From an uncultured Holophagae bacterium (lineage in GTDB: Bacteria; Acidobacteriota; Thermoanaerobaculia; Thermoanaerobaculales; Sulfomarinibacteraceae): a DNA stretch of 64,000 nucleotides. The DNA lies in assembly GCA_963844865.1 (NCBI GenBank), contig CAWJPY010000013.1:135821-199820 (forward strand). Reading direction: 5' to 3'. The position numbers and the translations under genes were made by a program. Each line of letters starts with the position of its first letter. The first letter of the stretch is position 1. The notes beneath the pieces are model-generated. The model made no database searches and had not been told where the DNA came from. It worked only from the letters and a program-made list of their open reading frames with translations. Positions 1-64,000 of this stretch are shown piece after piece.

Positions 1-1
1 C

Positions 2-589
2 GTGCAGACGGTGTTCCTGGCGTTCATGGCCACGGCCTTCGCCATCCCGGTGGCGTTCGTGCTCGCCTTCCCCTCGGCCCGCAACCTGACCCGGGGCAGC
101 GCCGTGGGGCGCCTCGTGTACACGGTCTCGCGCACGGTCATGAACTTCGTGCGCGCGGTGGAGCCCCTGGTGTGGGCCCTGATCTTCATCTCCTGGGTGG
201 GCATCGGTCCGTTCGCCGGGGTGCTGGCCCTGTGGGTGCACTCGGTGGCCGCGCTCACCAAGCTCTACTCGGAGCAGATCGAGTCCATCGACCCGGGGCC
301 CGTGGACGCCATCACCGCCACCGGCGCGAGCACCCTGCAGGTTCTGCGGTACGGGGTGGTGCCCCAGGTCATCCCGCCGTTCCTGAGCTTCACCATCTAT
401 CGCTGGGACATCAACGTGCGCATGTCCACCATCATCGGCTTCGTGGGCGGCGGCGGTATCGGCTACATCCTCAAGCCGCGGGTGGACCTGGGGGAGTGGG
501 GCGAGGTGGGCACCCTGGTCCTGCTCATCGCCGCCACCGTCTGGCTCATGGACATCCTCAGCGCCAAGATCCGCGAGCGCATCGTGTAG
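2..589 (+). CDS. phnE: Phosphonate ABC transporter permease PhnE, C-terminal part (5' end lies outside the window)
   Basis: ORF track 2..589. Multi-TM ABC permease with the loop 'LYSEQIESIDPGPVDAITATGAS' and the tail 'YRWDINVRMSTIIGFVGGGGIGY', both typical of PhnE. The ORF is open to the window edge. Confidence 0.8.
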   Translation: MQTVFLAFMATAFAIPVAFVLAFPSARNLTRGSAVGRLVYTVSRTVMNFVRAVEPLVWALIFISWVGIGPFAGVLALWVHSVAALTKLYSEQIESIDPGPVDAITATGASTLQVLRYGVVPQVIPPFLSFTIYRWDINVRMSTIIGFVGGGGIGYILKPRVDLGEWGEVGTLVLLIAATVWLMDILSAKIRERIV

Positions 590-666
590 CTTCCTACACC
601 TGACATGCTCCGAATGCGTGAGGCAAACCCGAGACCCTGTCCCCGCCCCGGCCCGTTCCGAGAAGA

Positions 667-708
667 GTAAGGAGTTAGAAGTCAGCAGTTAGAAGTTGGG
701 AGTTGGTC
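667..708. repeat. Degenerate tandem heptamer tract GTNRGNA x6 (same family at 34667-34694 and 55611-55727)
   Basis: Read directly: gtaagga gttagaa gtcagca gttagaa gttggga gttggtc. Intergenic. Confidence 0.6.
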
Positions 709-762
709 ACTGACGGGTGGAGAGCTCCGAAGAGGTGAGGTGGTACTTCCCCGAGATCGATG

Positions 763-872
763 TCGCAGCGGCAGGAGCAGCGACGGTGAGCAGGGACAGC
801 GGCAGCAATCGGCGACCGCGGCAGAGAGCACCGTCAGCGATCAGGGATCAGCCCACAGCGATCAGCGATCTG
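763..872. repeat. GC-rich 'CAGCG/GATCAGCG/GGCAGCGAC' micro-repeat tract (intergenic family D)
   Basis: Repeated words cagcggcag, cagcgac, cagcgatcag. The same word set recurs in at least 7 other intergenic tracts of the window. Confidence 0.55.
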
Positions 873-979
873 GCGCAGCATGTGGCGTATCCCGGAGCGG
901 TGGGACCTTCCTTCTTGGGGTTGGACCGCGGAGGCCAAGGGGATCGGGGGAAATCGCGGGTGGGTGGCGCGGAGCCGCG

Positions 980-1008
980 CCATTTCGGAATCGCAGATTC
1001 CGAAATGG
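980..1008. repeat. Perfect 29-nt palindrome CCATTTCGGAATC-GCA-GATTCCGAAATGG
   Basis: 13-bp arms are exact reverse complements with a 3-nt centre. Intergenic, between phnE and the OmpA-family gene. Confidence 0.7.
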
Positions 1009-1065
1009 GCCGCAAAATGGAATCGGCCTCGGATCTTCACGACTCCCGATAATTCACCCGTTCGC

Positions 1066-1305
1066 TGTCATGGTGAGCGAGGAGCTCACCGTCTGCGGCG
1101 AGCGACAAGTCGAACCATCCCCCGAAGGCCCGTGGGACGTCTGCCAGCCACGAGTCTGGTTCTCTCGGGGGATCCTTCAGCCGCACTCGGCGGACCGAGC
1201 GCCGGCTTCAGGATGACCGCCAACCGGGTCGGCCGACCGTCTCCGCGTGGCGCCAGGTCGTCTCATGAGACGCCGCCGCGACGGGACGTGACGATACTCA
1301 GCAGC
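1066..1305 (-). repeat. Composite REP-like element, family A, inverted orientation
   Basis: Contains tgtcatggtgagcgaggagctc...gtcgaaccatcccccgaaggcccgtgggac...ggggatccttc...caggatgac. This is the reverse complement of the unit repeated at 11929-12877, 30305-30665 and 34747-35000. Confidence 0.7.
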
Positions 1306-1364
1306 CCACGGACTGCTGCTGTCCGCGCAACCTGCCGCTGGTTGCCGATCGCGGTGTCCGCGGT

Positions 1365-2819
1365 CTACTGCGTGGCGGGAGGTGCGGCCTCCTGGATCTG
1401 CCCCTCGGCGACCACGATCTCGACCCGGCGGTTCTTCTTCCGTCCTTCGGCGGTGGCGTTGTCGGCCAGTGGTCGGGTCCAGCCGTAGCCCACGGCGGTC
1501 AGGCGGCTGGGCTCCACCCCCTGCTGAGTGACGAAGTCGACCACCGACTGCGCCCGCGCCTCCGAGAGCTTCTGGTTGTGCTCCATCGTGCCGGTGGAGT
1601 CGGTGTGGCCCTCGACCCGCAGGTTGAGCTCGGGCATGACCAGGAGGATGCCAGAGAGCTTGGCCAGGGCGACCTTGGCCTCGCTCTTCAGCGTCGCCTG
1701 GTTGACGTCGAACAGGATGTCGGGGAGGTTGACGATGTAGCCGCGTGCGGACGACTGAGTGCTGGCGACCTTGGAGAGGGCTTCCTCGAGTCGGCTCCTG
1801 AGGCCGAGCTTCTCCTGCCGCATGGCCTCCAGGTCGGCCGCCAGGGACGCCTTCTCGGCCCGCATCGCGGCCAGGCTCTGGCTCATCTGAGCCCGCTGCC
1901 GCGCGAGCTCGGCCATGGCGGTCTCCGCCGCCTCCTGGGCCGTTCTGGCCTCGGCCTGGGCCTGAACGGCCTCGGCCTGGGCCTGGCTGGCATCGGAGCT
2001 GAGCTGGTCGAGCTTGGCTTTGCGCGCCGCCGCCTCCTCGGCGGCCTTGCGCTCGGCCAGGATGCTGGTGCTGGTGCGGATCGCCTCGTTGCTCGCCTGG
2101 ATGGACCGCCGCGCGAAGTCGAAGGTGTTCTTGGACCTCGGGTTCTTGCTGGCGTAGTTGTTGGCCTGGTTGAGGGCTACGGTGGCGTCCGCGAAGAACT
2201 TCCCCGCCAGCTCCGCGGCCCCGAGGCGCTCGGCCAGCTCGTGCGCCTTGCGCGCCTGCAGCAGCTCGGGCGGGATCGAGCTGTCGTACGCGACCATGGC
2301 GATGCTGTCGAGACCGTGGGCGGGAGCCGGGTCGAACGCCGAGTAGGTGAACCGGGACGAGGGTGCCTTCTTGTCGGTGCTCGCGGCCGAGGTCCACACG
2401 ACGAGCGACGAGGGGCGTTGGACCAGGGAGTAGGGCTCAGCTGTGACCAGGAGCGCGAACGCCTTCTGGGCGGTCGACATCGTCACCTCGTCCTTGACGT
2501 CCCGCACCACCAGCTCGCCCAGGTTCTCGGCGACCCCGTCGCGGCTCACCGCCCACACCACGTAGCAGGTGACGTCGCCGGCGAAGAGCACGGCGGGCTT
2601 CATGTCCCGGTACTTGATGGTGATCGCGGCCTGCCCGTTCTCGTAGCGGACGTTGGCCCCGATCTCGGCTGCCGGAGCGGCCCCGGTGCCCTTGAAGCCC
2701 AGCTTCACGTTTCGCTTCTCGGGGTACTGCACCGCGTTCAGGTCGACGGTCATCGCCGAGGCCACCGTTGCCAGGGTCAGGCAGGCCAGCGACGTCACGT
2801 ACATCACGCGTGTCTTCAT
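1365..2819 (-). CDS. OmpA-family protein with signal peptide, central Ala/Gln/Glu-rich coiled coil and C-terminal OmpA peptidoglycan-binding domain
   Basis: N-terminal 'MKTRVMYVTSLACLTLATVASA' signal peptide. C-terminal 'NLRVEGHTDSTGTMEHNQKLSEARAQSVVDFV...NRRVEIVV' OmpA_C motif. Confidence 0.85.
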   Translation of the reverse strand: MKTRVMYVTSLACLTLATVASAMTVDLNAVQYPEKRNVKLGFKGTGAAPAAEIGANVRYENGQAAITIKYRDMKPAVLFAGDVTCYVVWAVSRDGVAENLGELVVRDVKDEVTMSTAQKAFALLVTAEPYSLVQRPSSLVVWTSAASTDKKAPSSRFTYSAFDPAPAHGLDSIAMVAYDSSIPPELLQARKAHELAERLGAAELAGKFFADATVALNQANNYASKNPRSKNTFDFARRSIQASNEAIRTSTSILAERKAAEEAAARKAKLDQLSSDASQAQAEAVQAQAEARTAQEAAETAMAELARQRAQMSQSLAAMRAEKASLAADLEAMRQEKLGLRSRLEEALSKVASTQSSARGYIVNLPDILFDVNQATLKSEAKVALAKLSGILLVMPELNLRVEGHTDSTGTMEHNQKLSEARAQSVVDFVTQQGVEPSRLTAVGYGWTRPLADNATAEGRKKNRRVEIVVAEGQIQEAAPPATQ

Positions 2820-2926
2820 GGCGGTCTCCTTTCCGTGGTCACGCCGCTGTGTGCTCGCCGAGAGTCGAGCGGCCGACCAGCCGGAAGTCCTCTTCTAATG
2901 CATCGCCGAGGATATCAGCTTTGCTG

Positions 2927-3268
2927 TCAATCGCGGGCGAAGGTGCCGATGAAGAAGGACACCAGGCTCACCACCAGGGCGCCGAGGATGGCGGAGCCGA
3001 GGCCCGCGACGGCGAAGCCGGGCACCAGCAGGGCCGCGAGGCCGAAGGCGAAGCCGTTCACCACCAGGTAGAAGAGGCCCAGGGTGAGGATGGTGATGGG
3101 CAGCGTCAGCAGGGTGAAGATGGGCCGGATGACGGCGTTGACGAAGCCGAGGACCAGGGCCGCCAGGGCCAGGGTGAGCCAACCGGTGATGGTGACGCCG
3201 GGCAGGATGGCCGCCGCCACCCAGAGCGCGATGCCGGTCACGAGCCAGTGGATCAGGAAGCGTCCCAT
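2927..3268 (-). CDS. Small 4-TM membrane protein, DUF360 / 'phage holin family 4'-like (YvlD-type)
   Basis: 113 aa, hydrophobic throughout. 'FVNAVIRPIFTLLTLPITILTLGLFYLVVNG' is typical of this family. Confidence 0.65.
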   Translation of the reverse strand: MGRFLIHWLVTGIALWVAAAILPGVTITGWLTLALAALVLGFVNAVIRPIFTLLTLPITILTLGLFYLVVNGFAFGLAALLVPGFAVAGLGSAILGALVVSLVSFFIGTFARD

Positions 3269-3282
3269 TCGCGAACCTCCCC

Positions 3283-4188
3283 TCAGTGGTGGCCCCCCTC
3301 GTGCTTCTCGCCCGCCTGGACGGCCACGTCCAGGGTGTTCTCCTGGGTCGGCAGTGGGCAGGTGGCGTAGGGCGTGAAGGCGCAGGGCGGGTTGTACGCG
3401 CGGTTGAAGTCGAGCAGCGTCATCTTGTCGGGGCCGGGCACCGGTGCGGACAGGAAACGGCCGCCGCCGTATGTGGTGTCACCCGAGGTGGCGTCCCGGA
3501 AGACGATGAACAGCTCCTCGGCGTCGGGGGACTCCTGGTAGGGCTCCAGGCTCAGGCTCTTGCCCTTCAAGGTGAAGTGGAGGAGGCCCGGGGCGAGCAT
3601 GGTGGCCGGGGTGCCGATGGCGGTGGGTACCTGCACCTCGCGGGGAGCGTCATAGGGCTCGAAGATCGCCGTGACGCGGTAGCTGGGGTCGATGGGGAAG
3701 TACTGGATGCCCTTGAAATCCCGGCGGGCCGGAGCCTCGGGGTCCTTGACCCTTACCCCCAGCCGGTCGCCCCGGGCGATCACGTAGAAGCTGAGCCGCC
3801 CCAGGGCGAGCACGTCGGGATGGCCGTCGAGGTCGGTGGCCAGGGCCGCCTCCGCGGCGGGCTGACCGTTGACGGTGAGGCCCGCGTCCGGGGCTGGGTG
3901 CAGGGTGACCGTGCCGTCGGCGGCGACGTCCAGGGTGCCGGCGACGGGAGGCACGCCGGGCGCCGACAGCACAACGGCGTTGTCGGGGGCCGAGCCGAAG
4001 GGGTTCGGTCCCGGCTGGAGCCAGTCCAGGCCCACCAGGGTCAGCCACCCGTCCTCGGCGGTGAGGCGTTCGAGGCGCTGGGATCGCCACTGCTCGATCT
4101 CGCCCCGGTAGGCGGGATCAGGCTTCGGGGAATGCGCGGCGCAGGCTGCCAGGGCAAGAACGGCGAACGCGATGAGCGAACGTTTCAT
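3283..4188 (-). CDS. DUF1684 domain lipoprotein
   Basis: C-terminal 'LLDFNRAYNPPCAFTPYATCPLPTQENTLDVAVQAGEK' is the DUF1684 signature. I place the start at the internal ATG (cat at 4186-4188), which gives 'MKRSLIAFAVLALAAC', a lipobox signal. Confidence 0.8.
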   Translation of the reverse strand: MKRSLIAFAVLALAACAAHSPKPDPAYRGEIEQWRSQRLERLTAEDGWLTLVGLDWLQPGPNPFGSAPDNAVVLSAPGVPPVAGTLDVAADGTVTLHPAPDAGLTVNGQPAAEAALATDLDGHPDVLALGRLSFYVIARGDRLGVRVKDPEAPARRDFKGIQYFPIDPSYRVTAIFEPYDAPREVQVPTAIGTPATMLAPGLLHFTLKGKSLSLEPYQESPDAEELFIVFRDATSGDTTYGGGRFLSAPVPGPDKMTLLDFNRAYNPPCAFTPYATCPLPTQENTLDVAVQAGEKHEGGHH

Positions 4189-4234
4189 TCGCTTGTTGTA
4201 CCACAGCTTCGCGATGTCGTGATGAGCATCGTTA

Positions 4235-4700
4235 CGCCCCACGCGGCGGCGCCACATGGCATGACACGCAGTCGCGCTGAGACAGTGGGTCGCTCGAGCA
4301 GTGTGTCATCCTGAGGCCGCCACTCGGTCCGCCCAGTGCGGCCGAAGGATCCCCTGCCAGCACCACTACCGTGCCCATGCTTCGCCCCACGGGCCGTCGG
4401 GGGGCCCTACGACTCGCGGCCGAGGGCCGCTCGCTCCCAACGGCACACCCTTGTTCTGTCATGGTGAGCGAGGAGCTCGCCGTCGGCGGCGAGCGACGAG
4501 TCGAACCATCCCCCGAAGGCCCGTGGGGCGCCTCCCAGCCACGACGCTGGTGCTCTCGGGGGATCCTTCGACTCCCTCCGGAGGACCTCCGCTCGCTCAG
4601 GATGACACCGAGGCGGGTCGGCCCACCGTCTCTCAACGGCTCCGCGTCATGCCATGTGACACCGCCCCGAAGGAGCGTATCGATGCTCAGGATGACAGCA
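4235..4700. repeat. Head-to-head pair of family-A composite REP-like elements
   Basis: Forward part: ...atgacacgcagtcgcgctgagacagtgggtcgc...gtcatcctgagg...gaaggatcccc. Reverse part: tgtcatggtgagcgaggagctc...ggggatccttcgac...cgctcgctcaggatgac...gctcaggatgac. Confidence 0.65.
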
Positions 4701-4756
4701 GGTCGGGGCGCCCCCGCCGTCTCACGTTCCACGCCTCACGTCTGACGTCTCACGTC

Positions 4757-6154
4757 TCACGAGTTGATGGAGCGCTTGTCGACGGCCAGCGCCGCCTCCC
4801 GGATCGCTTCGGAAAGGGTGGGGTGGGGGTGGCAGGTGCGGGCCAGGTCCTCGGATGATGACGAGAACTCCATGGCCACGGTGGCCTCGGCGATGAGCTC
4901 CGAGGCGCGGGGGCCGACGATGTGGACGCCCAGCACCTGGTCGGTCTCCTTGTGGGCCAGGATCTTGACCATGCCGTCGGTGAGGCCGAGGCCCTTGGCG
5001 CGGCCGTTGATCTTGAACGGGAAGCGGCCGGTCGCCACGGGAACGCCGGCCTCCTTGAGCTCCTCCGCGGTCTTGCCCACCATGGCCAGCTCGGGCTCGG
5101 TGTAGACCACGTTGGGGATGGCGTCGTAGTTGACGTGGCCCGGCTTGCCGGCCACCAGCTCGGCCACCGCCATGCCCTCGTCCTCGGCCTTGTGGGCAAG
5201 CATGGGGCCGCGGATCAGGTCGCCCACCGCATACACGTCCTGCAGGTTGGTGCGGAAGTGCTCGTCCACCTTCACCCGCTTGCCGTCCTCGAGCTCGACG
5301 CCGGCCTCCTCCAGGCCGCCGCCCTCGATCACCGCGCGCCGGCCCACCGCCACCAGCACCATGTCGCCTCGGATCTCGTCCGCGGCGCCGTCCTTGTCCT
5401 CGAGGGCGATCTTGAGGTTCTTCTTGAGCTTGGAGATGTCGGTCACCTTGGTTGACAGGCGGAACTCGAGGCCCTGCTCCTCCAGGGCGCGCTGCAGGGC
5501 GTTGGACATCTGCTTGTCGGCGAAGGGGGCGATGCGGTCCAGCATCTCGATGACGGTGACCTTGGCGCCGAAGCGGCTCCATACCGAGCCCAGCTCCAGG
5601 CCCACCGCCCCGGCCCCGATCACCACCAGGTGCTCGGGCACCTCCTCCAGCTCCAGGGCCTCCTTGGAGGAGATGATCTGCTTTCCGTCAAAGGGGGCGA
5701 AGGGCAGCTCGACGGGCGCGGAGCCCATGGCCAGGCAGACCGCCTTGGTGTCGAGGTCGGTGGTGCCGTCCTCGCCCTCCACCGTGACCTTGTGGGGGCC
5801 GACCAGCACACCGCGGCCGTTGAACACCTTCACCTTGTTCTTCTTCATCAGCAGGCCGACGCCGTCCACCAGCTCGGTGACGATCTTCTGCTTGCGCTCC
5901 ATGAGCGTGCCGAGATCGAGGTCGACGTCGCCGCAGGAGATGCCGTGCTCCGACAGTCGGTGGCGGACGCCGTAGTAGAGGTCCGAGGACTCCAGCAGGG
6001 CCTTGGAGGGGATGCAGCCCACGTTCAGGCAGGTGCCGCCGAGCTTGGGCCGCTTCTCGACGATGGCGGCCTTCAGCCCGAGCTGCGCCGCCCGGATGGC
6101 GCAGGGGTAGCCGCCGACGCCGGATCCGATCACCACGAGGTCGTAGTCAGCCAT
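4757..6154 (-). CDS. lpdA: Dihydrolipoyl dehydrogenase (E3)
   Basis: 'VVIGSGVGGYPCAIRAAQLG', redox-active 'GGTCLNVGCIPSK', C-terminal 'HPHPTLSEAIREAA'. Immediately downstream of sucB. Confidence 0.95.
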   Translation of the reverse strand: MADYDLVVIGSGVGGYPCAIRAAQLGLKAAIVEKRPKLGGTCLNVGCIPSKALLESSDLYYGVRHRLSEHGISCGDVDLDLGTLMERKQKIVTELVDGVGLLMKKNKVKVFNGRGVLVGPHKVTVEGEDGTTDLDTKAVCLAMGSAPVELPFAPFDGKQIISSKEALELEEVPEHLVVIGAGAVGLELGSVWSRFGAKVTVIEMLDRIAPFADKQMSNALQRALEEQGLEFRLSTKVTDISKLKKNLKIALEDKDGAADEIRGDMVLVAVGRRAVIEGGGLEEAGVELEDGKRVKVDEHFRTNLQDVYAVGDLIRGPMLAHKAEDEGMAVAELVAGKPGHVNYDAIPNVVYTEPELAMVGKTAEELKEAGVPVATGRFPFKINGRAKGLGLTDGMVKILAHKETDQVLGVHIVGPRASELIAEATVAMEFSSSSEDLARTCHPHPTLSEAIREAALAVDKRSINS

Positions 6155-6156
6155 CT

Positions 6157-7599
6157 TCAGATCTCCAGGAGCATGCGCTCGGGGCTTTCGATGCAGTCCA
6201 CGATCCGCTTGAGGAAGGTCACCGCCTCGCGGCCGTCGATCACCCGGTGGTCGTACGACACGGCCAGGTACATCATGGGCCGGATCACGATCTCGTCGTC
6301 GATGACCACCGCGCGCTTCTTGATGGCGTGCATGCCCAGGATGGCACTCCCCGGCGGGTTGAGGATGGGCGTGGACATCATGGACCCGAAGACGCCGCCG
6401 TTGGAGATGGTGAACACCGCCCCCGTGATCTCGGACAGCTCCAGGGTCCGTTCCTTGGCGCGCCGCGCGTAGTCTGCGATCTCGACCTCGATCTCGCCCA
6501 TGGAGAGCTGGTCGGCGTCCCGTACCACGGGCACCACGAGGCCGCGCTCGGTGCTCACCGCCACCCCGATGTCGTAGTAGTGGTTGCGCACGACCTGGTC
6601 GCCGTCGATCCAGGCGTTGACCTCGGGCACTGTCTGGAGGGCGTCGATGGCGGCCTTGACGAAGAAGGACATGAAGCCGAGGCTGATGCCGTGCTGCTCC
6701 TTGAAGGCGTCCTTGTAGGCCGTGCGCAGGGCCATGACCCGGCTCATGTCGACCTCGTTGAAGGTGGTGAGGATGGCGGAGCTCTGCTGCACCTCCACGA
6801 GGCGTTCGGCGATGCGCTGGCGCAGCGCGGACATGGGCTGCCGGGTCTGGCGCTCCATGACCTGGGGTCCGGCGGGCTGCCTGCGCTCGCGGGCTGCGCC
6901 CACCGTGCGCCGGGTCGGCGGCACGGCTTCCCCCGCGTCCTCCGCCTCCGTCCGTCTCCTCGGGGCACTCTCACCGGCGGCGGGCGGTCGGGGCTTCGCC
7001 TCCTCCTTCTCCGGAGCGGCCTTCTCCTCCTTCACCGACCCCCGCTCCTCGATGTGCCGCAGCACGTCGGCCTTGGTGATGCGCCCGTCGCGGCCGCTGC
7101 CCTCGATCTCCGACGGGTCGAGGTGGTGCTCGAGCACCAGCCGCTGCACGGCGGGGGAGAGCCCTTTCACGGTCTCCAGCTTGGCCTCGGCCTGGGGCTT
7201 GCCCGCCGGCGGGCTGATGGGGCGCTCCTTCTCGGGCTCCTCGGTCTGGTCGGTCGCGCCCGCCTTCTCCTCCCGCTCCTCGCCGGTCTCCTCGCCCTTC
7301 CCGGCCTTCTCCTCCTCCGGCTCAGCGTCGGACGCGGCCTCCTTCTCGGCGGCCTCGGGCTTCGCCTCGGTGTCGAGCTCGCCCACCTTCTGGCCGATCT
7401 GGACCGTCTCGCCCTCCTCCACCAGGATCTTGAGGCGGCCGCTCTCCTCGGCGTTCACCGTCAGCGTGATCTTGTCCGTCTCCAGCACCAGGAGCGGCTC
7501 TTCCCGCTCCACCCAGGCGCCGTCCTTTGCGGACCACTCGGCGAGGATGCCCTCGGTGATGGATTCGCCGACCTCGGGAACCGTGATGTCCATTGCCAT
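6157..7599 (-). CDS. sucB: 2-oxoglutarate dehydrogenase E2, dihydrolipoyllysine-residue succinyltransferase
   Basis: N-terminal lipoyl domain ('[10 protein letters not shown]'), E3-binding domain ('[14 protein letters not shown]'), catalytic '[16 protein letters not shown]'. Confidence 0.95.
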
Positions 7600-7724
7600 G
7601 CCTGCGTCCTCTCGTCGCGTTCGCTGTCACCCGGTCGGGTTGTCGATCCCGCGGCCGTGCTGCCGCGGGGTGTGCTGGCGTCGGGTCACGAGTGTACTGG
7701 AGCCCGCCTGGCGGAGCAGCCCTG

Positions 7725-10523
<2,799 letters not shown>

Positions 10524-10791
10524 GGTCGACTCGCTCCTTTTCGCCGTCCGGACGGCCTGGCACGACGTCGAGCCGCGCCGAGGGACGCAGACCCACTGCC
10601 GTCCGGCGCTCGATCCTTGCTAGGGGAACCCATCCAAATGAGACGACATTTCCGAGCCAAGAGGATACAGGAGCGTCCCTTCCCTGAACAGTGGAGGGTC
10701 GCGGTGGCCACCGTGCGCCGCCCACGGTCACCGATCCCCGGGGGAGCTCGGTGTATGCTCGGGGCACCATGCTCAGCAGCGGGGGAGCCGG

Positions 10792-11529
10792 GTGAGGAAC
10801 CGAATCAGCGCCGCGGAGTGCGCGGCCAAGATCAGGGCCGCGCGTCGGGTGGTGGCGCTCACGGGCGCCGGCATCTCCACGGCGGCGGGAGTGCCGGACT
10901 TCCGGGGGCCGGAGGGGATCTACGCCAGCGGCCGCTACGACCTGGAGGAGACGTTCACCATCTTCGGCTTCCTGCGCCGGCCGAGCGCCTTCTACCGCTT
11001 CGCCCGGGAGATCATGGGAGAGCTGCGCGACGTGCGGCCCACCTTCGCCCACCGCTTCCTGGCCGAGCTGGAGCAGCGGGGGCGCCTGGCGGCGGTGATC
11101 ACCCAGAACGTGGACTCGCTGCACCGGGACGCCGGCTCGCGCAACGTCATCGCGGTGCACGGCGACTTCTCCCGCTCCCGCTGCCTGAGCTGCGAGCGCG
11201 AGGTGGACGTTGAGGAGCTGGCCCGGATGCTCGAGGAGATGGAGGTGCCGCGCTGCGCCTGCGGCGGCCTCATCAAGCCGGACGTGGTCTTCTTCGGGGA
11301 GGCGGTGCACGGCCTGGAAGAGGCCACCGCCACCGTCGCCGGAGCGGACCTCCTGCTGGTGCTCGGGTCGTCCCTCAGCGTGGAGCCCGCGGCCTCCCTG
11401 CCGCAGTGGGCGAGCGGCGAGGTCGTGGTGGTGAACCGCGGACCGGTGGGGCTGCCGCCGGCGCCCAACCGCCACTTCGCCGACGCCGACCTGGACGGGT
11501 TCCTGGGCGAGGTCGCCTCCGCGCTCTGA
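10792..11529 (+). CDS. cobB: NAD-dependent protein deacylase, Sir2/CobB family
   Basis: 'LTGAGISTAAGVPDFRGPEG', 'ITQNVDSLH', Zn-Cys pairs 'CLSCE...RCACGG', 'VLGSSLSV'. GTG start preceded by gggggag. Confidence 0.85.
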   Translation: MRNRISAAECAAKIRAARRVVALTGAGISTAAGVPDFRGPEGIYASGRYDLEETFTIFGFLRRPSAFYRFAREIMGELRDVRPTFAHRFLAELEQRGRLAAVITQNVDSLHRDAGSRNVIAVHGDFSRSRCLSCEREVDVEELARMLEEMEVPRCACGGLIKPDVVFFGEAVHGLEEATATVAGADLLLVLGSSLSVEPAASLPQWASGEVVVVNRGPVGLPPAPNRHFADADLDGFLGEVASAL

Positions 11530-11546
11530 CGCTCACGCGGCAGAGT

Positions 11547-11620
11547 CCCCGCCCGCCCGAGAGAAGAACGCAAAGACGCAAAGGCGCGAAGGCGCAAAGC
11601 CCCCACCCGCCGCCGAGGAG
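11547..11620. repeat. About 70-nt intergenic repeat, family C (ccccgcccgcccga-agaagaacg-aaagacgca-aggcgc-aggcgcaaagcccccacccgccgcc)
   Basis: The same unit occurs 1 full + 1 partial time at 34495-34660. Confidence 0.6.
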
Positions 11621-11640
11621 AAGAAGAAGAGGCCCGTGAC

Positions 11641-11780
11641 CAGCGCCAGCAGCGGCGATCAGCAACGGGAGGCAGCGACGGCGCCCGGCGGCAGCGGCGG
11701 CGACCAGCAACGGCGGCGACCGCGCCAGCGACGGCGACCGCGGCAGCGACGGCGACCAGCGGCAGCGGCGGCGACCAGCG
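11641..11780. repeat. Family-D 'GGCAGCGAC / GCGACCAGC' micro-repeat tract
   Basis: Direct reading: cagcggcgatcagc...ggcagcgacggcg...ggcgaccagc, repeated. Confidence 0.55.
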
Positions 11781-11928
11781 TGAGGCGTCCAGCGCTCGGC
11801 CGCAGCGTTGCCTCGCTGTCAATGACATGCCTTCGTGCCGTCCTGGTGAGTATTCGTAGGCCCCTCGGGGCGGTGTCTCGGGTGCTGACCTGGAGCCACG
11901 GGAAGGCGGCCGCCTCCCCACTCCACCT

Positions 11929-12877
11929 GTCATTCTGAGCGAGCGGAGGTCCGCCGGAGCGAGTCGAAGAATCCCCCGAGAGCACCAGAGTCGTGGATGG
12001 GAGGCGTCCCACGGGCCTTCGGGGGACTCCTCGTCGCTTCGCTCCTCGGAATGACACGTGTGCGCCTCGTCCCACGGGCCTTCGGGGGATGGTTCGACTC
12101 GTCGCTCGCCGAGGACGGCGCGCTCCTCGCTCACCATGACAGGACAAGGCCATATCACTGGGGGCGACGTTGCGCCCCGCCCCCGTCGGTGCCGCATGGG
12201 ATGACACGGGACCGCGCGGAGACAGTGGGACGTCCAAGTTGCCTGTCATCCTGAGCGAGCGGAGGTCTTCCGGAGCGAGTCGAAGGATCCCCCGGGAGCA
12301 CCAGAGTCGTGCCCTGGGGGCGTCCCACGGGCCTTCGGGGGACTCCTCGTCGCTTCGCTCCTCGGAATGACACGTGTGCGCCTCGTCCCACGGGCCTTCG
12401 GGGGATGGTTCGACTCGTCGCTCGCCGCCGACGGCGCGCTCCTCGCTCACCATGACAGGACAAGGCCATATCATTGGGGGCGACGTTGCGCCCCGCCCCC
12501 GTCGGTGCCGCATGGGATGACACGGGACCGCGCGGAGACAGTGGGACGTCCAAGTTGCCTGTCATCCTGAGCGAGCGGAGGTCTTCCGGAGCGAGTCGAA
12601 GGATCCCCCGGGAGCACCAGAGTCGTGCCTGGGGGCGTCCCACGGGCCTTCGGGGGACTCCTCGTCGCTTCGCTCCTCGGAATGACACGTGTGCGCCTCG
12701 TCCCACGGGCCTTCGGGGGATGGTTCGACTCGTCGCTCGCCGCCGACGGCGCGCTCCTCGCTCACCATGACAGAACAAGGCCATGTCGCTGGGAGCGACG
12801 TTGCGCCCCGCCCCCGTCGGTGCCGAGTTGTGTGACACGAGGCGTGCGGAGCCGTTCCGTCGGACGCGGACACGGAC
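11929..12877 (+). repeat. Tandem array, 3 copies x 316 bp, of the family-A composite REP-like unit
   Basis: The word gtcatYctgagcgagcggaggtc starts at 11929, 12245 and 12561, exactly 316 nt apart. Long stretches are identical between copies. The third copy degenerates after about 12800. Confidence 0.85.
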
Positions 12878-12902
12878 ACTGACACTGGCCGGGGCGCGGG
12901 AA

Positions 12903-13901
12903 TCAGCGGGAGTTTCGTTCTTTGACGATCTCGGCGGCGATGCTGATGGCGATCTCCTCCGGGGTGTGACTGGAGATGTCCAGACCCACGGGGGCACGGA
13001 CCCGGCCCAGCCGCTCGTCGGGGACTGCCTGCTCGCGCAGGTGGGCGAAGAGCTGCTTCACCTTGGCGGCGCTCCCCAGCAGGCCCAGGTAGCGCAGGTC
13101 TTTCCCGACCAGGCGCGACAGCACGAGCTCGTCGGCGGCATGGCCGTGGGTCATGATCACCGCCCACGAGCGCTCTCCGGCCACCACTTCACCGTCGCTG
13201 GCGGCATAGTCGATCACCCGTTTCTCGGTTGCCCAGCGGTTGGCCTCGAGCGTGGTCAGATCGGCACGGTCGTCGAGCACCACGATGCGGAAGGGGAGCG
13301 CGGCCATGACCCGGGACAGGGCCAGGGCGACGTGACCGCCGCCGAAGATGTACAGGGTGTCGAGGTCGCCGACAGTGACCTCGAAGCGCCACCCGCCGCC
13401 CGTGGTCTCGAACGAGGTGGGCGACCGCTGACCGGGCGCAAAGGACATGCCGTGGTTGGTGAGCTCGAGGGACCCGAAGCCGCCCCGGTCCAGTGCGGCG
13501 GCGACACCCTCCAGCGTCGGGAGCTGGTCACGCTCCAGGACGACCATGGCCAGGGTCTGGCGCCCCGAGCACAGGGAGCCGGAGGCGGCGGCGGTGTGCT
13601 CCACCTCGAAGAGCTCCGATCCTTTCTCGAGGTCGCGGGCCCGCTCCATGGCCTCGTGCTCCGCCACTCCGCCGCCCACGGTCCCTACCGACCCGAGGGA
13701 GGAGACCACCATGGCCGCGCCGGTGGCGCCGGGCACCGAGCCTGAGTGCTCCACGACGACCACCAGCACGGCACGGCCGCCAACTCGCACGGCATCCACG
13801 GCATGTCCCCACAGGTCTTTCACGGTGCGATTGTACGGCAGCGACAGTCTCGCCCGCCGCCACGGTTCCCAGCAGAAGCCCGGTGCCAGGTCCGTCCGCA
13901 A
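12903..13901 (-). CDS. XdhC/CoxI-family molybdoenzyme maturation accessory protein
   Basis: 'VLVVVVEHSGSVPGATGAAMVV' (XdhC_CoxI N-terminal domain) and a Rossmann-like 'LYIFGGGHVALALSRVMAALPF...VVLDDR'. The start is uncertain: the ORF maximum uses TTG at 13901. An in-frame GTG at 13823 sits 6 nt after a TACAAT box. Confidence 0.75.
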   Translation of the reverse strand: MRTDLAPGFCWEPWRRARLSLPYNRTVKDLWGHAVDAVRVGGRAVLVVVVEHSGSVPGATGAAMVVSSLGSVGTVGGGVAEHEAMERARDLEKGSELFEVEHTAAASGSLCSGRQTLAMVVLERDQLPTLEGVAAALDRGGFGSLELTNHGMSFAPGQRSPTSFETTGGGWRFEVTVGDLDTLYIFGGGHVALALSRVMAALPFRIVVLDDRADLTTLEANRWATEKRVIDYAASDGEVVAGERSWAVIMTHGHAADELVLSRLVGKDLRYLGLLGSAAKVKQLFAHLREQAVPDERLGRVRAPVGLDISSHTPEEIAISIAAEIVKERNSR

Positions 13902-13910
13902 AGTCTGCGG

Positions 13911-14150
13911 TCAGCGACGGTACACAGGGGCAGGAATCGGTGCCAGTGCCAGTGGCAGTGGCAGCGTCAGCGCCGGTCTCGGCAGCGTCTCCTCAACCCC
14001 GACCCGCGATCGCCACGTTCGCTCACCTGCCGTGGAGCCGCGGATGATCGCCGATCGCCGTCCGCTGATCCCTGGACGCCGAAGCTGACCGCTGTGCACT
14101 GCCGCTGTTGGCCGGCACTGCCGCCGTCGTTGGCCGTGGACGCGAACCCG
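13911..14150. repeat. Family-D micro-repeat tract
   Basis: ggtcagcgacgg, gccagtgccagtggcagtggcagcgtcagcg, gatcgccgatcgcc, ctgccgctg. Intergenic, between xdhC-like and rpiR-like genes. Confidence 0.5.
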
Positions 14151-14160
14151 GGAGCCGGGT

Positions 14161-15027
14161 CTAGCGATCGGACGGCAGGAGGTCCTTGTCCTCCCCCAGC
14201 ATGCGGTTGATCTGGGTCAGGGCATCCAGCGTCCGCTCGCGATGGCTGGTGGCGATCTCGGCAGCCAGGGCGTTCACGAGCACGGTGATGGCTGCGATGG
14301 CGTTGGTGAACATCATGTTGTCGCTCTTCGCGGCCAGCGCCCAGCGGGCGAGCTGGGCCGCCGGCGCGGTGAAGCGATCGCACAGCGCGCAGGTGGCGAG
14401 GCCCCGCTGCTGGGCCTCCCGCAGCAGCTCCAGGGTCTGCCGGGAGTAGGGGGGAAAGGAGAGCACGAGGAGCGCGTCGGACGGACGCAGCGCCACCACC
14501 TGCTCCCGAGGCGAGGAGAAGCGGGTGGAGAGCGCGCTGGCCCGGACCCCGATCTGGACCAGGGTGTAGGACGCGATCTCGGCCAGGTGGGCGGAGATGC
14601 CCATGCCGAAGGTGTAGGTGTGGTCCGCGCGGTAGACGGCGTCGCCGACCTCGGCGAAGACGCGGCGGTCGGCGGTCTCCACCGAGTGCCGGATGTTGCC
14701 GATCTCCAGGTCCGCGACCTGCTGCAGGACGTCCTCTGTGGCAGGCTGCGAGAGAGCTCTGCCGTTGCCGCCCAGCCGCTCCTGGAGGAGCTCGACCAGG
14801 TCCATCTTCAGCTCGGAGAAGCCGGAGTAGCCGATGCGCTGGGCGAAGCGGACCACGGTGGCCTCCGAGACCCCGGTGCGGTCGGCGAGCTCGGGGACTG
14901 ACAGGAAGGGGACCGTCTGCAGGTGCTCGAGGAGGTAGTCCGCGATGGCTCGTTGCTGGGGCGGCAGCTCGGCGGCATGGCGGACGATCAGCTCGCGCAG
15001 GTCGGACTCACGGGTCACGATGGGCAT
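14161..15027 (-). CDS. MurR/RpiR-family transcriptional regulator (HTH + SIS domain)
   Basis: 'QRAIADYLLEHLQTVPFLSVPELADRTGVSEATVVRFAQRIGYSGFSELK' is the RpiR HTH, followed by a SIS-like C-terminal half. Divergent from the receptor gene. Confidence 0.85.
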   Translation of the reverse strand: MPIVTRESDLRELIVRHAAELPPQQRAIADYLLEHLQTVPFLSVPELADRTGVSEATVVRFAQRIGYSGFSELKMDLVELLQERLGGNGRALSQPATEDVLQQVADLEIGNIRHSVETADRRVFAEVGDAVYRADHTYTFGMGISAHLAEIASYTLVQIGVRASALSTRFSSPREQVVALRPSDALLVLSFPPYSRQTLELLREAQQRGLATCALCDRFTAPAAQLARWALAAKSDNMMFTNAIAAITVLVNALAAEIATSHRERTLDALTQINRMLGEDKDLLPSDR

Positions 15028-15251
15028 GGAGATCTCCGAAGTGGGTGCCAGCGCTTGCGGACTCGATTCATGCGCGTCCGCACCCTCGCCCGAAGGAACG
15101 TCCTGATCCGGGCACGGACACGGAGGGGGGACCCGGGCAGGGATGGCGTCCGGCCACGAGGATCGTCAGGAGGGACGGGAACCTGAAGTTGCGCGTGGGA
15201 CCCGCGTCGCATCTGGGCTGTCTCAGGGCGGGATGGGGGCGTGACATCATA

Positions 15252-15288
15252 CATTTCATCTGATAGTCTACGTGAAATGGAAATTTCA
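15252..15288. promoter_or_regulatory. AT-rich operator-like cluster: ATTTCAT (x2 direct) and TGAAATG (inverted), plus the palindrome GAAATTTC
   Basis: acATTTCATc..cgTGAAATGGAAATTTCATc lies 24-60 nt upstream of the receptor ATG (15312), in the divergent rpiR/receptor intergenic region. It is the only AT-rich patch there. Confidence 0.4.
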
Positions 15289-15311
15289 TCAACTCCAGGA
15301 GGGAGGACCCC

Positions 15312-18074
15312 ATGAGTCGCACAGCAACTCTCAGCGTCGTGGTCGTGGTGGTGCTGTTGCTCACTGCCGGATCCGCGGCGGCGCAGAGCACAACGGGCAG
15401 CGTCCGGGGCGTCGTGACCGATCCCCAGGGGGCGGTGCTCCCCGGCGTCACGGTCGTGGCCATCTCGGACGCCCTCGTGGCGGGCCAACTGTCGGCGGTG
15501 ACCAGCACCCAGGGAGTGTACCGCTTCCCCTCGCTGCCGCCGGGGACGTACGTCCTGGAGGCCCACATGCCGGGCTTCCGGTCGGTGCGTCGGGACGGCG
15601 TCTCCGTGGGCCTGGGCCAGACCCTCGACGTGGACCTCCAGATGGGTGACGTCACGGTGTCCGGGGAGATCGTGGTGGTGGCGGATGCGGTCCAGGTGAG
15701 CACCGTCTCCAACAACGTCGGTTTCAACATGGACAAGACCTTCATCGAGCGCCAACCGCTGTCCCGGGACCCGGCCGGCCTGATGAACTACGCGCCGGGC
15801 ATCAACAATGATCAGGCCTACGGGGCGCCATCCACCTATCAGAACGCGTACAACCTGGACGGCGTCGACGTGTCCGACCCGGAGCTCGGGTCGCAGTGGG
15901 TCTTCCCCAACATGGACTGGGTCCAGGAGGTGCAGGTTGCCGGGCTCGGTGCGGACGCCGAGTACGGGGGCTTCACCGGGGCCGTGGTCAACCTGGTCAC
16001 CAAGTCCGGTGGGAACGAGCTCCACGGCGACGTGCGCGCCTACTACTCGGGGGGCGGCCTCAACGCCGAGAACGCGCCCCCGGGGGTGGAGGGCGCCAAC
16101 AAGCTGTCCAGTGACTGGGAGGGGAGCGTCAGCCTCGGCGGCAAGATCATCACCGACAAGCTGTGGTTCTTCGTCTCGGCCAGCGAGCGCAAGCGCACCA
16201 TCGATCCCTTCTTCTCCGCCGGCGCCCCCGACTTCGGACGGGAGTCGACGGTGCGGGAGTGGACCCAGGCCATCGGCAAGCTGACCTACCAGGCCAACGA
16301 GGCCAACCGGGGCGTGCTGCTCGTGGACTACGACGCGGTGGACGAGGACTACCGCGGGGTGGGCGACCTCACGCTGGCCGACGCTGCCGAGCACCAGGAC
16401 TCCCCCAGCTACTCCTTCAACGGCACCTGGGAGTCGCTGATCGACGACGCCAACTTCGTCACCGCCAAGCTGACCGGCTACAAGGGACAGGATGACCGGC
16501 GGCCCCATCGCGGCGACGAGCCGGGGCGCTACGACCTGGACTCCGGCTTCGAGTGGGTCAACCTGGCGGAGACCGGTTCCAAGGACGTGAAGCGGACCGC
16601 CTTCGACGTCTCCTGGAGCCTGTTCGCGGACGGCCTCATCACCTCGGGCGACTCCCACAACTTCAAGTTCGGGGGGACGTACGAGGACCTCAGCAGCGAC
16701 TACGTCACCCACGTCAACGGCGGCTTCACCTACGTCGACGACAGCTACTACGGAGGCTATGACGGGTGGGGCTGCGCCACCCTGGGCGACTACTTCGCCG
16801 ACCCCAACTGCGCCCTCTACTCCTCGGATCGAGGCGGCGAGTGGGACCTGCACGGCCGGATGTCCGGGATGCACCTCTACGCCCAGGACTCGTGGCAGGT
16901 GGGTCGGGTCACGGTGAACTACGGGGCCCGCTACACCCACTACACCGGAGGCTTCGCGGACGTCAGCGGCAACGTGTACGACCAGGACATGATCGCGCCC
17001 CGCGTCGGCCTGGTGTGGGATGTGGGCGGTGCCGGTCGGGCCGCGGTCAAGCTCCACTACGGGCGCTACTACGAGGGCATGGCGGTGGTCTTCTACGACC
17101 GCGAGGCCTCGGGCGCCGCGCTGACCGACACCGAGTACTGGGACTGGGACTTTGCGACCGGACAGTGGGTGCAGAACGGCGGCACCGTGAACGCCTGGGC
17201 GCAGATGGCCGACAACCTCACCCACCCCTCGGTGGAGCAGTTCGTGGCCACCTTCGAGCACGAGGTGGGGTCGGACATGGTGGTGGGCGTCGACTACATT
17301 CGCCGCCGCTACGACGACATCTTGGCGATGTACACCTCCAATGTGGGTGACTACGACGCCCTGGTGGCCCCGAACAACCCCCTCGGCGGCGGCGACCTGC
17401 CCTTCTACGAGCTCCTCGAGCCGCCCCAGTACGTGATCGGCAATCCCGCCGGCGCCAAGCGTGACTACGACTCGGCAGCCCTGCGCTTCCGCAAGCGCTA
17501 CAGCCACGGCTGGTACATGGACGCCTCCCTGGTGTGGTCGGACCTCACCGGCAACGCCGACTGGGCCCTGGCGGGCTACGCCGACGACTTCCAGGACCTC
17601 AACGGCACCATCAACGCCCAGGGCAGGCTGCCCTACAACTCCGACTGGGTGCTGAAGGTGTCGGGGTCCGTCGACCTGCCGTGGAAGATGCTGGCCTCTG
17701 CCTTCTACGTCTACCGCACCGGTGAGTACTGGACCCCCTACGTGCGCATCCGCGGCCTGCTGGAGAACGATCGCACCGGCGTCTTCATGACCGAGCGCGG
17801 CTCGCGCCAGTTGCCCGACCGGAGCGACCTCGACCTGCACCTGGAGAAGCTGGTGGACCTCGCCTCCGGCCTCGAGCTGGCAGTGATGGTGGATGTCTTC
17901 AACGTGTTCAACGACGACGCCGTCACCTCGGTGGTGACCCGTTGGGGCGACTACCGCTACCAGTGGGACGCCCACCCCGAGGAGAGCGAGTGGCGCCCCA
18001 ACGACGCCTTCGCGACTCCCACGGACATCCAGAGCCCGCGCGCGGTGCGTGTCGGCGCCCGGGTGCGGTTCTGA
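15312..18074 (+). CDS. Outer-membrane TonB-dependent-receptor-like protein with N-terminal carboxypeptidase-regulatory-like domain
   Basis: Signal peptide 'LLLTAGSAAAQS', then 'GSVRGVVTDPQGAVLPGVTVVA...GVYRFPSLPPGTYVLEA' (CarboxypepD_reg). Long beta-barrel-like remainder ending in an aromatic residue ('VGARVRF'). Strong RBS ggagggagg. Confidence 0.8.
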   Translation: MSRTATLSVVVVVVLLLTAGSAAAQSTTGSVRGVVTDPQGAVLPGVTVVAISDALVAGQLSAVTSTQGVYRFPSLPPGTYVLEAHMPGFRSVRRDGVSVGLGQTLDVDLQMGDVTVSGEIVVVADAVQVSTVSNNVGFNMDKTFIERQPLSRDPAGLMNYAPGINNDQAYGAPSTYQNAYNLDGVDVSDPELGSQWVFPNMDWVQEVQVAGLGADAEYGGFTGAVVNLVTKSGGNELHGDVRAYYSGGGLNAENAPPGVEGANKLSSDWEGSVSLGGKIITDKLWFFVSASERKRTIDPFFSAGAPDFGRESTVREWTQAIGKLTYQANEANRGVLLVDYDAVDEDYRGVGDLTLADAAEHQDSPSYSFNGTWESLIDDANFVTAKLTGYKGQDDRRPHRGDEPGRYDLDSGFEWVNLAETGSKDVKRTAFDVSWSLFADGLITSGDSHNFKFGGTYEDLSSDYVTHVNGGFTYVDDSYYGGYDGWGCATLGDYFADPNCALYSSDRGGEWDLHGRMSGMHLYAQDSWQVGRVTVNYGARYTHYTGGFADVSGNVYDQDMIAPRVGLVWDVGGAGRAAVKLHYGRYYEGMAVVFYDREASGAALTDTEYWDWDFATGQWVQNGGTVNAWAQMADNLTHPSVEQFVATFEHEVGSDMVVGVDYIRRRYDDILAMYTSNVGDYDALVAPNNPLGGGDLPFYELLEPPQYVIGNPAGAKRDYDSAALRFRKRYSHGWYMDASLVWSDLTGNADWALAGYADDFQDLNGTINAQGRLPYNSDWVLKVSGSVDLPWKMLASAFYVYRTGEYWTPYVRIRGLLENDRTGVFMTERGSRQLPDRSDLDLHLEKLVDLASGLELAVMVDVFNVFNDDAVTSVVTRWGDYRYQWDAHPEESEWRPNDAFATPTDIQSPRAVRVGARVRF

Positions 18075-18135
18075 CCTGAAGCTGTCGAGGGTGGGGCGGC
18101 GTTCGCCGCCCCACCGCGTCGATCGGGGATACACC

Positions 18136-19002
18136 ATGAGGAACGGACTCATCGCGGCCCTCTTCTCGCTCACTGTGTCGGCAGGCATGGCCTCGGCGGC
18201 GACGCCGAAGGGGAACCTGGTGCTCATCGGCGGCGGCTCCAAGCCCGCTGCGGCCATGACGAAGTTCGTCGAGCTGGCTGGAGGGCCGGACGCGGCCATC
18301 ATCGTCTTCCCCACCGCGTCCGAGGCAGCTGACACCCCCGCCTATTACCGGGACCTGTTCGGCAAAGAGCTGGGTTGCAGTGACGTGTTCGTGGCCCCCG
18401 TGCACGAGCGCGCGGACGCCCTCGACGAGGTCCTGGCCGCACGGGTGGCGGCGGCGGGGGGCATCTTCTTCGGCGGCGGCGACCAGCGCCGGATCACGTC
18501 CGCGCTCAACGGGACGCCGGTCGGGGAGGCGGTCCGGGACGCCTACGAGCGGGGCGCGGTGATCGGCGGCACCTCCGCCGGCACCGCCTGCCAGAGCCCC
18601 CTGATGATCACGGGTGACGGCGACTTCACCGTCCTGACGGCCGGCAACGTCGTTCTCACGGAGGGCCTGGGCCTGTTCCGGGGGGTGATCGTGGACCAGC
18701 ACTTCGTGGCCCGGCGCCGGGCCAATCGCCTGCTCTCCGTGGTCATGGAGCATCCCGACCTGGTGGGCGTCGGCGTCGACGAGGGCACCGCGATCTGGGT
18801 GCGCCCCGACAGCACGTTCCTGGTTCTCGGGGACGGTTGGGTCGTCGTCTTCGACGCCCGGAGGGCGACGGTGCAGCGAGGCGCCGACCTGGCCACGGGC
18901 ACCGCTCTCGGCGTGCACGGGATGCTGACCCACGTGCTGCTGCCGGGCGAGACCTTTGACCTGGAGCGGGGCGAGACCACGGCGTCGGACGCGGCCCCAT
19001 GA
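18136..19002 (+). CDS. Cyanophycinase-like S51 serine peptidase with signal peptide
   Basis: 'GNLVLIGGGSKP', 'GIFFGGGDQRR', nucleophile motif 'IGGTSAGTACQS', 'VDQHFVARRRANRL'. Start placed at ATG 18136, giving 'MRNGLIAALFSLTVSAGMASA'. Confidence 0.8.
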   Translation: MRNGLIAALFSLTVSAGMASAATPKGNLVLIGGGSKPAAAMTKFVELAGGPDAAIIVFPTASEAADTPAYYRDLFGKELGCSDVFVAPVHERADALDEVLAARVAAAGGIFFGGGDQRRITSALNGTPVGEAVRDAYERGAVIGGTSAGTACQSPLMITGDGDFTVLTAGNVVLTEGLGLFRGVIVDQHFVARRRANRLLSVVMEHPDLVGVGVDEGTAIWVRPDSTFLVLGDGWVVVFDARRATVQRGADLATGTALGVHGMLTHVLLPGETFDLERGETTASDAAP

Positions 19003-20240
19003 GCCGGAGCCCACTCGTCGAGGAGATCCGGTCGGCGGCAACGGGGCTCCTGGAGGAGCTGTGCGCCATCTCGTCGGAGAGCGGCGACCTGGCGGGGCTC
19101 CACGCCATGGGGGAGCGCCTGGCACTCGAGCTGGAGCCGTTCGGGTTCCGGTCCGAGCTGCTCCCCGCCGCCGGCATCGACGGGCGTGAGCACCCGGTGC
19201 TGGTGGCGGCGGGGCCGACGGCGCCGACGGCCCCGCGGAGGCGCGTGCTGCTCGTCGGGCACCTCGACACGGTGCTGCCGGCGGTGCCGCCGCACCGGGA
19301 GCCCGGCCGCCTCCACGGCACCGGCGCCCTCGACATGAAGGGGGGGTTCGCCGCCCTGGTGGGCGCGCTGCACCTGCTCTCGGAGAGTGGGGGGGCGGTG
19401 CCAGAGGATCTGCTGCTGGTGGGCGTGCCCGACGAGGAGGTCGGGGGACCCATCTCGGCGCGCATGGTCCGCGAGTGGGGGAGGGAGGCACGGGCCATGC
19501 TGGTCCTGGAGCCGGGACAGGGCCGGATGGGTGGCGAGACACTGGTGGCCGGTCGCCGCGGCCTGGCGGCGTGGCGTCTGGATGCCCGTGGCCGCGCTGC
19601 GCACTCCGGGCTGGACTACTGGCAGGGGCGCTCGGCGATCGCGGCGGCGGCCGCATTCTGTGCGTCGGCTCAGGCGCTTTCCGAGCGGGGGGCGGGACCG
19701 GTGGTGAACGTGGGCCGGATCGTGGGCGGCGACTCGGATTTCGTCCGTGACCTGGCCGAGGAGCACCGGTTCATCGGCACCTCACAGCGCATCAACGTGG
19801 TCCCGGACAGCTGCGTGGCCGAGGGCGAGGTGCGTTTCCTGTGTGGCGAGGACGGTGACCGCATCCTGGCTCTGCTCCAGGAGCTGGCCGCTCAGGAGGG
19901 GCGGCGCTGGGAGGTGGCCATGAGCCTGCGTGAGCTGGAGCGTGTCGCCCCGATGACCTCCTCCGGTCCGGCGGGAGAGCTGGCTGCGAAGCTGGTGGAG
20001 GCGGCCGAAAGGGACGGCTGGACCCTCGAGCTGGAGCGGGACCGTGGTGGCGTCTCCTTTCCCAACTGCCTGCCCGACCCGTCCGCCCTGCCGATCCTCG
20101 ACGGGCTGGGGCCGGTGGGGGGCGGCATGCACACGCGGGGCGAGTACCTCGACCTGGGCTCGCTCGGGCGCCGCATCCCACTCATCGCCGAGGCCATCAG
20201 CCTGGCCGCCGCGCTCCCGTGCCCCCCGCAATCATCCTGA
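18999..20240 (+). CDS. M20-family metallopeptidase (carboxypeptidase G2 / dipeptidase-like)
   Basis: 'LLVGHLDTVLP', 'GTGALDMKGG', 'VGVPDEEVGG'. ATGA start/stop overlap with the cyanophycinase gene. Confidence 0.8.
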   Translation: MSRSPLVEEIRSAATGLLEELCAISSESGDLAGLHAMGERLALELEPFGFRSELLPAAGIDGREHPVLVAAGPTAPTAPRRRVLLVGHLDTVLPAVPPHREPGRLHGTGALDMKGGFAALVGALHLLSESGGAVPEDLLLVGVPDEEVGGPISARMVREWGREARAMLVLEPGQGRMGGETLVAGRRGLAAWRLDARGRAAHSGLDYWQGRSAIAAAAAFCASAQALSERGAGPVVNVGRIVGGDSDFVRDLAEEHRFIGTSQRINVVPDSCVAEGEVRFLCGEDGDRILALLQELAAQEGRRWEVAMSLRELERVAPMTSSGPAGELAAKLVEAAERDGWTLELERDRGGVSFPNCLPDPSALPILDGLGPVGGGMHTRGEYLDLGSLGRRIPLIAEAISLAAALPCPPQSS

Positions 20241-20362
20241 ACCGTCGCGTCCGCGCCCGCGCCCGCGGTCAGCGACCGCGGCGGCGGCCGCCCCCCAGCG
20301 TCAGCGGCGGCGTGGTCCACCGGGGTCAAGAGGGCGAGCGCGTTGGGTCGGCCAGGGCGCTT

Positions 20363-21541
20363 CTACAGCTCCCGCAGGGCGGTGGCGATGGGCAGCCGGG
20401 CGGCGCGCAGGGCCGGGAGGAGGCCGCCGGCGAAGCCCATGACGAGGCCGAAGGCGACGCCGATGAGGAGCAGGTCCGGGGTCACCCGGAAGGCGAAGGC
20501 CAGGTGGGAGAAGGTCTGCCAGTTGATGGTCCCGGTGGTGAAGCCGTCCAACGGGAGCACGGCGGCGCATCCCACGAGGGCACCGACGAAGGAGATGAGC
20601 AGGGCCTCGAAGAGGAACGACATGACCACCGTGGCGCCGCCGAAACCGAGGGCGCGCAGGGTCGCGATCTCCCTCGTCCGGGCGGCCACGGCCGAGTACA
20701 TGGTGTTGAGCGCCCCGAACACGGCGCCGATGCCCATGACCAGAGCCACCAGGAAGCCGAGGGTCCGGATGAGGGTGGTGACCATCTGCGACTTCTCGGT
20801 GTAGTAGTCGACCTCGCGCTTCACCTGGAGGCTGAGGCGGGGATCGGCGGTGACGGTGTCCTTGAACTCGGCGAACCGGTCGGGGGAGGTGAGGCGGGCG
20901 GTCACGGACTGGAAGATGTTGGTGGGGCGCTTGAAGGTCTCGCTGAGCACGGTGGCGTCGCACCACAGCTCGGAGTCGAAGGCGCTGCCCCCGGCGTCGA
21001 GGATGCCCACCACCTGCCACCTGCGGCCGCCGAAGCTCACCGTCGAGCCCAGGTCCAGCCCACGGTAGATGCGGGCGGCGTTGGAGCCCACCACCAGCTC
21101 GGCCAGGCCGGGACGGAAGAAACGGCCGCGGCTGATGCGGATGGACGGCCGCACCTCCAGGGCCGACTGGGAGACCCCACGGACCTGCACGTTGGCGTCG
21201 GTGCCGGTCTTGGCGAGCTGGAAGGCGGCGATGACCACCACCTCGTCGGAGGCCAGGGGGAGCCGGTTCCGGTTCCTGGCGACCTGGGGGGCGTCGGCGA
21301 CGATCCGCGCCTCCTCGAGGGTGACGGCGCTGGACATCTCGGCGTCGGCGCCGGCGCGGAGCAGGATCACGTTCTGGGGCGACCCGGAGGCGATGAGGGT
21401 GGCCTGGAAGCCGCGGGCCATGGCCAGCATGGCGATGAACACCCCCACCGCGCCGGCGATGCCCAGCACGGACACCACCGCCGCCGGCCAGCGGGCGACG
21501 ATGGAACGGGCGTTGTAGGTGATGGGGATGCTCATCCTCAC
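20363..21541 (-). CDS. ABC transporter permease, FtsX/MacB type
   Basis: N-terminal TM, large periplasmic domain, C-terminal FtsX block 'REIATLRALGFGGATV'. 4-nt overlap with the upstream permease. Confidence 0.85.
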   Translation of the reverse strand: MRMSIPITYNARSIVARWPAAVVSVLGIAGAVGVFIAMLAMARGFQATLIASGSPQNVILLRAGADAEMSSAVTLEEARIVADAPQVARNRNRLPLASDEVVVIAAFQLAKTGTDANVQVRGVSQSALEVRPSIRISRGRFFRPGLAELVVGSNAARIYRGLDLGSTVSFGGRRWQVVGILDAGGSAFDSELWCDATVLSETFKRPTNIFQSVTARLTSPDRFAEFKDTVTADPRLSLQVKREVDYYTEKSQMVTTLIRTLGFLVALVMGIGAVFGALNTMYSAVAARTREIATLRALGFGGATVVMSFLFEALLISFVGALVGCAAVLPLDGFTTGTINWQTFSHLAFAFRVTPDLLLIGVAFGLVMGFAGGLLPALRAARLPIATALREL

Positions 21542-22677
21542 ACCCTCCGCAGGGCGTCGACGATCTGGAGCCGCATGGCGGTCAGTGCCGGCACGGCCCC
21601 CGCGGCGAGGCCGACGAGCACCGCGAGTCCAGCGCCGAGGAGGACCTTGTCGGTGCCCAGGTAGAACACCGGCAGCATGCCGTGGGTGGGATCGCCGAGG
21701 GCGGTGAAGCCCTTGGCGAGGGCGAGGCCCACGGCGCCGCCCACCAGGGCCAGCAGCGTCGACTCGGCCATCACCAGGAGGAGCACGGTCACGTCGCCGA
21801 AGCCGAGGGCCTTGAGGACCCCCAGCTCCGAGGTGCGCTCCCGCACCGCCATGGCCATGGTGTTGCCGGTGACGAGCAGGAGCGTGAACATCACCACGGC
21901 CCCGATGGACAGGACGATGAGGCGGATGTTGCCGATCTGCTTGGCAAAGGCGGCAGCGAAGGAGCTCTCGGTCTCCGTGGAGGTCTCCCAGGGCGAGTTG
22001 GCGAAGCGGGAGTCCACCGCCTGCGTCACCGCCATTGCGTTGTCGGGATCGTCGATCTGGACCACGTACCAGCCCACCAGCCCCTTGATGAAGCGGCTGC
22101 GCTCCTCCAGGTACTTCCAGTGGAACCAGAGCTGGGTCTCGTCGTCCCCCCGCCGCGTCCCGTCGTAGATGGCGCGGATGTTGAACTCCCAGGTGCCGGG
22201 GAAGATGGTCCCTTCCAGCGGGATGCGGTCACCCACCTTCCAGCCGAAGCGCTCCGCGGTGGCCCGGCCCACCACCGCTCCCTCGCGGTCCCCCAGGAAG
22301 GCCCGCCACTGATCGTCGGGGATCCGGTACTCGGGGTAGACCGCGCGCCAGCTCTCCGGGTCGATGGCGAACTGGGGGAAGAAGTTGCGCTGGTCCTGGT
22401 AGACGCCCCCGAACCAGTTGGCGAAGGCGACCTCGGTGACGTGGGGGATCTGGCGGATCCGTTCCTGGTAGGCGTAGGGCAGGGGCATGATCAGGGAGAT
22501 CCGGTTGCGGACCACCAAGCGGTTCGCCCCGGCGACGGAGACGCCTGCAGACAGCGCGGTCTGGATGGTCACCAGCAGCCCGAACAGGAAGAGAGCCACG
22601 GCGATGGAGCCGGCCGTGAGCAGGGTGCGGGTCTTCTTGCGACCCAGGTTGCGGAGGATGAGCGGCAGGAACCTCAC
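21538..22677 (-). CDS. ABC transporter permease, FtsX/MacB type (second copy)
   Basis: 'RERTSELGVLKALGFGDVTV' FtsX motif. 4-nt overlaps on both sides. Confidence 0.85.
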   Translation of the reverse strand: MRFLPLILRNLGRKKTRTLLTAGSIAVALFLFGLLVTIQTALSAGVSVAGANRLVVRNRISLIMPLPYAYQERIRQIPHVTEVAFANWFGGVYQDQRNFFPQFAIDPESWRAVYPEYRIPDDQWRAFLGDREGAVVGRATAERFGWKVGDRIPLEGTIFPGTWEFNIRAIYDGTRRGDDETQLWFHWKYLEERSRFIKGLVGWYVVQIDDPDNAMAVTQAVDSRFANSPWETSTETESSFAAAFAKQIGNIRLIVLSIGAVVMFTLLLVTGNTMAMAVRERTSELGVLKALGFGDVTVLLLVMAESTLLALVGGAVGLALAKGFTALGDPTHGMLPVFYLGTDKVLLGAGLAVLVGLAAGAVPALTAMRLQIVDALRRV

Positions 22678-23399
22678 GAACCGACGGCTCCCTGGACGGC
22701 CTCGACGAGCACGCCCTTGTCGAGGTGGAGGACCGTCGCCGCCCGCTCGGCGGCGCGGGGGTCGTGGGTCACCATGAGCACGGTCTTGCCGTGCTTGCTC
22801 ACCAGCTCCCCGAGGAGATCCAGGATGCCGTCGCCGGCCGCCCGGTCCAGGTCCCCGGTGGGCTCGTCGCAGAGCAGGAAGGTGGGATCGGTGGCGATGG
22901 CGCGGGCGATGGCGACCCGCTGCTCCTGGCCGCCGGAGAGCTGCCGCGGGTAGTGGTCCATCCGATGCTCGAGCCCGACCAGGGCCAGGGCCGTCTCCAC
23001 CTGGCGGCGGCGCCGGGCGCGGTCCAGCCTGGTCAGGAGGAGGGGCAGCTCGACGTTGCCGAAGGCGGTGAGCACCGGGATCAGGTTGTAGAGCTGGAAG
23101 ATGAAGCCGACGTGACGCGCCCGCCAGGCGGCGAGCCGGCGCCGGGACATGTCGGTGATCTCGTCGCCCCCCACCGCCACCGTGCCCGAGGACGGCACGT
23201 CGAGGCCGCCGAGCAGGTTGAGGAGGGTGGTCTTGCCGGAGCCGCTGGGGCCCATGAAGGCCACGAACTCGCCCGCCTCGACGTCCAGGTTCAGGCCCTG
23301 CAGGACCTCGATGGTCTCCGACCCCCGCCGGTACTTCTTGCTCAGGTTGCGGACCCGGACCAGGCTCTCCCGGGTGCTCACACCGTCGATCCAGACCAT
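22674..23399 (-). CDS. ABC transporter ATP-binding protein (MacB/LolD-like)
   Basis: Walker A 'GPSGSGKTT', signature 'LSGGQEQRVAIARA', Walker B 'LLCDEPTGDLD'. Confidence 0.9.
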   Translation of the reverse strand: MVWIDGVSTRESLVRVRNLSKKYRRGSETIEVLQGLNLDVEAGEFVAFMGPSGSGKTTLLNLLGGLDVPSSGTVAVGGDEITDMSRRRLAAWRARHVGFIFQLYNLIPVLTAFGNVELPLLLTRLDRARRRRQVETALALVGLEHRMDHYPRQLSGGQEQRVAIARAIATDPTFLLCDEPTGDLDRAAGDGILDLLGELVSKHGKTVLMVTHDPRAAERAATVLHLDKGVLVEAVQGAVGS

Positions 23400-23430
23400 G
23401 GGCCCTCCTCGTCGCGCCGGTCGGGCGTCC

Positions 23431-24660
23431 TCACTGGGCGACCCGCACCGCCTGGCCGTCCTCGAGCTCGGGCGGCCCGTCCACCACCACCCGCTCTCCC
23501 GGCGTCAGGCCGGCCACCACCTGGACCTCATCGCCCTCCTCGGGGCCGAGGGTGACGGCCCGCCGCTCGACGTGGTCCCCGTCGAGCACGAAGACCACCG
23601 TGTCGGAACCGCTTCCGCGCACCGCGGCTGCCGCCACCACCGCCCTCGCGGCGTGCCCCTCGGCGCTCTCCGATCGGCCTTCCCGGAAGGCCACCTTGAT
23701 CCCCATGTCGGGCAGGATCCTGGGGTCCAGGTGGTCGAAGGTGAGGCGGACCTTGACGGTGGCCTTCTGACGGTCGGCGGTGGGGATGACGGTGCGCACC
23801 GTGGCCGGGATGTGCCAGTCGGGATACGCGTCGAGCACCGCGTCGGCTTCCTGACCGGGGTGGACGCGGGCGATGTAGGACTCGTTCACGTCGACCTCGA
23901 TCTCCAGGGAGGACATGTCGACGATGGTGGCGATGCCGGTGCGGGTGTAGCCGCCGCCCGCCGAGATGGGGGACACCATCTCCCCCGGTTGCGCGTCCTT
24001 GGACACCACCACCCCGGCGAAGGGGGAGCGGATCACATAGTTCTCCAGGTCGTGCTGGGCCACCGCGAGCTGGGCTTCGGCCGCCTCCAGGTTGCGGCGG
24101 GCCACCACGAGGCGGGCCTCGAGCGCCGCCACCGCGGTGGTGGCGGAGTCCACGTCCTGCTGGCTGCTCACGCCGTCGGAGCGCAGGTCCTGCACACGCC
24201 TGAGGGTGCGTCGGGCGTCGGCGAGGTTCACCTCCACCTCGTCCAGGCCGGCCCGGGCCACGTCGCGGTCGGCACGGGTGGCGGCGAGGCGTTTGCGGGC
24301 GTCCGAGTCGTCCAGGGTGGCCAGGACCTGCCCCCGGGTCACCACCATCCCCTCGTCGATGAGCACGTCGGTGACCCGGCCGGTGATCTTGGCCGCCACC
24401 GTCGCCCGGCGGCGGGGCGTGACGTACCCGGACGCGTTGAGCACCGTGCGCGTGCCCGGGTCAGCCGGCGCCCCCACCGTGGAGGTCCGGACCGTGGGGA
24501 CGCCGCTCCGGTGGGCCAGCGCGATGCCGCCCACCACGATGGCGGCGAGGACCACGACCGCGGCCGGCAGCAGCACCCGCCAGCTGCTCCGCCGCTCACG
24601 ATCGGTTCGGTCGATCGCGAGGTCGGAGACGGCGGGTTTGGGAGTGTGTGCGTCGTCCAT
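23431..24660 (-). CDS. Efflux periplasmic adaptor subunit (HlyD/MacA family)
   Basis: N-terminal TM, barrel-sandwich 'GYVTPRRRATVAAKITGRV', coiled-coil hairpin, C-terminal beta domains. First gene of the ABC efflux operon. Confidence 0.85.
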   Translation of the reverse strand: MDDAHTPKPAVSDLAIDRTDRERRSSWRVLLPAAVVVLAAIVVGGIALAHRSGVPTVRTSTVGAPADPGTRTVLNASGYVTPRRRATVAAKITGRVTDVLIDEGMVVTRGQVLATLDDSDARKRLAATRADRDVARAGLDEVEVNLADARRTLRRVQDLRSDGVSSQQDVDSATTAVAALEARLVVARRNLEAAEAQLAVAQHDLENYVIRSPFAGVVVSKDAQPGEMVSPISAGGGYTRTGIATIVDMSSLEIEVDVNESYIARVHPGQEADAVLDAYPDWHIPATVRTVIPTADRQKATVKVRLTFDHLDPRILPDMGIKVAFREGRSESAEGHAARAVVAAAAVRGSGSDTVVFVLDGDHVERRAVTLGPEEGDEVQVVAGLTPGERVVVDGPPELEDGQAVRVAQ

Positions 24661-24770
24661 GATGATGGGGTCTCAGGCGGTGAACAGAGGAACGCTGCAC
24701 GGTGTTCCACCCCCGACCCATGCCGGAGTCTACCATCCGGCACGGGTCGGGGCCGGAAATGGAAGGCATC

Positions 24771-25660
24771 TCACGAGCTGGCGTGGGGTGACGGTGGCGA
24801 GGACGTCGGCGTGGACAGCCGTGCCGGGTCCTGTTGGTAGAAGGTGCGGAGCTGCTCATACAGCGCCGGGTGCTGGCGCTGAAGCGCCGCCGGCTTCTCG
24901 AAGAACAGCTCGGTGACCACCGCGAAGAACTCGGCCGGATTGGTGGCGCCGTACGCTCCGAGGAAGCTCGGGCGGTGGCGCTGGAGGCGGTCGACGAGGT
25001 CCTGGTACTCCGCGCCCAGCACCCTGGCCCAGGCGACGTACATGGACCGTTGCCGGGAGCCTGGGCGCGCCGTCGGCGAAGCCGGCCTCGTTGTCGAGCT
25101 GGTGGGCGAACTCGTGCAGGACCACGTTGTGCCCGTCGTGGACGTCCGAGGCGCCCCGTGCACGACGTCGTCCCACGACAGGACCACCGTCCCGTGCGAC
25201 CAGGACTCGCCCGAGACGGGCCTGCTCGCCCTCGATCACGATGCCGCCGGCCAGGTGCTGCGCGGACTCGGCGCACGTAGGCGTGGGGATAGACCAGGAT
25301 CGTGCGCAGGTCTGGGTAGACGTCGGTCCGGCGGTGCAGGAGCAGGATGCAGGCCTGGGCGGCGATGGTGACCCGCACCTCGTCGTCGACCTCCAGCCCC
25401 CCGCAGCCCTCGAAGCTCTTCTCGGCCACGAACACCTTGACCAGGGCCTCCAGCTCCTGCCGATCCGGGGGCGCGAGCCGGCGACAGTACGGCACGTTGC
25501 GGTCCAGGATGGCGTGCCAGGCATCCGGGAACGGTCTCCTCATGAGCCTCCGGAGTCGCCAGGCTCGGAGGCCGAGGCCGACGGGCCAGGGGTGGTCGCC
25601 CGGCGGGCCCTCCGGTTCGGGGGAGGGGGAGGCGGGGGATCCTGGTGTGTCGTCGCTCAT
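24771..25660 (-). pseudogene. M90 (MtfA-like) zinc peptidase, frameshifted at least 4 times as assembled
   Basis: Homologous pieces sit in three frames: 'FPDAWHAILDRNVPYCRRL...ILVYPHAY', then 'GGIVIEGEQARLG', 'VVLSWDDVVHGA', 'HNVVLHEFAHQLDNEAGFADGAP', and 'YGATNPAEFFAVVTELFFEKP...LYEQLRTFYQQDP'. ATG at 25660. Confidence 0.7.
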
Positions 25661-25844
25661 GGGCAACCTCTCTGGCCTGCAACCTCGTGCCGGGGCCGTC
25701 CTGTTCCGGAGTCGGACGCCCTGCGGCCTCTCGTCGTGGCAGGTGCTCGACCCGGAGAGAAGGGCGCGGCCTTTGGGTGGAGGGCTCGCCCCGGCGGGTG
25801 GGACGGATCCGGAGTGTTCTCGGAGCGGGATTGTTGCACGTCGT

Positions 25845-27107
25845 ATGAAGTTGCCTCTCAGGCGGCTGCTGACCACGGACTTCTGGCGATCCATCGGTGT
25901 CAATCAGGCGGTGGTGGCGGTGTCGGTGGCCCGCCTCGCCGATGCCATGGGCAACAGCATCCTCTTCATCGTCATCCCGGTCTTCGTGAAGAAGCTGCCC
26001 GACGACCTCATCGCCATGCCGGTGGAGATCAAGGTGGGCGTGCTGATCTCCCTCTACGGGTTCGTCGTGGCCCTGCTGCAGCCGCCGGCCGGGGCGCTCT
26101 CGGACCGCCTGGGGCGACGCAAGATCCTGATGCTCATCGGCCTGTTGGTGATGGCCCTGGGGACGGTGTCTTTCGCGTTCGCCGACCGGTACCTGGAGCT
26201 GCTCTTCCTGCGCGCGGCGCAGGGCGTGGGCATCGCCCTGACCGTCCCCGCCGCCATGGCCATCCTGGCCTCGGTGACGGAGCGGAGGTCGCGGGGCGGC
26301 GCCATGGGCTTCTACACCACCCTGCGCCTCGTCGGCTTCTCCATCGGGCCGCCGGTGGGGGGCTTCCTGCAGGTCCACTTCGGCTTCGACTCCGCCTTCT
26401 TCACCGGTGCCGGGCTGCTCCTCCTGGCCTTCGTGGCGGTGCAGCTCTGGGTGCCCGACGTCCGGGTGCCGCCCCCCAAGGAGGGTGAGGAAGTGCCGCC
26501 CTTCCGGATCATCGACCCCGCCCTGCTCAGCCCGGGGATCCTGGCGGTCTCCCTCGCCACCTTCGCCATGGCCGCCGCCTTCTCCATGGTGGTGACCCTG
26601 GAGAACGAGTTCAACGCCCGCCTAGGCATGACGGCGGTGGGCTTCGGAGTCGCGTTCAGCGCGCTGATGGTCGGCCGCCTGGCGACCCAGGTCCCCCTCG
26701 GGAGGCTGTCCGACTACATCGGTCGCAAGCCCCTGATCGTGGGGGGGTTGCTCCTGACGGTCCCGGTGACCATCGGTCTCGGTCTGGCCGCGTCCGATCT
26801 GGAGTTCCTGCTCCTGCGGGTGGCCCAGGGGGTGGCCGCTGCGGCCATCGCGGCGCCCGCCCTGGCCCTGGCCGGGGACCTCTCCGGCTCCGGCGGCGAG
26901 GGCCGCCAGATGAGCGTGGTGACGACCGGCTTCGGTCTCGGCATCGCCGTCGGGCCGCTGGTGTCGGGGCTGCTGGCGGTGTTCTTCTTCGAGCTCCCGT
27001 TCCTGGTGATGGCGGGCTTCTGCGTGGTGGCGGCCCTCGTCATGCTGCGCTATGCCGAGGAGACGGTCAGTGAAAGTCGTGACTGGCGATTCTGGCGTCG
27101 GTCCTGA
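25845..27107 (+). CDS. MFS transporter
   Basis: 12-TM pattern with MFS motif A 'GALSDRLGRRKIL'. Start placed at ATG 25845 ('MKLPLRRLL'). The upstream part of the 586-aa ORF is antisense read-through of the MtfA-like gene. Confidence 0.8.
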   Translation: MKLPLRRLLTTDFWRSIGVNQAVVAVSVARLADAMGNSILFIVIPVFVKKLPDDLIAMPVEIKVGVLISLYGFVVALLQPPAGALSDRLGRRKILMLIGLLVMALGTVSFAFADRYLELLFLRAAQGVGIALTVPAAMAILASVTERRSRGGAMGFYTTLRLVGFSIGPPVGGFLQVHFGFDSAFFTGAGLLLLAFVAVQLWVPDVRVPPPKEGEEVPPFRIIDPALLSPGILAVSLATFAMAAAFSMVVTLENEFNARLGMTAVGFGVAFSALMVGRLATQVPLGRLSDYIGRKPLIVGGLLLTVPVTIGLGLAASDLEFLLLRVAQGVAAAAIAAPALALAGDLSGSGGEGRQMSVVTTGFGLGIAVGPLVSGLLAVFFFELPFLVMAGFCVVAALVMLRYAEETVSESRDWRFWRRS

Positions 27108-30100
27108 CCGCCTCGAAGCCCTCCGCCTTCACCGACAACGTGCCGTCCCGCTTCTGGAGGACCCCGTCCACGATGAGCAGGGGCGAGGTGACCACCAGCC
27201 TGCGGTTGGCCCGGAACAGGTCCGGGGGGACGATGGCCTGCACGGTCCCGGTCTCGTCCTCCATGGTGAAGAACACGAAGCCCCTGGCCGTCCCCGGCCG
27301 CTGGCGGACGATGACCGCGCCGCCGGCCCGCACCCGGCTGCCGTCGGCGAGGTCCGGGAGCGAGGCCAGGGGCGTCACCCCGCGCCGGTCCATGTCTGAG
27401 CGCAGGTAGCTCATGAGGTGGGGGCCCGTGGTGAGGTGGAGGCCGGCGTAGTCGGCGACGGTCTCCTCCAGGTCGCTCATCTCGGGCAGGGGCGAGGCCG
27501 CCTCCGGGGGGAGGTGGGCCAGCAGCGGGCCGCGCCGCGCCGTCACCTCGGCCACCTGCCACAGGGCCTGGCGGCGGGTCAGCCCCAGGGACGCCAGCGC
27601 CCCCACGTGAGCCAGCAACGCGAGCTGCTCCTCGTCGAGGGCGCAGCGCTGGGCGAGGTCGGCGAGGTTTGAGAAGGGGGCGCGGGTCCGCTCGCACTCG
27701 ATGGTCTCGCCGGCTCTCCGGCGCAGGCCGTGCACGTAGCGCAGCCCGATGCGCACCCCGCCCTCCTCCCAGCGGCAGCGCCAGCCGGAGCGGTCGACGT
27801 CCACCGGATGGACCTCCACCCCGTGCCGCTGGGCGTCCTTGAGGAGGGTGGCCGGGTGGTAGAAGCCCATGGGCCAGGCGTTGAGGAGGCCGACGTAGAA
27901 GGCCGCCGGGTGGTGGCGCTTGAGGTAGGCCGAGGCGTAGACGATGAGGGCGAAGCTGGCGGCGTGGGACTCGGGGAAGCCGTAGAGGGCGAAGGAGGTG
28001 ATGGAACGGACGATCTCCTCCTGGGCGGCGCCGGACGATGCCGCGCTCCGTCATACCGGCGCGGAGCTTGCGCTCGATCGGTCTGCATCCGCTCCCGGGA
28101 GCGCTTGAAGCCCATGGCCCGCCGCAGCTCCTCCGCCTCGCCGCCGGAGAACCCCGCCGCGACCATGGCGATGCGCAGGAGCTGCTCCTGGAAGAGCGGC
28201 ACCCCCAGGGTGCGCTTCAGCATCGGCTCGAGGCAGGGGTGGGGGTAGGTGACGGGCTCGCCGCCCCTGGCGGCGCTCGAGATACGGGTTGGTCATGTTG
28301 CCGACGATGGGGCCGGGGCGGATGATGGCCACCTGGACCACCAGGTCGTAGAAGCGCTCGGGGCGGTTGCGCGGCAGCGACGCCATCTGCGCCCGGCTCT
28401 CGACCTGGAACACCCCGGCGGTGTCGGCGCGCGCGGAGCATGCCGTAGGTCTTCGGGATCGTCGGGGGGCAGGTGGGCGAGGTCGAGGTCGACGCCCTCG
28501 TGGGCGCGGATCAGCGGGATCGCGTCCTCGAGGGCGCGCCAGCATGCCCGAGGCCCAGCAGGTCGACCTTGATGATCCCGAGGTCGGCGCAGTCGTCCTT
28601 GTCCCACTGGATGACGGTGCGGCCGGGCATGGCGGCGGGCTCGAGGGGGACCACCTCGTCGAGGCGCCCCTGGGCGATGACCATGCCCCCGGAGTGCTGG
28701 CCCAGGTGGCGGGGGAGGTTGCTGGATCCGCCACCAGAGCTCTTGAAGTGCTCGGCGCGCGGACGGGGTCGATGTCCGACGGCCGCGAGCTCCGCGTCCA
28801 GGTCGCGGGCCCCCGTCCCGGATGTCGCTGGAGGCGTGGCGGCCGAGCTGTTTGGCCAGCCGGTCGACCTGCTCCGGGGCGAAGCCCAGGGCCTTGCCCA
28901 CCTCCCGGGCCGCCGAGCGGTCGCGGTAGGTGATGACGTTGGCGGTCATGGCGGCGCCGTCCGGCGCCGTAGCGCCGGTAGACGTACTGGATCACCTTCT
29001 CGCGCTGGTCTCCCGAGGGCAGGTCGAGGTCGATGTCGGGCCACTCGCCCCGCTCCTCGGAGAGGAAGCGCTCGAACAGCAGCTCCATCTTCACCGGATC
29101 GACGGCGGTGATGGAGAGGGCGTAGCAGACGGCGCTGTTGGCGGCCGAGCCGCGGCCCTGGGCGAGGATGCCCTCGCGCTGGCAGAAGCGGACGATGTCC
29201 CAGACGATGAGGAAGTAGCCGGCGAGGTCCGAGCTTCTCGATCAGCGCGAGCTCGTGCTCGATCTGGGCCTGGGCGCGGGCGGTGAGGGGCCGGAAGCGG
29301 GCGCGGGCGCCGTTCCAGGTGACCTGGCGCAGGTACGAGTCCGGCGTCTCGCCGGGCGGCAGGGGGTAGTCGGGGAAGCGGTAGCCCAGGTCGGTCGAGG
29401 GTGAAGTCGAGCTCGCTGGGCGAGCTCGCCAGCGGCGGCCACGGCCCGCGGCAGGTCGGCGAACAGGGCGGCCATCTCGGCGGGGTGCGCGCAGGTGGCG
29501 CTCGCGCTCGGCGTCGAGCAGGCGGCCCGCGGTGTCGAGCGTCATGCCCTCGCGGATGCAGGTGAGAACATCGGCGAGCTCCTTGTCCTCGGCGCCGGGC
29601 GTAGCGCACGCCGCCGGTGGCGACGAGCGGCAGCCGCAGGCGGCGGGCGAGGTCGAGCAGGGCGCTGTTGCGGTGCTCCTCGCTCGCGCAGGTGGTGGCG
29701 CTGGATCTCCACGTGCAGGCGGCCATCGAAGAGGTCGGTGGAGGTGCTCCAGCTCGCGCCGCGCCGCCTCCAGGCCGCGGTGCACGAGGCGCTGCGCAAC
29801 CACCCCCTCGGCGCCGCCGGTGAGGCAGTGCAGGCCGCGGGCGTGCTCGGCGATCTCGGTCCCAGCTCGCCCGAGCCTCGCCCTTGGGCCGACCGCGGGC
29901 GGCGGCGGTGAGCAGCCGGCACAGGTTGCGGTAGCCGCGGCGGTCGGCGGCGAGCAGGGTCAGCCGGGGCAGGGGCGTGCCGGGAGGGGGAGGGTCGGGG
30001 ACGAGGCCCAGGGGGCCCCTCCGGTCCACCCACCCCTCCAATCTTGAATTTGGGTTCGGGTCGTCGTCGAGGACGACCTCGGCGCCCACCAGGGGCGTGA

Positions 30101-30275
30101 TGCCGGCGGCGGTGGCCGCCTTCCAGAAGCGCGGCGCCCCCGACAGGCCGTTGCGGTCCACCAGGGCCACGGCGCCGAGCTCCAGCTCCGCCGCCCGCTC
30201 GACGAGGTCCTCGGGCTCGGACGCGCCCTCCAGGAACGAGAACGCCGACGCGCAGTGCAGCTCCGCGTACCTCAT
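27067..30275 (-). pseudogene. dnaE2: Error-prone DNA polymerase III alpha subunit DnaE2, broken by roughly 10 frameshifts as assembled
   Basis: Conserved blocks are scattered over all three minus frames: 'MRYAELHCASAFSFLEGAS', 'LFDGRLHVEIQRHHLRE', 'EEHRNSALLDLARRLRLPLVATGGVRYA', 'DLGYRFPDYPLPPGETPDSYLR', '[22 protein letters not shown]', '[10 protein letters not shown]', '[12 protein letters not shown]', '[28 protein letters not shown]', and C-terminal 'FFTMEDETGTVQAIV'. Confidence 0.85.
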
Positions 30276-30304
30276 GCCGAGCCTCTGTACGCCCCGCGAG
30301 GAGC

Positions 30305-30665
30305 GGTGCCGCATCGGATGACACGGGGCCGTCGAGCGGCGGCCGGCTGCCCCACTCCGCCTGTCATCCTGGGCATCCCTGCATCTCTTCGCGGCGGTGT
30401 CTCATGGGATGACACGGGACCGCGCGGAGACAGTGGGACGTCCAAGTTGCCTGTCATTCTGAGCGAGGGTCGGTCCGCCGGAGCGAGTCGAAGAATCCCC
30501 CGAGAGCACCAAGGTCGTGCCTGGGAGGCGTCCCACGGGCCTTCGGGGGATGGTTCGACTCGTCGCTCGCCACGGACGGCGAGCTCCTCGCTCACCATGA
30601 CAGAACAAGGGTGTGTGATTGGGAGCGAGCGGAGGTCCGCCGGAGCGAGTGGGAGGATCCCCTTC
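30305..30665 (+). repeat. Family-A composite REP-like element between the imuB relic and dnaE2
   Basis: ggtgccgcatcggatgacacgg...gtcatcctgggc...gtcattctgagcgagggtcgg...cccacgggccttcgggggatggttcgactcgtcgctcgcc...ctcaccatgaca. Confidence 0.7.
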
Positions 30666-30905
30666 AGAGCAGCAGCCACGTCCCACCGCAGGACGCGAAC
30701 GCGGGTTCTGTCCACTGCCGCCGGTCGCTGATCACGGCCGCCGTTGGCCGCCGCTGCCGCTGATACGACGCGCTCCGGGAGCACCAGAGCGGGTGCCAGG
30801 CACTCTCTTCGACCGCAGCGACCGAGCACATCGCAGCGACAGACGGGGTGCCTGGCATCCTCTCTGGCCTGCTCAACGAGCCGGCCCCCGGACGCGGGGT
30901 GATCG

Positions 30906-30965
30906 GTCATACATCCCATCGGCGTGCCACTCCCCGGACCTGCGATCGCGGTAGATCCGGTAGAG
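30906..30965 (-). pseudogene. Relic of an imuB 3' end (last 20 codons only)
   Basis: The minus strand encodes LYRIYRDRRSGEWHADGMYD. The C-terminus of the intact imuB at 32852 is LYRIYRDRRSGDWYADGMYD (18/20). 24 nt (gcgatcgcggtagatccggtagag) are identical at 30942-30965 and 32891-32914. Confidence 0.7.
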
Positions 30966-31005
30966 ACTCCTCCCGGCTCGGCCGCGGCCTCCGCTGGAGA
31001 GATTC

Positions 31006-31034
31006 AGTGTAGGCATAAACAAGACATAAAACAA
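31006..31034 (-). promoter_or_regulatory. Second copy of the imuA-type promoter/operator: TTGTTT-17-TACACT with conserved spacer TATGTCttgTTTATGCC
   Basis: Minus-strand reading. The spacer matches the imuA promoter spacer (36075-36091) at 14/17 positions. It is followed by the same GGAGGCC element. Confidence 0.5.
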
Positions 31035-31042
31035 GGGACTAC

Positions 31043-31077
31043 TTGACAACGAATAGATTAGTACTAAATTTTTAGTA
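31043..31077 (+). promoter_or_regulatory. Candidate blaI promoter TTGACA-16-TAAATT, overlapped by the perfect palindrome TACTAAA-TT-TTTAGTA that ends in the start codon
   Basis: TTGACA at 31043-31048, TAAATT at 31065-31070, palindrome at 31062-31077. ATG at 31077 is 7 nt after the -10 box and there is no Shine-Dalgarno sequence. Confidence 0.5.
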
Positions 31078-31463
31078 TGAACCGACGCAACGCAGCCCGT
31101 CTGACCGACTCGGAGCTCGAGATCATGCAGGTGATGTGGCAGCTCGACGGGGCCACGGTGCGCCAGGTGCACGACGTGATCTCCGAACGCCGTCAGGTCG
31201 CCTACACCACGGTCATGACGATCATGAACATCCTGGAGGAGAAGGGGCATCTGCGTCGGACCAGCCGGGAGGGCAGGGCCTACGTGTACGAGCCGGTCCG
31301 TCCCAAGGACGAGGTCATCGCCTCCATCGTCGACGACTTCGTGGGACGGGTCCTGGAGGGCTCGGCCCATTCCCTGGTCGCCGGCCTCATCGAGCACAAG
31401 AAGCTGTCGAAGCGGGACCTCGAGGAGATCGCCCGGCTCATCGAGGAGGCAGACGAGTCATGA
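31077..31463 (+). CDS. BlaI/MecI/CopY-family transcriptional repressor
   Basis: 'LTDSELEIMQVMWQLDGATVRQVHDVISERRQVAYTTVMTIMNILEEKGHLRR' is a winged-helix Penicillinase_R domain. 128 aa. Confidence 0.9.
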   Translation: MNRRNAARLTDSELEIMQVMWQLDGATVRQVHDVISERRQVAYTTVMTIMNILEEKGHLRRTSREGRAYVYEPVRPKDEVIASIVDDFVGRVLEGSAHSLVAGLIEHKKLSKRDLEEIARLIEEADES

Positions 31464-32806
31464 CCACGGCGAATCTCGTCAGCTACGCGTTGCAGACCGG
31501 AGCCGTCCTGCTGATCGGGCTTTTCGCGCCGCGCGTCCTCCGCCTGCGCGCCCCGGGCGTCGCCCTGCGCTACTGGCAGCTCCTGCTGGCCACGGTCCTG
31601 CTGTTGCCCTTCCTCCAGCCATGGCGGGTCGCCAGTGCCGGCTCGGTGACGGTGGAGGCCGTGGGGGCGCTGCTCACCAGCAGTGCTCGCGCAGTGGCGC
31701 CGGCGAGCCGGGGGGCGACCGTCACCGGATGGATCCTGCTCGGCCTCGCGCTGGTGGCGGCGGTCCGCCTGATCTGGCTGGCGGTGGGGCTCGCCGTGCT
31801 GCGTTCCTATCGGAGAGCGGCGCGGCCCCTGGGCCGCGTGCCACGGGCTGTGATCGAGCTGCTGGGTGCGTCGAGGACGCGCGTGCGGCTGCTGGTCTCG
31901 AATCGAATCCCGGTCCCGGTCACCTTCGGCTGGTTGCGGCCGACTGTGCTCCTGCCCCGGGGCTTCGAGGATCTGCCGGAGCCCTACCAGGTGAGCATCG
32001 CGTGCCACGAGCTCATGCACGTCCAGCGCCGGGACTGGCTCGCCGTGGTGACGGAGCGTTCGCTCCGCGCCCTGCTGTGGTTCCACCCGGCGGTGCCGAT
32101 CCTCCTGCGGCGGATCGGGCTCAGCCGCGAGCAGATCGTGGACCGCGAGGTCGTTCGTCTCACGGGGAGGAGACGAGACTACCTGGATGCGCTCTGGTCC
32201 ATGGCCCGTTGGCAGGAGCGGGCGACGTCCACTCCCGCCCTCTCCTTCCTCAACCGCAGCGATCTCTTCGAACGAGTGGCTCTGCTGACCCGGGAGGTCA
32301 AGATGTCGAAGCTACGCCTGGCGACCGCGGTCGCCGCCCTCGGAGTGTCGGTCACGGTGGCCGGTGTGGCCGCTGCGGCGGCCTTTCCCCTGGTGAGAAC
32401 CCGGGCCGGTGAGCTGGCCGCGTCGACCGCCTCGAGGGATGTCGAGGTGGCGGCGGCGAGCGACGAGGGCGGCCCCGTGCGTTACCAGCCGGGAGGTGAG
32501 GTCACCGAGCCGAAGATCCTCACCAAGGTGAACCCCGTCTACCCCGAGGAGGCCAGGAAGAAGGGCCTGGAGGGCCTCGTGGTTTGCGAGGCCATCATCA
32601 CGGCCGAGGGCACGGTGTCCAGCCTGAAGATCCTCAAGTCCTCTGACGAGGCCTTCGACCAGCCGACGATCGACGCCCTGATGCAGTGGACCTTCGAGCC
32701 TGCCACCCTGCACGGCAGACCGGTGGATGTGATCTACATCCTGACGGTCAGGTACAGGCTGTCCGATGAGGAGTCCCACGAGCAGGGCGGGGAGAGCGAC
32801 GGCTAG
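31460..32806 (+). CDS. BlaR1-like M56 metallopeptidase sensor fused to a TonB C-terminal domain
   Basis: ATGA overlap with blaI. TM helices, 'SIACHELMHVQRRDW' (HExxH of M56), further TM. C-terminal 'VTEPKILTKVNPVYPEEARKKGLEGLVVCEAIITAEGTVSSLKILKSS...' (TonB_C). Confidence 0.85.
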   Translation: MTTANLVSYALQTGAVLLIGLFAPRVLRLRAPGVALRYWQLLLATVLLLPFLQPWRVASAGSVTVEAVGALLTSSARAVAPASRGATVTGWILLGLALVAAVRLIWLAVGLAVLRSYRRAARPLGRVPRAVIELLGASRTRVRLLVSNRIPVPVTFGWLRPTVLLPRGFEDLPEPYQVSIACHELMHVQRRDWLAVVTERSLRALLWFHPAVPILLRRIGLSREQIVDREVVRLTGRRRDYLDALWSMARWQERATSTPALSFLNRSDLFERVALLTREVKMSKLRLATAVAALGVSVTVAGVAAAAAFPLVRTRAGELAASTASRDVEVAAASDEGGPVRYQPGGEVTEPKILTKVNPVYPEEARKKGLEGLVVCEAIITAEGTVSSLKILKSSDEAFDQPTIDALMQWTFEPATLHGRPVDVIYILTVRYRLSDEESHEQGGESDG

Positions 32807-32851
32807 GGTGCTCGGGCCGAGGTCGAGCTCCCGGTCCGCCCCGGCGTCGGG

Positions 32852-34480
32852 TCAGTCGTACATGCCGTCGGCGTACCAGTCGCCGCTGCGGCGATCGCGG
32901 TAGATCCGGTAGAGGCCGCCACCGGAGAGCTCCACGTCCCAGTAGTCGCGCTCCACCGGCTCCGCGCGCCACCAGCCCTCCTCCAGGGACCACGGGCCGG
33001 CCGCCACCCGCACCAGGCCCTGGATGCGGGGCCTCGCCTCCGCGACCGAGGCGACGGAGACCAGGCGAGATCTTGAACTTTGAGCTTTGAATCTTGACGT
33101 GTCGGACGGCGGCGAGCTCTGCGCCGACTCATGACTCCCTGGCTCAGCCACGCGTCCCTCCCCCCGAGAGGGGCGGAGGAGCTCTGAGCTCTCCTCGGTG
33201 ATGACCTCCAGGGGGACGGGGGGGCGCAGGACGCGCACCACCAACAGCCCCCGCCCCCGGCCGGAGGCGCGGCGCAGGAGGGGCGCCGGCGGCGGGTCGA
33301 AGGGGACGCTCTCCTCCCGCTCCGGGAGATGGCCGTCCACCGTGCGCGGCGAGCCCACCCGGTCGGGACCGAGGCGGGCGGTCAGCCGGGCGAGGGTGGT
33401 GGCGAGCCTGTCGGGGGAGATCTCGGGGGCGCCGAACAGGGTGAGCTGGCCGCGCCGGGGGCGGTCCGGGTGCACGGTGCACACGAAGGCCACCACCGGC
33501 CCCCGCGGAGGACGGGCCTCCAGCTCGAGCCGGATCAGGGCGAGCAGGGCCTCCATCTCCCGGATCGGGGCGGGCAGGCGGATGGGACGGCGGTCGTTGC
33601 CCTCCGGCTCCAGGGTGAGCTCCAGCTCGAGCACGGTGCAGGCCAGGTCCTGCCGCTCCAGACGGCGGCGGATGCGCTCCAGCGCCTGGCCGATGGCATA
33701 CAGGAGCGGCTCCGTGGTCACCACGGCCCACTCCAGCTCGGCGCCCTCGGTGAGGGCGAGGGAGAGGTGGTGGGGCACCAGGGGACGGTCGTCCTCGCCG
33801 CGGGCGGCACGGTGGGCGGCGGCCCCGGCCTCCCCGAGGCGGCTCGCCACCCGGTCCGCGGGCAGGCGGGCGAGGTCACCGATGGTGGCGACCCCCCAAC
33901 GGGCCAGGGTGGCCGCCAGCCGCCGGTCGAGGGCCAGCTCGCCCAGGGGCAGGGGCGCCAGGAAGCGGGCCTCGTCGCCGGCGGGGATCACCGTGGGCGT
34001 CTCGGGGCGGCGGGAGGCGACGGCGGCCGCCGGCTTGTTGGCGGCGATGCCGACCCTGACCGGCAGGTCCAGGGACTCCGCCATGATCACCGCGGTGCGA
34101 CCCAGGTCGCCCTCGCCGCGGGCGCCGGGGTAGAGCCGGTCCATGTCGCCCACCTGGGCGAAGAGCTCCTCCTCGGCGGCGACCTCCACCGCCGGCGACA
34201 GGCTCCACGCCACCTCCAGCAGCGCTTCCCGGGCCGAGTCCTCGCACCCGGGATCGCGGCCGCGGGCGATCAGGGAGGGCAGGATGCTGCGCGCCTGGGC
34301 CAGCGTCATACCGGCACGCACCCCCGCGCGGCGGGCCGGACGGGAGGCCGCCGCCACCCGGGCGGTGGAGCCGCTGCCCTGGCAGACCGCCACCGCCTCG
34401 CCGGCGAGCTCGGGCTCGGCCCGCAGCCGCGCGGCGAGGGGGAACAACGGCACCCAGAGGCAGGCGATGCGGCTCACCAC
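32852..34480 (-). CDS. imuB: ImuB, Y-family-polymerase-like subunit of the mutasome
   Basis: 'RIACLWVPLFPLAARLRAEPEL', 'GMTLAQARSILPSL', C-terminal 'WDVELSGGGLYRIYRDRRSGDWYADGMYD'. Start assigned to GTG at 34480/34477. The upstream part of the 601-aa ORF is translated repeat DNA. Confidence 0.85.
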   Translation of the reverse strand: MVSRIACLWVPLFPLAARLRAEPELAGEAVAVCQGSGSTARVAAASRPARRAGVRAGMTLAQARSILPSLIARGRDPGCEDSAREALLEVAWSLSPAVEVAAEEELFAQVGDMDRLYPGARGEGDLGRTAVIMAESLDLPVRVGIAANKPAAAVASRRPETPTVIPAGDEARFLAPLPLGELALDRRLAATLARWGVATIGDLARLPADRVASRLGEAGAAAHRAARGEDDRPLVPHHLSLALTEGAELEWAVVTTEPLLYAIGQALERIRRRLERQDLACTVLELELTLEPEGNDRRPIRLPAPIREMEALLALIRLELEARPPRGPVVAFVCTVHPDRPRRGQLTLFGAPEISPDRLATTLARLTARLGPDRVGSPRTVDGHLPEREESVPFDPPPAPLLRRASGRGRGLLVVRVLRPPVPLEVITEESSELLRPSRGEGRVAEPGSHESAQSSPPSDTSRFKAQSSRSRLVSVASVAEARPRIQGLVRVAAGPWSLEEGWWRAEPVERDYWDVELSGGGLYRIYRDRRSGDWYADGMYD

Positions 34481-34494
34481 GTTCTCCCAGCGGC

Positions 34495-34694
34495 GTGGGG
34501 AATGAAGAAAGAACGCAGAGGCGCAGAGGCGCAGAGCCACCGCCCACCCCGGAAGAAGACAGAACGCAACGACGCGAAGACGCCAAGGCGCAGGGCCCCC
34601 GCCCGCCCGACAGAAGAACGAAACGCAGAGACGCGGAGGCGCAGAGCCCCCACCCACCGCCTTGGGGTGAGAAGTGAGGAGTGAGGAGTGGGAA
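34495..34694. repeat. Family-C repeat units (34495-34660), followed by heptamer tract GTGAGAA GTGAGGA GTGAGGA GTGGGAA (34667-34694)
   Basis: gaacgcagaggcgcagaggcgcagagcc...cccccgcccgcccgacagaagaacgaaacgcagagacgcggaggcgcagagcccccaccc. Compare 11547-11620. Confidence 0.6.
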
Positions 34695-34746
34695 GATCCC
34701 CCGCCCGCCCCGAGACGTCCGACGACGGCCGGCCGATCCTATTTGG

Positions 34747-35000
34747 TGTCATCCTGAGCATCCCTATGCCCCTTCGGGGCGGTGTCACAAGCGATGACAC
34801 GCAGTCGTTCAGAGACGGTGGGCCGACCCGCCTGAGTGTCATCCTGAGCGAGCGGAGGTCTGCCGAAGCGAGTCGAAGGATCCCCCGAGAGCACCAGAGT
34901 CGTGGCTGGGAGGCGTCCCACGGGCCTTCGGGGGATGGTTCGACTCGTCGCTCGCCGCGGACGGCTCTCTCCTCGCTCACCATGACAGCACAAGGCCATG
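34747..35000 (+). repeat. Family-A composite REP-like element inside the imuA-imuB spacer
   Basis: gtcatcctgagcatccc...gtcatcctgagcgagcggaggtctgccgaagcgagtcgaaggatcccccgagagcaccagagtcgtgg...cccacgggccttcgggggatggttcgactcgtcgctcgcc...ctcaccatgaca. Confidence 0.7.
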
Positions 35001-35026
35001 TCATTGGGAGAGCACGGGATGGCCCC

Positions 35027-35165
35027 GATCGCTGTCGCCGATCGCTGACTGCTGCCGCTGCCCGCTGCCCGCCGACGCTGACGGCTGCCACTGTCGCCGA
35101 CACGGGCGCGGACGCGGGTTCCGGATGCTGCCTCTGCTGCTTCCCGCTGTCGCTGTCATCGTCGG
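35027..35165. repeat. Family-D micro-repeat tract (inverted orientation, GCTG-rich)
   Basis: gatcgctgtcgccgatcgctgactgctgccgctgcccgctgcc... Confidence 0.5.
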
Positions 35166-35246
35166 CTCTACAGGGAGAAGAGGAGGAAGACGAAGGAGAA
35201 GGTGAGGGCGAGCAGCCCCAGGGCCGACATGCCGAGCCGGATCGCC

Positions 35247-36035
35247 TCAAAGGGCCTGGACATGGGAGACCTCCTCATCGGCGCGGTCGCGGTCGCGATC
35301 GGGTGGGGGCGCGAACGCGGCCTCGGGCAGGACGAAGACGGTGGGGGCGGCCTCGTGAGGTCGCCGACCGCGGCGCCGCAGCACCTCCAGGTGCGCCTGG
35401 AGCCCTTCCAGCAAGCGCGGCGAGCCCACGGCGCCGGACCAGCGGCCGCGGCCCCGGCCGGCACTCACCACCACCGCGGCGGCGCAGCCGCTCACATGGT
35501 AGGGAGAGCCCACCAGCACGGCCGTCCGGCGGCCGGCGGAGCTGCGGGCGAGGCGCAGCCAGGCGGCCAAAGGCGCCCGTCCCCGCACCGGCGGCAGACC
35601 GAGGTCGAGGGCGACCAGGGAGAAGCCGGTGGAAACTAGCATCTCGGCCGCCGCCAGGGCATCGGGCAGGTTCTTCGGGCGCAGCCACAGCAGCCGCTCC
35701 AGGTCGATGCCCACCGCCGCCGCCGCCTGGGGGTCGAGCTGGGAGCCCTGGTCCAGGAGCGCCGTCGCCTCGCCGGTGTCGGTCACCATCTTGAGGGCCG
35801 CCAGCAGGGTGGCGAAGCGACCGCTGGAGCCCCGGCCCACCAGCTCCACCACGCATCCCCGGGGCAGGCCGCCCTCCAACAGCTCGTCCAGCTCCGCCAC
35901 CGAGGTGGCGAAGGGCGGGTCGCGGAGCTCGGCGTGGTTGCGGCGGGCCAGCTCCGCGGCGGGGCGGACCATGGAGCGCACCTCCTCGGGGAGGGCGTCG
36001 GCGAGGTGGCGGAGGGTGGGGGTGTGAACGGTCAT
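35247..36035 (-). CDS. imuA: ImuA, RecA/SulA-like mutasome subunit
   Basis: Start at ATG 36035 with GGAGG 5 nt upstream. 'LDELLEGGLPRGCVVELVGRGSSGRFATLLAAL' and 'FSLVALDL' are typical of ImuA. 262 aa. Confidence 0.75.
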   Translation of the reverse strand: MTVHTPTLRHLADALPEEVRSMVRPAAELARRNHAELRDPPFATSVAELDELLEGGLPRGCVVELVGRGSSGRFATLLAALKMVTDTGEATALLDQGSQLDPQAAAAVGIDLERLLWLRPKNLPDALAAAEMLVSTGFSLVALDLGLPPVRGRAPLAAWLRLARSSAGRRTAVLVGSPYHVSGCAAAVVVSAGRGRGRWSGAVGSPRLLEGLQAHLEVLRRRGRRPHEAAPTVFVLPEAAFAPPPDRDRDRADEEVSHVQAL

Positions 36036-36068
36036 GGGGGGCCTCCATGAATCGAGGGTCCACTCCCC

Positions 36069-36097
36069 ACTATAGGCATAAATGCGACATAAATCAA
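36069..36097 (-). promoter_or_regulatory. imuA promoter TTGATT-17-TATAGT with candidate operator TATGTCgcaTTTATGCC in the spacer
   Basis: Minus-strand reading of 36097..36069. About 27-nt leader to the imuA ATG. The core is duplicated at 31006-31034. Confidence 0.6.
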
Positions 36098-36121
36098 GAA
36101 AGGTACGAGGGTGGGAGCTCG

Positions 36122-36253
36122 CTGCAGCGGACGAGGCCGGGAAGCCTCGCCGCTGAGCTCGCGCTGGTAGGCCCTTCGGTTGGCGACAAGGAGCTTCGGG
36201 TTTGCCATGTTCTGCAGCGGACGAGGCCGGGGAGGCCTCGCCGCTGAGCTCGC
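36122..36253 (+). repeat. Two direct copies, 90 nt apart, of a REP-like hairpin CTGCAGCGGaCGAGGCC-loop-GCCTCGCCGCTGAGCTCGC
   Basis: Copy 1 at 36122-36162, copy 2 at 36212-36253. Each has a 12-13-bp stem with one bulged A. Confidence 0.65.
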
Positions 36254-36594
36254 CGAGGAGCGCTTCACAGAGAACAGCACCTTCCTCGGGCGTGCCACTG
36301 GTGACACTTTCTCGAGGCGTCGCATGCCGGCCTCGTGTCGTCTGTGGTCGGGAAAGTGTCAGCGGTGGCAACCGCGGGGAAGGCGAAGACAGCATTATGA
36401 CGAGACCGCGAATCATCCCCTGTGGAATCGCGACCCTCCGCGGCTGTCCCCGACCATCACCGAGACCGGGCCAGATGGGCCCGCGGTGACACTCCGATTC
36501 ATCTGAGCCTCAGTCGCACAATGTATTGACCTACTTGAAAATATGGGCAGAGATGAGTACATTGACGCCAGTCTGGGCCGAGGGAGGATGTGCC

Positions 36595-37452
36595 GTGGCC
36601 GAGCTCCTCAAAGTGGAAGAAATCGCCCCTGCGTTCAAGCGCTACCTGGTGCACGCGCCGGAGATCGCGCGCAAGCACCGGGCGGGCCAGTTCGTGGTCG
36701 TCCTCCTCCACGACGAGGGTGAGCGCATCCCGCTCACCATCGCCGACGCCGACGCCGAGGCCGGAACGATCACCCTGGTCGTGCAGGAGGTGGGCAAGAC
36801 GACCATGGAGATGGGCACCTTGAAGGCGGGCCAGGAGATCGTGGTGGTGGGGCCCCTCGGCACGCCCACCCACATCGAGAAGGTGGGCACGGTGGTGTGC
36901 GTGGGTGGCGGCGCCGGCATCGCCCCCCTGCTGCCCATCGCCCGCGCCCTCCGGGAGGCCGGCAACCACGTGGTGTCGATCCTGGGTGGGCGGACGGAGG
37001 AGCTGGTCATCATGCGGCCCGAGATGGAGGCCGCCTCGGACGAGATGATCTACACGACGGACGACGGCAGCTTCGGCACCAAGGGCCTGGTGACCCATGC
37101 CCTGCAGGCCTTCATCGACGAGCGGGGCAAGCCGGCCATGGTGGTGGCCATCGGCCCGGCCATCATGATGAAGTTCGTGGCCGAGCTGACCAGGCCGCTG
37201 GAGATCCCGACGGTGGTCTCCCTCAACACCATCATGATCGACGGCACCGGCATGTGCGGCGGCTGTCGCGTGGCGGTGGGGGGAGAGAGCAAGTTCGTGT
37301 GCGTGGACGGACCCGAGTTCGACGCCCACAAGGTGGACTTCGATCTGATGATGAAGCGGCAGCGCATCTACCTCGAGCAGGAGGAGATCGCCCGCCGCCG
37401 CTTTTTGGAACGGCACCAGTGCCAGGCGCTGCAGGCCGAGGAGGTGAGCTGA
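36595..37452 (+). CDS. NfnA/SudB-like FAD/NAD-binding [2Fe-2S] oxidoreductase subunit (dihydroorotate-dehydrogenase electron-transfer-subunit fold)
   Basis: 'FKRYLVHAPEIARKHRAGQFVVV', 'VCVGGGAGIAPLLPIA', 'IDGTGMCGGCRV'. Start chosen as in-frame GTG 36595, 8 nt after gggagga. The ORF maximum begins at 36526. Confidence 0.8.
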   Translation: MAELLKVEEIAPAFKRYLVHAPEIARKHRAGQFVVVLLHDEGERIPLTIADADAEAGTITLVVQEVGKTTMEMGTLKAGQEIVVVGPLGTPTHIEKVGTVVCVGGGAGIAPLLPIARALREAGNHVVSILGGRTEELVIMRPEMEAASDEMIYTTDDGSFGTKGLVTHALQAFIDERGKPAMVVAIGPAIMMKFVAELTRPLEIPTVVSLNTIMIDGTGMCGGCRVAVGGESKFVCVDGPEFDAHKVDFDLMMKRQRIYLEQEEIARRRFLERHQCQALQAEEVS

Positions 37453-38904
37453 TGGCCCGTGAGCTGACACCCAAGGAGCGGATGAAGATTCCGCGTCAGG
37501 CGATGCCGGCCCAGGAGCCCATGGAGCGGATCCGCAACTTCAACGAGGTCGCTCTCGGCTTCACCCCCGAGCTCGCCGTCGCCGAGGCGGAGCGCTGCCT
37601 CGCGTGCAAGAAGCCCAAGTGCATCTCGGGCTGCCCCGTGGGCATCGACATCCCGGCCTTCGTGCAGGCCATCCAGGACCAGCGCTTCGAGGACGCCCTG
37701 GCGATCATCAAGAAGGACAACACCCTGCCCGCCATCTGCGGCCGTGTCTGCCCGCAGGAGGACCAGTGCGAGAAGGTCTGCGTCACCGGCGTCAAGCACG
37801 AGCCGGTGGCCATCGGACGCATGGAGCGCTTCGTGGCCGACTGGGAGATGTCCAGGGGCGAGATCAACATGCCCCAGCAGGCGCCGCCTACCGGTTTCAA
37901 GGTGGCCATCGTGGGCTCGGGTCCCTCCGGTCTGGCCTGCGCCGCTGATCTCGCCATCCGCGGCCACCACGTGACGATCCTCGAGGCTTTGCACAAGCCG
38001 GGCGGGGTGCTGGTGTACGGCATCCCCGAGTTCCGACTGCCCAAGGCCATCGTGCAGGAGGAGATCGTTCAACCTCAGGAAGCTGGGGGTGGAGATCCGC
38101 TGCAACTTCGTGGTCGGAAAGACTGCCACCGTCCAGGAGCTCTTCGACGACTACGGGTACGACGCCATCTTCCTGGGCACCGGCGCCGGGCTGCCCTACT
38201 TCATGGGCATTCCGGGCGAGAACTACATCGGCGTGCTGTCGGCCAACGAGTTCCTGACGCGGGTCAACCTCATGAAGGCGTTCTCCTTCCCCGACTACGA
38301 CACCCCCGTGCAGCTCGGCAACCGGGTGGCGGTGGTGGGCTCCGGGAACGTGGCCATGGACTGCCTGCGCACCGCCAAGCGTCTGGGCGCCGAGGAGGTC
38401 ATCTGCCTCTACCGCCGCACCCGGGCGGAGTCGCCGGCGCGTCTGGAGGAGCTGGAGCACGCCGAGGAAGAGGGTATCGACTTCCGCTGGCTGAACGCTC
38501 CCGTGGAGATCTACGGCGACGACGAGGGGCGGGTGACCGGGGTGCGGGTGATCAAGATGGAGCTGGGCGAGCCCGACAGCTCCGGACGCCGGCGCCCGGT
38601 TCCCATCGAGGGCAGCGAGTACGACGTTCCCCTCGACAACGTCATCATGGGCATCGGCCAGGGCCCGAACCCACTGGTCACCAAGAGCACCGAGGGGCTG
38701 CAGCTCAACCGCTGGGGCAACATCGTGGTGGACGAGGAGACCATGATGACCTCGATCCCGGGCGTCTTCGCCGGCGGGGACATCGTGACCGGCGCCGCCA
38801 CCGTCATCCTGGCCATGGGGGCCGGCAAGAAGGCCGCGGCGGGCATCGCCGACTACCTCAAGCAGAAGAGCCAACCGGCCGCGGACGCGCAGGCGACGGC
38901 CTGA
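37452..38904 (+). CDS. NfnB/GltD-like NADPH-dependent oxidoreductase (glutamate synthase small-subunit family), with one frameshift near 38062-38068 as assembled
   Basis: N-terminal half 'RNFNEVALGF...CLACKKPKCISGCPVGIDIP...VAIVGSGPSGLACAADL...YGIPEFRLPK' is in one frame. The remainder 'FNLRKLGVEIRCNFVVGKT...AVVGSGNVAMDCLRTA...VFAGGDIVTGAATVI' is in the next frame. A 4-nt 'gttc' sits where one codon is expected. TGATG coupling to the upstream subunit. Confidence 0.8.
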
Positions 38905-39054
38905 GGAGCGGTTCGGGCCGCTCAGAAGGCGCCGTGCTATAATTTGGCCGGAGCTGTAAGTGTAACTATGATAACATCTTCGAGCGCTATCCGCGGTCGT
39001 GATCAGGGGCGTGCGGGGGGATCCGCCGGAGCGGCGGAGGGGGAGAGCGGTTGA

Positions 39055-40209
39055 GTGTCCATCAGTGGCAACCTCCGCACCATGCCCTTCCCCGATCTGC
39101 TGCAGTGGGTCGCCCACAGCCGCAAGACCGGCACCCTGGCGCTTGAAGGATCCCAGTACAACAAGAAGCTCTACTTCCGCGACGGTCTCGTGGTGGCCGC
39201 CTCGTCCGAGGACCCCAAGGAGTTTCTCGGCTACTACCTCGTGGGCTGGGGCCTCCTGGGCGAAGACGAGCTGCAGGAGCTCCTGGACATGCAGGACCAC
39301 TACGGGACCCTGCTCGGGGAGCTGCTGGTGATCATCGGTCGGCTGTCCCGGGAGGACCTCGTCCACATCCTGCAGGTCAAGACGGAGGAGACCATCTTCG
39401 AGCTCTTCCTGTGGGAGCAGGGGGAGTTCCGCTTCCTGGAGAACATCCTGCCGGCCAAGAAGTTCCAGCCGCTCAACATCCCCGTGGACATGCTGATCCT
39501 GGAGGGTGTGCGGCGCCAGGACGAGTGGGCTCGATGTCGGGAGCTGATCCCCGATCCACGCTGGCGGCCAAAGCTGGTGCGGGCGGTGGACGTCAAGGAC
39601 CTCGGCCAGACCGAGCTCAACATCCTGCGCGAGATCAACGGCAACAACAACATCGAGGACATCGCGCTGGCCTGCCGGCTCGCCCTCTTCCACGTCCTCC
39701 TCTTCGTCTACCAGGGCATTTCCCACGGCCTGTTCGACCTCAATCCACCGGGGACAGGAGGCGAGACGCCCATCCCCGGGTTCTCCGAGGTGTCCTGGCG
39801 GACCCTCATCCGCCATGCCGAGCGGGAGCTCGACAAGGGGGACCTCCTCAAGGCCTACCAGCGGCTGACCGAGATGCGCCAGAAGTACGCCGACCGGCGC
39901 GAGGTGGCGGAGCGGCTCGCGGGGCTCGAGAAGCGGATCGGCGACCGGCTCGACGAGCTCGATCTGGACAACGGCGCGGTCCCGGAGCTGGCGGTGTCGT
40001 CGGCCGAGCTCACCAAGCTCTCGTTCAGCCCGCAGGAGGGCTTCCTGCTGTCCCGGATCAACGGCGCCTACAGCCTCGGCGAGATCCTCAAGATGGTGCC
40101 CGGCTCGCAGGTGGAGAAGCGGCTCATGGTGCAGGGGCTGATCCGCCGCGAGGTTGTCCGCCTCAGGGCCAAGGGCCCGGCGCCCTCCGCGCACCCCGCC
40201 GAGAACTGA
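39055..40209 (+). CDS. DUF4388 domain protein (PatA-N-like), function unknown
   Basis: 'GNLRTMPFPDLLQWVAHSRKTGTLALEG...KLYFRDGLVVAASS' is the DUF4388 signature. GTG start after ggagggggag. An extended -10 tgcTATAAT lies at 38934-38942 upstream. Confidence 0.7.
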   Translation: MSISGNLRTMPFPDLLQWVAHSRKTGTLALEGSQYNKKLYFRDGLVVAASSEDPKEFLGYYLVGWGLLGEDELQELLDMQDHYGTLLGELLVIIGRLSREDLVHILQVKTEETIFELFLWEQGEFRFLENILPAKKFQPLNIPVDMLILEGVRRQDEWARCRELIPDPRWRPKLVRAVDVKDLGQTELNILREINGNNNIEDIALACRLALFHVLLFVYQGISHGLFDLNPPGTGGETPIPGFSEVSWRTLIRHAERELDKGDLLKAYQRLTEMRQKYADRREVAERLAGLEKRIGDRLDELDLDNGAVPELAVSSAELTKLSFSPQEGFLLSRINGAYSLGEILKMVPGSQVEKRLMVQGLIRREVVRLRAKGPAPSAHPAEN

Positions 40210-40444
40210 GCGGCGGTCTCCCTGGTCCGGTCGCCCTCGAGCGCGGCCGGAGCTCAGCCAACATCCACGCTGTGTCCCTCGCGTGCACACGAAGGCGCTC
40301 CTCGCCGATCCGTCCGTGGGATCCGGGGCCGCCGGGGCGCACCCTGCGCCAACCGGAATATTCGTGTGGTAATGAGACTTGATCCCACCGACATCGACGC
40401 CCCGTGAGCAACACGGGGCCGCCACACGAGGAGGACACGACACG

Positions 40445-41063
40445 ATGGCCAAGCACGAGCTTCCCGCACTTCCCTACGGCTTCGACGCCCTGGAGCCCCA
40501 CATCGACGCCAGGACCATGGAGATCCACCACGACAAGCACCACGCGCGGATACGTGAAGAAGCTGAACGCCGCCCTGGAGGGCACGCCGAGCTCTTCAGA
40601 GGCAAGAGCGTCCAGGACCTGTTGCGGCAACCAGAGCGTGCCGGAGGAGATCCGGACGGCGGTGCGCAACAACGGCGGCGGCCATGCCAACCACAGCCTG
40701 TTCTGGACCGTGATGTCGCCAGCGGCGGCGGCCAGCCCCGACGGCGACCTGGCCAAGGCCATCGACGGCGACTTCGGCTGCTTCGACAGCTTCAAGGACA
40801 CGCTCAGCGCCGCGGCGGTGGACGCGTTCGGCTCCGGCTGGGCCTGGCTGGCGGTGGACCCGGCGGCAAGCTGGTGGTGACGTCGCACTCCCAACCAGGA
40901 CAGCCCCCTGATGGACGGCCTGACGCCGATCCTGGGCCTGGACGTGTGGGAGCACGCGTACTACCTGAAGTACCAGAACCGGCGTCCGGACTACATCGCC
41001 GCCTTCTGGAACGTCGTCAACTGGAAGCAGGCGAACGACAACCTCGCCGCGGCACGCCGCTGA
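40445..41063 (+). pseudogene. Fe/Mn superoxide dismutase, at least 4 frameshifts as assembled
   Basis: '[33 protein letters not shown]', '[11 protein letters not shown]', '[19 protein letters not shown]', 'FGSGWAWL' and '[22 protein letters not shown]' are each found in a different frame. Total length is 619 nt, not a multiple of 3. Confidence 0.8.
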
Positions 41064-41139
41064 GGGCGCGCGGGGGACGGAGTCGTCCGATGGCGGTCCG
41101 CCGGGAAATGCATCCCGGCGGCCGACCGTTGGACTCCTC

Positions 41140-41697
41140 GTGGTGCACTCGATCTTGGCCAAGCTCGGCCTGGCGCCCGCCCACCAGACCCCGGGCGCTC
41201 AGGGACAGACGTCGGCGGCGGTGGAACACATCGCGGAGAGGCTGCAGAGCCTGGGGACCGACCGCGCCCGCTTCGTGGCCGCCCTGGCCATGGTGCTGGG
41301 ACGCGCCGCCCGCGCCGACCTGGACGTCAGCGAGGACGAGCGCGACGCCATCGCCGAGCTTCTGGTGGCCGATGGCGGCATGGCCCGGGACCACGCCGAG
41401 CTGGTGGCGGACATGGTGGCTCACCACGACGAGCTGGGCGGGGTGGCCGAGGACTATCTGGCCACCCGGGAGCTGAAGCGCGTCGCCACCCGGGAGGAGC
41501 TGGAGAGCGCCCTGCACGCCCTCTTCGCGGTCTGCGCCGCAGACGACTCCATCAGCCTGGTGGAGGAGGAGGAGGTGCGCCAGACGGCGAGCGAGCTCGG
41601 GTTCACCCACGAGGAGTACGTGGCCGCCCGCGCCGAGTATCGGGACCAGCGCGAGGTCCTGCGGGGCCTGAGACGCGGCGGTGGGGAGGCGCGCTGA
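41140..41697 (+). CDS. TerB-like (tellurite-resistance TerB / DjlA-N fold) protein
   Basis: All-helical 185 aa with '[27 protein letters not shown]' and '[27 protein letters not shown]', the TerB-type repeated D/E-x-E motif. Confidence 0.55.
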
Positions 41698-41710
41698 CCG
41701 GAGACGAAGC

Positions 41711-43777
41711 TCACGGCGTGGTGGCCGCCGCCGGCGTGCCGGAGGCCGGAGACAGGGGCCGCGGCAGCTCACCGATCCAGACCCCGCCGCCGCGGTAGAT
41801 CGGCCTCAGGGTCCCGTGGAGGAAGCGGCGGATGAGGTCTCGCTCCCGCTCATCGGCACCGGCCCAGTAATCCGCCACGCCACGCTGCCGCGCCAGCCGG
41901 GCCATCTCGGTCTCGTTCACGAGCACGTGGGTGACCCCTAGGGCGCGCAACTCGGCCGCCAGGTCCGACGGCGCGACGCAGCTCCGGGCGAGGTCCACGA
42001 GCCACGGGGCCCGGTAGGGGTCCTCCACCAGCACTGACCGCTCCAGGTAGAAGCTGCGGACCTCGGCCACCAGCAGCAGCCGGGCATCCTTCGGCAACCG
42101 CTCGGAGGCGAACTGCGCGGCCGGGAAGTAGCTCACCCAGCGGCTGAGGAAGTCGGTCCGACGGGCGTGTCCGGTGACGACGGCCAGCCGGTCCAGGTTG
42201 AGGTCGGTGGCCAGCGCGGTGGCGTTCCAGGCGAAGACGGCGAGCAGCAGCACGAGGACCGCCCGCCGTGCCAGGCGTGGGCCCTGGCCGGTCAGCTGTG
42301 CGGCGGCAACGCCTGCGAGTGCGGCCGCCGGCACCAGCACCGGCAGGAGAAAGCGCGCGTACTGCACCAGTGCGCCCCAGGCGAGGACCCCGGTGGCCGT
42401 TACGATCCAGAGCGCCAGGCGGGCGCGGGACCGGGCACCGCCCGCCACCAGGGCGACCGGCAGCAGGATCAGCCACGCGGGGCCGATGGCGCCGCCTCCC
42501 GGAAGAGGATGGAAGGTGCGGCGGATCAGCCCGGTGGCGCTCCGGATCAGAACGCTCGACGGGGCGAGCGCTCCGTCGCCTTCCACGGCCAGCTCCCGGG
42601 CCACGTCACGCCCGCTCGGGGGACCGCCGAACGCGGCCTGGAAGTAGGGATACACGGGGTTGCCGGTCCACGCCAGATTGCGGCCCAGCCACGGCGCCAG
42701 GACCAGGCAGAGGGCGGCCAGGGCAGCTCCCGCCGCCGCCAGCCGGCGGCCGCGCCACTCCCGGCCCGCGGCCATCACCGCGCCCCCCAGGGCGAGGGGG
42801 GCGAGGACCGTGGCCAGGGCGAGGTACTTGGCGGCGACCGCCGCCCCGACCAGGAGACCGACGTGCGCGGCGCGCCGCCCGAGGCGCCGGTGCTCCTCAC
42901 GCTCGGTGAGGACCACCAGGGCCGCACCGGTCCACGCCGCCACCGCCAGGTCCGCGATCGCGTAATCGGCGACGGCGAGCACCACCGGCGTCAGGACGAA
43001 GCAGGCGGCGGCCCACGTGGCGGCGCCTTCTCTTCCCTCCAGGCGCGCGGCCAGCGTGGCTGCGGAGAGTCCCGCCAGGGCGCCCATCCACCAGTGGATG
43101 GCGGCCGCGCCCCAGGGACCCACCGTCGCCAGCGCCAGTGCGTACAGCACGCCGTGGGCCGAGGGGTAGTAGGAGAAGATCTGACGCTCAAACTGGATGA
43201 ACGATCCGTGGGCCAGCCATCGGGCGGGGAAGGCCAGGTGGTAGTTGAGTGCGTCGTACATCACCGGCGGCGCGGTGAGGAGGATCAGGGTGGTGGCGCC
43301 CACGGCGGCCACCAGCACCCCCGGGGGAGAGGCGAAGCGGAAGGGCGGAAGAACGGGCCGTGTGACCGGTCGCGCGAGGACCAGGACGCCTCCCAGAGCG
43401 GACAGGGCCAGCAGCCCCACCAGGACGGCGGGCCGGAACGCTCCGGCCAGTGCCAGTAGCGCCTCCAGGAACGAGACCACCGCCGCCCCCGTCGCGAGGA
43501 CGACGACCAGAGGCGGGCGTCTGCGGCCGAGCAACCAGGTGGTGGGCCAGTGCCCGGCGCCGAGGCAGGCGAGGCTCCAGAGGGAGAGCCAGAGGACGGG
43601 CAGGCTCAGCCGGACCAGAAGATCGATGGGGACGACCCGTCGATACAGCCACAGCACCACCGCGGCCAGGAGCACGGCAAGGAGTGCGGCGTGCGAGGAG
43701 ATGCGGGTGCTGTCACGGTCGTCGGACACCGTGGCCAGTATAGCCCGCGGAGCTGCAGCAGCGGCCAGCGTCTGCAA
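41711..43777 (-). CDS. Large polytopic membrane protein, GT-C/ArnT-PMT-like glycosyltransferase candidate, with a C-terminal soluble domain
   Basis: 688 aa. More than 12 hydrophobic helices over about 480 aa, then a roughly 200-aa hydrophilic domain. No diagnostic motif recognised by eye. Confidence 0.4.
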   Translation of the reverse strand: MQTLAAAAAPRAILATVSDDRDSTRISSHAALLAVLLAAVVLWLYRRVVPIDLLVRLSLPVLWLSLWSLACLGAGHWPTTWLLGRRRPPLVVVLATGAAVVSFLEALLALAGAFRPAVLVGLLALSALGGVLVLARPVTRPVLPPFRFASPPGVLVAAVGATTLILLTAPPVMYDALNYHLAFPARWLAHGSFIQFERQIFSYYPSAHGVLYALALATVGPWGAAAIHWWMGALAGLSAATLAARLEGREGAATWAAACFVLTPVVLAVADYAIADLAVAAWTGAALVVLTEREEHRRLGRRAAHVGLLVGAAVAAKYLALATVLAPLALGGAVMAAGREWRGRRLAAAGAALAALCLVLAPWLGRNLAWTGNPVYPYFQAAFGGPPSGRDVARELAVEGDGALAPSSVLIRSATGLIRRTFHPLPGGGAIGPAWLILLPVALVAGGARSRARLALWIVTATGVLAWGALVQYARFLLPVLVPAAALAGVAAAQLTGQGPRLARRAVLVLLLAVFAWNATALATDLNLDRLAVVTGHARRTDFLSRWVSYFPAAQFASERLPKDARLLLVAEVRSFYLERSVLVEDPYRAPWLVDLARSCVAPSDLAAELRALGVTHVLVNETEMARLARQRGVADYWAGADERERDLIRRFLHGTLRPIYRGGGVWIGELPRPLSPASGTPAAATTP

Positions 43778-43779
43778 TC

Positions 43780-44105
43780 AGCGACTGGGACAGCGTTCGG
43801 CGGCAGCGTCTGCGATCAGGGTCCGGGATCGGCGGCAGTGGAAGCGTCGCGGATCCACCGTCCAACCCGCACCGCGCTCCGGGAGCACCCACGGCCGAGG
43901 AGCGCACTGCACTCCCGTTGCCTTCCGCGTGGTTGCCACTCCTGACGATCTTCGAACCCCACGCCCCACCGCCTGGTCGACCTCGCGTGCCGGGAGATCA
44001 CCAGGAGTGGGACGCTCGAGGGAGGGGCTCTTCTCGTGGCGCCCACCATGCCGCGTGAGCGGGTCGTCGCCGCTGATCGCTGCCGCTGACACTGCCGCCG
44101 CCTCT
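43780..44105. repeat. Family-D micro-repeat tract
   Basis: caatcagcgactgggacagcg..ggcggcagcgtctgcgatcagggtccgggatcggcggcagtgg...cgctgatcgctgccgctgacactgccgcc. Confidence 0.5.
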
Positions 44106-44131
44106 GTGACCTGACGCTGCCGTCGGACCGT

Positions 44132-45526
44132 TCAGACGGTCCGCGAGTAGACCGGTCGCTCGGCGGGCGTGCGCAGGTAGGCGTCGAAGGGCATGCAGAT
44201 GTTGCGCAGGAAGAACCGCCCTCGGGGCGTCACCCGGATGCGGTCGGGCGTGACCTCCACCAGGCCGTCGTCCGCCAGCACGCCGAGCTCCTCGAGCTCG
44301 GTGGCGAAGCGCTCCCGGGGGTCGATGCCGAACTCGTTCGCCAGTCGCTCCAGGTCCAGGGTCAGGTTGCAGATGAGGCGGCGGATGACGGTGCCCCGCA
44401 GCTCGTCCTCGCCGCTGCGCACCACTCCCCGCTCCACCGGCAGGCGGCCCTCGGCGATAACCCGCTCGTACTGGCTCAGCCTGCGGTGGTTGGCCACATA
44501 GGCGCCGGCGACGTCGCCGATGGAGGTGACGCCGACGCCGATCTGGTGGCTGGCCGGCATGACGGTGTAGCCCATGAAGTTGCGGTGCAGGCGTCCCTCC
44601 TCCATGGCGTGGGCCAGATCGTCGGAGGGGCGTGCGAAGTGGTCGAAGCCGATGAAGCGGTAGCCGGCGGCGGCGAACTCCTCGGCGGCAGCGGCGAAGA
44701 GGCGGAACTTGGCCCATCCCCGGGGCAGGCTGGACTCCTCGAGCTTGCGCTGGTGGGGCTTGATCCAGGGTACGTGAGCGTAGGAGAAGCAGGCCACGCG
44801 GTCGGGGGCGATCTCCGAGATCACCGTGCGCACCGTGTGCCGGAACGACTCCTCGGTCTGCCGCGGCAGACCGTAGATGAGGTCGATGTTCACCGAGTCG
44901 AAGCCCAGCCGGCGGGCGGCCTCGACGAGGTCCCGGGTGAGCTCCAGGGGCTGGTGGCGCGCCACCGCCTCCTGCACCGCCGGGTCGATGTCCTGGACCC
45001 CCATGGAGATCCGGTTGAACCCGATGCGACGCAGGGTCTCGAGGTGCTCGCCGGAGGTGACGCAGGGGTCCACCTCGATTCCCACCTCGGCGTCGTCGGC
45101 GAGGGTGAAGCGCGACGTCACCGCGGCCAGCAGCCGCTCGCACTGGGCCGGCGTCAGATAGGTGGGCGTCCCCCCACCCCAGTGGAGCTGGCTGAGCCGC
45201 CTACCCGGCCCGAGGGCCTGGCGCAGCAGCTCCAGCTCCCCGTCCACGGCCTCCAGGTAGCCCTCCTCGGGTCCGCGGTGGGGGGAGACGACGATGTTGC
45301 ACCCGCAGTAGGTGCAGCGGGCCTCACAGAACGGGACGTGGACGTACATGGAGAGCGCCTGCTCGGGCTGCGTCGCCGCCATGCGGAGCCGCTCGCGGTA
45401 GTCGCCCTGGGAGAAGCCCTCGTGGAACTGGGGCGCGGTGGGGTAGGAGGTGTACCGCGGGCCGGGCCGGTCGTACTTGGCCAGCAGCTCGCCGTCGATG
45501 CCGTCGAGGGAGAAGTCCCGGTTCAT
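44132..45526 (-). CDS. hemN: Oxygen-independent coproporphyrinogen III oxidase (radical SAM)
   Basis: 'YDRPGPRYTSYPTAPQF', 'YVHVPFCEARCTYCGCN' (CxxxCxxC), 'LHWGGGTPTYL'. Confidence 0.9.
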   Translation of the reverse strand: MNRDFSLDGIDGELLAKYDRPGPRYTSYPTAPQFHEGFSQGDYRERLRMAATQPEQALSMYVHVPFCEARCTYCGCNIVVSPHRGPEEGYLEAVDGELELLRQALGPGRRLSQLHWGGGTPTYLTPAQCERLLAAVTSRFTLADDAEVGIEVDPCVTSGEHLETLRRIGFNRISMGVQDIDPAVQEAVARHQPLELTRDLVEAARRLGFDSVNIDLIYGLPRQTEESFRHTVRTVISEIAPDRVACFSYAHVPWIKPHQRKLEESSLPRGWAKFRLFAAAAEEFAAAGYRFIGFDHFARPSDDLAHAMEEGRLHRNFMGYTVMPASHQIGVGVTSIGDVAGAYVANHRRLSQYERVIAEGRLPVERGVVRSGEDELRGTVIRRLICNLTLDLERLANEFGIDPRERFATELEELGVLADDGLVEVTPDRIRVTPRGRFFLRNICMPFDAYLRTPAERPVYSRTV

Positions 45527-45625
45527 TTGATAATTGCTCCTAGCAAGTGCAAATCCAGGGGGGGTGTGTCCGCATTCCCTCGTCCGCCCGCACCAGTCGC
45601 CAACGGTGCCATGAAGATCTTGCGG

Positions 45626-46642
45626 TCACGCATGGCGATGGTCCCGGACCGTCGCCACGAATGCCTCCACGGCGGCCACCGGCACCTCGGGGGTGATGCC
45701 GTGTCCGAGGTTGGCGATGTAGCCCCGCTCGGGCGCCCGGGCCAGCATCGCCCGCGTGCGTTCGCGGATGGCGTCGAGGGGCCCCAGGAGGGTGGCAGGA
45801 TCCAGGTTGCCCTGGAGGGCGTGCCGCGGCAGGATACGCGCCGCCCGCTCCAGGTTGACCCGCCAGTCCAGGCCGATCACCTCGCAGGGCAGGTCGGGCA
45901 TGTCGTGCAGAAGGTGGGATCCGCCGTTGGGGAAGTAGATGCGGGGCACCCCGGTGTCCGCCATCTGCTCGAGGAGGCGCTGCGCCGGGCGCAGGGCCCA
46001 CCGCTGGGCATCTTCTCTGCTCAGGGTGCCGATCCAGGAGTCGAAGACCTGCACCGCCTGGGCGCCGCTCGCCACCTGCTCGGCCAGGTAGGCCGCCATG
46101 GCGTCCGCCAGTACCTCCAGGAGACGGTCGAAGGCCTCCGGGTGGTTGAGGGCGAACGCCTTGACGTGGGAGAAGCTGCGGGAGGTCGTGCCCTCCACCA
46201 GGTAGGTGGCCAGGGTCCAGGGGGCGCCGCAGAACCCGATGAGGGCCGTGTCCTCGTCCAGCGCCTCCCGCACCCGGCCCAGGGTCTCGGACAGGTACTC
46301 GGTACCCTCCCACCGGTGTGGGGCCCGCAGGGCGGCGACGTCGGCGGGAGAGCGGACTGGGTTGTGGATGCGCGGCGCCGGCGTGAAGCTGAGCTCGGCC
46401 CCCAGGGGCACCAGGGGCGTGAGGATGTCGGAGAACACGATGGCCGCGTCGAGCCCGAAGCGTCTGATCGGCTGCAGGGTGACCTCGGCGGCGATCTCGG
46501 GCGTCCGGCACATGGTCAGGAAGTCGCCGGCCCGGCGCCGGATCTCCCGGTACTCGGGGAGGTAGCGGCCGGCCTGACGCATGATCCAGACCGGCGGCCG
46601 GTCCACCGCCTCCCGTCGGCACGCGGCCAGGAATCGGTTCAC
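45626..46642 (-). CDS. hemE: Uroporphyrinogen decarboxylase
   Basis: 'PPVWIMRQAGRYLPEYR', 'DAAIVFSDIL', 'GYIANLGHGI'. GTG start at 46642 overlaps the hemL stop (GTGA). Confidence 0.9.
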   Translation of the reverse strand: MNRFLAACRREAVDRPPVWIMRQAGRYLPEYREIRRRAGDFLTMCRTPEIAAEVTLQPIRRFGLDAAIVFSDILTPLVPLGAELSFTPAPRIHNPVRSPADVAALRAPHRWEGTEYLSETLGRVREALDEDTALIGFCGAPWTLATYLVEGTTSRSFSHVKAFALNHPEAFDRLLEVLADAMAAYLAEQVASGAQAVQVFDSWIGTLSREDAQRWALRPAQRLLEQMADTGVPRIYFPNGGSHLLHDMPDLPCEVIGLDWRVNLERAARILPRHALQGNLDPATLLGPLDAIRERTRAMLARAPERGYIANLGHGITPEVPVAAVEAFVATVRDHRHA

Positions 46643-47936
46643 TGGAGCGCCCCCAGGGCCGCGTCGAAGGCCGCCGTGGTCTCCGCCAGGGCCGCCTCGT
46701 CGTGGGCCAGGGAGGCGAACATCACCTCGTACGCCGAGGGCGCCAGGTAGACGCCGTGCTCGAGCAGCGCGCCGTGCAGAGCGGCGTAGCGCTGGACGGT
46801 GGCGGCCTCGATGCCCGAGTAGGCCCGCGGCGGCTCGCCCTCCTGCAGGACGAGCCACAGGATCGATCCCACCTGCACCACCGAGTACGGCAGGTCGCGG
46901 CGTTGGAACGCCTTCCGGATGCCGGCGGCCAGCGACTTCCCCGTCGCCTCCAGACGAGCATAGGCGGCCCCGCCATCCGCCAGGAGACGGCGCAGGGTGG
47001 CGGCGCCGGCGGCCATGGCCACGGGGTTGCCGGACAGGGTGCCCGCCTGGTAGACGTCCCCCAGGGGGGCCAGCCGCTCCATGATGCGGCGCGCGCCGCC
47101 GTAGGCGCCCACCGGCAGGCCGCCGCCGATGATCTTGCCGTAGGTGGTCAGGTCCGGAGTGACGCCGTAGCGGGCGGCGGCGCCGGCGGGGCCCAGCCGG
47201 AAGCCGGTGATGACCTCGTCCAGCAGGAGCAGCGCGCCGTGGCGGGTGCACTCCTCGCGCACCGCACGGACGAACTCCTGCGCGCTGCACCAGGAGCCCC
47301 GAGTTGGCGGGATCCCTCCAGGAGCACGGCCGCCACGGTGTCGCCGCGCTCCGCCATGAGCGCGTGGAGGGCCGCCTCGTCGTCCAGGGGCAGGACCACC
47401 GTGTGGCGCACCGCGTCCGCCGGCACCCCGGCCGAGGACGGCGTGCCGAAGGTGGCCAGACCGGAGCCGCCGGCCACCAGGAGGGCGTCGGCGTGGCCGT
47501 GGTAGCAGCCCCTCGAACTTGACCACGACGTCGCGGCCGGTGACCGCCCGCGCCAGGCGCACCGCCGACATCACCGCCTCGGTGCCGGAGGAGACGAAGC
47601 GCACCATCTCCAGGTGGGGCACGGCGCCGACCATGAGCTCGGCCAGCTCCACCTCCTCCACGCAGGGGGCGCCGTAGGAGAGACCCTTGGCGGCGGCGCG
47701 CGTGACGGCCTCCACCACCTCGGGGTGGGCGTGCCCCAGCACCAGGGGCCCCCAGGAGCCCACGTAGTCGATGAAGCGGCGGCCGTCGGCGTCGGTGAAG
47801 TGGCAGCCCTCGGCGGAGGCGTAGAAGAGGGGCTCGCCGCCGACGCTGCGAAAGGCGCGCACCGGCGAGCTCACCCCGCGGGCAGGACCTCCACGGCCCG
47901 CCGGTAGAGCTCCCGGGAGCGGGGGCCGGCGCTCAC
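46639..47936 (-). pseudogene. hemL: Glutamate-1-semialdehyde 2,1-aminomutase, 3 frameshifts as assembled (near 47875, 47510 and 47300)
   Basis: 'SRELYRRAVEVLP' (frame a), 'SSPVRAFRSVGGEPLF...[17 protein letters not shown]...VVKFEG' (frame b), '[18 protein letters not shown]...AAVLLE' (frame c), then '[13 protein letters not shown]...GKIIGGGLPVGAYGG' (frame b). The shift at 47875 is restored by adding one G to a G-run. Confidence 0.85.
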
Positions 47937-48916
47937 AGCCAGCCCTCGGTGAGGGCCTGGCGGCCGTGGTAGGTGATGAGGATGTCGGCGCCGGCGCGGC
48001 GGAAGGCGTGCCAGTTCTCCAGCACGATCAGCCGCTCGTCGACCCAGCCCCGGTCGGCGGCGGCCTTGATCATGGAGTACTCCCCGGACACGTTGTAGAC
48101 GGCCAGGGGCTGCGGGAACGCCTCCCTGAGGTCGCGGACGACGTCCAGGTAGGCCAGGGCCGGCTTCACCATGAGGATGTCGGCCCCCTCCTGGACGTCC
48201 AGCTCGGCCTCCAGCATCGCCTCCCGGCGGTTGCGGGCGTCCATCTGGTAGGAGCGGCGGTCGCCGCTCGAGGGTGCCGAGTGGGCCGCCTCCCGGAAGG
48301 GCCCGTAGTAGGCCGATGCGTACTTCACCGAGTACGACATGATGGCCACGTTGGTGAGCCCGTCGTCGTCCAGGGCGGCGCGGATCGCTCCCACGCGGCC
48401 GTCCATCATGTCCGACGGCGCCACCACGTCCGCCCCGGCGCGGGCGTGGGCCAGGGCCATCTCGGCCAGCAGGGGCAGGGTGGCGTCGTTGACCACCCGA
48501 CCGTCGGCGAGCACGCCGCAGTGACCGTGGTCGGTGTAGGCGCACAGGCAGACGTCGGTCATGACGATGAGGTCGCCGCCGAAGCGCTCCTTGAGCGCCG
48601 AGACGGCACGGACCACGGCTGCGTCGTGGGCCCAGGCCGCGCGTCCGTCGGGGGCCTTGGCGCCCTCCTCGGGCACCCCGAACAGGAGCACCGAGCGGAT
48701 GCCGAGCTCCAGGTCGCGCGCCACGGTGTCGACAAGCACGTCCACCGACTGGTGCTGGATGCCGGGCATGGCGTCGATGTCCTCGGCGACGCCGCTGCCG
48801 GGGACCACGAAGTGGGGCTGCACGAGCATGCGGGCGTCGATGCGGGCCTCGGCCACGAGGTCGCGCAGGGCGGCCGACGCACGCAGGCGGCGGGGACGGA
48901 TGTTCAGGTCTTGCAT
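47933..48916 (-). CDS. hemB: Porphobilinogen synthase (delta-aminolevulinate dehydratase)
   Basis: Start at ATG 48916 after ggagga. 'RPRRLR', 'DVCLCAYTDHGHCG', 'VAPSDMMDGRV', 'MSYSVKYASAYYGPFR', 'YQMD', 'LMVKPALAYLD', 'YNVSGEY'. Confidence 0.92.
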   Translation of the reverse strand: MQDLNIRPRRLRASAALRDLVAEARIDARMLVQPHFVVPGSGVAEDIDAMPGIQHQSVDVLVDTVARDLELGIRSVLLFGVPEEGAKAPDGRAAWAHDAAVVRAVSALKERFGGDLIVMTDVCLCAYTDHGHCGVLADGRVVNDATLPLLAEMALAHARAGADVVAPSDMMDGRVGAIRAALDDDGLTNVAIMSYSVKYASAYYGPFREAAHSAPSSGDRRSYQMDARNRREAMLEAELDVQEGADILMVKPALAYLDVVRDLREAFPQPLAVYNVSGEYSMIKAAADRGWVDERLIVLENWHAFRRAGADILITYHGRQALTEGWL

Positions 48917-49629
48917 AGCTCCTCCGCGAGAGATTGGAAGTCGGGGGACGGCGGGATCCGGCACTCGATGCCGAGGCGCAGGGCCGCCTCCTGGGTGGTC
49001 GGTCCCAGCGCCCAGTGGGGCAGGGGGAGGGGACGGCCGCCCACGTTCTCCAGGTAGAGGCGGGCGGCCCGGGGCGAGGTCAGGAGCACCCCCTCGAGGC
49101 CGGGGCCCAGGGGCGGCAGCTCCCGGGGCGGGGTGGGGTCCATGCGGTACACCAGCAACGGGTGTGCGTGGTGCCCCGCGGCCTCCAGGGCCGACGGCAG
49201 CTCGGGCCGGTGGTCGCGGCCGCAGGCCATGATCACCGGCGCCGCCGGCTCGAGGCGGCCGAACAGCTCCCTGGCGAGCTCGGCGCCGGAGCCGGGCCCC
49301 ACCAGCTCCACCGCCAGGCCGGCGCGGTCGGCCGCCTTGGCGGTGGACTCGCCCACCGCAGCGATGGGCAGCTCCAGGATGGCCTCGGCGTTGCGCGCGC
49401 GGGCGTGCCGGACCAGCGGGGTGGGCGCCCGCGGCGAGGTCAGGGTCAGCCAGCAGGAGGCCCGCCACTCGGCCAGGAGCCGCAGCGCGCGCTCCCAACC
49501 ATCGTCGTCCAGGACGTCGTTGACGCGGAGGACCGGGTACGGTCGCACCGCCCAGCCGCAGGGGGCCAGCAGCTCCTGGAGCTCGCGGCACTCGGCCGGG
49601 TGGCGGGTGGCGAGCAGGTAGCGCGTCAT
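48904..49629 (-). CDS. hemD: Uroporphyrinogen-III synthase
   Basis: Position between hemC and hemB. ATGA overlap with the hemC stop. HemD-like two-lobe pattern ('LLTSPRAARL'). Weakly conserved family, so the call relies partly on context. Confidence 0.7.
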   Translation of the reverse strand: MTRYLLATRHPAECRELQELLAPCGWAVRPYPVLRVNDVLDDDGWERALRLLAEWRASCWLTLTSPRAPTPLVRHARARNAEAILELPIAAVGESTAKAADRAGLAVELVGPGSGAELARELFGRLEPAAPVIMACGRDHRPELPSALEAAGHHAHPLLVYRMDPTPPRELPPLGPGLEGVLLTSPRAARLYLENVGGRPLPLPHWALGPTTQEAALRLGIECRIPPSPDFQSLAEELCKT

Positions 49630-50573
49630 GAAGCGTCCGCGACGGATTCCGGCATGGCCGCGCGGAGCTGCTCGAAGCATGCCCTCGCCGCCGCCTCGGG
49701 ATCAGGCTCCCGGGCCGTGGCGCGTGCCAACCGGGCGCGGGTGACGGCCTCGTCCACCTCGCCGAGGACGGCCTGCAGCTCGATGGCGTCGCCGTCGTCT
49801 CCAGCCAGACAGCCCAGGGGGAGGTGGCAGCCTCCACCCAGCAGTCCCAGCAGGCGCCGCTCGGCGGTGATGCAGCGGGCGATGCCGGCGTCGTGCAGGG
49901 GGGCCAGGATCTCCGCAACCTCGTCATCCGCCCGGGTTTCCACGGCCAGAGCGCCCTGGGCCGGCGCGGGCAGCATGAGCTCCGGACCGAGCTCGATCAC
50001 GTCGAGGTCGGAAACGTCCAGGGCCAGCCGATCGAGGCCGGCGGCCGCCACCAGGATGGCGTCATAGGCGCCGTCCCGCAGCTTGCGGACCCGGGTGGGG
50101 ACGTTGCCCCGCAGCGCCTCGATGCGCAGGCCGGGCGTGGCGGCCAACGCCTGGGCCGCCCGGCGCAGCGAGGAGGTCCCGAGCACCGCGCCGGCAGCGA
50201 GCCCCATGGGGGCGTCCGGGGTGACCTGCAGCGTCCCCGCCCGAGCCAGGAGCACATCCTGGCTGCGGGCACGCTCCGGGATTGCCGCCACGCGCAGACC
50301 GTCCGGCTCCTCGGTGGGCAGGTCCTTGAGGGAGTGCACCACCAGGTCGACGCGATCCTCCGAGAGGGCCTCCTGGAGCTCCTTGGTGAAGAAGCCCTTG
50401 CCCTCCATCTTGTGGAGGGCGAGGTCGAGCTTGGTGTCGCCGGACGTCTTGATCACCACGGCGCGGCTGCCCACGCCGAGGCGGGCGTCCAGGAGCGCGG
50501 CGATCCGCTCCGCCTGCCACAGGGCGAGGGCCGAGCCCCGCGTGCCGATGCGCAGCGTGCGCGGCGGGCTCAC
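49626..50573 (-). CDS. hemC: Hydroxymethylbilane synthase (porphobilinogen deaminase)
   Basis: 'LRIGTRGSALALWQA', 'IKTSGD', 'FTKELQEAL...DLVVHSLKDLP', 'GTSSLRRAAQ', 'RGNVPTRVRKL', 'GGCHLPLG'. Confidence 0.92.
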   Translation of the reverse strand: MSPPRTLRIGTRGSALALWQAERIAALLDARLGVGSRAVVIKTSGDTKLDLALHKMEGKGFFTKELQEALSEDRVDLVVHSLKDLPTEEPDGLRVAAIPERARSQDVLLARAGTLQVTPDAPMGLAAGAVLGTSSLRRAAQALAATPGLRIEALRGNVPTRVRKLRDGAYDAILVAAAGLDRLALDVSDLDVIELGPELMLPAPAQGALAVETRADDEVAEILAPLHDAGIARCITAERRLLGLLGGGCHLPLGCLAGDDGDAIELQAVLGEVDEAVTRARLARATAREPDPEAAARACFEQLRAAMPESVADAS

Positions 50574-51886
50574 GGCGACCCGTCCGGCTCGCCGGAGCTG
50601 CCGTTGACGCCCTCGAGGCCCTTCATGAAGTTCGAGATGACCGCGCTGGAGTGGTGCCAGGCCGCACCCTTGAGGCCTCTCAGAGGCACCTGGACGAGGC
50701 GCTTGACGAGGTCGTGGGCGAGGCGCTCCACGGCCTCCCGGTCGTCGTCGCCGAGGTGGGACAGGTCCTTGGTCATGGCGTGCTTGAGGGCGCGGTCCGC
50801 CACATCGCGGAACGAGGAGTGCAGGTTGCGGGCGATGGGGGACAGCGCCCGGTCCAGGAGCCGGCGGCGCAGGATCAGGACCTGGTGGTCCACCAGGCGC
50901 TCGCAGCGGTCCATCTCGGCCAGCCGGAGCTGGCGGTTGCGCTCGGCCTCCGCCCGCATGTCCTCGATGCCGTGGAGCTCCACCCCAACCAGCCCGCCGG
51001 CCTCGGGGTCGATGTTGACGGGCATGGCCAGGTCCACCAGGAGCAGCGGCTCGTCCACCGGGAGCTGGGAGCGGATCGCCGAGACGTGGCCGCCGTCCAA
51101 GAGCGGGTTGGGGGCCGAGGTGGCGGCCACCACCAGACCGACCCGCGGAGGATCCAGGAGCACGGAGTCGAGCCCGAGCGCGCCGGCCAGGGGGTCGTCG
51201 GCCACCGCCTCCTCGGCGCGCCCGAGGTTGCGGTTGGCGACGATCACCCGGCGGTCGGGGTCGCCGTTGCGGATCAGGCGCAGGGTCTGCCGGGCCATCT
51301 CCCCGGCGCCGATGATCAGGGCCGGCGCCGAGGTGGCGCCGAGGTGCTCGTGGAGCCGACGCTCCACCAGGGTCACCAGGGAGACCGGCCGCCGGGTGAG
51401 CTCGGTCTCGGTGCGGATCCTCTTGGCCAGGTGGAACGCCTCGTGGAAGGTCTGGTCCAGGATCCCGCCGAGGAGGCCGATGTCGTGGGCCCGCTCGTGG
51501 GCATCCTTGGCCTGACCCGTGATCTGCGCCTCGCCCACCATCATGGAGTCCAGGGCCGCCGTCACGCGGAACAGGTGGCGTACCGCCTCGGCGCCGAAGC
51601 GCACGTAGAGCACGTCGTCCTCGGGCAGCGCGCAGCGGCCCTCGGTGAGGTCCTGGAGGCTGCGCCGGAGGTGGAAGAGCAGCGGGTTGGTGTGGATCCG
51701 GGTCTCGCCCCGGAAGTAGAACTCGACCCGGTTGCAGGTGCCGAGGTACACGAACTCCGAGAACCCCGCCAGGTGTGCGAGCTCGAGGAAGTTGTCGGGG
51801 GGGAAGTCGGCGGGCAGCGTGGCCTGGGCGAGTCCCTCGACGCTGGTGGTGCGGTAGGAGGTCCCCACCACGCCGATGTTGTCCAT
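50570..51886 (-). CDS. hemA: Glutamyl-tRNA reductase
   Basis: 'VYLGTCNRVEFY', 'GEAQITGQAK', 'IIGAGEMA', with a dimerisation helix at the C-terminus. RBS gggaggg. Confidence 0.92.
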   Translation of the reverse strand: MDNIGVVGTSYRTTSVEGLAQATLPADFPPDNFLELAHLAGFSEFVYLGTCNRVEFYFRGETRIHTNPLLFHLRRSLQDLTEGRCALPEDDVLYVRFGAEAVRHLFRVTAALDSMMVGEAQITGQAKDAHERAHDIGLLGGILDQTFHEAFHLAKRIRTETELTRRPVSLVTLVERRLHEHLGATSAPALIIGAGEMARQTLRLIRNGDPDRRVIVANRNLGRAEEAVADDPLAGALGLDSVLLDPPRVGLVVAATSAPNPLLDGGHVSAIRSQLPVDEPLLLVDLAMPVNIDPEAGGLVGVELHGIEDMRAEAERNRQLRLAEMDRCERLVDHQVLILRRRLLDRALSPIARNLHSSFRDVADRALKHAMTKDLSHLGDDDREAVERLAHDLVKRLVQVPLRGLKGAAWHHSSAVISNFMKGLEGVNGSSGEPDGSP

Positions 51887-52241
51887 AGTCGGCCCTCCCG
51901 CCGCGATGATACGCGAGATCGCGAGTGAAATCAGGAGTTAACGGTCACCGACGGGTAATACTTGCAGGGTGAGTGTCGCAGCTCTGTCACGGTGCGACCG
52001 GTTCTCCCGTCGATCCTCCGGAGCCTCCGCACGGCTCGGATGAAGTTGGTACAATTCGCCGGTCGCGAGGTTTGTTGTCCGAGAGGAGAGGCCAGCGACC
52101 GGTCTGCTCACCGCCACGGCGGTGGTGCGGCGACGCGCCGTGCGAGGAGGCCGGGAGGTGCCCCGAGTCCGATGCGCGAGACCCGCGAGGTCGCCTCGCC
52201 GAGCGGGTCGCCGAACTTGACAGAGGGGGGTGCGGAGAGTC

Positions 52242-52901
52242 ATGAACACGGTCGCGGCCTTCTACGAGTCGTCCCTGGGCAAGAAGGTGGTGATGGCGGG
52301 TACCGGCATCATCCTCTTCGCCTACGTGATCGGGCACATGCTCGGCAACCTGCAGATCTACGGACCGCCGGAGCAGATCAACGCCTACGCCACGTTCCTC
52401 CACTCCCACCCCAACCTGCTGTGGATCGTCCGCGCGTTCCTGATCTTCTCGGTGGGGGTGCACATCCTGGCCGCGTTCCAGCTCTGGCTGCGGAACCGCG
52501 GCGGCCGGCCCGTGAAGTACCGCGTGTTCCGGCCGCCGGCGGTGGACTACGCGGCCCGCACCATGGTGTGGAGCGGTCCCATCATCGCGTTCTTCGTCAT
52601 CTTCCACCTGCTGGACCTGACCACGGGCACCGTCAACCCGTCCTATGAGGAGCTGAACGTCTACCACAACGTGATCGCCAGCTTCTCGCGGCCTGTGGTG
52701 GCGGGCTTCTACATCGCCGCCAACTTCCTGCTCGCGGTCCATCTCTACCACGGGCTGTGGAGCCTGTTCCAATCCCTGGGCTGGGACCACCCGCTGCTCG
52801 GACCGTGGCGGCGGCGGCTCGCCGTGGCCGTGTCGGCGCTCATCGGCGCCGGCAACATCTCCATCCCCATCGCGGTGCTGACGGGCATCGTGCATCTCTA
52901 G
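52242..52901 (+). CDS. sdhC: Succinate dehydrogenase/fumarate reductase cytochrome b subunit (b558, type B, 5 TM)
   Basis: 'SSLGKKVVMAGTGIILFAYVIGHMLGNLQIY' and further His-bearing helices. ATG 52242 follows ggagag. Directly precedes sdhA and sdhB. Confidence 0.85.
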   Translation: MNTVAAFYESSLGKKVVMAGTGIILFAYVIGHMLGNLQIYGPPEQINAYATFLHSHPNLLWIVRAFLIFSVGVHILAAFQLWLRNRGGRPVKYRVFRPPAVDYAARTMVWSGPIIAFFVIFHLLDLTTGTVNPSYEELNVYHNVIASFSRPVVAGFYIAANFLLAVHLYHGLWSLFQSLGWDHPLLGPWRRRLAVAVSALIGAGNISIPIAVLTGIVHL

Positions 52902-52913
52902 GAGGTCGCCAAC

Positions 52914-54824
<1,911 letters not shown>

Positions 54825-54828
<4 letters not shown>

Positions 54829-55601
54829 GGTTGACCCTGCACATCTGGCGGCAGAAGGGCCCCGCGGTGGCCGGCGGCTTCAGGACCTACGAGCTGGACG
54901 ACGTGAGCCCCGACATGTCGTTCTTGGAGATGCTCGACGTCCTCAACCAGGAGCTCATCAAGGGCGGCGACGACCCGGTGGCCTTCGAGCACGACTGCCG
55001 GGAGGGCATCTGCGGGAGCTGCGGCTTCGTCATCAACGGCGTCGCCCACGGCGGCCAGCCCGGCACCACCACCTGCGAGCTCTACATGCGGCACTTTAAG
55101 GACGGCGACGAGGTCTTCATCGAGCCGTTCCGGGCCAAGGGCTTCCCGGTGATCAAGGACCTCATCGTGGACCGCTCCGCCTTCGACCGCATCATGCGCG
55201 CCGGCGGCTTCATCTCGGCCCGGGTGGGCAGCGCCCCAGACGCCAACGAGGTCCCCATCCCCAAGGACGAGGCCGAGCTGGCCATGGACTACGCCGAGTG
55301 CATCGGCTGCGGCGCCTGCGTGGCCACCTGCCCCAACGGCGCGGCCATGCTCTTCGTGAGCGCCAAGATCTCCCACCTGGGAATGCTGCCCCAGGGGCAG
55401 CCGGAGCGGGACCGCCGTGCCCGGGCCATGGTCCGCGCCATGGAGCAGGAGGCCTTCGGGGCCTGCACCAACTACCGCTCCTGCGAAGCGGTGTGCCCCA
55501 AGGAGATCTCCATCACCGGCATCGCGCGCATGAACAAGGACTGGCGGCGGGCCATGCTGAAGGGGGACCTGCCGACGTTCGGCAAGCGCCACGCGACGTA
55601 G
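54825..55601 (+). CDS. sdhB: Succinate dehydrogenase/fumarate reductase iron-sulfur subunit
   Basis: '[10 protein letters not shown]', '[12 protein letters not shown]', '[15 protein letters not shown]'. ATGA overlap with sdhA. Confidence 0.92.
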
Positions 55602-55610
55602 GACGTCAAA

Positions 55611-55727
55611 AGTAAGAAGTAAGAAGTAAGAAGTCAGGAGTTCCCCCTCCCGCCCTCACGAGTCGTGGCAGGACCGGCGAGGGTGGGGGGCCTTCTAACT
55701 CCTCACTTCTAACTCCTAACCCCTCAC
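55611..55727. repeat. Inverted arrays of the GTNAGRA heptamer flanking a GC-rich inner palindrome. Large hairpin, possibly a bidirectional terminator.
   Basis: Left arm: (agtaaga)x3 agtcagg agtt. Centre: ccccctcccgccctcacgagtcgtggcaggaccggcgagggtgggggg. Right arm: ttctaac tcctcac ttctaac tcctaac ccctcac. AGAAGTCAGGAGTT pairs with AACTCCTCACTTCT at 13/14. Confidence 0.55.
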
Positions 55728-55747
55728 GGGGTGGGCGGGCGGGGGCT

Positions 55748-55912
55748 TCAGCCGAGCAGCGACGTGATGAGGATGCCGGCGAAGAGGATCACGATGGCGG
55801 CGCCCAGCGCCGCCAGGAAGATCTCGGTCGGGGAGTAGCGTGCGCGCCGCGAGGTGGGGGTGCTCGGGCGTGGAGATTTCGCGGACTTCTTGCGACGTCG
55901 GCTGCGAGCCAT
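55748..55912 (-). CDS. Possible small tail-anchored membrane protein (54 aa)
   Basis: 'MARSRRRKKSAKSPRPSTPTSRRARYSPTEIFLAALGAAIVILFAGILITSLLG' has a basic N-terminus and one TM helix. No homology recognised, so this could be spurious. Confidence 0.3.
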   Translation of the reverse strand: MARSRRRKKSAKSPRPSTPTSRRARYSPTEIFLAALGAAIVILFAGILITSLLG

Positions 55913-56106
55913 GACCCATTGTAGCCTCGGGGGCGGCCGATGCGTCACATCGACGGTCAAAACGGCACACATGGCGGGACCGCCCGGGAGCCCTGACTCC
56001 CGGGACGGCCGCAAAGGTGGGCCAATAGATGTGCTTTATTGGCGGGTAATATAAGGCTGGAGGCGGAGAAAACCCCGCCCCGGCAAGGTGAGGCCGCTTC
56101 CGGTCC

Positions 56107-56135
56107 TTGAAGTCCCGTTGACTTCCTCGTACACT
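56107..56135 (+). promoter_or_regulatory. Candidate sigma70-type promoter TTGAAG-17-TACACT for the SPFH/zinc-ribbon operon
   Basis: TTGAAG at 56107-56112, TACACT at 56130-56135. Followed by a roughly 150-nt comparatively AT-rich leader to ATG 56288. Confidence 0.45.
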
Positions 56136-56287
56136 GACGAGCAGGGTGGTAGGACCCAAAAAAGCATAGCAACCAGGAAGCATGCAATCGACGTGCCAGG
56201 TTGTCGATCCGGAACCAGCCGCCGGGTGTGTCCGTATGAAGCTTCAGGACCACAGGATGTCCACGATTTGAACCAGGGAGGGCGCAA

Positions 56288-56809
56288 ATGAGCCAGGGGA
56301 TCGAGAACGCCGAGCAGCGGCGCAACCTCCTCGAGCGCATCGGGGCCAAGATCCCGGGGATCAAGGGGTACCTGAACCGCGAGCTGCGGCGAGAGGTCGA
56401 CAAGATGCAGCGTGACTGGCTGGCGGAGCAGGTGGACCGGGGCCGGCGATCGCTCCAGGACCACGTGCGGGACTGGTCGCGGGCCGGCAACCTGAGCAAC
56501 CTGGACCTGGCCTCCAGCGTCGACAAGGCCCTGGACCGGTTCGCCAACCGCATCCGGCATGCGGACTACGGGTACACGGGCTTCTTCGACGCGGTCAAGA
56601 TCCGCGAGCCAGAGCTGGACAAGATCTACCAGCACGATCTCGCGCTCATGGACGACGTGGAGGAGCTGGCGGCACGGATCGAGACCCTGCCCAAGACCGC
56701 CACCGAGCCCGCCTTGCGCAACCTGCTGGATGCGGTGGGCGAGGCCGACAGCTCCTTCGACGAGCGGGCGCGCATCTTCGAGGACGTGACCGAGAAGGGA
56801 GGTGCCTGA
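56288..56809 (+). CDS. Hypothetical all-helical protein (173 aa), first gene of the SPFH/zinc-ribbon operon
   Basis: RBS agggaggg 7 nt upstream. Charged, heptad-like sequence ('[32 protein letters not shown]'). TGATG overlap with the next gene. No family recognised. Confidence 0.6.
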
Positions 56810-57882
56810 TGGCACTCACGCTCGAGGTGATCGAGCACTACGACGCAACCGGTGAGGAGATCGTCTACCGCTTTCCTCCCGAGGGCAGCGCCGCCATCAA
56901 GATGGGCGCCCAGCTCCTGGTCCAGGAGGCCCAGGAGGCGGTGTTGTTCCGCGACGGCCGGGCCCTGGACGTGTTCAGCCCCGGGCGGCACGTGCTCACC
57001 ACCCTCAACATGCCGCTGGTAACGTCGCTGCTTTCCCTGCCTTACGGCGGCAAGTCGCCGTTCAGGGTGGCGGTGGTCTACATCAACCGGCGCACCTTCC
57101 TCGACCAGAAGTGGGGGACCAGGGAGCCGGTGGTGTTCCGGGACTCGGAGCTGGGCATGGTCCGGCTGCGCGCCTTCGGCAACTACGCCTACCGCATCGC
57201 CGACAGTCAGCTCTTCGTCAACACCGTGGTCGGCTCCCAGGGCCTGTTCGAGACGGACCGTCTGAAGGACTTCTACCGCGACGTCATCGTGTCGCGCCTC
57301 AACGACCTGCTGGGCGAGACGCTGAAGACCATCTTCGACCTGCCCCGCTACTACGACGAGCTGGCCGCGGCGGCCAAGGCCCGCCTCACCGAGGACTTCG
57401 GCAAGTACGGCGTGGACCTGACCGACTTCTACGTCAACTCCATCACCCCGCCGGACGAGGTCCAGGCCAAGATCGACGAGCGCTCGGCCATGGGCGCCAT
57501 CGGCAACATGAACACCTACATGCAGTTCAAGGCCGCGCAGGCGGTGCAGGACGCCGCCCAGGGCGGGGGCGCCGAGGGCGGCGCGGCGGGCGCTGGCATG
57601 GGTCTGGGGCTGGGCGCCGGCTTCGGGGCCATGATGCCGGGCATGATCGCCCAGTCCATGCAGCAGGCGGCCCAGGGAACCGCGCCGGCTGGAGGCGCGG
57701 CGGCGGGTGCAGCCGCGGCCGGGAGCTTCTGCACGAGCTGTGGTCAGCCCATGCCGGACGGGGCGAAGTTCTGTCCCCATTGCGGCGCCAAGCAGGCCGC
57801 GGCGGGGTGCCCCGGATGCGGGCAGCCGGTGCCCGAGGGGGCGAAGTTCTGCCCGAACTGCGGGGCCAAGCAGGGGGAGTAG
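56809..57882 (+). CDS. SPFH/band-7 domain protein (COG4260, YdjI-like 'virion core protein-like') with C-terminal double zinc ribbon
   Basis: '[49 protein letters not shown]', '[13 protein letters not shown]', Gly/Ala linker, then '[23 protein letters not shown]' and '[23 protein letters not shown]'. Confidence 0.8.
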
Positions 57883-57885
57883 TCC

Positions 57886-58635
57886 TTGCAGGTCCGCTGC
57901 ACCCAGTGCGGAGCCGACATCGAGGTCCGCGCCGACCAGCGGCTCCTGGAGTGCCCGTTTTGCTCCAGCGCCCTGGTGGTGGACGCCGAGGGGACCCTCT
58001 TCGACGAGGTCATGCTGGCCACCGTGCAGCCCGGCGAGGCGCCGGCCCACCTGCGCCGCTTCATGGCCGGGCGGGACACCGTGGCCGATCTGGACAAGGA
58101 AGCGGTGATCGGCGAGCCGACCCTGGAGTACTTCCCGTTCTGGGCCTTCACCGTCGGCGAGGCGGGCGCGGAGAAAGCCGTGCTGCACCCCGCCGCCCCA
58201 TCCTCCCTGCAGGGCCTGCACGGGATGACGCTGCCCGCGGGCACCACCCGGCCCATGAGCCGCGAGGCGGTGGGCGACGCCGTGGTGCGCGATCCCGAGG
58301 TGCCGGCGGCCACCGCGCGGGAGTGGCTGAAGACCAGCGTCGGCGACGCGCCGGTGCGACGCACCGTGCTCTACCACCTTCCCCTGTATCGGCTCTCCTA
58401 CCAGTGGCGGGGACGGACCTACCAGGCAGCGGTGGACGGCGTGTCGGGGAAGGTGTTCCCGGCGGACTTCCCGGCCAAGGCCGAGGCTCCCTACGCCCTG
58501 GTGGCGGTCCTCGCCCTGGTGGTGTTCGGCCTCGAGGGCCTCGTCATCTCCAACCTGCTCCTCAAGGTGGGGGTCTACCTGGTGTCGGCGTTGCCCATCC
58601 TGGGTATCGCCTGGCTGACGACGCGCAGGGTATGA
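57886..58635 (+). CDS. Zinc-ribbon membrane protein (N-terminal CxxC..CxxC, two C-terminal TM helices), paralogue of the next gene
   Basis: TTG start 3 nt after the upstream stop, with gggggag RBS. 'CTQCGADIEVRADQRLLECPFCSS', 'VLYHLPLYRLSYQWRGRTYQAAVDGVSGKV', TM helices 'YALVAVLALVVFGLEGLVI' and 'VGVYLVSALPILGIAWL'. Confidence 0.65.
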   Translation: MQVRCTQCGADIEVRADQRLLECPFCSSALVVDAEGTLFDEVMLATVQPGEAPAHLRRFMAGRDTVADLDKEAVIGEPTLEYFPFWAFTVGEAGAEKAVLHPAAPSSLQGLHGMTLPAGTTRPMSREAVGDAVVRDPEVPAATAREWLKTSVGDAPVRRTVLYHLPLYRLSYQWRGRTYQAAVDGVSGKVFPADFPAKAEAPYALVAVLALVVFGLEGLVISNLLLKVGVYLVSALPILGIAWLTTRRV

Positions 58636-58759
58636 AGGAATTACACGCTTCGGTTCGTGAGTTACAGGCGGGGCGGTTCCCGGTGGCGGCCCGCGGGCTC
58701 CGCCCGGCCCGTCCGCCGGAGCGCGCCGGAGACAGCCTGCCGAGAGCGGGTGAGGCGGC

Positions 58760-59809
58760 ATGAGCAGGCCCCCGCCGCCGCCCCCCAAGCCCAAGGTACT
58801 CACCGGCTTGGGCTGCGCCTCCTGCGGCGGCTCGGTGGAGGTCCAGGAGGGCTGCACCAATCTGGTCTGCCGGTACTGCGGCACGCCCTTGGCGGTCGTG
58901 GGTGACCGTGGCGTGCTCCACCTCATGGTCCTGGACCGCGTCGATCGGGAGCGGGCGGCGCGCACCGTCCACGACTGGTTCCGCAAGGGCATCCGCAAGG
59001 CGCCGGCGCTGAAGCGCGAGGCGCACTACGAGGAGGCCTTCTTGGCCTGGTTTCCCTTCGTGCGGGCGCGCCTGGACGTGGTGGGCTGGGTGCTGGGCTA
59101 CGAGGAGCGGCGGCGCAAGCGCGGCAACCGCTGGGTCACCGTACGCCGGCCGGTGGAGACCCAGGTGGAGCGGGCCGTGGACCGCACCATGCCGTCGGCC
59201 GACATGGCGGAGTTCGGGGTCAGTCACGTCAACCTGGCCGGCGACGAGGTCGTGGCCCTGAACGAGGATCTGCTGCGCTCCCGCGGCATGGTCTTCAGGC
59301 CCCAGCTCGCGCCCGCCGAGGTGGCCGCCAAGCTGGAGAAGCTGGCCCTGACCGACATCGAGGTCTCCTCCCGTCCCGACCACGTCAACTTCTCCTGGCT
59401 GGCGGGCGTGCGGCGCCGGGTGTCGGTGGTGTTCTACCCCCTGTGGGTGATCCGCTACAGCTTCCGGGGCCAGACCTACCAGGCCCTCATCGATGCCGAG
59501 GACGGCGGCCTGGCGTACGGCAAGGCGCCGGGCAACCACCTGTGGCGGGCCTTCTCCCTGGTCTCGGCCGCCGCCGGGGCCTGCTTCGTGGGCACCACCG
59601 TGCTCCAGCACATCAACGTCTTCGCGCGCGGCAACAACGGGCTCGCCGCCCTGGGTATCATCGGCCTGATCCTGGCCGGCCTCGTGGGCTGGGGCTACAC
59701 GCAGTTCCGGCGCGGTGGGGTGGTGGAGGAGGGCAGCGGCCGGCCGACGGGGGCCGACGCAGACTCCCTGACGTCCACCGTCAAGCGGATGATGGAGGAG
59801 CTGCAGTGA
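58760..59809 (+). CDS. Zinc-ribbon membrane protein (N-terminal CxxC..CxxC, two C-terminal TM helices)
   Basis: 'GCASCGGSVEVQEGCTNLVCRYCGT', 'VVFYPLWVIRYSFRGQTYQALIDAEDGG', TM helices 'FSLVSAAAGACFVGTTVL' and 'LAALGIIGLILAGLVGWG'. Confidence 0.65.
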   Translation: MSRPPPPPPKPKVLTGLGCASCGGSVEVQEGCTNLVCRYCGTPLAVVGDRGVLHLMVLDRVDRERAARTVHDWFRKGIRKAPALKREAHYEEAFLAWFPFVRARLDVVGWVLGYEERRRKRGNRWVTVRRPVETQVERAVDRTMPSADMAEFGVSHVNLAGDEVVALNEDLLRSRGMVFRPQLAPAEVAAKLEKLALTDIEVSSRPDHVNFSWLAGVRRRVSVVFYPLWVIRYSFRGQTYQALIDAEDGGLAYGKAPGNHLWRAFSLVSAAAGACFVGTTVLQHINVFARGNNGLAALGIIGLILAGLVGWGYTQFRRGGVVEEGSGRPTGADADSLTSTVKRMMEELQ

Positions 59810-60393
59810 GCCTCAGGCTCATCGCCCTGGACTGCCCGGCCTGCGGCTCGGCCATGGCGGGCGCCCCCCAGGACATGCTCTACTTCTGCCCCCACTGCGG
59901 CTCCGGCGCCACTCTCGGCAAGGACGGTCTCGAGACCGTGGAGTCAACCGCCCTCCTGGCCGCGCCCGGCCGCCACCCCACGACGTGGCGCCCGGCCTGG
60001 CTGATCACCGCCGACGTGGTGGTGGACCAGCGGATCCGCGCCGACGGCCGGCAGACCGAGGGCTCCCGCGGCGCCCGCACCTTCGTGGTCCCGGCCTTCG
60101 ACCTGCCCCTGGCCGACCTGGTGGAGCTCTCCCGGGCGCTGGCCGAGGGTGCAGCGACGGCGGCCGAGGTCCCCCACGAGGCGATCCGCGGGGGCACCCT
60201 GTCGCTGGCAGACGCCCTGACCCTGGTCCGCCACGTGGTGGTGGGGGACGAGGTGCGCAAGCCCGACATGCTGGCCTCGGTCCAGGTGGAGGTCACGGAG
60301 ACCGGCCACCGCCTCGCGGCCATCCCCTTCGAGGAGCTGCCCGACGGCCGCCTGCGCTGCGCCGTCACCGGCGTCACCATCCGGGCCCAGTGA
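59806..60393 (+). CDS. Soluble zinc-ribbon protein (195 aa), last gene of the operon
   Basis: GTG start in a GTGA overlap with the upstream stop. 'LDCPACGSAMAGAPQDMLYFCPHCGS'. No TM helix. Confidence 0.55.
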   Translation: MSLRLIALDCPACGSAMAGAPQDMLYFCPHCGSGATLGKDGLETVESTALLAAPGRHPTTWRPAWLITADVVVDQRIRADGRQTEGSRGARTFVVPAFDLPLADLVELSRALAEGAATAAEVPHEAIRGGTLSLADALTLVRHVVVGDEVRKPDMLASVQVEVTETGHRLAAIPFEELPDGRLRCAVTGVTIRAQ

Positions 60394-60492
60394 TCAGCCT
60401 CCGCGGCAGCGACCGTGGGCAGGGACCGTGATCGGCAATCCGCGGCGGCCCTCCGCGTCAGGGTTCAGCGCCAACAATCAGCGGCAGCGATC
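60394..60492. repeat. Family-D micro-repeat tract replacing the 5' half of the RAYT gene
   Basis: gatcagcctccgcggcagcgaccgtgggcagggaccgtgatcggcaatccgcgg...caatcagcggcagcgatccgcgg. Confidence 0.5.
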
Positions 60493-61186
60493 CGCGGGCC
60501 CCCTGTGGCAGAGCAGGTACAAGGCGCGGCTGGTCGAGGACTCGCGGTACCTGGAGCAGCTGGTCGCGTACATCCACCTCATCCCGGTGGTGGCCAAGGT
60601 CGTGGACGACCCGGCTGGCTATCCCCACTGCGGGCACCTCGAGCTGATCAAGAAGACGGCGGAGCCGCTGGTTGACAGGGACGAGACGCTGGGGATGTAC
60701 GGGGACGCCCAGCAAAGCGCTCGGCGCCAGTATGTTCGAGCGCTGCAGGGTGCGCGCACAGCCGAGTGGAGAGAGGCCCTGCCGGGCAGGCTTCCGTGGT
60801 GGAAGCACGAGGCGGACCGACCCCTCGATGTGAGGGCGCCGGACGCGTGGGTGGACGAGCAAGGGGTGAGTACAGGCAGAGAGAGGGCGGAGTTGTCGGC
60901 CCGGGATTTTGTCGCGCTGGCGTGCCGTGCCCTGGAGGCAGACGTCGGAGAGCTTCAGGGAAACGGGTACGGGCGCCGGGCTTCGCGGCAGCGGATCCTC
61001 CTGGCAGCGGTGGGAGTGGAGCGCTGGCGGCAGAGTGCGCGGGAGCTGGGGAGGATCCTCGGTCGACGCGGCGACGTGATCTCGCGGTGGGTGCGCTGGG
61101 GAGCTGCACGGAGGCAGACGTATGCGGATTTTGCGGACGCCTACGACGAACTGGATCGCGAGCTCAGCACGATGGTCGGCTCCTAG
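60428..61186 (+). mobile_element. 5'-truncated REP-associated tyrosine transposase (RAYT, IS200-like Y1 family) with DnaA-C-like HTH tail. Remnant or pseudogene.
   Basis: Homology begins at 'GPLWQSRYKARLVEDSRYLEQLVAYIHLIPVVAKVVDDPAGYP' (the catalytic-Tyr block G-x-[LF]-[WF]-Q-x-RY...YIHxNPV). The HUH-containing N-terminal half, about 110 aa, is absent. The first roughly 22 codons of the ORF are translated repeat DNA. Confidence 0.6.
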
Positions 61187-61213
61187 GAGGAAAAGTGTCA
61201 AAAGTGTCGGCCC

Positions 61214-61235
61214 TGGCACCTATATGGCACCTATA
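61214..61235 (+). promoter_or_regulatory. 11-nt direct repeat TGGCACCTATA x2. It reads as a sigma54-like -24/-12 element TGGCAC-N5-TGGCA.
   Basis: tggcacctata tggcacctata gg, about 260 nt upstream of the TolC-like gene. Consensus is TGGCAC-N5-TTGCW (one mismatch in the -12 box). Preceded by aaagtgtc aaaagtgtc. Confidence 0.3.
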
Positions 61236-61494
61236 GGTAGTGTCCGAGCAGGCGCTGGAGCGGCGCCAGAAAACTCTGTGGAGATCTGGAAGACTAGGGT
61301 CGGCCTCAAGCGTTGCCGAGTGCACTCGTGACGGTGCCGCGGTGCGCCCGCCGGTCTCGCAGGCGCCTTGCACATCGGCGGCGGAGATGGCAGGCTGTCA
61401 CGGCAAGCCGAATCCTCCCGAGGTGAGATTCCACGGGAGGCACAACGTACGATCCAGCCGCAGCAGCGCGGTGACCAGGCCTGACGGAGGCTTC

Positions 61495-62772
61495 ATGCAT
61501 GCCCCCAAGACCTTGATCGGAGCGCTCGTCCTCGCCCTTGCCGCCGCGCCCGCCGCCGCCGATTCCAGTGCCCTGGAACGCCTCCACGGCGCCGTGGAGA
61601 GCGCCTGGCGGAACGCCCCCGATCTCGAGGTCCGCCGCGCGGAGCTGACCGCGGCGGCGGCCGAGCACCGCGCCGAGGCAGCGGCCGGGTCGCCGATGGT
61701 GGAGTGGCAGCGCGAGGGCATCGGGTCGTCGTTCACCAACCGGGACAACGCCCAGACGACGCTTCGCCTCGGGGCGCCCTTCGTGCCGCCGTGGGAGTGG
61801 GGGGACGTGCGCGCGGTCAACAGGGACGCCGGCCTCTTCACCGAGGACGGCATCCGCGCCGCCCGCCACGATCTCGCCGCGCGCGTGGCGACCGATTGGC
61901 TCCAGCTCGCCGCCACGCTCGACGAGCTGGAGGTGGCGCGGGGCCGGCTGGAGCGCCTCGAGCAGGCGGTGACGCTGCAGACCCACCGCCGTGACCTCGG
62001 CGAGGTGGCGGGCATCGAGGTGGTCCAGCTCGAGCTCGAGCGCCTGCGCGAGGCGGGCCACGTCCACCAGCTCCAAAGCGGCGTCGCCGCGGCCCGGGCC
62101 CGGCTCGTCGAGCTCGCCGGTCCCGACGCACCACTCCCCGTCGCCGGAGACCTCGTCGCGCTGGTCGGGCTGCCGTCCACCCTGCCTCCCGCTGCCGATC
62201 TCGAGGCCCGGATCGCCGACGGCCCCCTCGCCCGTGCCGCCACGGCCCAGGCCCGGGTGATGGCGTCGCGGGCGGGCCTCCTCTCCGAGGCCGCGTGGGG
62301 CCGACCCGAAGCCGAGGCCGAGTGGGAGCGTTTCCCGGCGCTGGACGGCATCCCCGGTTACGATGCCGCAGGCGTGCGGGTGAGCTGGCCTCTCCCCCTG
62401 GGCCGCGCCGGCCGGGAGCGTGCTGCTGCCGCCAGGGCCACCGCGGCCGCGGCAACGGCCTCCGCCGCCGTCACCCTGCGCGAGCTGGAGCGTCGGGCCC
62501 GCACGGCGAGCGCCGCCGCGGACAACGCCGCCCGGGTGCTCGCGGAGGCGGAGCCGGTGATGGCGAGCCTCGGCAGTGCGGAGCGCTCGCTGGCGGAGCA
62601 GTTCCGCCTCGGCGCGGTGTCCTACCTCGTGTACATCGACGGCCTGTCGCGTCTCGACGACGTGCGCACCCAGGTGATCGGCGCTCGCCTCGACCTGCTC
62701 ACGGCCCGGGTGGACCTGGCCCGGGTGCTGGGCTCGGGAAGCGCCTTCCCCCTCCCGGAGGTCTCGCCATGA
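61495..62772 (+). CDS. TolC-family outer-membrane efflux protein (CzcC-like)
   Basis: Start at ATG 61495 after gacggagg. Signal peptide 'LIGALVLALAAAPAAA', then two repeats of long helical hairpin sequence. ATGA overlap with the adaptor gene. Confidence 0.75.
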   Translation: MHAPKTLIGALVLALAAAPAAADSSALERLHGAVESAWRNAPDLEVRRAELTAAAAEHRAEAAAGSPMVEWQREGIGSSFTNRDNAQTTLRLGAPFVPPWEWGDVRAVNRDAGLFTEDGIRAARHDLAARVATDWLQLAATLDELEVARGRLERLEQAVTLQTHRRDLGEVAGIEVVQLELERLREAGHVHQLQSGVAAARARLVELAGPDAPLPVAGDLVALVGLPSTLPPAADLEARIADGPLARAATAQARVMASRAGLLSEAAWGRPEAEAEWERFPALDGIPGYDAAGVRVSWPLPLGRAGRERAAAARATAAAATASAAVTLRELERRARTASAAADNAARVLAEAEPVMASLGSAERSLAEQFRLGAVSYLVYIDGLSRLDDVRTQVIGARLDLLTARVDLARVLGSGSAFPLPEVSP

Positions 62773-63887
62773 AGCACGCCCTGACCGCCCTGACGCTCAT
62801 CGTCCTGCCCCTCGGAACCGCCGCCGCGCAACCAGCCACGGTGCGCCTCGACGCCGCCGAGCAGACGCGTGCGGGCGTCGCGGTGTCACCGGCCGCCGAG
62901 CGCTCCTTCGCCGACCAGGTCCGGGTGGTGGGACAGGTGGTCGGCGCCCCCGGGAGCACGGTGGCTGTGAAGTCCGTTGTCGCCGGGCGGGTGGAGGAGA
63001 TCCTGGTGAGCCCCGGAGACCGGGTGCGGACGGGCGACCCGCTGATCGTCCTCCATTCCCACGCCGTGCTCACCCTCCACGGGGAGCTCCTGCGCACCCA
63101 CCGGGAGCTGCAGCTTGCACAGAATCGACTCGACGCCGGGCGCCAGCTCTACGAGCTGGAAGGCATCAGCCGGATGGAGCTGGACCGCCGCTCCCAGGAG
63201 GCGCTGGCGGCGCGGCTCGCCTACGAGCAGGCCCGGGCCGAGCTCATCGACCTCGGCTACACCGAGGAGGGTGTCGACCGCGACCTCGAGGAGCAGGAGA
63301 CCGAGCCCCACCTCACCGTGCGCGCACCCGCACCGGGGGTGGTCCTCGACCTGCCGGTGCAGCAGCACGAGTGGATCGAGTCGTACGCGACGCTGACGGT
63401 GCTCGGCGACCCGGCGCAGGTGGAGCTGCAGCTCCAGCTTCCCCCGGACGAGGCCCACAGCGTGGCGGCGGGCGACGAGATCCGCTTCGGGCTGGTGGGG
63501 CGCGACGCCGACCAGGGGCGGGCGGTGGTGGCGACGAGGGTCCCGCGCGTCGACCCCCAGACCCGCACGGTGATGGTGCGGGCGCGCATCCTCGATGCCC
63601 CGGGGAACCTCTTCCCCGGCGTGTTCGTGGAGGGCATGCTGCAGCGCGGCGCCGCCCGCACGGCGGTGTCGGTGCCCGAGGCGGCGGTGACCCGGATCGG
63701 TGAGCATGACGCGGTGTTCGTCCGCCAGGGCCCCGAGACCTTCGCGGTGCGCCAGGTCTCCCTGGGCCGGCACGGTGACGCGGCGTACGAGGTGACGGAC
63801 GGGCTGTCCGTGGGCGAAGAGATCGCCACGGCCGGCGTCTTCTTCCTCAAGTCGGCCCTCCTCAAGGGCTCCGGCGGGGAGAGCTGA
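62769..63887 (+). CDS. RND efflux periplasmic adaptor subunit (CzcB/CusB-like)
   Basis: Signal peptide 'LTLIVLPLGTAAA', 'VKSVVAGRVEEILVSPGDRVRTGDPLIVL', a helical hairpin, then 'TVRAPAPGVVLDL'. Confidence 0.85.
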   Translation: MKHALTALTLIVLPLGTAAAQPATVRLDAAEQTRAGVAVSPAAERSFADQVRVVGQVVGAPGSTVAVKSVVAGRVEEILVSPGDRVRTGDPLIVLHSHAVLTLHGELLRTHRELQLAQNRLDAGRQLYELEGISRMELDRRSQEALAARLAYEQARAELIDLGYTEEGVDRDLEEQETEPHLTVRAPAPGVVLDLPVQQHEWIESYATLTVLGDPAQVELQLQLPPDEAHSVAAGDEIRFGLVGRDADQGRAVVATRVPRVDPQTRTVMVRARILDAPGNLFPGVFVEGMLQRGAARTAVSVPEAAVTRIGEHDAVFVRQGPETFAVRQVSLGRHGDAAYEVTDGLSVGEEIATAGVFFLKSALLKGSGGES

Positions 63888-63888
63888 C

Positions 63889-64000
63889 ATGACCCGCCTG
63901 GTGGAGCTCTCCCTGGCCCACCGCCTGGTGGTGATCCTGCTGGCGCTGCTCCTGGTGGCGGCCGGGGTCACGGCCCTGCGCCAGCTGCCCATCGACGCCT
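63889..64000 (+). CDS. RND efflux pump inner-membrane subunit (CzcA/CusA family), N-terminal 37 codons only (runs off the window)
   Basis: ATG 63889, 1 nt after the adaptor stop. 'MTRLVELSLAHRLVVILLALLLVAAGVTALRQLPIDA' matches the conserved ACR_tran N-terminus. Confidence 0.75.
   Translation, partial: MTRLVELSLAHRLVVILLALLLVAAGVTALRQLPIDA

Follow-up and report, generated by a model that had tools for sequence, protein, structure and literature searches.

Organisation of the locus

The stretch of DNA analysed here (the window, 64,000 nucleotides) comes from a member of the Thermoanaerobaculales whose 4.74-Mb assembly is 93% complete, and at the locus of interest a regulator gene faces away from three genes for an outer-membrane receptor, an exported peptidase of family S51 and an M20 metallohydrolase, which we call M20a (Table 1). 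All four genes lie where a preliminary description of this DNA had placed them, and its statement that cphA is absent from the window can be widened to the whole assembly, in which cphA was likewise not found. Searches of the same 93% complete genome for iadA, for cphZ and for the AstE/AspA family found none of them either.

Table 1. Genes and other features of the locus, numbered from the first letter of the window
Feature	Position	Strand	Basis
RpiR/MurR-family regulator, divergent from three plus-strand genes	14161..15027	minus	HTH_6 + SIS (Pfam)
Candidate operator, TTTCAT repeats	15253..15288	plus	Sequence reading and orthologous spacers
TonB-dependent outer-membrane transporter, 920 aa	15312..18074	plus	Pfam, AlphaFold model, Foldseek
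GC-rich hairpin in the receptor/cyanophycinase intercistronic gap	18085..18127	plus	RNA fold
Sec-exported S51 cyanophycinase, 288-aa precursor	18136..19002	plus	TIGR02069, PDB match, residues, tree
Cytoplasmic CPG2-like M20 dinuclear metallohydrolase (M20a)	18999..20240	plus	Pfam M20 + M20_dimer, synteny, co-occurrence

The S51 open reading frame runs from 18049 to 19002, and we take the ATG at 18136 as its likely start because GGGGA lies 8 nt upstream and because the orthologues, too, start at this point, with a signal peptide. The hairpin ahead of it folds at -36.7 kcal/mol (z -3.5 against shuffles), and no T-run was seen after it. At the other end of the gene, the ATG of M20a overlaps the S51 stop as ATGA, and M20a is, as read from this arrangement, translationally coupled to S51.

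An exported cyanophycinase

The S51 protein had been described as cyanophycinase-like, and this view has been borne out: judged by a curated HMM, by nine active-site residues and by a tree, it is a cyanophycinase. It scores 181.8 bits on the TIGR02069 cyanophycinase model (cut-off 126.6), it carries a GGTSAG nucleophile motif, and its top PDB matches are cyanophycinases (7uqv, E 1.7e-44). The catalytic triad (Ser132-His174-Glu201) and the substrate pocket (Gln101, Asp172, Gln173, Arg178, Arg180 and Arg183) are those of Law 2009 as relayed in PMC3235067, and all nine residues of the window protein align with, and are identical to, those of 3en0; across 75 orthologues they are invariant, except for Gln101, which is kept in 74 of the 75. 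In a quick ML tree, built without authentic rows for CphB of Synechocystis or CphE of Pseudomonas, the protein falls inside a clade of cphA-linked enzymes (SH-aLRT 94) that includes those of Ruegeria, Deinococcus, Legionella and Kovacikia. Assignment to the PepE type was rejected, the protein reaching 30.8 bits on the PepE model against a cut-off of 156, and PepE falling far off in the tree, outside this clade together with acidobacterial S51 paralogues.

With CphB of Synechocystis (PDB 3en0, 7uqw) and with 7uqv, the window enzyme shares the S51 fold family, a catalytic Ser-His-Glu triad and a complete substrate pocket, and its 267-aa mature protein is also CphB-sized, but it is exported whereas CphB is not. 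Its signal peptide, judged by eye, is MRNGLIAALFSLTVSAGMASA, with an Arg in the n-region, a hydrophobic core of 11-15 residues and a cleavage site between ASA and A. A Sec signal is also what it has in common with Pseudomonas CphE, an enzyme of ~420 aa in which Thr replaces Gln173 (PMC3235067), whereas the window enzyme is a short protein of 288 aa that retains Gln173. Of the label 'CphE-like' given in the preliminary description, the Sec signal stands, and the remainder is only an analogy; the window enzyme is CphB-sized and maybe periplasmic. Orthologues in Acidobacteriota and in Bacteroidota-type loci also carry a Sec signal, and none of the homologues in T9SS-bearing genomes has a T9SS tail, although one neighbouring protein does. 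Since these homologues carry no such tail, we consider the periplasm the most likely compartment, and the enzyme may be periplasmic rather than extracellular.

A candidate dipeptide hydrolase

M20a combines Pfam M20 catalytic and M20_dimer dimerisation domains, and its closest PDB entry is CPG2 (1cg2; E 6e-23, 84.7 bits). Residues H88, D112, E146, E147, E171 and H378 align with CPG2 motifs that we take to be the metal ligands of CPG2 (His/Asp/Glu/Glu/His) and its general-base Glu, and they are invariant in 28 orthologues. M20a is like CPG2 and DapE/ArgE in having both domains and all the dinuclear-site residues, but it differs from them in having no signal peptide and in lying below every curated NCBIfam cut-off: none was reached for the characterised subfamilies (CPG2, DapE, ArgE, PepT, LysK and others), and the best score was 161.6 bits on PRK07338 ('hydrolase') against a cut-off of 357. 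Its subfamily is small and distinct, with 47 clusters at E<=1e-30 among 1.8 billion representatives. CPG2 and the DapE/ArgE deacylases act on N-acyl amino acids, and beta-Asp-Arg can be regarded, by chemical reasoning, as an N-(beta-aspartyl) amino acid; M20a is a candidate beta-Asp-Arg hydrolase.

A TonB-dependent transporter

The receptor comprises a signal peptide, an N-terminal CarboxypepD_reg domain, a plug and a barrel, and between the N-terminal domain and the plug lies GEIVVVADA (residues 117-125), which resembles a TonB box by eye. Pfam recognises CarboxypepD_reg and OMP_b-brl_4; its Plug domain was not detected in the sequence of this receptor, and it was detected in the Bacteroidota-type homologue. 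An AlphaFold model (pLDDT 77, pTM 0.78), when searched with Foldseek, matches FusA (4zgv, E 7e-44) and YddB (6ofr, E 6e-40), as well as >400 further chains of TonB-dependent transporters at probability 1.00 over ~850-900 columns. On this model the receptor is a full TonB-dependent transporter, matched along its whole length and with the plug inside a 22-strand barrel, and the host genome encodes seven TonB_C proteins. FusA-FusC and YddB-PqqL are systems in which TonB-dependent import of a polypeptide is followed by periplasmic proteolysis. In the window, too, the receptor gene adjoins that of an exported hydrolase, and no structures match the receptor model better than those of FusA and YddB, although the likeness is one of fold and size only, at 13-14% identity.

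Conservation in relatives and in a second phylum

The linkage of receptor, S51 and M20, which had been described for the window, holds in its relatives. Among 46 fully covered loci, each with at least 6 kb on both flanks of S51, the neighbours of S51 include a TonB-dependent receptor (adjacent to it) in 42, a YfcC-type permease in 42 and an M20 of any kind in 30, and the commonest architecture is YfcC<-RpiR<- ->TBDR-S51-M20a. The four-gene module recurs, usually with a YfcC/DcuC-family permease, which among curated models comes closest to 'putative basic amino acid antiporter YfcC', with 349-408 bits; in the host, the gene of this family lies outside the window, on another contig (C29).

Co-occurrence bears out the association of the two enzymes as well, since M20a tracks S51 in 40 relatives even where the genes are unlinked: 22 have the two genes and 16 have neither, with M20a in 22/24 S51-positive and 0/16 S51-negative genomes, counts that overstate the support because relatives are non-independent samples. 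The two S51-positive genomes that have no M20a (G011 and G018) each encode a bona fide IadA. In one family (f2), S51 and M20a are mostly unlinked, yet both occur in the same 14 genomes and both are missing from the same 2, and in another (f1) they are patchy across genera and always concordant. Homologues of M20a bear the names Sulfomarinibacteraceae and Thermoanaerobaculales. In a wider, 401-genome sample of the phylum, ~10 of the 80 S51-positive Acidobacteriota carry M20a or M20b (see below), and 3 of the 10 M20a-positive genomes have no S51 match at E<=1e-40; the neighbours of M20a outside the order are uninformative.

In some acidobacterial loci the place of M20a is taken by a second hydrolase, M20b, which is PepT-like, has no signal peptide and is 22% identical to M20a over 114 aa. 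It is M20b, too, that is found in an M20-S51-YfcC-RpiR-TBDR cluster of Ignavibacteria-type genomes. A 301-genome sample of the phylum containing the Ignavibacteria MAGs holds M20b homologues in 13 genomes, 12 copies being at least 40% identical; 11 of these 12 adjoin an exported S51, with YfcC, RpiR and a TonB-dependent receptor also present at eight of the 11. In three Ignavibacteria genomes, cphA was not found. This pattern supports the idea that two unrelated M20 subfamilies may have been recruited independently to the same proposed role in two phyla.

The regulator and its candidate site

The regulator has an N-terminal HTH_6 domain (68.8 bits) and a C-terminal SIS domain (52.9 bits), and it reaches none of the curated equivalog models. 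It holds the same position in 21 related loci, and in the Bacteroidota-type clusters, too, it is found in linkage with S51, while in some related loci a GntR/FCD regulator stands in its place. The candidate operator consists of two TTTCAT repeats, 30 nt apart from start to start and with an inverted copy in between, and it ends ~24 nt upstream of the receptor ATG. TTTCAT repeats just upstream of the receptor RBS recur in most of the 21 orthologous RpiR-receptor spacers, six of which keep the exact 30-nt spacing of the window; the strict pair occurs once in the 4.74-Mb genome, and it was not found upstream of the host YfcC gene. We infer that RpiR binds at these repeats.

Proposed cyanophycin scavenging and its alternatives

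The reading that we favour, by a modest degree, is that this is a regulated locus through which a non-producer uses external cyanophycin, or soluble multi-Arg-poly-Asp fragments, as a source of nitrogen and carbon. The TonB-dependent transporter would bring cyanophycin-derived material across the outer membrane, and the Sec-exported cyanophycinase would release beta-Asp-Arg dipeptides from it, most likely in the periplasm, although the cargo of the receptor could also be the dipeptide itself. The YfcC/DcuC-family permease would then carry the dipeptide into the cytoplasm, where M20 would split it into Asp and Arg, replacing the IadA, IaaA or CphZ of described systems, and RpiR would control the operon, probably at the TTTCAT repeats before the receptor gene. 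Besides the IaaA-like gene and the type of regulator discussed below, several points weigh against this reading: some M20a-positive genomes have no S51 match, few of the S51-positive Acidobacteriota sampled carry either M20, the host YfcC gene lies outside the window with no TTTCAT pair before it, and Pfam finds no Plug domain in the receptor. More specifically, and as a tentative proposal to which we would give somewhat less than an even chance, M20a and M20b are dedicated cyanophycin-dipeptide hydrolases (the fourth and fifth, besides IadA, IaaA and CphZ), YfcC is a beta-Asp-Arg importer, and the receptor admits chains or oligomers to the periplasmic cyanophycinase.

M20a is not the sole candidate for the dipeptide step, since the host has one Asparaginase_2/IaaA-like gene elsewhere in its genome (C6:333236-334213), unlinked to the locus, whose product bears a lipobox and scores 272 bits on a beta-aspartyl-peptidase model. 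In other bacteria IaaA has been proven to hydrolyse beta-Asp-Arg (PMC10206079), and this lipoprotein could split the dipeptide in the periplasm and make M20 unnecessary for the step. Cyanophycin would still be scavenged, but by way of a periplasmic housekeeping enzyme, with YfcC importing basic amino acids, as the name of its curated model would have it, and with M20 doing something else. That role might be downstream or general: M20 might trim other peptides, for instance, or deacylate an N-acyl amino acid. Asparaginase_2 genes are indeed present in 34/41 relatives, and some genomes have M20a without S51. We nevertheless think this arrangement unlikely, if well worth keeping in mind, for Asparaginase_2 lies within 10 kb of S51 in only 2/46 loci and is equally frequent in relatives without S51, which is the pattern expected for a housekeeping enzyme, whereas two unrelated cytoplasmic M20s are retained beside S51 in two phyla, and where M20a is missing from S51-positive relatives it is IadA, and not nothing, that replaces it.

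The substrate might also be another exogenous polyamide or isopeptide-linked peptide, for example a different beta-aspartyl or basic poly-amino acid. The usual effectors of RpiR/SIS regulators are sugar phosphates, a type of sensing that poorly matches a peptide pathway and counts against the cyanophycin reading; in addition, an exported PGA_cap protein (poly-gamma-glutamate capsule family) lies downstream of S51 in about half of the related loci, and M20a is CPG2-like, a type that sources label 'glutamate carboxypeptidase'. Against this, the triad and the six cyanophycin-pocket residues of CphB are kept as described above, the protein scores above the curated equivalog cut-off and its place in the tree is among cphA-linked cyanophycinases, so that we regard a different substrate as improbable; we know of no alternative substrate for this S51 clade. 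Still less probable, and disfavoured, is that receptor, S51 and M20 merely lie side by side, without a shared function, by inheritance within one lineage. The relatives are close MAGs, so the synteny could be by descent, and M20a and S51 are unlinked in family f2; but the same gene set recurs in another phylum with a different M20 and gene order, the presence of the two genes is patchy yet concordant among the f1 genera, and the S51 stop overlaps the M20 start.

Relation to known systems

The claim in the preliminary description that this is not a described type of operon was too strong. In 2012 a TonB-dependent transporter was remarked on beside a cyanophycinase (PMC3400609), the name 'cyanophycin utilization locus' has been given to a cluster of cyanophycinase, iadA and transporter (Ben Hania 2017, as summarised in PMC10206079), and exported cyanophycinases without cphA have already been proposed for Ca. 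Sulfomarinibacter, in the same clade, according to the main text of PMC8528874. Those enzymes share with ours the Sec signal, the absence of cphA and a proposed external substrate; that main text gives an isoaspartyl dipeptidase in one MAG and does not mention the receptor, M20 or YfcC. It is the M20 and YfcC components and the link to RpiR that appear to be undescribed.

The locus of L21-Spi-D4 (a Bacteroidetes strain that scavenges from cyanobacteria) and the cyanophycinase-IaaA/IadA clusters of genomes without cphA1, as they are summarised in PMC10206079, likewise have no synthetase and combine a cyanophycinase with a second hydrolase and transport genes, and the use of cyanophycin released by other organisms was inferred for them, as it is here. 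The difference from these systems is that our second hydrolase is an M20, with no homology to IadA, IaaA or CphZ, that transport falls to a TonB-dependent receptor, joined in relatives by a YfcC/DcuC permease, and that the regulator is RpiR or GntR.

Cyanophycin is a widespread store of nitrogen and carbon, and the way in which non-producers harvest it influences how nitrogen is recycled in sediments, soils and mats. In many genomes that metabolise cyanophycin no enzyme of the final step can be recognised, and in Bacteroidota and Firmicutes the dipeptidases are still to be discovered (PMC10206079, PMC9974463); if the more specific proposal is true, M20a and M20b would partly account for the isoaspartyl dipeptidase that is called 'undiscovered' in Bacteroidota (PMC10206079), and a PUL-like polyamide system would be common to Acidobacteriota and Ignavibacteria-type Bacteroidota. 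The locus furnishes clonable candidates in the two M20s for the dipeptide step, the YfcC permease for import of the dipeptide, the TonB-dependent receptor for uptake across the outer membrane and a regulator with its candidate operator. Confirmation would improve how genes labelled 'glutamate carboxypeptidase' or 'YfcC family' are annotated and would provide metagenome markers for cyanophycin scavenging by abundant, uncultured Acidobacteriota.

The closest parallel to the role that we propose for M20a, that of a cytoplasmic metallohydrolase dedicated to beta-Asp-Arg and served by an inner-membrane importer, is CphZ/AotO, which belongs to M14, hydrolyses cyanophycin dipeptides, is paired with the importer AotJQMP and is also found in genomes without cyanophycinase (PMC9974463). 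The two differ in fold and clan, M20a being an M20 enzyme (clan MH) as against M14. Like CphZ, M20a also occurs without a cyanophycinase, and the M20a-YfcC pair that one relative (G096) carries without S51 would be a parallel case.

What is new about this locus?

That the receptor, cyanophycinase and M20 genes serve the use of exogenous cyanophycin, as the preliminary description proposed, is well supported, but it is not a new idea. Exported cyanophycinases without cphA are reported from Thermoanaerobaculia by Flieder et al. (PMC8528874), a TonB-dependent transporter gene adjoins a cyanophycinase gene in Citromicrobium (PMC3400609), and scavenging clusters of cyanophycinase with IaaA or IadA have been described, as has a cyanophycin utilization locus that includes iadA and a transporter gene (PMC10206079). 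For the dipeptide step, CphZ is a dedicated M14 dipeptidase that has been reported in pure dipeptide scavengers (PMC9974463), and the dipeptidases of Firmicutes and Bacteroidota are still undiscovered (PMC10206079). Loci of the window's type differ from known cyanophycin utilization loci in having an M20 enzyme as candidate non-canonical dipeptide hydrolase, a YfcC/DcuC-family permease and a putatively RpiR-controlled receptor, and this variation on a known kind of system is, in our view, new and well supported by comparative genomics. A literature search that covered few subscription journals turned up no publication connecting cyanophycinase to M20, PepT-like, glutamate carboxypeptidase, DcuC or YfcC proteins.

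What does the locus encode?

All four genes originally described are real, and were found in place with matching domains. The window has a G+C content of about 70%, and the locus is flanked downstream, on the opposite strand, by a MacB/FtsX-ABC-HlyD export system and an M90 peptidase, and upstream by XdhC, Sir2 and 2-oxoglutarate dehydrogenase E1, so the operon consists of the three plus-strand genes. A GTG start for the S51 peptidase at the beginning of its open reading frame was rejected, since the extra 29 residues are unconserved and the orthologues start at the signal peptide. The strong hairpin that separates the receptor gene from S51 may be a repeat element, or may fix how much receptor transcript is made relative to enzyme transcript.

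Features of the locus, of its own genome and of related loci
Feature	Position	Strand	Details
RpiR/MurR regulator	14161-15027	minus	HTH_6 and SIS domains
Receptor, 920-aa outer-membrane protein	15312-18074	plus	signal peptide, CarboxypepD_reg, OMP_b-brl_4 barrel
S51, cyanophycinase-like peptidase	ORF 18049-19002; likely start ATG 18136	plus	GGGGA precedes; orthologues begin at same point
M20a, CPG2-like M20 hydrolase	18999-20240	plus	ATG overlaps S51 stop as ATGA
GC hairpin between receptor and S51 genes	18085-18127		-36.7 kcal/mol, z -3.5; no T-run after
TTTCAT pair, candidate operator	15253-15288		copies at 15253 and 15283, inverted copy between
IaaA-like (Asparaginase_2) gene, own genome	C6:333236-334213 (locus L011)		unlinked to operon
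YfcC orthologue, own genome	contig C29 33301-34725		74% identical; signalling genes around
YfcC-type gene between XdhC and RpiR, related loci	L019:4535-5875; L046:4624-6030		window has 259 bp there (13901-14161)
Distant S51 paralogues	L019:13220-14005; G005:C7:77155-77946; L049:15289-16050; L085:4832-5476		outside cyanophycinase clade in tree
PGA_cap (CapA-like) protein	L035:10944-12299	plus	exported/membrane-anchored
T9SS-tailed protein, annotated locus	L105:9482-10609	plus	375 aa; fills YfcC-RpiR gap
Broken-looking S51-M20a locus	G029:C78:8943-12403		S51 partial with in-frame TAG; M20a split into two overlapping pieces
Natronosalvus amylolyticus plasmid cluster (L124)	NZ_CP101160.1, 240855-257757		two long cyanophycinase genes

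Is the exported peptidase a cyanophycinase?

By sequence and phylogeny the answer is yes, in agreement with the original assignment. S51 clears the cut-off of the curated equivalog TIGR02069 with 181.8 bits against 126.6 and reaches only 30.8 bits on the PepE model (cut-off 156). Of solved structures, those of cyanophycinases match it best (7uqv, E 1.7e-44; 3en0, E 1.6e-32). The catalytic Ser132, His174 and Glu201 of 3en0 are identical in the alignment, as are Gln101, Asp172, Gln173, Arg178, Arg180 and Arg183, the six pocket residues named as critical in PMC3235067, citing Law 2009; triad and pocket are invariant in 75 orthologues, bar one Gln101 change. In a quick maximum-likelihood tree rooted on E. 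coli PepE, S51 lies inside a clade (SH-aLRT 94) with the cphA-adjacent enzymes of Ruegeria and Deinococcus, a Legionella enzyme adjoining a Mur-ligase-family (cphA-like) gene and IaaA, and the cyanobacterial Kovacikia enzyme, and acidobacterial S51 paralogues fall apart from it. Within the clade, the exported enzymes (Acidobacteriota, Ignavibacteria-type, Gemmatirosa and Pseudoalteromonas) form one group with a support of 86, next to the cphA-linked group with 83; both values are moderate, and several branches are long. A PepE-type reading is rejected on model scores, structural matches, residues and tree.

The label ‘CphE-like’ suits the enzyme for its export but not for its ancestry. Its precursor starts with MRNGLIAALFSLTVSAGMASA, then A, by eye a standard Sec signal, and Sec signals are also found on orthologues in both phyla in which we meet the system. 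It is, however, CphB-sized and keeps Gln173, differing in both respects from Pseudomonas CphE (PMC3235067). Several relatives have a second, distant S51 paralogue (28-35% identity) within a few kb of their cyanophycinase-M20 pair.

Which enzyme would cleave the dipeptide?

The preliminary description had looked to M20a. The window's own assembly (4.74 Mb, 32 contigs, 93% complete; placed in Thermoanaerobaculales, Acidobacteriota, by the names of its homologues) has one cyanophycinase copy. Neither IadA nor an AstE/AspA-family (CphZ-like) gene was found in it, and the genome has no cyanophycin synthetase, a search for which gave at best a Mur ligase (69.8 bits). A single IaaA-like gene does exist, and its product reaches 272 bits on the beta-aspartyl-peptidase model. 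This protein begins with a lipoprotein-type signal (…LITVTAC), so it would act in the periplasm or on the membrane surface. Across 41 genomes of the family and order, 34 carry Asparaginase_2 genes, with S51 or without it, which suits a housekeeping enzyme.

M20a itself has catalytic and dimerisation domains and no signal peptide. Its dinuclear-site residues (H88, D112, E146/E147, E171 and H378) align with the CPG2 motifs and are invariant in 28 orthologues. It reached no curated subfamily cut-off, the best being PRK07338 ‘hydrolase’ (161.6 bits vs 357), and a search of 1.8 billion representatives gave only 47 clusters at E<=1e-30 before a steep fall to generic M20 proteins, so M20a is a small, distinct subfamily.

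Do the genes travel together?

Forty relatives from the window genome's family and order were compared; their kinship makes any count suggestive and not statistical proof. Receptor and S51 genes are adjacent almost wherever both occur. M20a is found in 22 of the 24 genomes with an S51 orthologue and in none of the 16 without; it lies directly 3' of S51 in all nine genomes of one family (f1) with all three genes, and in G037. The f1 genera are patchy for S51 and M20a but always concordant, and in a second family (f2), where M20a is unlinked to S51 or a few kb off, 14 genomes have both genes and 2 have neither. A bona fide IadA is encoded in both S51-positive genomes that lack M20a (G011 and G018). 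A further genome, G029, has S51 and M20a in broken-looking form, and the locus appears to be decaying there, with both genes hit together.

A broader view came from 80 loci around S51 orthologues in named MAGs, mapped by tblastn and a GC3-based gene caller. In 46 of them the sequence reaches 6 kb or more to either side of S51; within this set, a TonB-dependent receptor, a DcuC/YfcC-family permease and a regulator (16 RpiR, 26 GntR/FCD) are each nearby in 42, any M20 in 30 (24 M20a and 6 M20b, a PepT-like M20), an exported PGA_cap protein in 21 and an IaaA-like gene in 2. The commonest architecture, YfcC<-RpiR<- ->receptor-S51-M20a, is the window's layout plus the permease, which comes nearest, at 349-408 bits (cut-off 500), to the curated model ‘putative basic amino acid antiporter YfcC’. 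The only YfcC orthologue of the window's genome is on contig C29, so the permease gene has been moved or replaced in this lineage. PGA_cap genes lie 3' of S51 in about half of the related loci (L035 and 32 others), often in the position M20a takes in the window; the L035 protein scores 171 bits on PF09587, with a weak likeness to the lasso-peptide epimerase MslH, and the window's genome has no such gene.

How far does the M20 link extend?

Across 401 sampled Acidobacteriota genomes an S51 homologue (E<=1e-40) was found in 80, a count that includes the unpublished genome G064 and can be published only with its depositors' permission. M20a is in only 10 of the 401 and M20b in 7, so the M20 link is a trait of one S51 subclade. 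No S51 match at this cut-off was found in three of the genomes with M20a, and one of these has an M20a-YfcC pair, which would fit a pure dipeptide scavenger and also a broader function. Outside the order (G045, G085, G302 and G401), the neighbours of M20a (PLD, TPR, tricorn-like protease and N-acetyltransferase genes) are uninformative, and partner genes were not found by tblastn at the Gemmatirosa locus.

Some acidobacterial loci have M20b in place of M20a, in the layout YfcC<-M20b<- ->GntR-receptor-S51-PGA_cap. M20b (TIGR01883, 239-244 bits) shares only 22% identity with M20a over 114 residues, and the two never occur together in the sampled genomes. M20b-S51-YfcC was also seen in four Ignavibacteria/Melioribacteraceae MAGs, of a phylum that is Bacteroidota in GTDB, and 13 of 301 sampled genomes of that phylum have an M20b homologue. 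Identity is 40% or more in twelve copies, 11 of which have an exported S51 as direct neighbour. Of these 11 loci, 8 contain all of M20b-S51-YfcC-RpiR-receptor, RpiR being preceded by a gap of about 1.3 kb, and 3 are shorter or partial; the twelfth copy is in an M20b-YfcC pair only. No cphA was found in the three of those Ignavibacteria-type genomes that were checked. The strongest argument, in our view, that the M20 would act on the cyanophycinase product is that two unrelated, predicted cytoplasmic M20 enzymes have been kept, in two phyla, next to a permease and an exported cyanophycinase.

In the annotated locus (L105) the gap is filled by the gene for a protein whose sole recognisable domain is a T9SS C-terminal sorting domain, and which may serve at the surface to bind the polymer or begin its breakdown; seven further loci have the gap at the same place.

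In a plasmid collection, cyanophycinase matches are in canonical cphA and/or IaaA contexts, with no M20 nearby on the Cytobacillus or Mitsuaria plasmid. The Natronosalvus plasmid cluster also encodes an M28 metallopeptidase, a peptide-type ABC importer and an agmatinase. M28 and M20 share MEROPS clan MH, and the cluster may be another scavenging system with a clan-MH hydrolase.

How might uptake and control work?

Pfam Plug was not detected in the receptor even at E<=1. Modelled with AlphaFold from 25 orthologues (pLDDT 77, pTM 0.78), the receptor matches TonB-dependent transporters across about 850-900 columns, and this predicted structure confirms the fold. The best structural matches are the ferredoxin importer FusA (E 7e-44) and YddB (E 6e-40), and these polypeptide importers outrank siderophore receptors (model m6ed194bcd63b). 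The ranking hints that the receptor might admit peptide chains, or it may simply reflect size. Where the N-terminal domain gives way to the plug, the receptor has GEIVVVADA, by eye a TonB-box-like sequence, and the genome encodes seven TonB_C proteins.

RpiR/SIS regulators normally sense sugar phosphates, an odd fit for a peptide pathway. Here, the RpiR-receptor spacer contains the only AT-rich patch, and its TTTCAT pair, a candidate RpiR operator, is the single strict site in the whole genome, with no such pair upstream of the YfcC gene on C29. Most of 21 orthologous spacers (L013-L073) have TTTCAT repeats just 5' of the receptor's ribosome-binding site, with the 30-nt spacing exact in six of them and in the window, and the promoter-like words TTGACA and ATGATAG are also common in these spacers.

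Follow-up and report, generated by a model that had tools for sequence, protein, structure and literature searches.

The imuA-imuB-dnaE2 mutagenesis cassette is known as a LexA-regulated gene set, and split forms have also been described (Abella 2004 and Erill 2006, both cited in PMC3919608). The mycobacterial imuA'-imuB and dnaE2 loci (PMC10421592) were used here as the split form for comparison, and the role of the C-terminal extension of ImuB (ImuB-C) has been described (PMC6511836). The view taken in the first-pass annotation, that the cassette is normally contiguous, was thus overstated, as split and separately regulated cassettes were already on record (PMC3919608).

The locus analyzed here lies in a 64-kb window (the whole stretch of DNA under study, 64,000 nucleotides) from an uncultured Holophagae bacterium, for which the placement used was that of a Thermoanaerobaculia-type acidobacterium. 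The gene order was imuA-imuB-<blaR1-<blaI-P2-dnaE2, with the blaI/blaR1-like pair opposite in direction to the mutasome genes. The locus resembles the LexA-regulated cassette in its three gene families, in the position of imuA before imuB and in a putative repressor-type operator inside the promoter. As in the described split cassettes, dnaE2 retains a separate copy of the regulatory site. Unlike those, the split is local (approximately 2.5 kb) and not to a distant locus. Further differences from LexA-regulated cassettes are that the gap holds a divergent blaI/blaR1-like pair with its promoter adjoining P2, that the putative operator is a direct repeat, that a conserved ORF of 31-36 aa lies between imuA and imuB, and that an imuB 3' relic is found at the junction. 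The features, counted from the first nucleotide of the window, were as follows.

27067 to 30275, minus strand: dnaE2, error-prone polymerase (frame-corrected product 1062-1063 aa)
28036 to 29859, minus strand: tract of 19 single-base insertions within dnaE2, probable consensus errors
30362 to 30632, plus strand: REP/MITE-like dispersed element, relic-dnaE2 spacer copy (repeat search)
30903 to 30976, minus strand: imuB 3'-end relic, last 20-24 codons, 60-74 nt (alignment, tblastn)
30986 to 30992, minus strand: GGAGGCC, Shine-Dalgarno-like heptamer also present in the imuA leader (read from the sequence; weak)
31006 to 31034, minus strand: P2, second cassette promoter-operator, TTGTTT-17-TACACT (alignment, pattern search)
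31043 to 31077, plus strand: blaI promoter, TTGACA-16-TAAATT (promoter scan 10/12)
31077 to 31463, plus strand: blaI/CopY-family repressor, 128 aa
31460 to 32806, plus strand: blaR1-like membrane protease, Peptidase_M56 with C-terminal TonB_C (Pfam)
32852 to 34480, minus strand: imuB, 542 aa, inactive Y-family polymerase homologue
34512 to 34658, plus strand: three direct repeats of 37 nt, immediately upstream of imuB (repeat search)
34747 to 35017, plus strand: REP/MITE-like dispersed element, imuA-imuB spacer copy (repeat search)
35168 to 35263, minus strand: hydrophobic membrane small ORF, 31 aa, overlapping the end of imuA (conservation)
35247 to 36035, minus strand: imuA, RecA-like, 262 aa
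36069 to 36097, minus strand: P1, sigma-70-type imuA promoter, TTGATT-17-TATAGT (promoter scan 9/12)

The genes imuA, imuB, dnaE2 and the inverted blaI-blaR1-like pair lay where the first-pass annotation had placed them, and their identities were borne out by Pfam and NCBIfam. ImuA has a RecA-type ATPase core (Pfam RecA, 46.4 bits compared to a cutoff of 27). ImuA and ImuA' are divergent proteins; the best NCBIfam match was ImuA_translesion, with 48 bits compared to an equivalog cutoff of 150 (model of 181 positions). The imuA gene was 94% identical to the gene in the same position in locus L002, and in more than 60 related loci imuA immediately preceded imuB. ImuB has the Y-family (IMS) core (PF00817, 68 bits compared to a cutoff of 23.2) and matched an ImuB-like database protein at 100% identity. 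Its catalytic carboxylates appear to be lost, as DinB Asp8 and Asp10 aligned with Trp9 and Pro11, respectively. The ImuB-C extension runs approximately 200 residues past the core and ends in a W..ADG.YD motif that was invariant in 21 homologues, present in the window as LYRIYRDR..W.ADGMYD.

The intergenic spacers, reported earlier as about 770 and 600 nt, measured 766 nt (imuA-imuB) and 630 nt (relic-dnaE2), and both carried the REP-like element in the same orientation, as described, the two copies being 82% identical over 271 nt. However, the imuA-imuB spacer is not simply filled by this element; it also holds the 31-aa ORF and the three 37-nt repeats. Homologues of the small ORF (31-36 aa) followed imuA in approximately 25 related loci, and it was annotated as a gene in L002, L003, L005, L006 and L090-L093. 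In relatives, strings related to the 37-nt repeats precede both imuB and dnaE2. The REP-like family had at least nine copies in the window, among them 1043-1301, 4215-4700, 11926-12798 and the two spacer copies, with others in L002-L004 and L008. Like REP/MITE repeats, the family is multi-copy, intergenic and partly palindromic, and breaks short-read contigs. Unlike them, its unit is composite (approximately 270 nt), and a cassette-specific role was not detected.

The inserted pair resembles BlaI/BlaR1 (MecI/MecR1) and CopY-type pairs in that the genes for a Penicillinase_R repressor and an M56 (HExxH) protease overlap, here by the ATGA at which the blaR1-like start meets the blaI stop. BlaI has the Penicillinase_R winged-helix domain (PF03965, 112.8 bits), and the BlaR1-like protein has an M56 domain (PF05569, 75.7 bits) with HExxH present as HELMH. 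The palindrome TACTAAATTTTTAGTA (TACTAA-N4-TTAGTA, positions 31062-31077) occurred once in the window (0 expected) and was also found at the blaI start in relatives. As it overlaps both the -10 element and the ATG, blaI would be leaderless and, as in BlaI/BlaR1-type pairs, probably autoregulated through this putative operator. The BlaR1-like protein could not be counted among the BlaR1/MecR1 beta-lactam sensors: no penicillin-binding (class D-like) domain was found in it, so that it is filed as BlaR1-like only, and NCBIfam blaR1_generic gave 43.7 compared to a cutoff of 400. Unlike BlaR1, it carries a C-terminal extracytoplasmic TonB_C domain (72.6 bits), and a beta-lactam signal cannot be assumed. 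No resistance gene adjoins the window pair, and 14 related lineages show a linkage between the pair and a mutasome promoter.

The second promoter copy claimed in front of dnaE2 was recovered by alignment, with 25 of 31 positions matching between 31005-31035 and 36068-36098. The P1 spacer contains the direct repeat TTATGT-N5-TTATGC, and the half-sites of P2 are identical. The pattern TTGATTTATGYNNNRTTTAYRCCTAYANT had two matches in the window, at P1 and P2, compared to 0.00 expected. In 743 kb of related loci, the operator TTAYRY-N5-TTAYRC had 53 matches compared to 0.35 expected, all of them upstream of imuA or dnaE2, and the P1 motif was kept upstream of imuA in at least 40 related loci. No lexA was present in any of the related loci retrieved. 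The direct repeat is a candidate site, presumably of a damage-response repressor. P2 lies back-to-back with the blaI promoter; homologous copies adjoin blaI in L002, L006, L007, L090 and L092, where the junction between the two -35 elements is 8-9 nt. P2 was also found before dnaE2 in relatives with a contiguous cassette. In the window and in L002 the P2 hexamers are weaker (7/12) and the leader is long (approximately 730 nt) and REP-filled, which makes expression from P2 uncertain.

The imuB 3' relic was also confirmed, with 78% identity over 74 nt between 30903-30976 and 32852-32925 and an exact core of 24 nt. Its stop is mutated to CGA and no start codon lies upstream. When ImuB residues 519-542 were used in tblastn, the relic was recovered with E=3.5e-8 and had a single partner in the window; no other copy was found there, which speaks against a dispersed repeat. 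Most of the changes that separate it from the resident imuB are synonymous (CGC>AGG and AGC>TCC among them), indicating that the relic comes from a second, diverged imuB and that the event involved two functional imuB genes that had diverged. To this extent the earlier interpretation is supported. However, the match of the relic to the resident imuB (50/60) was no better than its matches to distant imuB genes (46-51/60), and the 24 identical bases are therefore not a sign of a recent copy. Among 93 loci, none but the window and L002, its closest relative, carried the relic. Lying just downstream of an imuA-type promoter, this imuB 3' end is most plausibly the scar left by an imuA-imuB copy that was lost. 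As in remnants of duplication with reciprocal loss or of homology-facilitated illegitimate recombination, a short 3' fragment stands at the joint with an intact copy beside it; unlike such remnants, this one derives from a diverged allele and persists in one lineage only.

The split itself is not peculiar to the window genome, nor is P2. The same order was found in six related Thermoanaerobaculia-type lineages (loci L002, L006, L007, L090 and L092 among those named), showing that it is old and clade-wide and not a misassembly, and some relatives have a contiguous cassette. A sister clade has the order <blaR1-<blaI-P-imuA-imuB-dnaE2. The blaI-blaR1 (blaRI) pair lay upstream of imuA in eight loci and was absent from all 19 resolved distant loci. 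In a neighbor-joining tree of ImuB, which carries no support values, all blaRI-P2 forms fell in one clade, with the contiguous forms that have P2 nested within it and the forms with the pair upstream of imuA as its sister clade. Four-fold-site divergence between the window and the L002/L009 genome was 4.4% for imuA and 8.9% for imuB, 30% and 40% for blaR1 and blaI, respectively, and 13-17.5% for the dnaE2 flanks and the MFS gene. By this measure, the locus is a recombination mosaic.

These findings favor, with a probability of roughly 60%, a real and ancient two-promoter form of the imuA-imuB-dnaE2 translesion cassette that is spread across the clade. Its simplest origin would be a duplication of blaRI-P-imuAB, or the acquisition of a second cassette, followed by a reciprocal loss, after which blaI-P stood before dnaE2 and blaR1 had an intact P-imuAB copy upstream. 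The imuB 3' end of 60-74 nt between P2 and dnaE2 would be the scar of the lost copy, and later allele exchange would have made the locus a mosaic. Deletion of imuA-imuB from the sister-clade layout would give blaI-P-relic-dnaE2, in support of the scar reading. Against this origin, both imuAB copies were retained in none of the 93 loci, and the spacing from blaI to P is at least 33 nt where the pair lies upstream of imuA, compared to 8-9 nt in the split layout. The GGAGGCC element is indeed shared, but its spacing differs, and the P2 leader and the imuA 5' region had no similarity beyond these 7 nt. Moreover, the relic occurs in one lineage only although the layout is old, which requires a long-functional relic or a later exchange.

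Alternatively, P2 could be the ancestral promoter of dnaE2 and never that of imuA, the relic being a later arrival, an explanation we find possible but unlikely. The gap between imuB and P2 would then be an insertion hotspot that took blaRI here and an S8 peptidase with a BNR protein elsewhere, which is likewise doubtful. The inserts do differ, being blaRI alone, S8, BNR and blaRI together (L090, L092) or S8 and BNR alone (L029), and in L091, L019 and L093, whose cassettes are contiguous, P2 precedes dnaE2 by 6-18 nt. However, the contiguous forms with P2 are nested inside the blaRI-P2 clade, and this explanation gives no account of blaI adjoining a P copy in both layouts. It would also need homology-facilitated recombination to have joined a blaRI-P2 allele to the imuB 3' end of a diverged cassette without P2, again an unlikely event. 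A relic from a diverged allele, a sharp mosaic with breakpoints at the imuB stop and the P2/relic junction, and the existence of contiguous relatives without P2 (L005) agree with such a joining, but beyond the species group the nearest relatives by DnaE2 have P2, so that a P2-less recipient is not indicated.

As assembled, dnaE2 lacks an intact ORF. Its span of 3209 nt is not divisible by 3, and the frame is broken approximately 19 times, by 19 +1 insertions and one or two deletions within 28036-29859 (19 of about 21 indels). The concentration of suspected errors in this 1.8-kb tract counts against the preferred reading. It would also fit a truly frameshifted pseudogene in a mutasome being dismantled, with the relic, the weak P2 and the REP invasion as signs of decay, given that imuA, imuB, blaRI and the MFS gene are intact, that the P2 hexamers are weaker than those of relatives, and that the tract has more window-specific substitutions than its flanks. 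This is quite improbable. Bacterial pseudogenes have a deletion bias, whereas insertions here outnumber deletions 19 to 2. The restored frame contains no stop, and 61 of the 92 window-unique substitutions in the tract are at codon position 3. Fifteen of the 19 insertions create CpG (p=3e-6), and this signature was also found in a housekeeping gene of the window (gltD-like) and in L007 and L090, which are long-read assemblies of the same ENA series. The insertions are therefore most likely assembly errors, and the family assignment stands: the frame-restored DnaE2 scored 1275.6 bits over its full length compared to a cutoff of 939 (NF004225), which it passes only after correction, and shared 94% identity with P0121 and 92% with P0122, both intact proteins. 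The nearest relatives (L008, L009) have an intact dnaE2.

That the whole layout is a chimeric assembly, with the relic and promoter likeness due to chance or a dispersed repeat, is scarcely credible even though the REP-like repeats flank genes and interrupt relatives' short-read contigs between relic and dnaE2, and the window assembly has a raised error rate, as the joint from imuA-imuB-blaR1-blaI through P2 and the relic to the REP was reproduced in three independent short-read assemblies, which excludes a chimera at the imuB-blaR1-blaI-P2-relic joint, REP-dnaE2-MFS was reproduced in L008 and L009, the order is common to five further lineages, and the relic has a single partner and the promoter no chance matches.

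All sequence-level observations of the first-pass annotation hold, and it is the context that alters their reading. In the two-promoter cassette favored here, P1 would drive imuA, the 31-aa small ORF and imuB, and P2 would drive dnaE2, with the blaI/blaR1-like pair between the two units in the opposite direction, its predicted leaderless, self-repressed promoter back-to-back with P2. Because the layout is old and common to relatives, the locus represents an evolutionary variant and not a novel type of system, in which the three mutasome proteins may still be co-inducible though split from one operon.

The first-pass annotation described an imuA-imuB-dnaE2 mutasome cassette split by an inverted blaI-blaR1 module, and the identities of imuA, imuB, blaI, the blaR1-like gene and dnaE2 were all confirmed by family scans. 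The features of the locus are as follows.

36097-36069, minus strand: P1, the imuA promoter-operator copy
36035-35247, minus strand: imuA (family scan)
35263-35168, minus strand: 31-aa ORF (smORF), followed by a spacer that holds a REP-like element and three 37-nt repeats
34480-32852, minus strand: imuB (family scan)
31460-32806, plus strand: blaR1-like gene, M56-TonB_C (family scan)
31077-31463, plus strand: blaI (family scan)
31034-31006, minus strand: P2, the second promoter-operator copy
30976-30903, minus strand: imuB 3' relic, then a spacer with the same REP-like element as the imuA-imuB spacer
30275-27067, minus strand: dnaE2 (family scan)

After frame correction, DnaE2 scored 1275.6 bits compared to a curated value of 939 for 'error-prone DNA polymerase', and ImuB has a Trp at the place of the first catalytic aspartate of DinB. 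The three mutasome genes are intact or restorable, and their two transcription units are separated by a divergent regulator pair that is complete in itself. Both internal spacers had been described as filled by a REP-like element. The unit was found in each of them (82% identity between the two, at least 9 copies in the window), but the imuA-imuB spacer holds more than REP-like sequence. An Rfam search of 26000-37500 was without match.

Homologues of ImuB carry annotations as MAG proteins of Thermoanaerobaculales, Holophagae or Acidobacteria. Three short-read assemblies (L002-L004) contain the closest relative (ImuB 93%), and all three show the order imuA-smORF-imuB-<blaR1-<blaI-P2-relic-REP, where "<" marks a gene on the strand opposite to imuA. 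Intact dnaE2 was found in the dnaE2-MFS contig of this relative (L009) and in a second relative (L008), encoding 1071 and 1066 aa, respectively. A chimeric assembly is therefore excluded for everything but the REP stretch itself.

When 93 loci were sorted by layout with tblastn and motif scans, the order imuA-imuB-(insert)-<blaR1-<blaI-P2-dnaE2 was common to six lineages (window/L002, L006, L007, L090, L092), and the distance from the blaI -35 to the P2 -35 was 8-9 nt in all of these. L090 and L092 have in addition an S8 peptidase followed by a BNR protein or a 171-aa ORF, respectively, and the layout of L029 is imuB-S8-BNR-P2-dnaE2. The contiguous cassettes of L091 and L019/L093 keep P2 6-18 nt before dnaE2; that of L005 is without P2. 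In a sister clade, eight loci show <blaR1-<blaI-P-imuA-smORF-imuB-dnaE2, also without P2. In a more distant clade the blaI-blaR1-like pair was found in none of 19 resolved loci, and many were without adjacent dnaE2. In the more distant acidobacterial clade (ImuB 48-56% identical), no dnaE2 occurred within 2-8 kb downstream of imuA-imuB in L036, L041, L045, L051, L054, L056, L057 and others; a split over a long distance is therefore a common state in this phylum. A neighbor-joining tree of ImuB, drawn without support values, united all P2-bearing forms in a single clade, within which the contiguous-plus-P2 forms are nested, and placed the forms with the pair upstream of imuA in its sister clade. 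The layouts across lineages together with this tree show the cassette split and the second promoter to be old and shared. A scan of genome contigs returned only one distant Gemmatimonadales locus, and an exact look-up of the window BlaI and of P0001 returned no record.

The proposed second promoter copy was borne out: P2 is identical to P1 at 25 of 31 positions, and a degenerate 29-nt pattern matched exactly P1 and P2 in the window compared to 0.00 matches expected. The shared consensus, TTGAYTTAYGC..TTATTTAYRCCTATACT, carries good hexamers at -35 and -10, separated by 17 nt, and the spacer between them contains a direct repeat with a period of 11, TTAYRY-N5-TTAYRC. Across 743 kb of related DNA this repeat was matched 53 times compared to 0.35 expected, each time upstream of imuA or dnaE2. 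The operator half-sites of P1 and P2 in the window are identical, whereas the spacer and hexamers differ. The GGAGGCC element said to be shared by both leaders held as a 7-nt match with nothing beyond it, and the P2 leader showed no significant similarity to the P1 leader or to the 5' end of imuA. Because described mutasome cassettes are LexA-regulated whether contiguous or split (PMC3919608), TTAYRY-N5-TTAYRC is most likely a damage-response operator. With LexA and RecA as queries, tblastn located neither lexA nor recA in the window or related loci. In the window and L002, P2 has weaker hexamers (7/12) and an approximately 730-nt REP-filled leader, and for this reason DnaE2 output may be lower here than in relatives with P2 next to the start codon. 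At the blaI promoter (TTGACA-16-TAAATT), a palindrome covers the -10 and the ATG, which implies a putatively leaderless, self-repressed gene. The BlaI-type palindrome was absent from P1 and present only at blaI.

The imuB 3' relic is real, matching ImuB residues 519-542 (E=3.5e-8), and is not a dispersed repeat, with no further copy in the window. It begins at imuB codon -24/-20, has no start codon after P2, and its former stop TGA is now CGA. Over the 11 codons after the 24-nt core, former stop included, 9 differ from the resident, intact imuB: 6 are synonymous (including the multi-step changes CGC>AGG and AGC>TCC), 2 change the amino acid and 1 changes the stop. As these differences are mostly synonymous, the relic derives from a diverged imuB that was functional, rather than from a recent duplicate of the resident gene. 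The relic resembles the resident imuB (50/60) and imuB genes of 54-67% protein identity (46-51/60) to the same degree. Between the window and L002 it has 4 differences (0, 3 and 1 at first, second and third codon positions, respectively), all amino-acid-changing, and the relic is therefore no longer under coding constraint. Among the 93 loci classified, it occurs only in the window and L002 genomes. Homology past the relic was not significant on either side of the stop, and a degraded relic sought in the P2-dnaE2 leader of L006 gave a Smith-Waterman score no better than shuffles. L031, considered as a holder of two imuB 3' ends, has at its contig start an exact 406-nt repeat (1-406 and 2485-2890) of imuB 3' end and spacer, probably an assembly loop through the repeat and not a second imuB. 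A 215-aa ORF (30272-30919, minus strand) begins within the relic, crosses the REP spacer to end in an ATGA overlap with the dnaE2 start, and remains open in L002 up to the contig end; it is probably spurious, because a coding model scores the region non-coding.

The position of the relic supports its interpretation as a deletion scar, since an imuB end directly after a blaI-abutting promoter is the remnant expected if imuA-imuB were deleted from a layout like that of the sister clade. Recombination of a blaI-blaR1-P2 allele into the imuB 3' end of a diverged cassette would account for the relic as well as deletion does, but leaves the constant blaI-P adjacency unexplained. At four-fold sites, the divergence of the window from the L002/L009 genome varied sharply along the locus, being 4.4% in imuA, 8.9% in imuB, 30% in blaR1, 40% in blaI, 13-16% in the dnaE2 flanks and 17.5% in MFS. 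The level switches at the stop of imuB and again in the interval from P2 to the relic, and allelic exchange has therefore continued in this locus; the module comprising blaI, blaR1 and P2 is flanked by the 3' end of the resident imuB and, at its other border, by the relic. The stretch covering GGAGGCC and the relic (30875-30992) has 93% identity to L002 5672-5790 compared to 67-87% in neighbouring non-coding DNA, which could reflect constraint or recent exchange.

As a further qualification, dnaE2 is not an open frame in the window. Frameshift-aware alignment and nucleotide alignment to L008 and L009 revealed 19 single-base insertions and 1-2 deletions, all in 28036-29859, and a coding-frame model found the rest of the window almost without such breaks. 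The restored frame has no stop, and 15 of the 19 insertions create CpG (p=3e-6). Window-unique substitutions amount to 5.1% in this tract compared to 1.2-1.4% in the flanks; of these 92 substitutions, 61 hit the third codon position and 62 interconvert G and C. One +1 insertion of the same CpG-creating type (atcG|ttc, at ~38067) splits the frame of a gltD-like (Fer4_20/Pyr_redox_2) gene (37449-38904, plus strand), and such breaks occur also in dnaE2, blaR1 and blaI of L007 and L090, from the same ENA assembly series. Bacterial pseudogenes show a deletion bias. The stop-free restored frame, the recurring signature, the substitution pattern and this bias make it very likely that the insertions are consensus errors, perhaps arising where two strains differ, and dnaE2 is probably intact in the organism. 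Doubled synonymous third-position alleles fit only 10 of the 19 insertions (p=0.035), CpG creation being the stronger signal. Programmed +1 frameshifting at CGA codons was rejected, as several sites have other codons and the signature is seen in unrelated genes and assemblies. The apparent pseudogene is thus a warning of a probable assembly artefact, recognizable by CpG-creating +1 insertions.

A conserved ORF of 31 aa, or 36 aa in the sister clade, lies directly after imuA or overlaps its end (window 35168-35263, minus strand) in approximately 25 loci, including L002 (1630-1725), L005 (9388-9483), L006 (9718-9813), L090 (7411-7506), L091 (7322-7417), L092 (7555-7650) and L093 (4225-4320). It has a hydrophobic C-terminal helix (..GLL..F.F..L.F[CS][LV]), no family match was found for it, and it looks like a fourth cassette gene. 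Between it and imuB, L005 (9564-9980) and L091 (7431-7850) carry a 23S_rRNA_IVP (four-helix-bundle) gene, a position occupied by REP-like sequence in the window.

Other repeats accompany the cassette. The three 37-nt direct repeats lie directly 5' of imuB (34512-34658), and related strings precede both imuB and dnaE2 in several relatives (L010, L015, L016, L017). Just upstream of P1 are two hairpin-type direct repeats of approximately 45 nt, 90 nt apart (36122-36162 and 36212-36253), found also in L002 and L003. Short tandem heptamers and GGGTGGG/CCCACCC elements fill cassette spacers of relatives (L006 13620-13750, L014 2230-2440, L092 14290-14420). Similar in-frame strings occur in dnaE2 (30018-30062, PNPNSRLEGWVDRRG), where L009 has an additional 20-nt repeat, and in imuB (33060-33105, SDTSRFKAQSSRSRL).

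Upon damage, one repressor would release P1 and P2 together; the P1 transcript would give ImuA, the small peptide and ImuB, a separate transcript would give DnaE2, and blaI/blaR1 would be under their own regulation. The blaI/blaR1-like pair might further be a dedicated second mutasome input in these Acidobacteria and not a passenger, a reading to which, as a whole, we assign a probability of only about 0.12. An envelope or periplasmic signal would then activate the protease, and a BlaI-like repressor bound beside the shared promoter would be removed, altering transcription of the abutting mutasome unit; the conserved 31-36 aa membrane peptide encoded between imuA and imuB might belong to this membrane link as well. 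Unlike true BlaR1/MecR1, the window BlaR1-like protein fails the sensor-domain test. TonB_C replaces the sensor domain, and a beta-lactam signal is therefore not to be assumed.

Split, separately regulated mutasome cassettes have already been described. In the searched literature we found no paper joining imuA, imuB and BlaR1, nor the local split by a BlaI/BlaR1-like pair, the constant abutment of this pair to the cassette promoter (two positions, 14 lineages), the direct-repeat operator, the small ORF or the preserved relic. With TTAYRY-N5-TTAYRC the locus provides a candidate damage-response operator in a class of Acidobacteria for which the searched literature gave none, and its cassette includes a conserved small membrane ORF. 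Its preserved scar allows the rearrangement path to be reconstructed. The locus also illustrates how the genes of a three-protein complex can leave a common operon and yet would stay co-regulated through a duplicated promoter-operator. A BlaI/BlaR1-like signalling pair is recurrently associated with mutasome promoters, and if it does serve as a second input, these bacteria would have a non-SOS, envelope-stress path to error-prone synthesis.

Follow-up and report, generated by a model that had tools for sequence, protein, structure and literature searches.

The closest described relative of the locus analysed here is the PspA-YdjGHI (SamGHI) system of Bacillus (Scholz et al. 2021; Baur et al. 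2026). Its SPFH protein YdjI/SamI, whose architecture has been described, is soluble and carries a low-complexity linker and a Zn finger (PMC8581546; bioRxiv 10.64898/2026.02.06.704340). YdjG and YdjH were reported to bring YdjI/SamI to the membrane, and YdjI/SamI restrains SamGH signalling. In the published description, YdjG combines ZnRs with a YpeB-like domain and a TM segment, and YdjH/SamH, a TPM protein, has been proposed to act in Bacillus as both direct anchor and signalling subunit. A second set comprises the proteobacterial, polyamine-linked operons with Band-7/SHOCT, DUF350, DUF4178 and SpeD proteins (Ravi et al. 2024, PMC11237479; Ralstonia locus L087), in which a band-7 protein substitutes for the CesT/Tir-PspA pair. 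Toastrack proteins (LiaG, YvlB) are hallmark partners of PSP-type envelope-stress systems.

In the acidobacterial window, the whole 64-kb stretch of DNA that was analysed, five ORFs (G1 to G5) lie on the plus strand at 56288-60393, as the first-pass annotation had proposed. G1 and G2 overlap by 1 nt (TGATG), G2 and G3 are 3 nt apart, and G4 and G5 overlap at GTGA. These three junctions agree with the earlier description; the G3-G4 gap, given there as 125 nt, measures 124 nt. Orthologues of all five genes are numerous and share 60-95% identity, so the genes are real; long minus-strand ORFs across the region were rejected as high-GC artefacts. The lower-GC stretch reported ahead of G1 was also recovered, with a GC fraction of 0.57-0.61 at 56000-56299 compared to 0.64-0.79 within the operon genes. 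The five-gene operon is real and conserved.

Table 1. Features of the operon and its upstream region (positions in the window).
Feature	Position	Strand	Description
G1	56288..56809	+	173 aa, soluble helical bundle; founding gene of the operon
G2	56809..57882	+	TM-less SPFH (Band_7_1), Gly/Ala/Met-rich linker, two C-terminal zinc ribbons
G3	57886..58635	+	TTG start; short YdjG/SamG-family protein (assigned by sequence)
G4	58760..59809	+	Longer YdjG/SamG-family paralogue (assigned by sequence): ribbon, full cytosolic domain, two TM helices, short tail
G5	59806..60393	+	GTG start; soluble, 195 aa; N-terminal zinc ribbon and ~150-aa domain
Candidate ECF-sigma-type promoter, GGAAC-N17-CGTAT	56211..56237	+	Leader would be ~45 nt
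Perfect sigma-54 promoter (TGGCACGTCGATTGCA)	56183..56198	-	Points away from G1
Conserved structured noncoding RNA	55950..56172	-	~220 nt, ends approximate; downstream of the sigma-54 promoter

G2 matched the Band_7_1 profile (PF13421, E 3e-60) as well as DZR (5.5e-12) and Zn_Ribbon_1 (6e-16). Four CxxC motifs start at residues 308, 322, 334 and 348 (span 308-351), and orthologues carry 4-6 such motifs within their last 90 residues. The hydropathy scan found no hydrophobic or TM segment in G2, and no PDB relative was found at E<=0.01. The earlier view of G2 as an SPFH protein that lacks TM segments and has a Gly/Ala linker ahead of two ribbons therefore holds, and its architecture is the same as that of B. 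subtilis YdjI/SamI. G2 shares the SPFH domain, and probably oligomeric membrane scaffolding, with HflK/C-FtsH, QmcA-YbbJ/NfeD and the flotillins. However, it has neither a TM anchor nor an NfeD partner, and the long coiled-coil wall region of the classical SPFH systems was not detected in it.

G3, G4 and G5 each start with their own zinc ribbon, CxxC-x14-CxxC, as annotated, and the ribbon cysteines are invariant among full-length orthologues (C5, C8, C23 and C26 in G3). As had been proposed, G3 and G4 are paralogous to each other (BLASTP E 3e-8; hhalign 99.5%). The two C-terminal TM helices claimed for both were found as separate segments in G4 (264-282 and 291-314), whereas the hydropathy scan of G3 gave one 34-residue hydrophobic block, which the AF2 model splits into two helices. 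In that model, which is of moderate confidence (pLDDT 70.7), an N-terminal zinc ribbon is followed by two alpha+beta units and, at the C-terminus, by a two-helix membrane hairpin, with the bulk of G3 predicted to be cytoplasmic. For both proteins, the predicted topology puts the ribbon and alpha/beta domains on the cytoplasmic side, with the C-terminal helical hairpin as anchor. As modelled, G3 fits the published description of YdjG; in a Foldseek search, YpeB and PepSY-like chains ranked 2 and 3, not significantly. G5, with no hydrophobic segment in the hydropathy scan, is soluble as annotated and resembles G3, G4 and the YdjG-like proteins in the ribbon only, possibly also in the first strand. 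It was always found together with G3 and G4, and in locus L015 a G5-like module is fused to a G3/G4-like module in a single polypeptide. G5 would serve the G3/G4 block as an accessory subunit.

Profile comparison linked G3 (alignment A3) and G4 to the alignment of YdjG-like proteins (A7) with hhalign probabilities of 96.6% (E 5e-10) and 98.1% (E 9e-14, 226 columns), respectively. The G3 HMM also matched the Vibrio partner at 2e-19 and the Enterococcus partner at 7e-15. This YdjG-like family adjoins Band_7_1 SPFH genes in Vibrio, Paracoccus, Comamonas, Tsukamurella and Enterococcus, and the core of SPFH and ZnR-membrane partner also occurs in Bacillota, Actinomycetota and Pseudomonadota. In Enterococcus the order is SPFH, YdjG-like, TPM, and the N-terminus of the YdjG-like protein, MDVITHKCPNC, can be compared with MIISYKCPNC of B. 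subtilis ydjG, read from a primer. G3 and G4 thus appear to be distant YdjG/SamG-family members, the tie to YdjG running through the Enterococcus proxy and the published domain description. The first-pass annotation had named plain YdjG/YdjH orthology of the two as an alternative to its own reading; the YdjG relationship was found in distant form, and no TPM (YdjH/SamH) protein is present. Judged by sequence, the resemblance to pspA-ydjGHI noted in the first-pass annotation is genuine homology and not mere analogy.

Both systems encode a TM-less Band_7_1 SPFH protein with a linker and C-terminal ribbon(s), together with a YdjG/SamG-family partner (N-terminal ribbon, alpha/beta domain, TM) in the same operon, and both are probably under envelope-stress (ECF-type) control, by sigma-W in Bacillus and through GGAAC-N17-CGTAT here. 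However, the present operon contains neither PspA/IM30, as already noted, nor the TPM protein, and its gene order differs. The YdjG-like partner is duplicated, with one ribbon instead of two and a two-helix C-terminal hairpin; furthermore, a soluble ribbon protein (G5) is added and the helical G1 precedes the SPFH gene. In the polyamine-linked operons, too, a Band_7_1 SPFH gene is followed by a gene for a membrane protein whose N-terminal ribbons are of the same kind. There, however, DUF4178 replaces the YdjG-like middle domain of the partner and SHOCT replaces the ribbons at the end of the SPFH protein; these operons also contain polyamine genes and DUF350 and lack G1. The claim of an undescribed membrane-associated system must accordingly be narrowed: the core of SPFH and ZnR-membrane partner is already known as the SamI/SamG pair, and G1 belongs to an uncharacterised family.

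No Pfam profile matched G1. The sole curated model recognising it was NCBIfam NF047596 (LIMLP_15305, Leptospira), of the same length class, at 43.6 bits (E 2.7e-11, residues 35-164), far under the equivalog cutoff of 210. That family has no assigned function, and a literature mention of the locus tag was uninformative. The G1 family comprises 1138 clusters at 50% identity (E<=1e-3), with the conserved motifs IPGFxGY..RE.RRE.DK and YGYSGFFD.VK. The AF2 model is a compact all-helical bundle (pLDDT 90.9, pTM 0.85), and PDB searches by sequence and by fold of the model gave no match, in keeping with the earlier view of an all-helical protein that could not be placed. Some homologues end in a TM anchor or begin with a ribbon, features that position the family at the face of the membrane.

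G1 might replace PspA functionally, as a membrane effector that itself binds and seals damaged membrane and is recruited by the SPFH protein as PspA is by YdjI. Its first-gene position, like that of pspA in pspA-ydjGHI, the helical and soluble model and the C-terminal TM anchors of some homologues are consistent with this, and the invariant Arg, Tyr and Phe in two conserved loops could form a lipid-binding patch. However, PspA_IM30 or Snf7 profiles matched 0 of 69 family members, no PspA, Vipp1 or ESCRT-III chain was among the PDB sequence or fold matches, and the compact model is not the extended hairpin suited to polymerisation. The identification of G1 as PspA/ESCRT-III was therefore rejected, in agreement with its earlier description as unrelated to PspA, and functional replacement is unlikely.

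A Band_7_1 SPFH gene lies downstream of G1 in 53 of the 55 loci with enough sequence, which span Acidobacteriota and Planctomycetota, and the two genes are often coupled by a stop/start codon overlap. Three distant metagenomic relatives of G1 also lie upstream of an SPFH gene. These precede SPFH-DZR, SPFH-SHOCT and bare SPFH genes, indicating that the association follows the SPFH domain rather than the ribbons. In Blastocatellia, a ZnR-Toastrack gene (LiaG family, E 9e-10) is inserted between G1 and the SPFH gene, linking the pair to envelope-stress modules of the PSP/Lia type; no Toastrack domain is encoded in the window itself, and the link is by orthologous context only. G3-G5 are absent from most G1-SPFH loci, and many pairs have no membrane partner gene nearby. 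Thus, of the proposed synteny, the G1-SPFH part is widely kept and the co-occurrence with G3-G5 is confined to the lineage. The conserved unit is the G1-SPFH pair, with G3-G5 as a lineage-restricted accessory block, and G1 represents a large, widespread and undescribed family that is a new conserved partner of Band_7_1 SPFH proteins.

The promoter previously rated as good, TTGAAG-17-TACACT, was not supported. Both hexamers exist (56107-56112 and 56130-56135), but their agreement with the sigma-70 consensus is limited to 8 of 12 positions and the promoter scan did not call them; they lie in covarying hairpin stems of the structured RNA listed in Table 1, and their sequences are lost in orthologous loci. 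A divergent structured RNA driven by sigma-54, together with an ECF-type promoter, accounts better for the region, leader included. GGAAC-N17-CGTAT has a single match in the window against 0.06 expected, 77 nt upstream of G1, and most close loci keep it ~77-92 nt ahead of the G1 ATG. It is probably the better operon promoter, the ECF assignment being drawn from the known consensus alone. The sigma-54 sequence matches TGGCAC-N5-TTGCW exactly and recurs in 20/20 close loci at about -90 from the G1 ATG (range -89 to -140), compared to 0/64 distant loci, save a weak 9/12 match in L030. The RNA downstream of it carries two CCCACCU(U) motifs and had no Rfam match; the region is considered non-coding because its reading frame is not conserved. 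In the alignment, 81% of cells were paired (36-51% in slid controls) and 24 pairs had changed on both sides (9-13 in controls), values reached by 0 of 500 shuffles. G-U pairs outnumbered A-C pairs (54 vs 25), which favours the minus strand. Of 16 metagenome contigs, 14 have the core motif of this RNA beside a divergent G1 gene.

Even less probable than PspA replacement is a prohibitin- or HflK/C-like role in which the SPFH scaffold helps to assemble a specific membrane complex or controls its quality, with succinate dehydrogenase or a membrane protease as candidates. SPFH proteins are known as regulators of FtsH and as scaffolds for respiratory complexes, sdhCAB is directly upstream in the window and adjoins the operon in 12 of 20 close loci, and an M48 peptidase gene is upstream in L004. 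However, only one sublineage has the sdh neighbourhood, which L004, L007, L008, L016-L019 and every distant locus lack. Between sdh and the operon lie a terminator-like hairpin, a small gene and the divergent sigma-54 promoter, and no protease gene shows consistent linkage. An anti-phage, abortive-infection-type membrane system, which had been left open earlier, is very improbable: SPFH and zinc-ribbon proteins do occur in some defence islands, on a Vibrio coralliilyticus plasmid the homologous pair of SPFH and YdjG-like genes has TIR-domain and TRAF-binding-domain genes as neighbours, and a RAYT-like fragment lies just downstream of the operon, but PADLOC matched no operon protein, profile searches found no nuclease, NTPase or other effector domain in them, and the locus is inherited vertically at about 65-95% identity in stable core-genome contexts across the whole lineage, unlike the patchy pattern of mobile defence islands.

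The locus is probably an acidobacterial, PspA-independent relative of the Bacillus SamI/SamG (YdjI/YdjG) sub-membrane SPFH system. G3 and G4, aided by G5, would recruit the SPFH oligomer to the inner membrane face, as SamG/SamH do with SamI. The N-terminal zinc ribbon is the one feature common to all variable partners (YdjG-like, ZnR-Toastrack and ZnR-DUF4178), and these ribbons are most likely docking modules for the scaffold. Since YdjH/SamH is absent here, the Bacillus mechanism may not transfer, and since many G1-SPFH pairs have no nearby membrane partner, recruitment by G3/G4 cannot be the core mechanism. From gene linkage alone, we infer that G1 may be a stoichiometric partner of the SPFH domain itself, and it would act as an adaptor or regulator of how the scaffold assembles, attaches to the membrane or produces its output, and would not form a polymer of the ESCRT-III type. 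As the consensus motif suggests, an ECF-type envelope-stress sigma factor may switch the operon on, and the system would monitor or stabilise the cytoplasmic membrane under stress.

The five co-directional ORFs that the first-pass annotation had grouped into one operon, here G1 to G5, were all found where it had placed them. The TGATG overlap between G1 and G2, the 3-nt gap between G2 and G3 and the GTGA overlap between G4 and G5 were also present as described, whereas the gap between G3 and G4 is 124 nt and not 125 nt. Hundreds of metagenomic homologues with 65-95% identity exist for G1 and likewise for G3, and orthologous contigs repeat the same five-gene order. On the sequence evidence, all five ORFs are genuine genes. 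The lower-GC stretch noted before G1 was confirmed, with a GC content of 0.57-0.61 directly upstream. The ORF directly 3' of G5 covers only the C-terminal third of NF047646 (REP-associated tyrosine transposase, RAYT; E 3e-8); this ORF is presumably what remains of a RAYT and probably marks a variable region. An imperfect long hairpin between sdhB and a 54-aa ORF is made of short repeats, GAGGAGTTAGAAG and the complement CTTCTTACTTCTTAC, with kin at 669-695 and 34676-34695 (7 matches against 0.42 expected). These repeats could represent REP-like elements, or else a terminator acting in both directions.

Features of the operon and its flanks, in window coordinates
Feature	Position	Strand	Description
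sdhCAB	52230-55601		upstream of the operon
Repeat hairpin	55608-55730		imperfect, long
54-aa ORF	55748-55912	-	MARSRRRKKS...AALGAAIVILFAGILITSLLG
Structured noncoding RNA, with promoter	55950-56198	-	~220 nt; several hairpins, two CCCACCU motifs
TTGAAG-17-TACACT	56107-56135		hexamers claimed as sigma-70 promoter
Sigma-54 promoter, perfect	56183-56198	-	TGGCACGTCGATTGCA
GGAAC-N17-CGTAT	56211-56237	+	sole match in the window, 0.06 expected
G1	56288-56809	+	helical protein, 173 aa
G2	56809-57882	+	SPFH protein
G3	57886-58635	+	ribbon membrane protein
G4	58760-59809	+	ribbon membrane protein
G5	59806-60393	+	soluble ribbon protein
RAYT-like ORF	60428-61183	+	directly 3' of G5
Second sigma-54-like motif	61214-61229	+	TGGCACCTATATGGCA, one mismatch; just 5' of ORF starting 61240

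G2 proved to be the SPFH protein without a TM segment that had been proposed. Behind a PF13421 Band_7_1 domain (E 3e-60) come a Gly/Ala/Met-rich linker and then two CxxC-x10-CxxC ribbons (DZR and Zn_Ribbon_1; four CxxC motifs), and no hydrophobic segment was detected. A search of the PDB with G2 returned no relative at E<=0.01. YdjI/SamI of B. subtilis has the same architecture, namely a soluble Band_7_1 SPFH domain, a low-complexity linker and a C-terminal zinc finger (PMC8581546; bioRxiv 10.64898/2026.02.06.704340). YdjI/SamI is brought to the membrane by the membrane proteins YdjG/SamG and YdjH/SamH, is required for PspA localisation and restrains SamGH signalling (PMC8581546; bioRxiv 10.64898/2026.02.06.704340).

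G3 and G4 are paralogous, as claimed (BLASTP E 3e-8; hhalign 99.5%), and both start with a CxxC-x14-CxxC ribbon, none of whose cysteines varies among orthologues. Two C-terminal TM helices had been assigned to each. G4 indeed has two hydrophobic segments, whereas G3 has one long block, in which two helices appear only in the model. The AlphaFold2 model of G3 (pLDDT 70.7) comprises the ribbon, two helix-plus-beta-hairpin units and a C-terminal helical hairpin. Since G3 has no signal peptide and carries a zinc ribbon at the N-terminus, its main part would be cytoplasmic. Foldseek found nothing significant for this model in the PDB; YpeB (5boi) ranked second and a PepSY-like lipoprotein (4exr) third.

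Band_7_1 genes on large replicons were collected by tblastn with G2, and their downstream neighbours were then compared with G3 and G4. In Vibrio coralliilyticus, the product of the gene directly 3' of the SPFH gene combines two ribbons with a domain and a TM segment, and it matches the G3 and G4 profiles at ~1e-18. The SPFH protein of this pair (plasmid NZ_CP048695.1, locus L086, 1-7121) carries a C-terminal GYF_2 domain, and the pair adjoins divergent genes whose products carry a TIR domain and a TRAFs-binding domain, respectively, surroundings that may represent a defence-island context. Members of the same YdjG-like family also lie 3' of SPFH genes in Paracoccus, Pseudorhodobacter, Comamonas (annotated as TFIIB-type zinc ribbon), Tsukamurella and Enterococcus. 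The order in Enterococcus gallinarum is an SPFH gene with two C-terminal ribbons, a YdjG-like gene and a gene for a TPM-domain protein, which identifies this trio as a SamI/SamG/SamH set. The Enterococcus YdjG-like protein begins with MDVITHKCPNC, and the published ydjG primer of B. subtilis encodes MIISYKCPNC (PMC8581546). Profile-profile comparison (hhalign) of the YdjG-like alignment, which includes the Enterococcus protein, gave 96.6% (E 5e-10, 89 columns) with G3 and 98.1% (E 9e-14, 226 columns) with G4. According to Ravi et al. (PMC11237479), YdjG combines zinc ribbons with a YpeB-related domain and a TM segment, which fits the G3/G4 family. The profile-profile scores, the gene order of the Enterococcus proxy, the KCPNC N-terminus and the matching domain description indicate, at the level of sequence, that G3 and G4 are divergent members of the YdjG/SamG family. 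G5 was present wherever G3 and G4 were in the loci compared; its alignment is restricted to the ribbon, and it was rejected as a full YdjG paralogue. At one comparison locus (L015, 11036-13333, minus strand), a gene convergent with G1 and G2 encodes N-terminal TM helices, a ribbon with a G3/G4-like part and a second ribbon with a G5-like part in one polypeptide, a naturally fused form of the accessory proteins.

The suggested likeness to pspA-ydjGHI of B. subtilis thus holds in that a YdjI/SamI-type G2 shares an operon with YdjG/SamG-family membrane partners, as in the SamGHI module. That module also has a TPM protein (YdjH/SamH), whereas TPM_phosphatase was unmatched in the five proteins at E<=1, and no TPM family member was found among the called genes flanking two orthologous loci (L001 and L004). 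PspA, part of the PspA-YdjGHI module, is likewise missing from the operon, as had been noted: PF04012 was unmatched by all five proteins.

The description of G1 as a helical protein that cannot be placed and is not PspA was borne out by Foldseek, Pfam and PDB profiles. No Pfam family was found in G1 or in any of 68 relatives, each scanned separately. LemA, TelA, PhoU and other known helical families were rejected because no Pfam recurs in the 69 members and only scattered coiled-coil noise appeared. The only curated match was NF047596 (LIMLP_15305, Leptospira) at 43.6 bits; as this is far below the cutoff of 210, G1 is a distant relative in that superfamily and not an equivalog. Leptospira literature naming LIMLP_15305 was uninformative. 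At E<=1e-3, an exhaustive search returned 1138 clusters (50% identity level), and 556 remained when the threshold was tightened to E<=1e-10. Members are mostly of 160-180 aa, and two loop motifs, IPGFxGY..RE.RRE.DK and YGYSGFFD.VK, are conserved. The AlphaFold2 model from a 69-sequence alignment showed a compact helical bundle (pLDDT 90.9, pTM 0.85) with a longest helix of 35 residues. Neither a sequence-profile search of the PDB nor Foldseek (best E 0.019) revealed a relative. No PspA, Vipp1 or ESCRT-III chain appeared in the PDB profile search at E<=10, no PspA or ESCRT-III in the Foldseek top 50, and no match to the PspA_IM30 (PF04012) or Snf7 profiles at E<=1 in G1 or the 68 relatives. A PspA/ESCRT-III identity was rejected, since no profile matches and the bundle is compact, as opposed to an extended alpha1-alpha2 hairpin. 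Some homologues are extended by a C-terminal TM anchor or by Pro/Ala-rich tails. Others (L030 7356-8510, L041 7743-8513, L057, L037, L038 and P0265) have an N-terminal DZR-type ribbon and a low-complexity linker fused to the G1 domain, with no SPFH gene adjacent.

Conservation of the G1-SPFH pair was assessed in 80 G1-anchored loci from species-representative genomes, of which 55 extended 3.5 kb or more downstream and were counted. A Band_7_1 SPFH gene lay 3' of G1 on the same strand in 53, and the two exceptions had an N-terminal zinc ribbon fused to the G1 domain. The loci come from Thermoanaerobaculia/Holophagae, Blastocatellia/Pyrinomonadaceae, Planctomycetota and some MAGs labelled Clostridia. 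Three more distant G1 relatives (30-35% identity) were also directly 5' of Band_7_1 genes, and the SPFH proteins beside them end in DZR, SHOCT and nothing, respectively. These differing ends indicate that the coupling of G1 is to the SPFH domain. G3 to G5 accompany the pair nowhere but in the close Thermoanaerobaculia/Holophagae lineage and at one further locus (L068); the broadly conserved unit is the pair of G1 and G2. In most Blastocatellia/Pyrinomonadaceae loci (L021-L084), the G1 homologue is separated from the SPFH gene by a gene for a 398-aa protein with an N-terminal zinc ribbon and a Toastrack/DUF4097 (LiaG-like) domain (L021, 8603-9796). At L025 (9680-10246), L035, L062 and L066, a membrane-anchored thioredoxin/AhpC-like gene replaces the ribbon proteins 3' of the SPFH gene. 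In Ralstonia (L087), a Band_7_1-SHOCT gene is followed by one for a zinc-ribbon-DUF4178-TM protein with similar ribbons, within a DUF350/SpeD operon; this type of context was described by Ravi et al. (PMC11237479). An N-terminal zinc ribbon is common to all the variable partners. No published description of the G1 family or its Band_7_1 pairing was found in the literature. The claim of an undescribed system therefore has to be narrowed: the SPFH and YdjG-like core was already known, and what appears undescribed is the G1 family, for which Pfam holds no model, together with its near-obligate association with SPFH proteins of the Band_7_1 type.

Alignment of orthologous upstream regions revealed unexpectedly strong conservation before G1. 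The sigma-70 hexamers first proposed there were not called by a promoter scan, are not conserved where hairpins covary, and sit in two stems of a putative minus-strand RNA that lies 3' of a divergent sigma-54 promoter. In all 20 close loci, a motif matching that promoter is found some 90 nt before the G1 start (positions -89 to -140), against a single weak 9-of-12 match (L030) among 64 distant loci. The GAFTGA motif of sigma-54 activators was absent from the window and the close loci. In a 16-sequence alignment of the RNA, 81% of cells were paired (36-51% in slid controls) and 24 pairs changed on both sides (9-13 in controls), values reached in 0 of 500 shuffles. The excess of G-U over A-C pairs (54 vs 25) points to the minus strand. 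A small-ORF reading of the block was rejected, because nucleotides and base pairs are conserved and the frame is not. Rfam gave nothing in 55950-56290 at E<=10. A divergent G1 gene accompanied the RNA core motif in 14 of 16 metagenome contigs; one of the others ends right after the motif, and in the second, of 1 kb, no G1 was detected. The RNA is divergent from G1 throughout the Thermoanaerobaculia/Holophagae lineage and is a candidate new small RNA. The nearby 54-aa ORF, with a very basic N-terminus, a C-terminal TM helix and no family match, is kept near G1 in all close loci. Its orientation flips among them while the promoter and RNA stay fixed, so the sigma-54 promoter is unlikely to serve it as a general rule. 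On the strand of the operon, GGAAC-N17-CGTAT is conserved in position in most close loci. It resembles ECF-sigma promoters, the sigma-W consensus being TGAAAC-N16-CGTA, and is a candidate ECF-type promoter of the operon. The pspA-ydjGHI operon depends on sigma-W (PMC8581546).

With the homologies, architecture, synteny and conserved regulatory motifs established here, we favour the view that the operon is a variant SPFH membrane-stress module of the SamI/SamG type that is independent of PspA. In it, G3 and G4 would probably act as membrane recruiters through predicted physical interactions, G5 as an accessory subunit and G1 as a tightly coupled SPFH partner, an adaptor or regulator; a part in stress and the assigned sigma factors are likewise predictions. 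That G1 is instead a PspA-like effector is less well supported, with neither sequence nor fold in its favour. Anti-phage defence, raised earlier as an abortive-infection-type role, is also less well supported, because PADLOC-DB was unmatched by G1 to G5 and the downstream ORF at E<=1 and the locus sits in stable core-genome contexts. A succinate dehydrogenase-linked role was rejected as lineage-local synteny, sdhCAB being a neighbour in just 12 of 20 close loci. The PspA-independent module may be extended, tentatively and with the odds against it, to a wider scheme. The widespread G1 family (>1000 clusters at 50% identity, in Acidobacteriota and Planctomycetota and related to a Leptospira family) would be a dedicated partner of Band_7_1 SPFH proteins without TM segments, and the pair a self-standing membrane-stress module into which lineage-specific ribbon membrane proteins (YdjG-like, Toastrack, DUF4178) plug via their zinc ribbons; in this lineage, the divergent sigma-54-dependent structured small RNA would add a two-promoter stress switch.

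Band_7_1 SPFH proteins, YdjI/SamI among them, occur commonly in bacteria. To our knowledge, Bacillus provides the only example studied, and the picture there is tied to PspA. In the present operon, the SPFH and YdjG-like core occurs with neither PspA nor a TPM protein. The sigma-54-driven structured RNA, which has no Rfam match, is worth its own study as a possible new acidobacterial small RNA. The N-terminal zinc ribbons suggest a shared docking device of very different partners. Finally, across phyla, the genes of a large unnamed helical family are firmly tied to the SPFH domain, and G1 is a testable candidate for how soluble SPFH scaffolds get regulated or membrane-attached.
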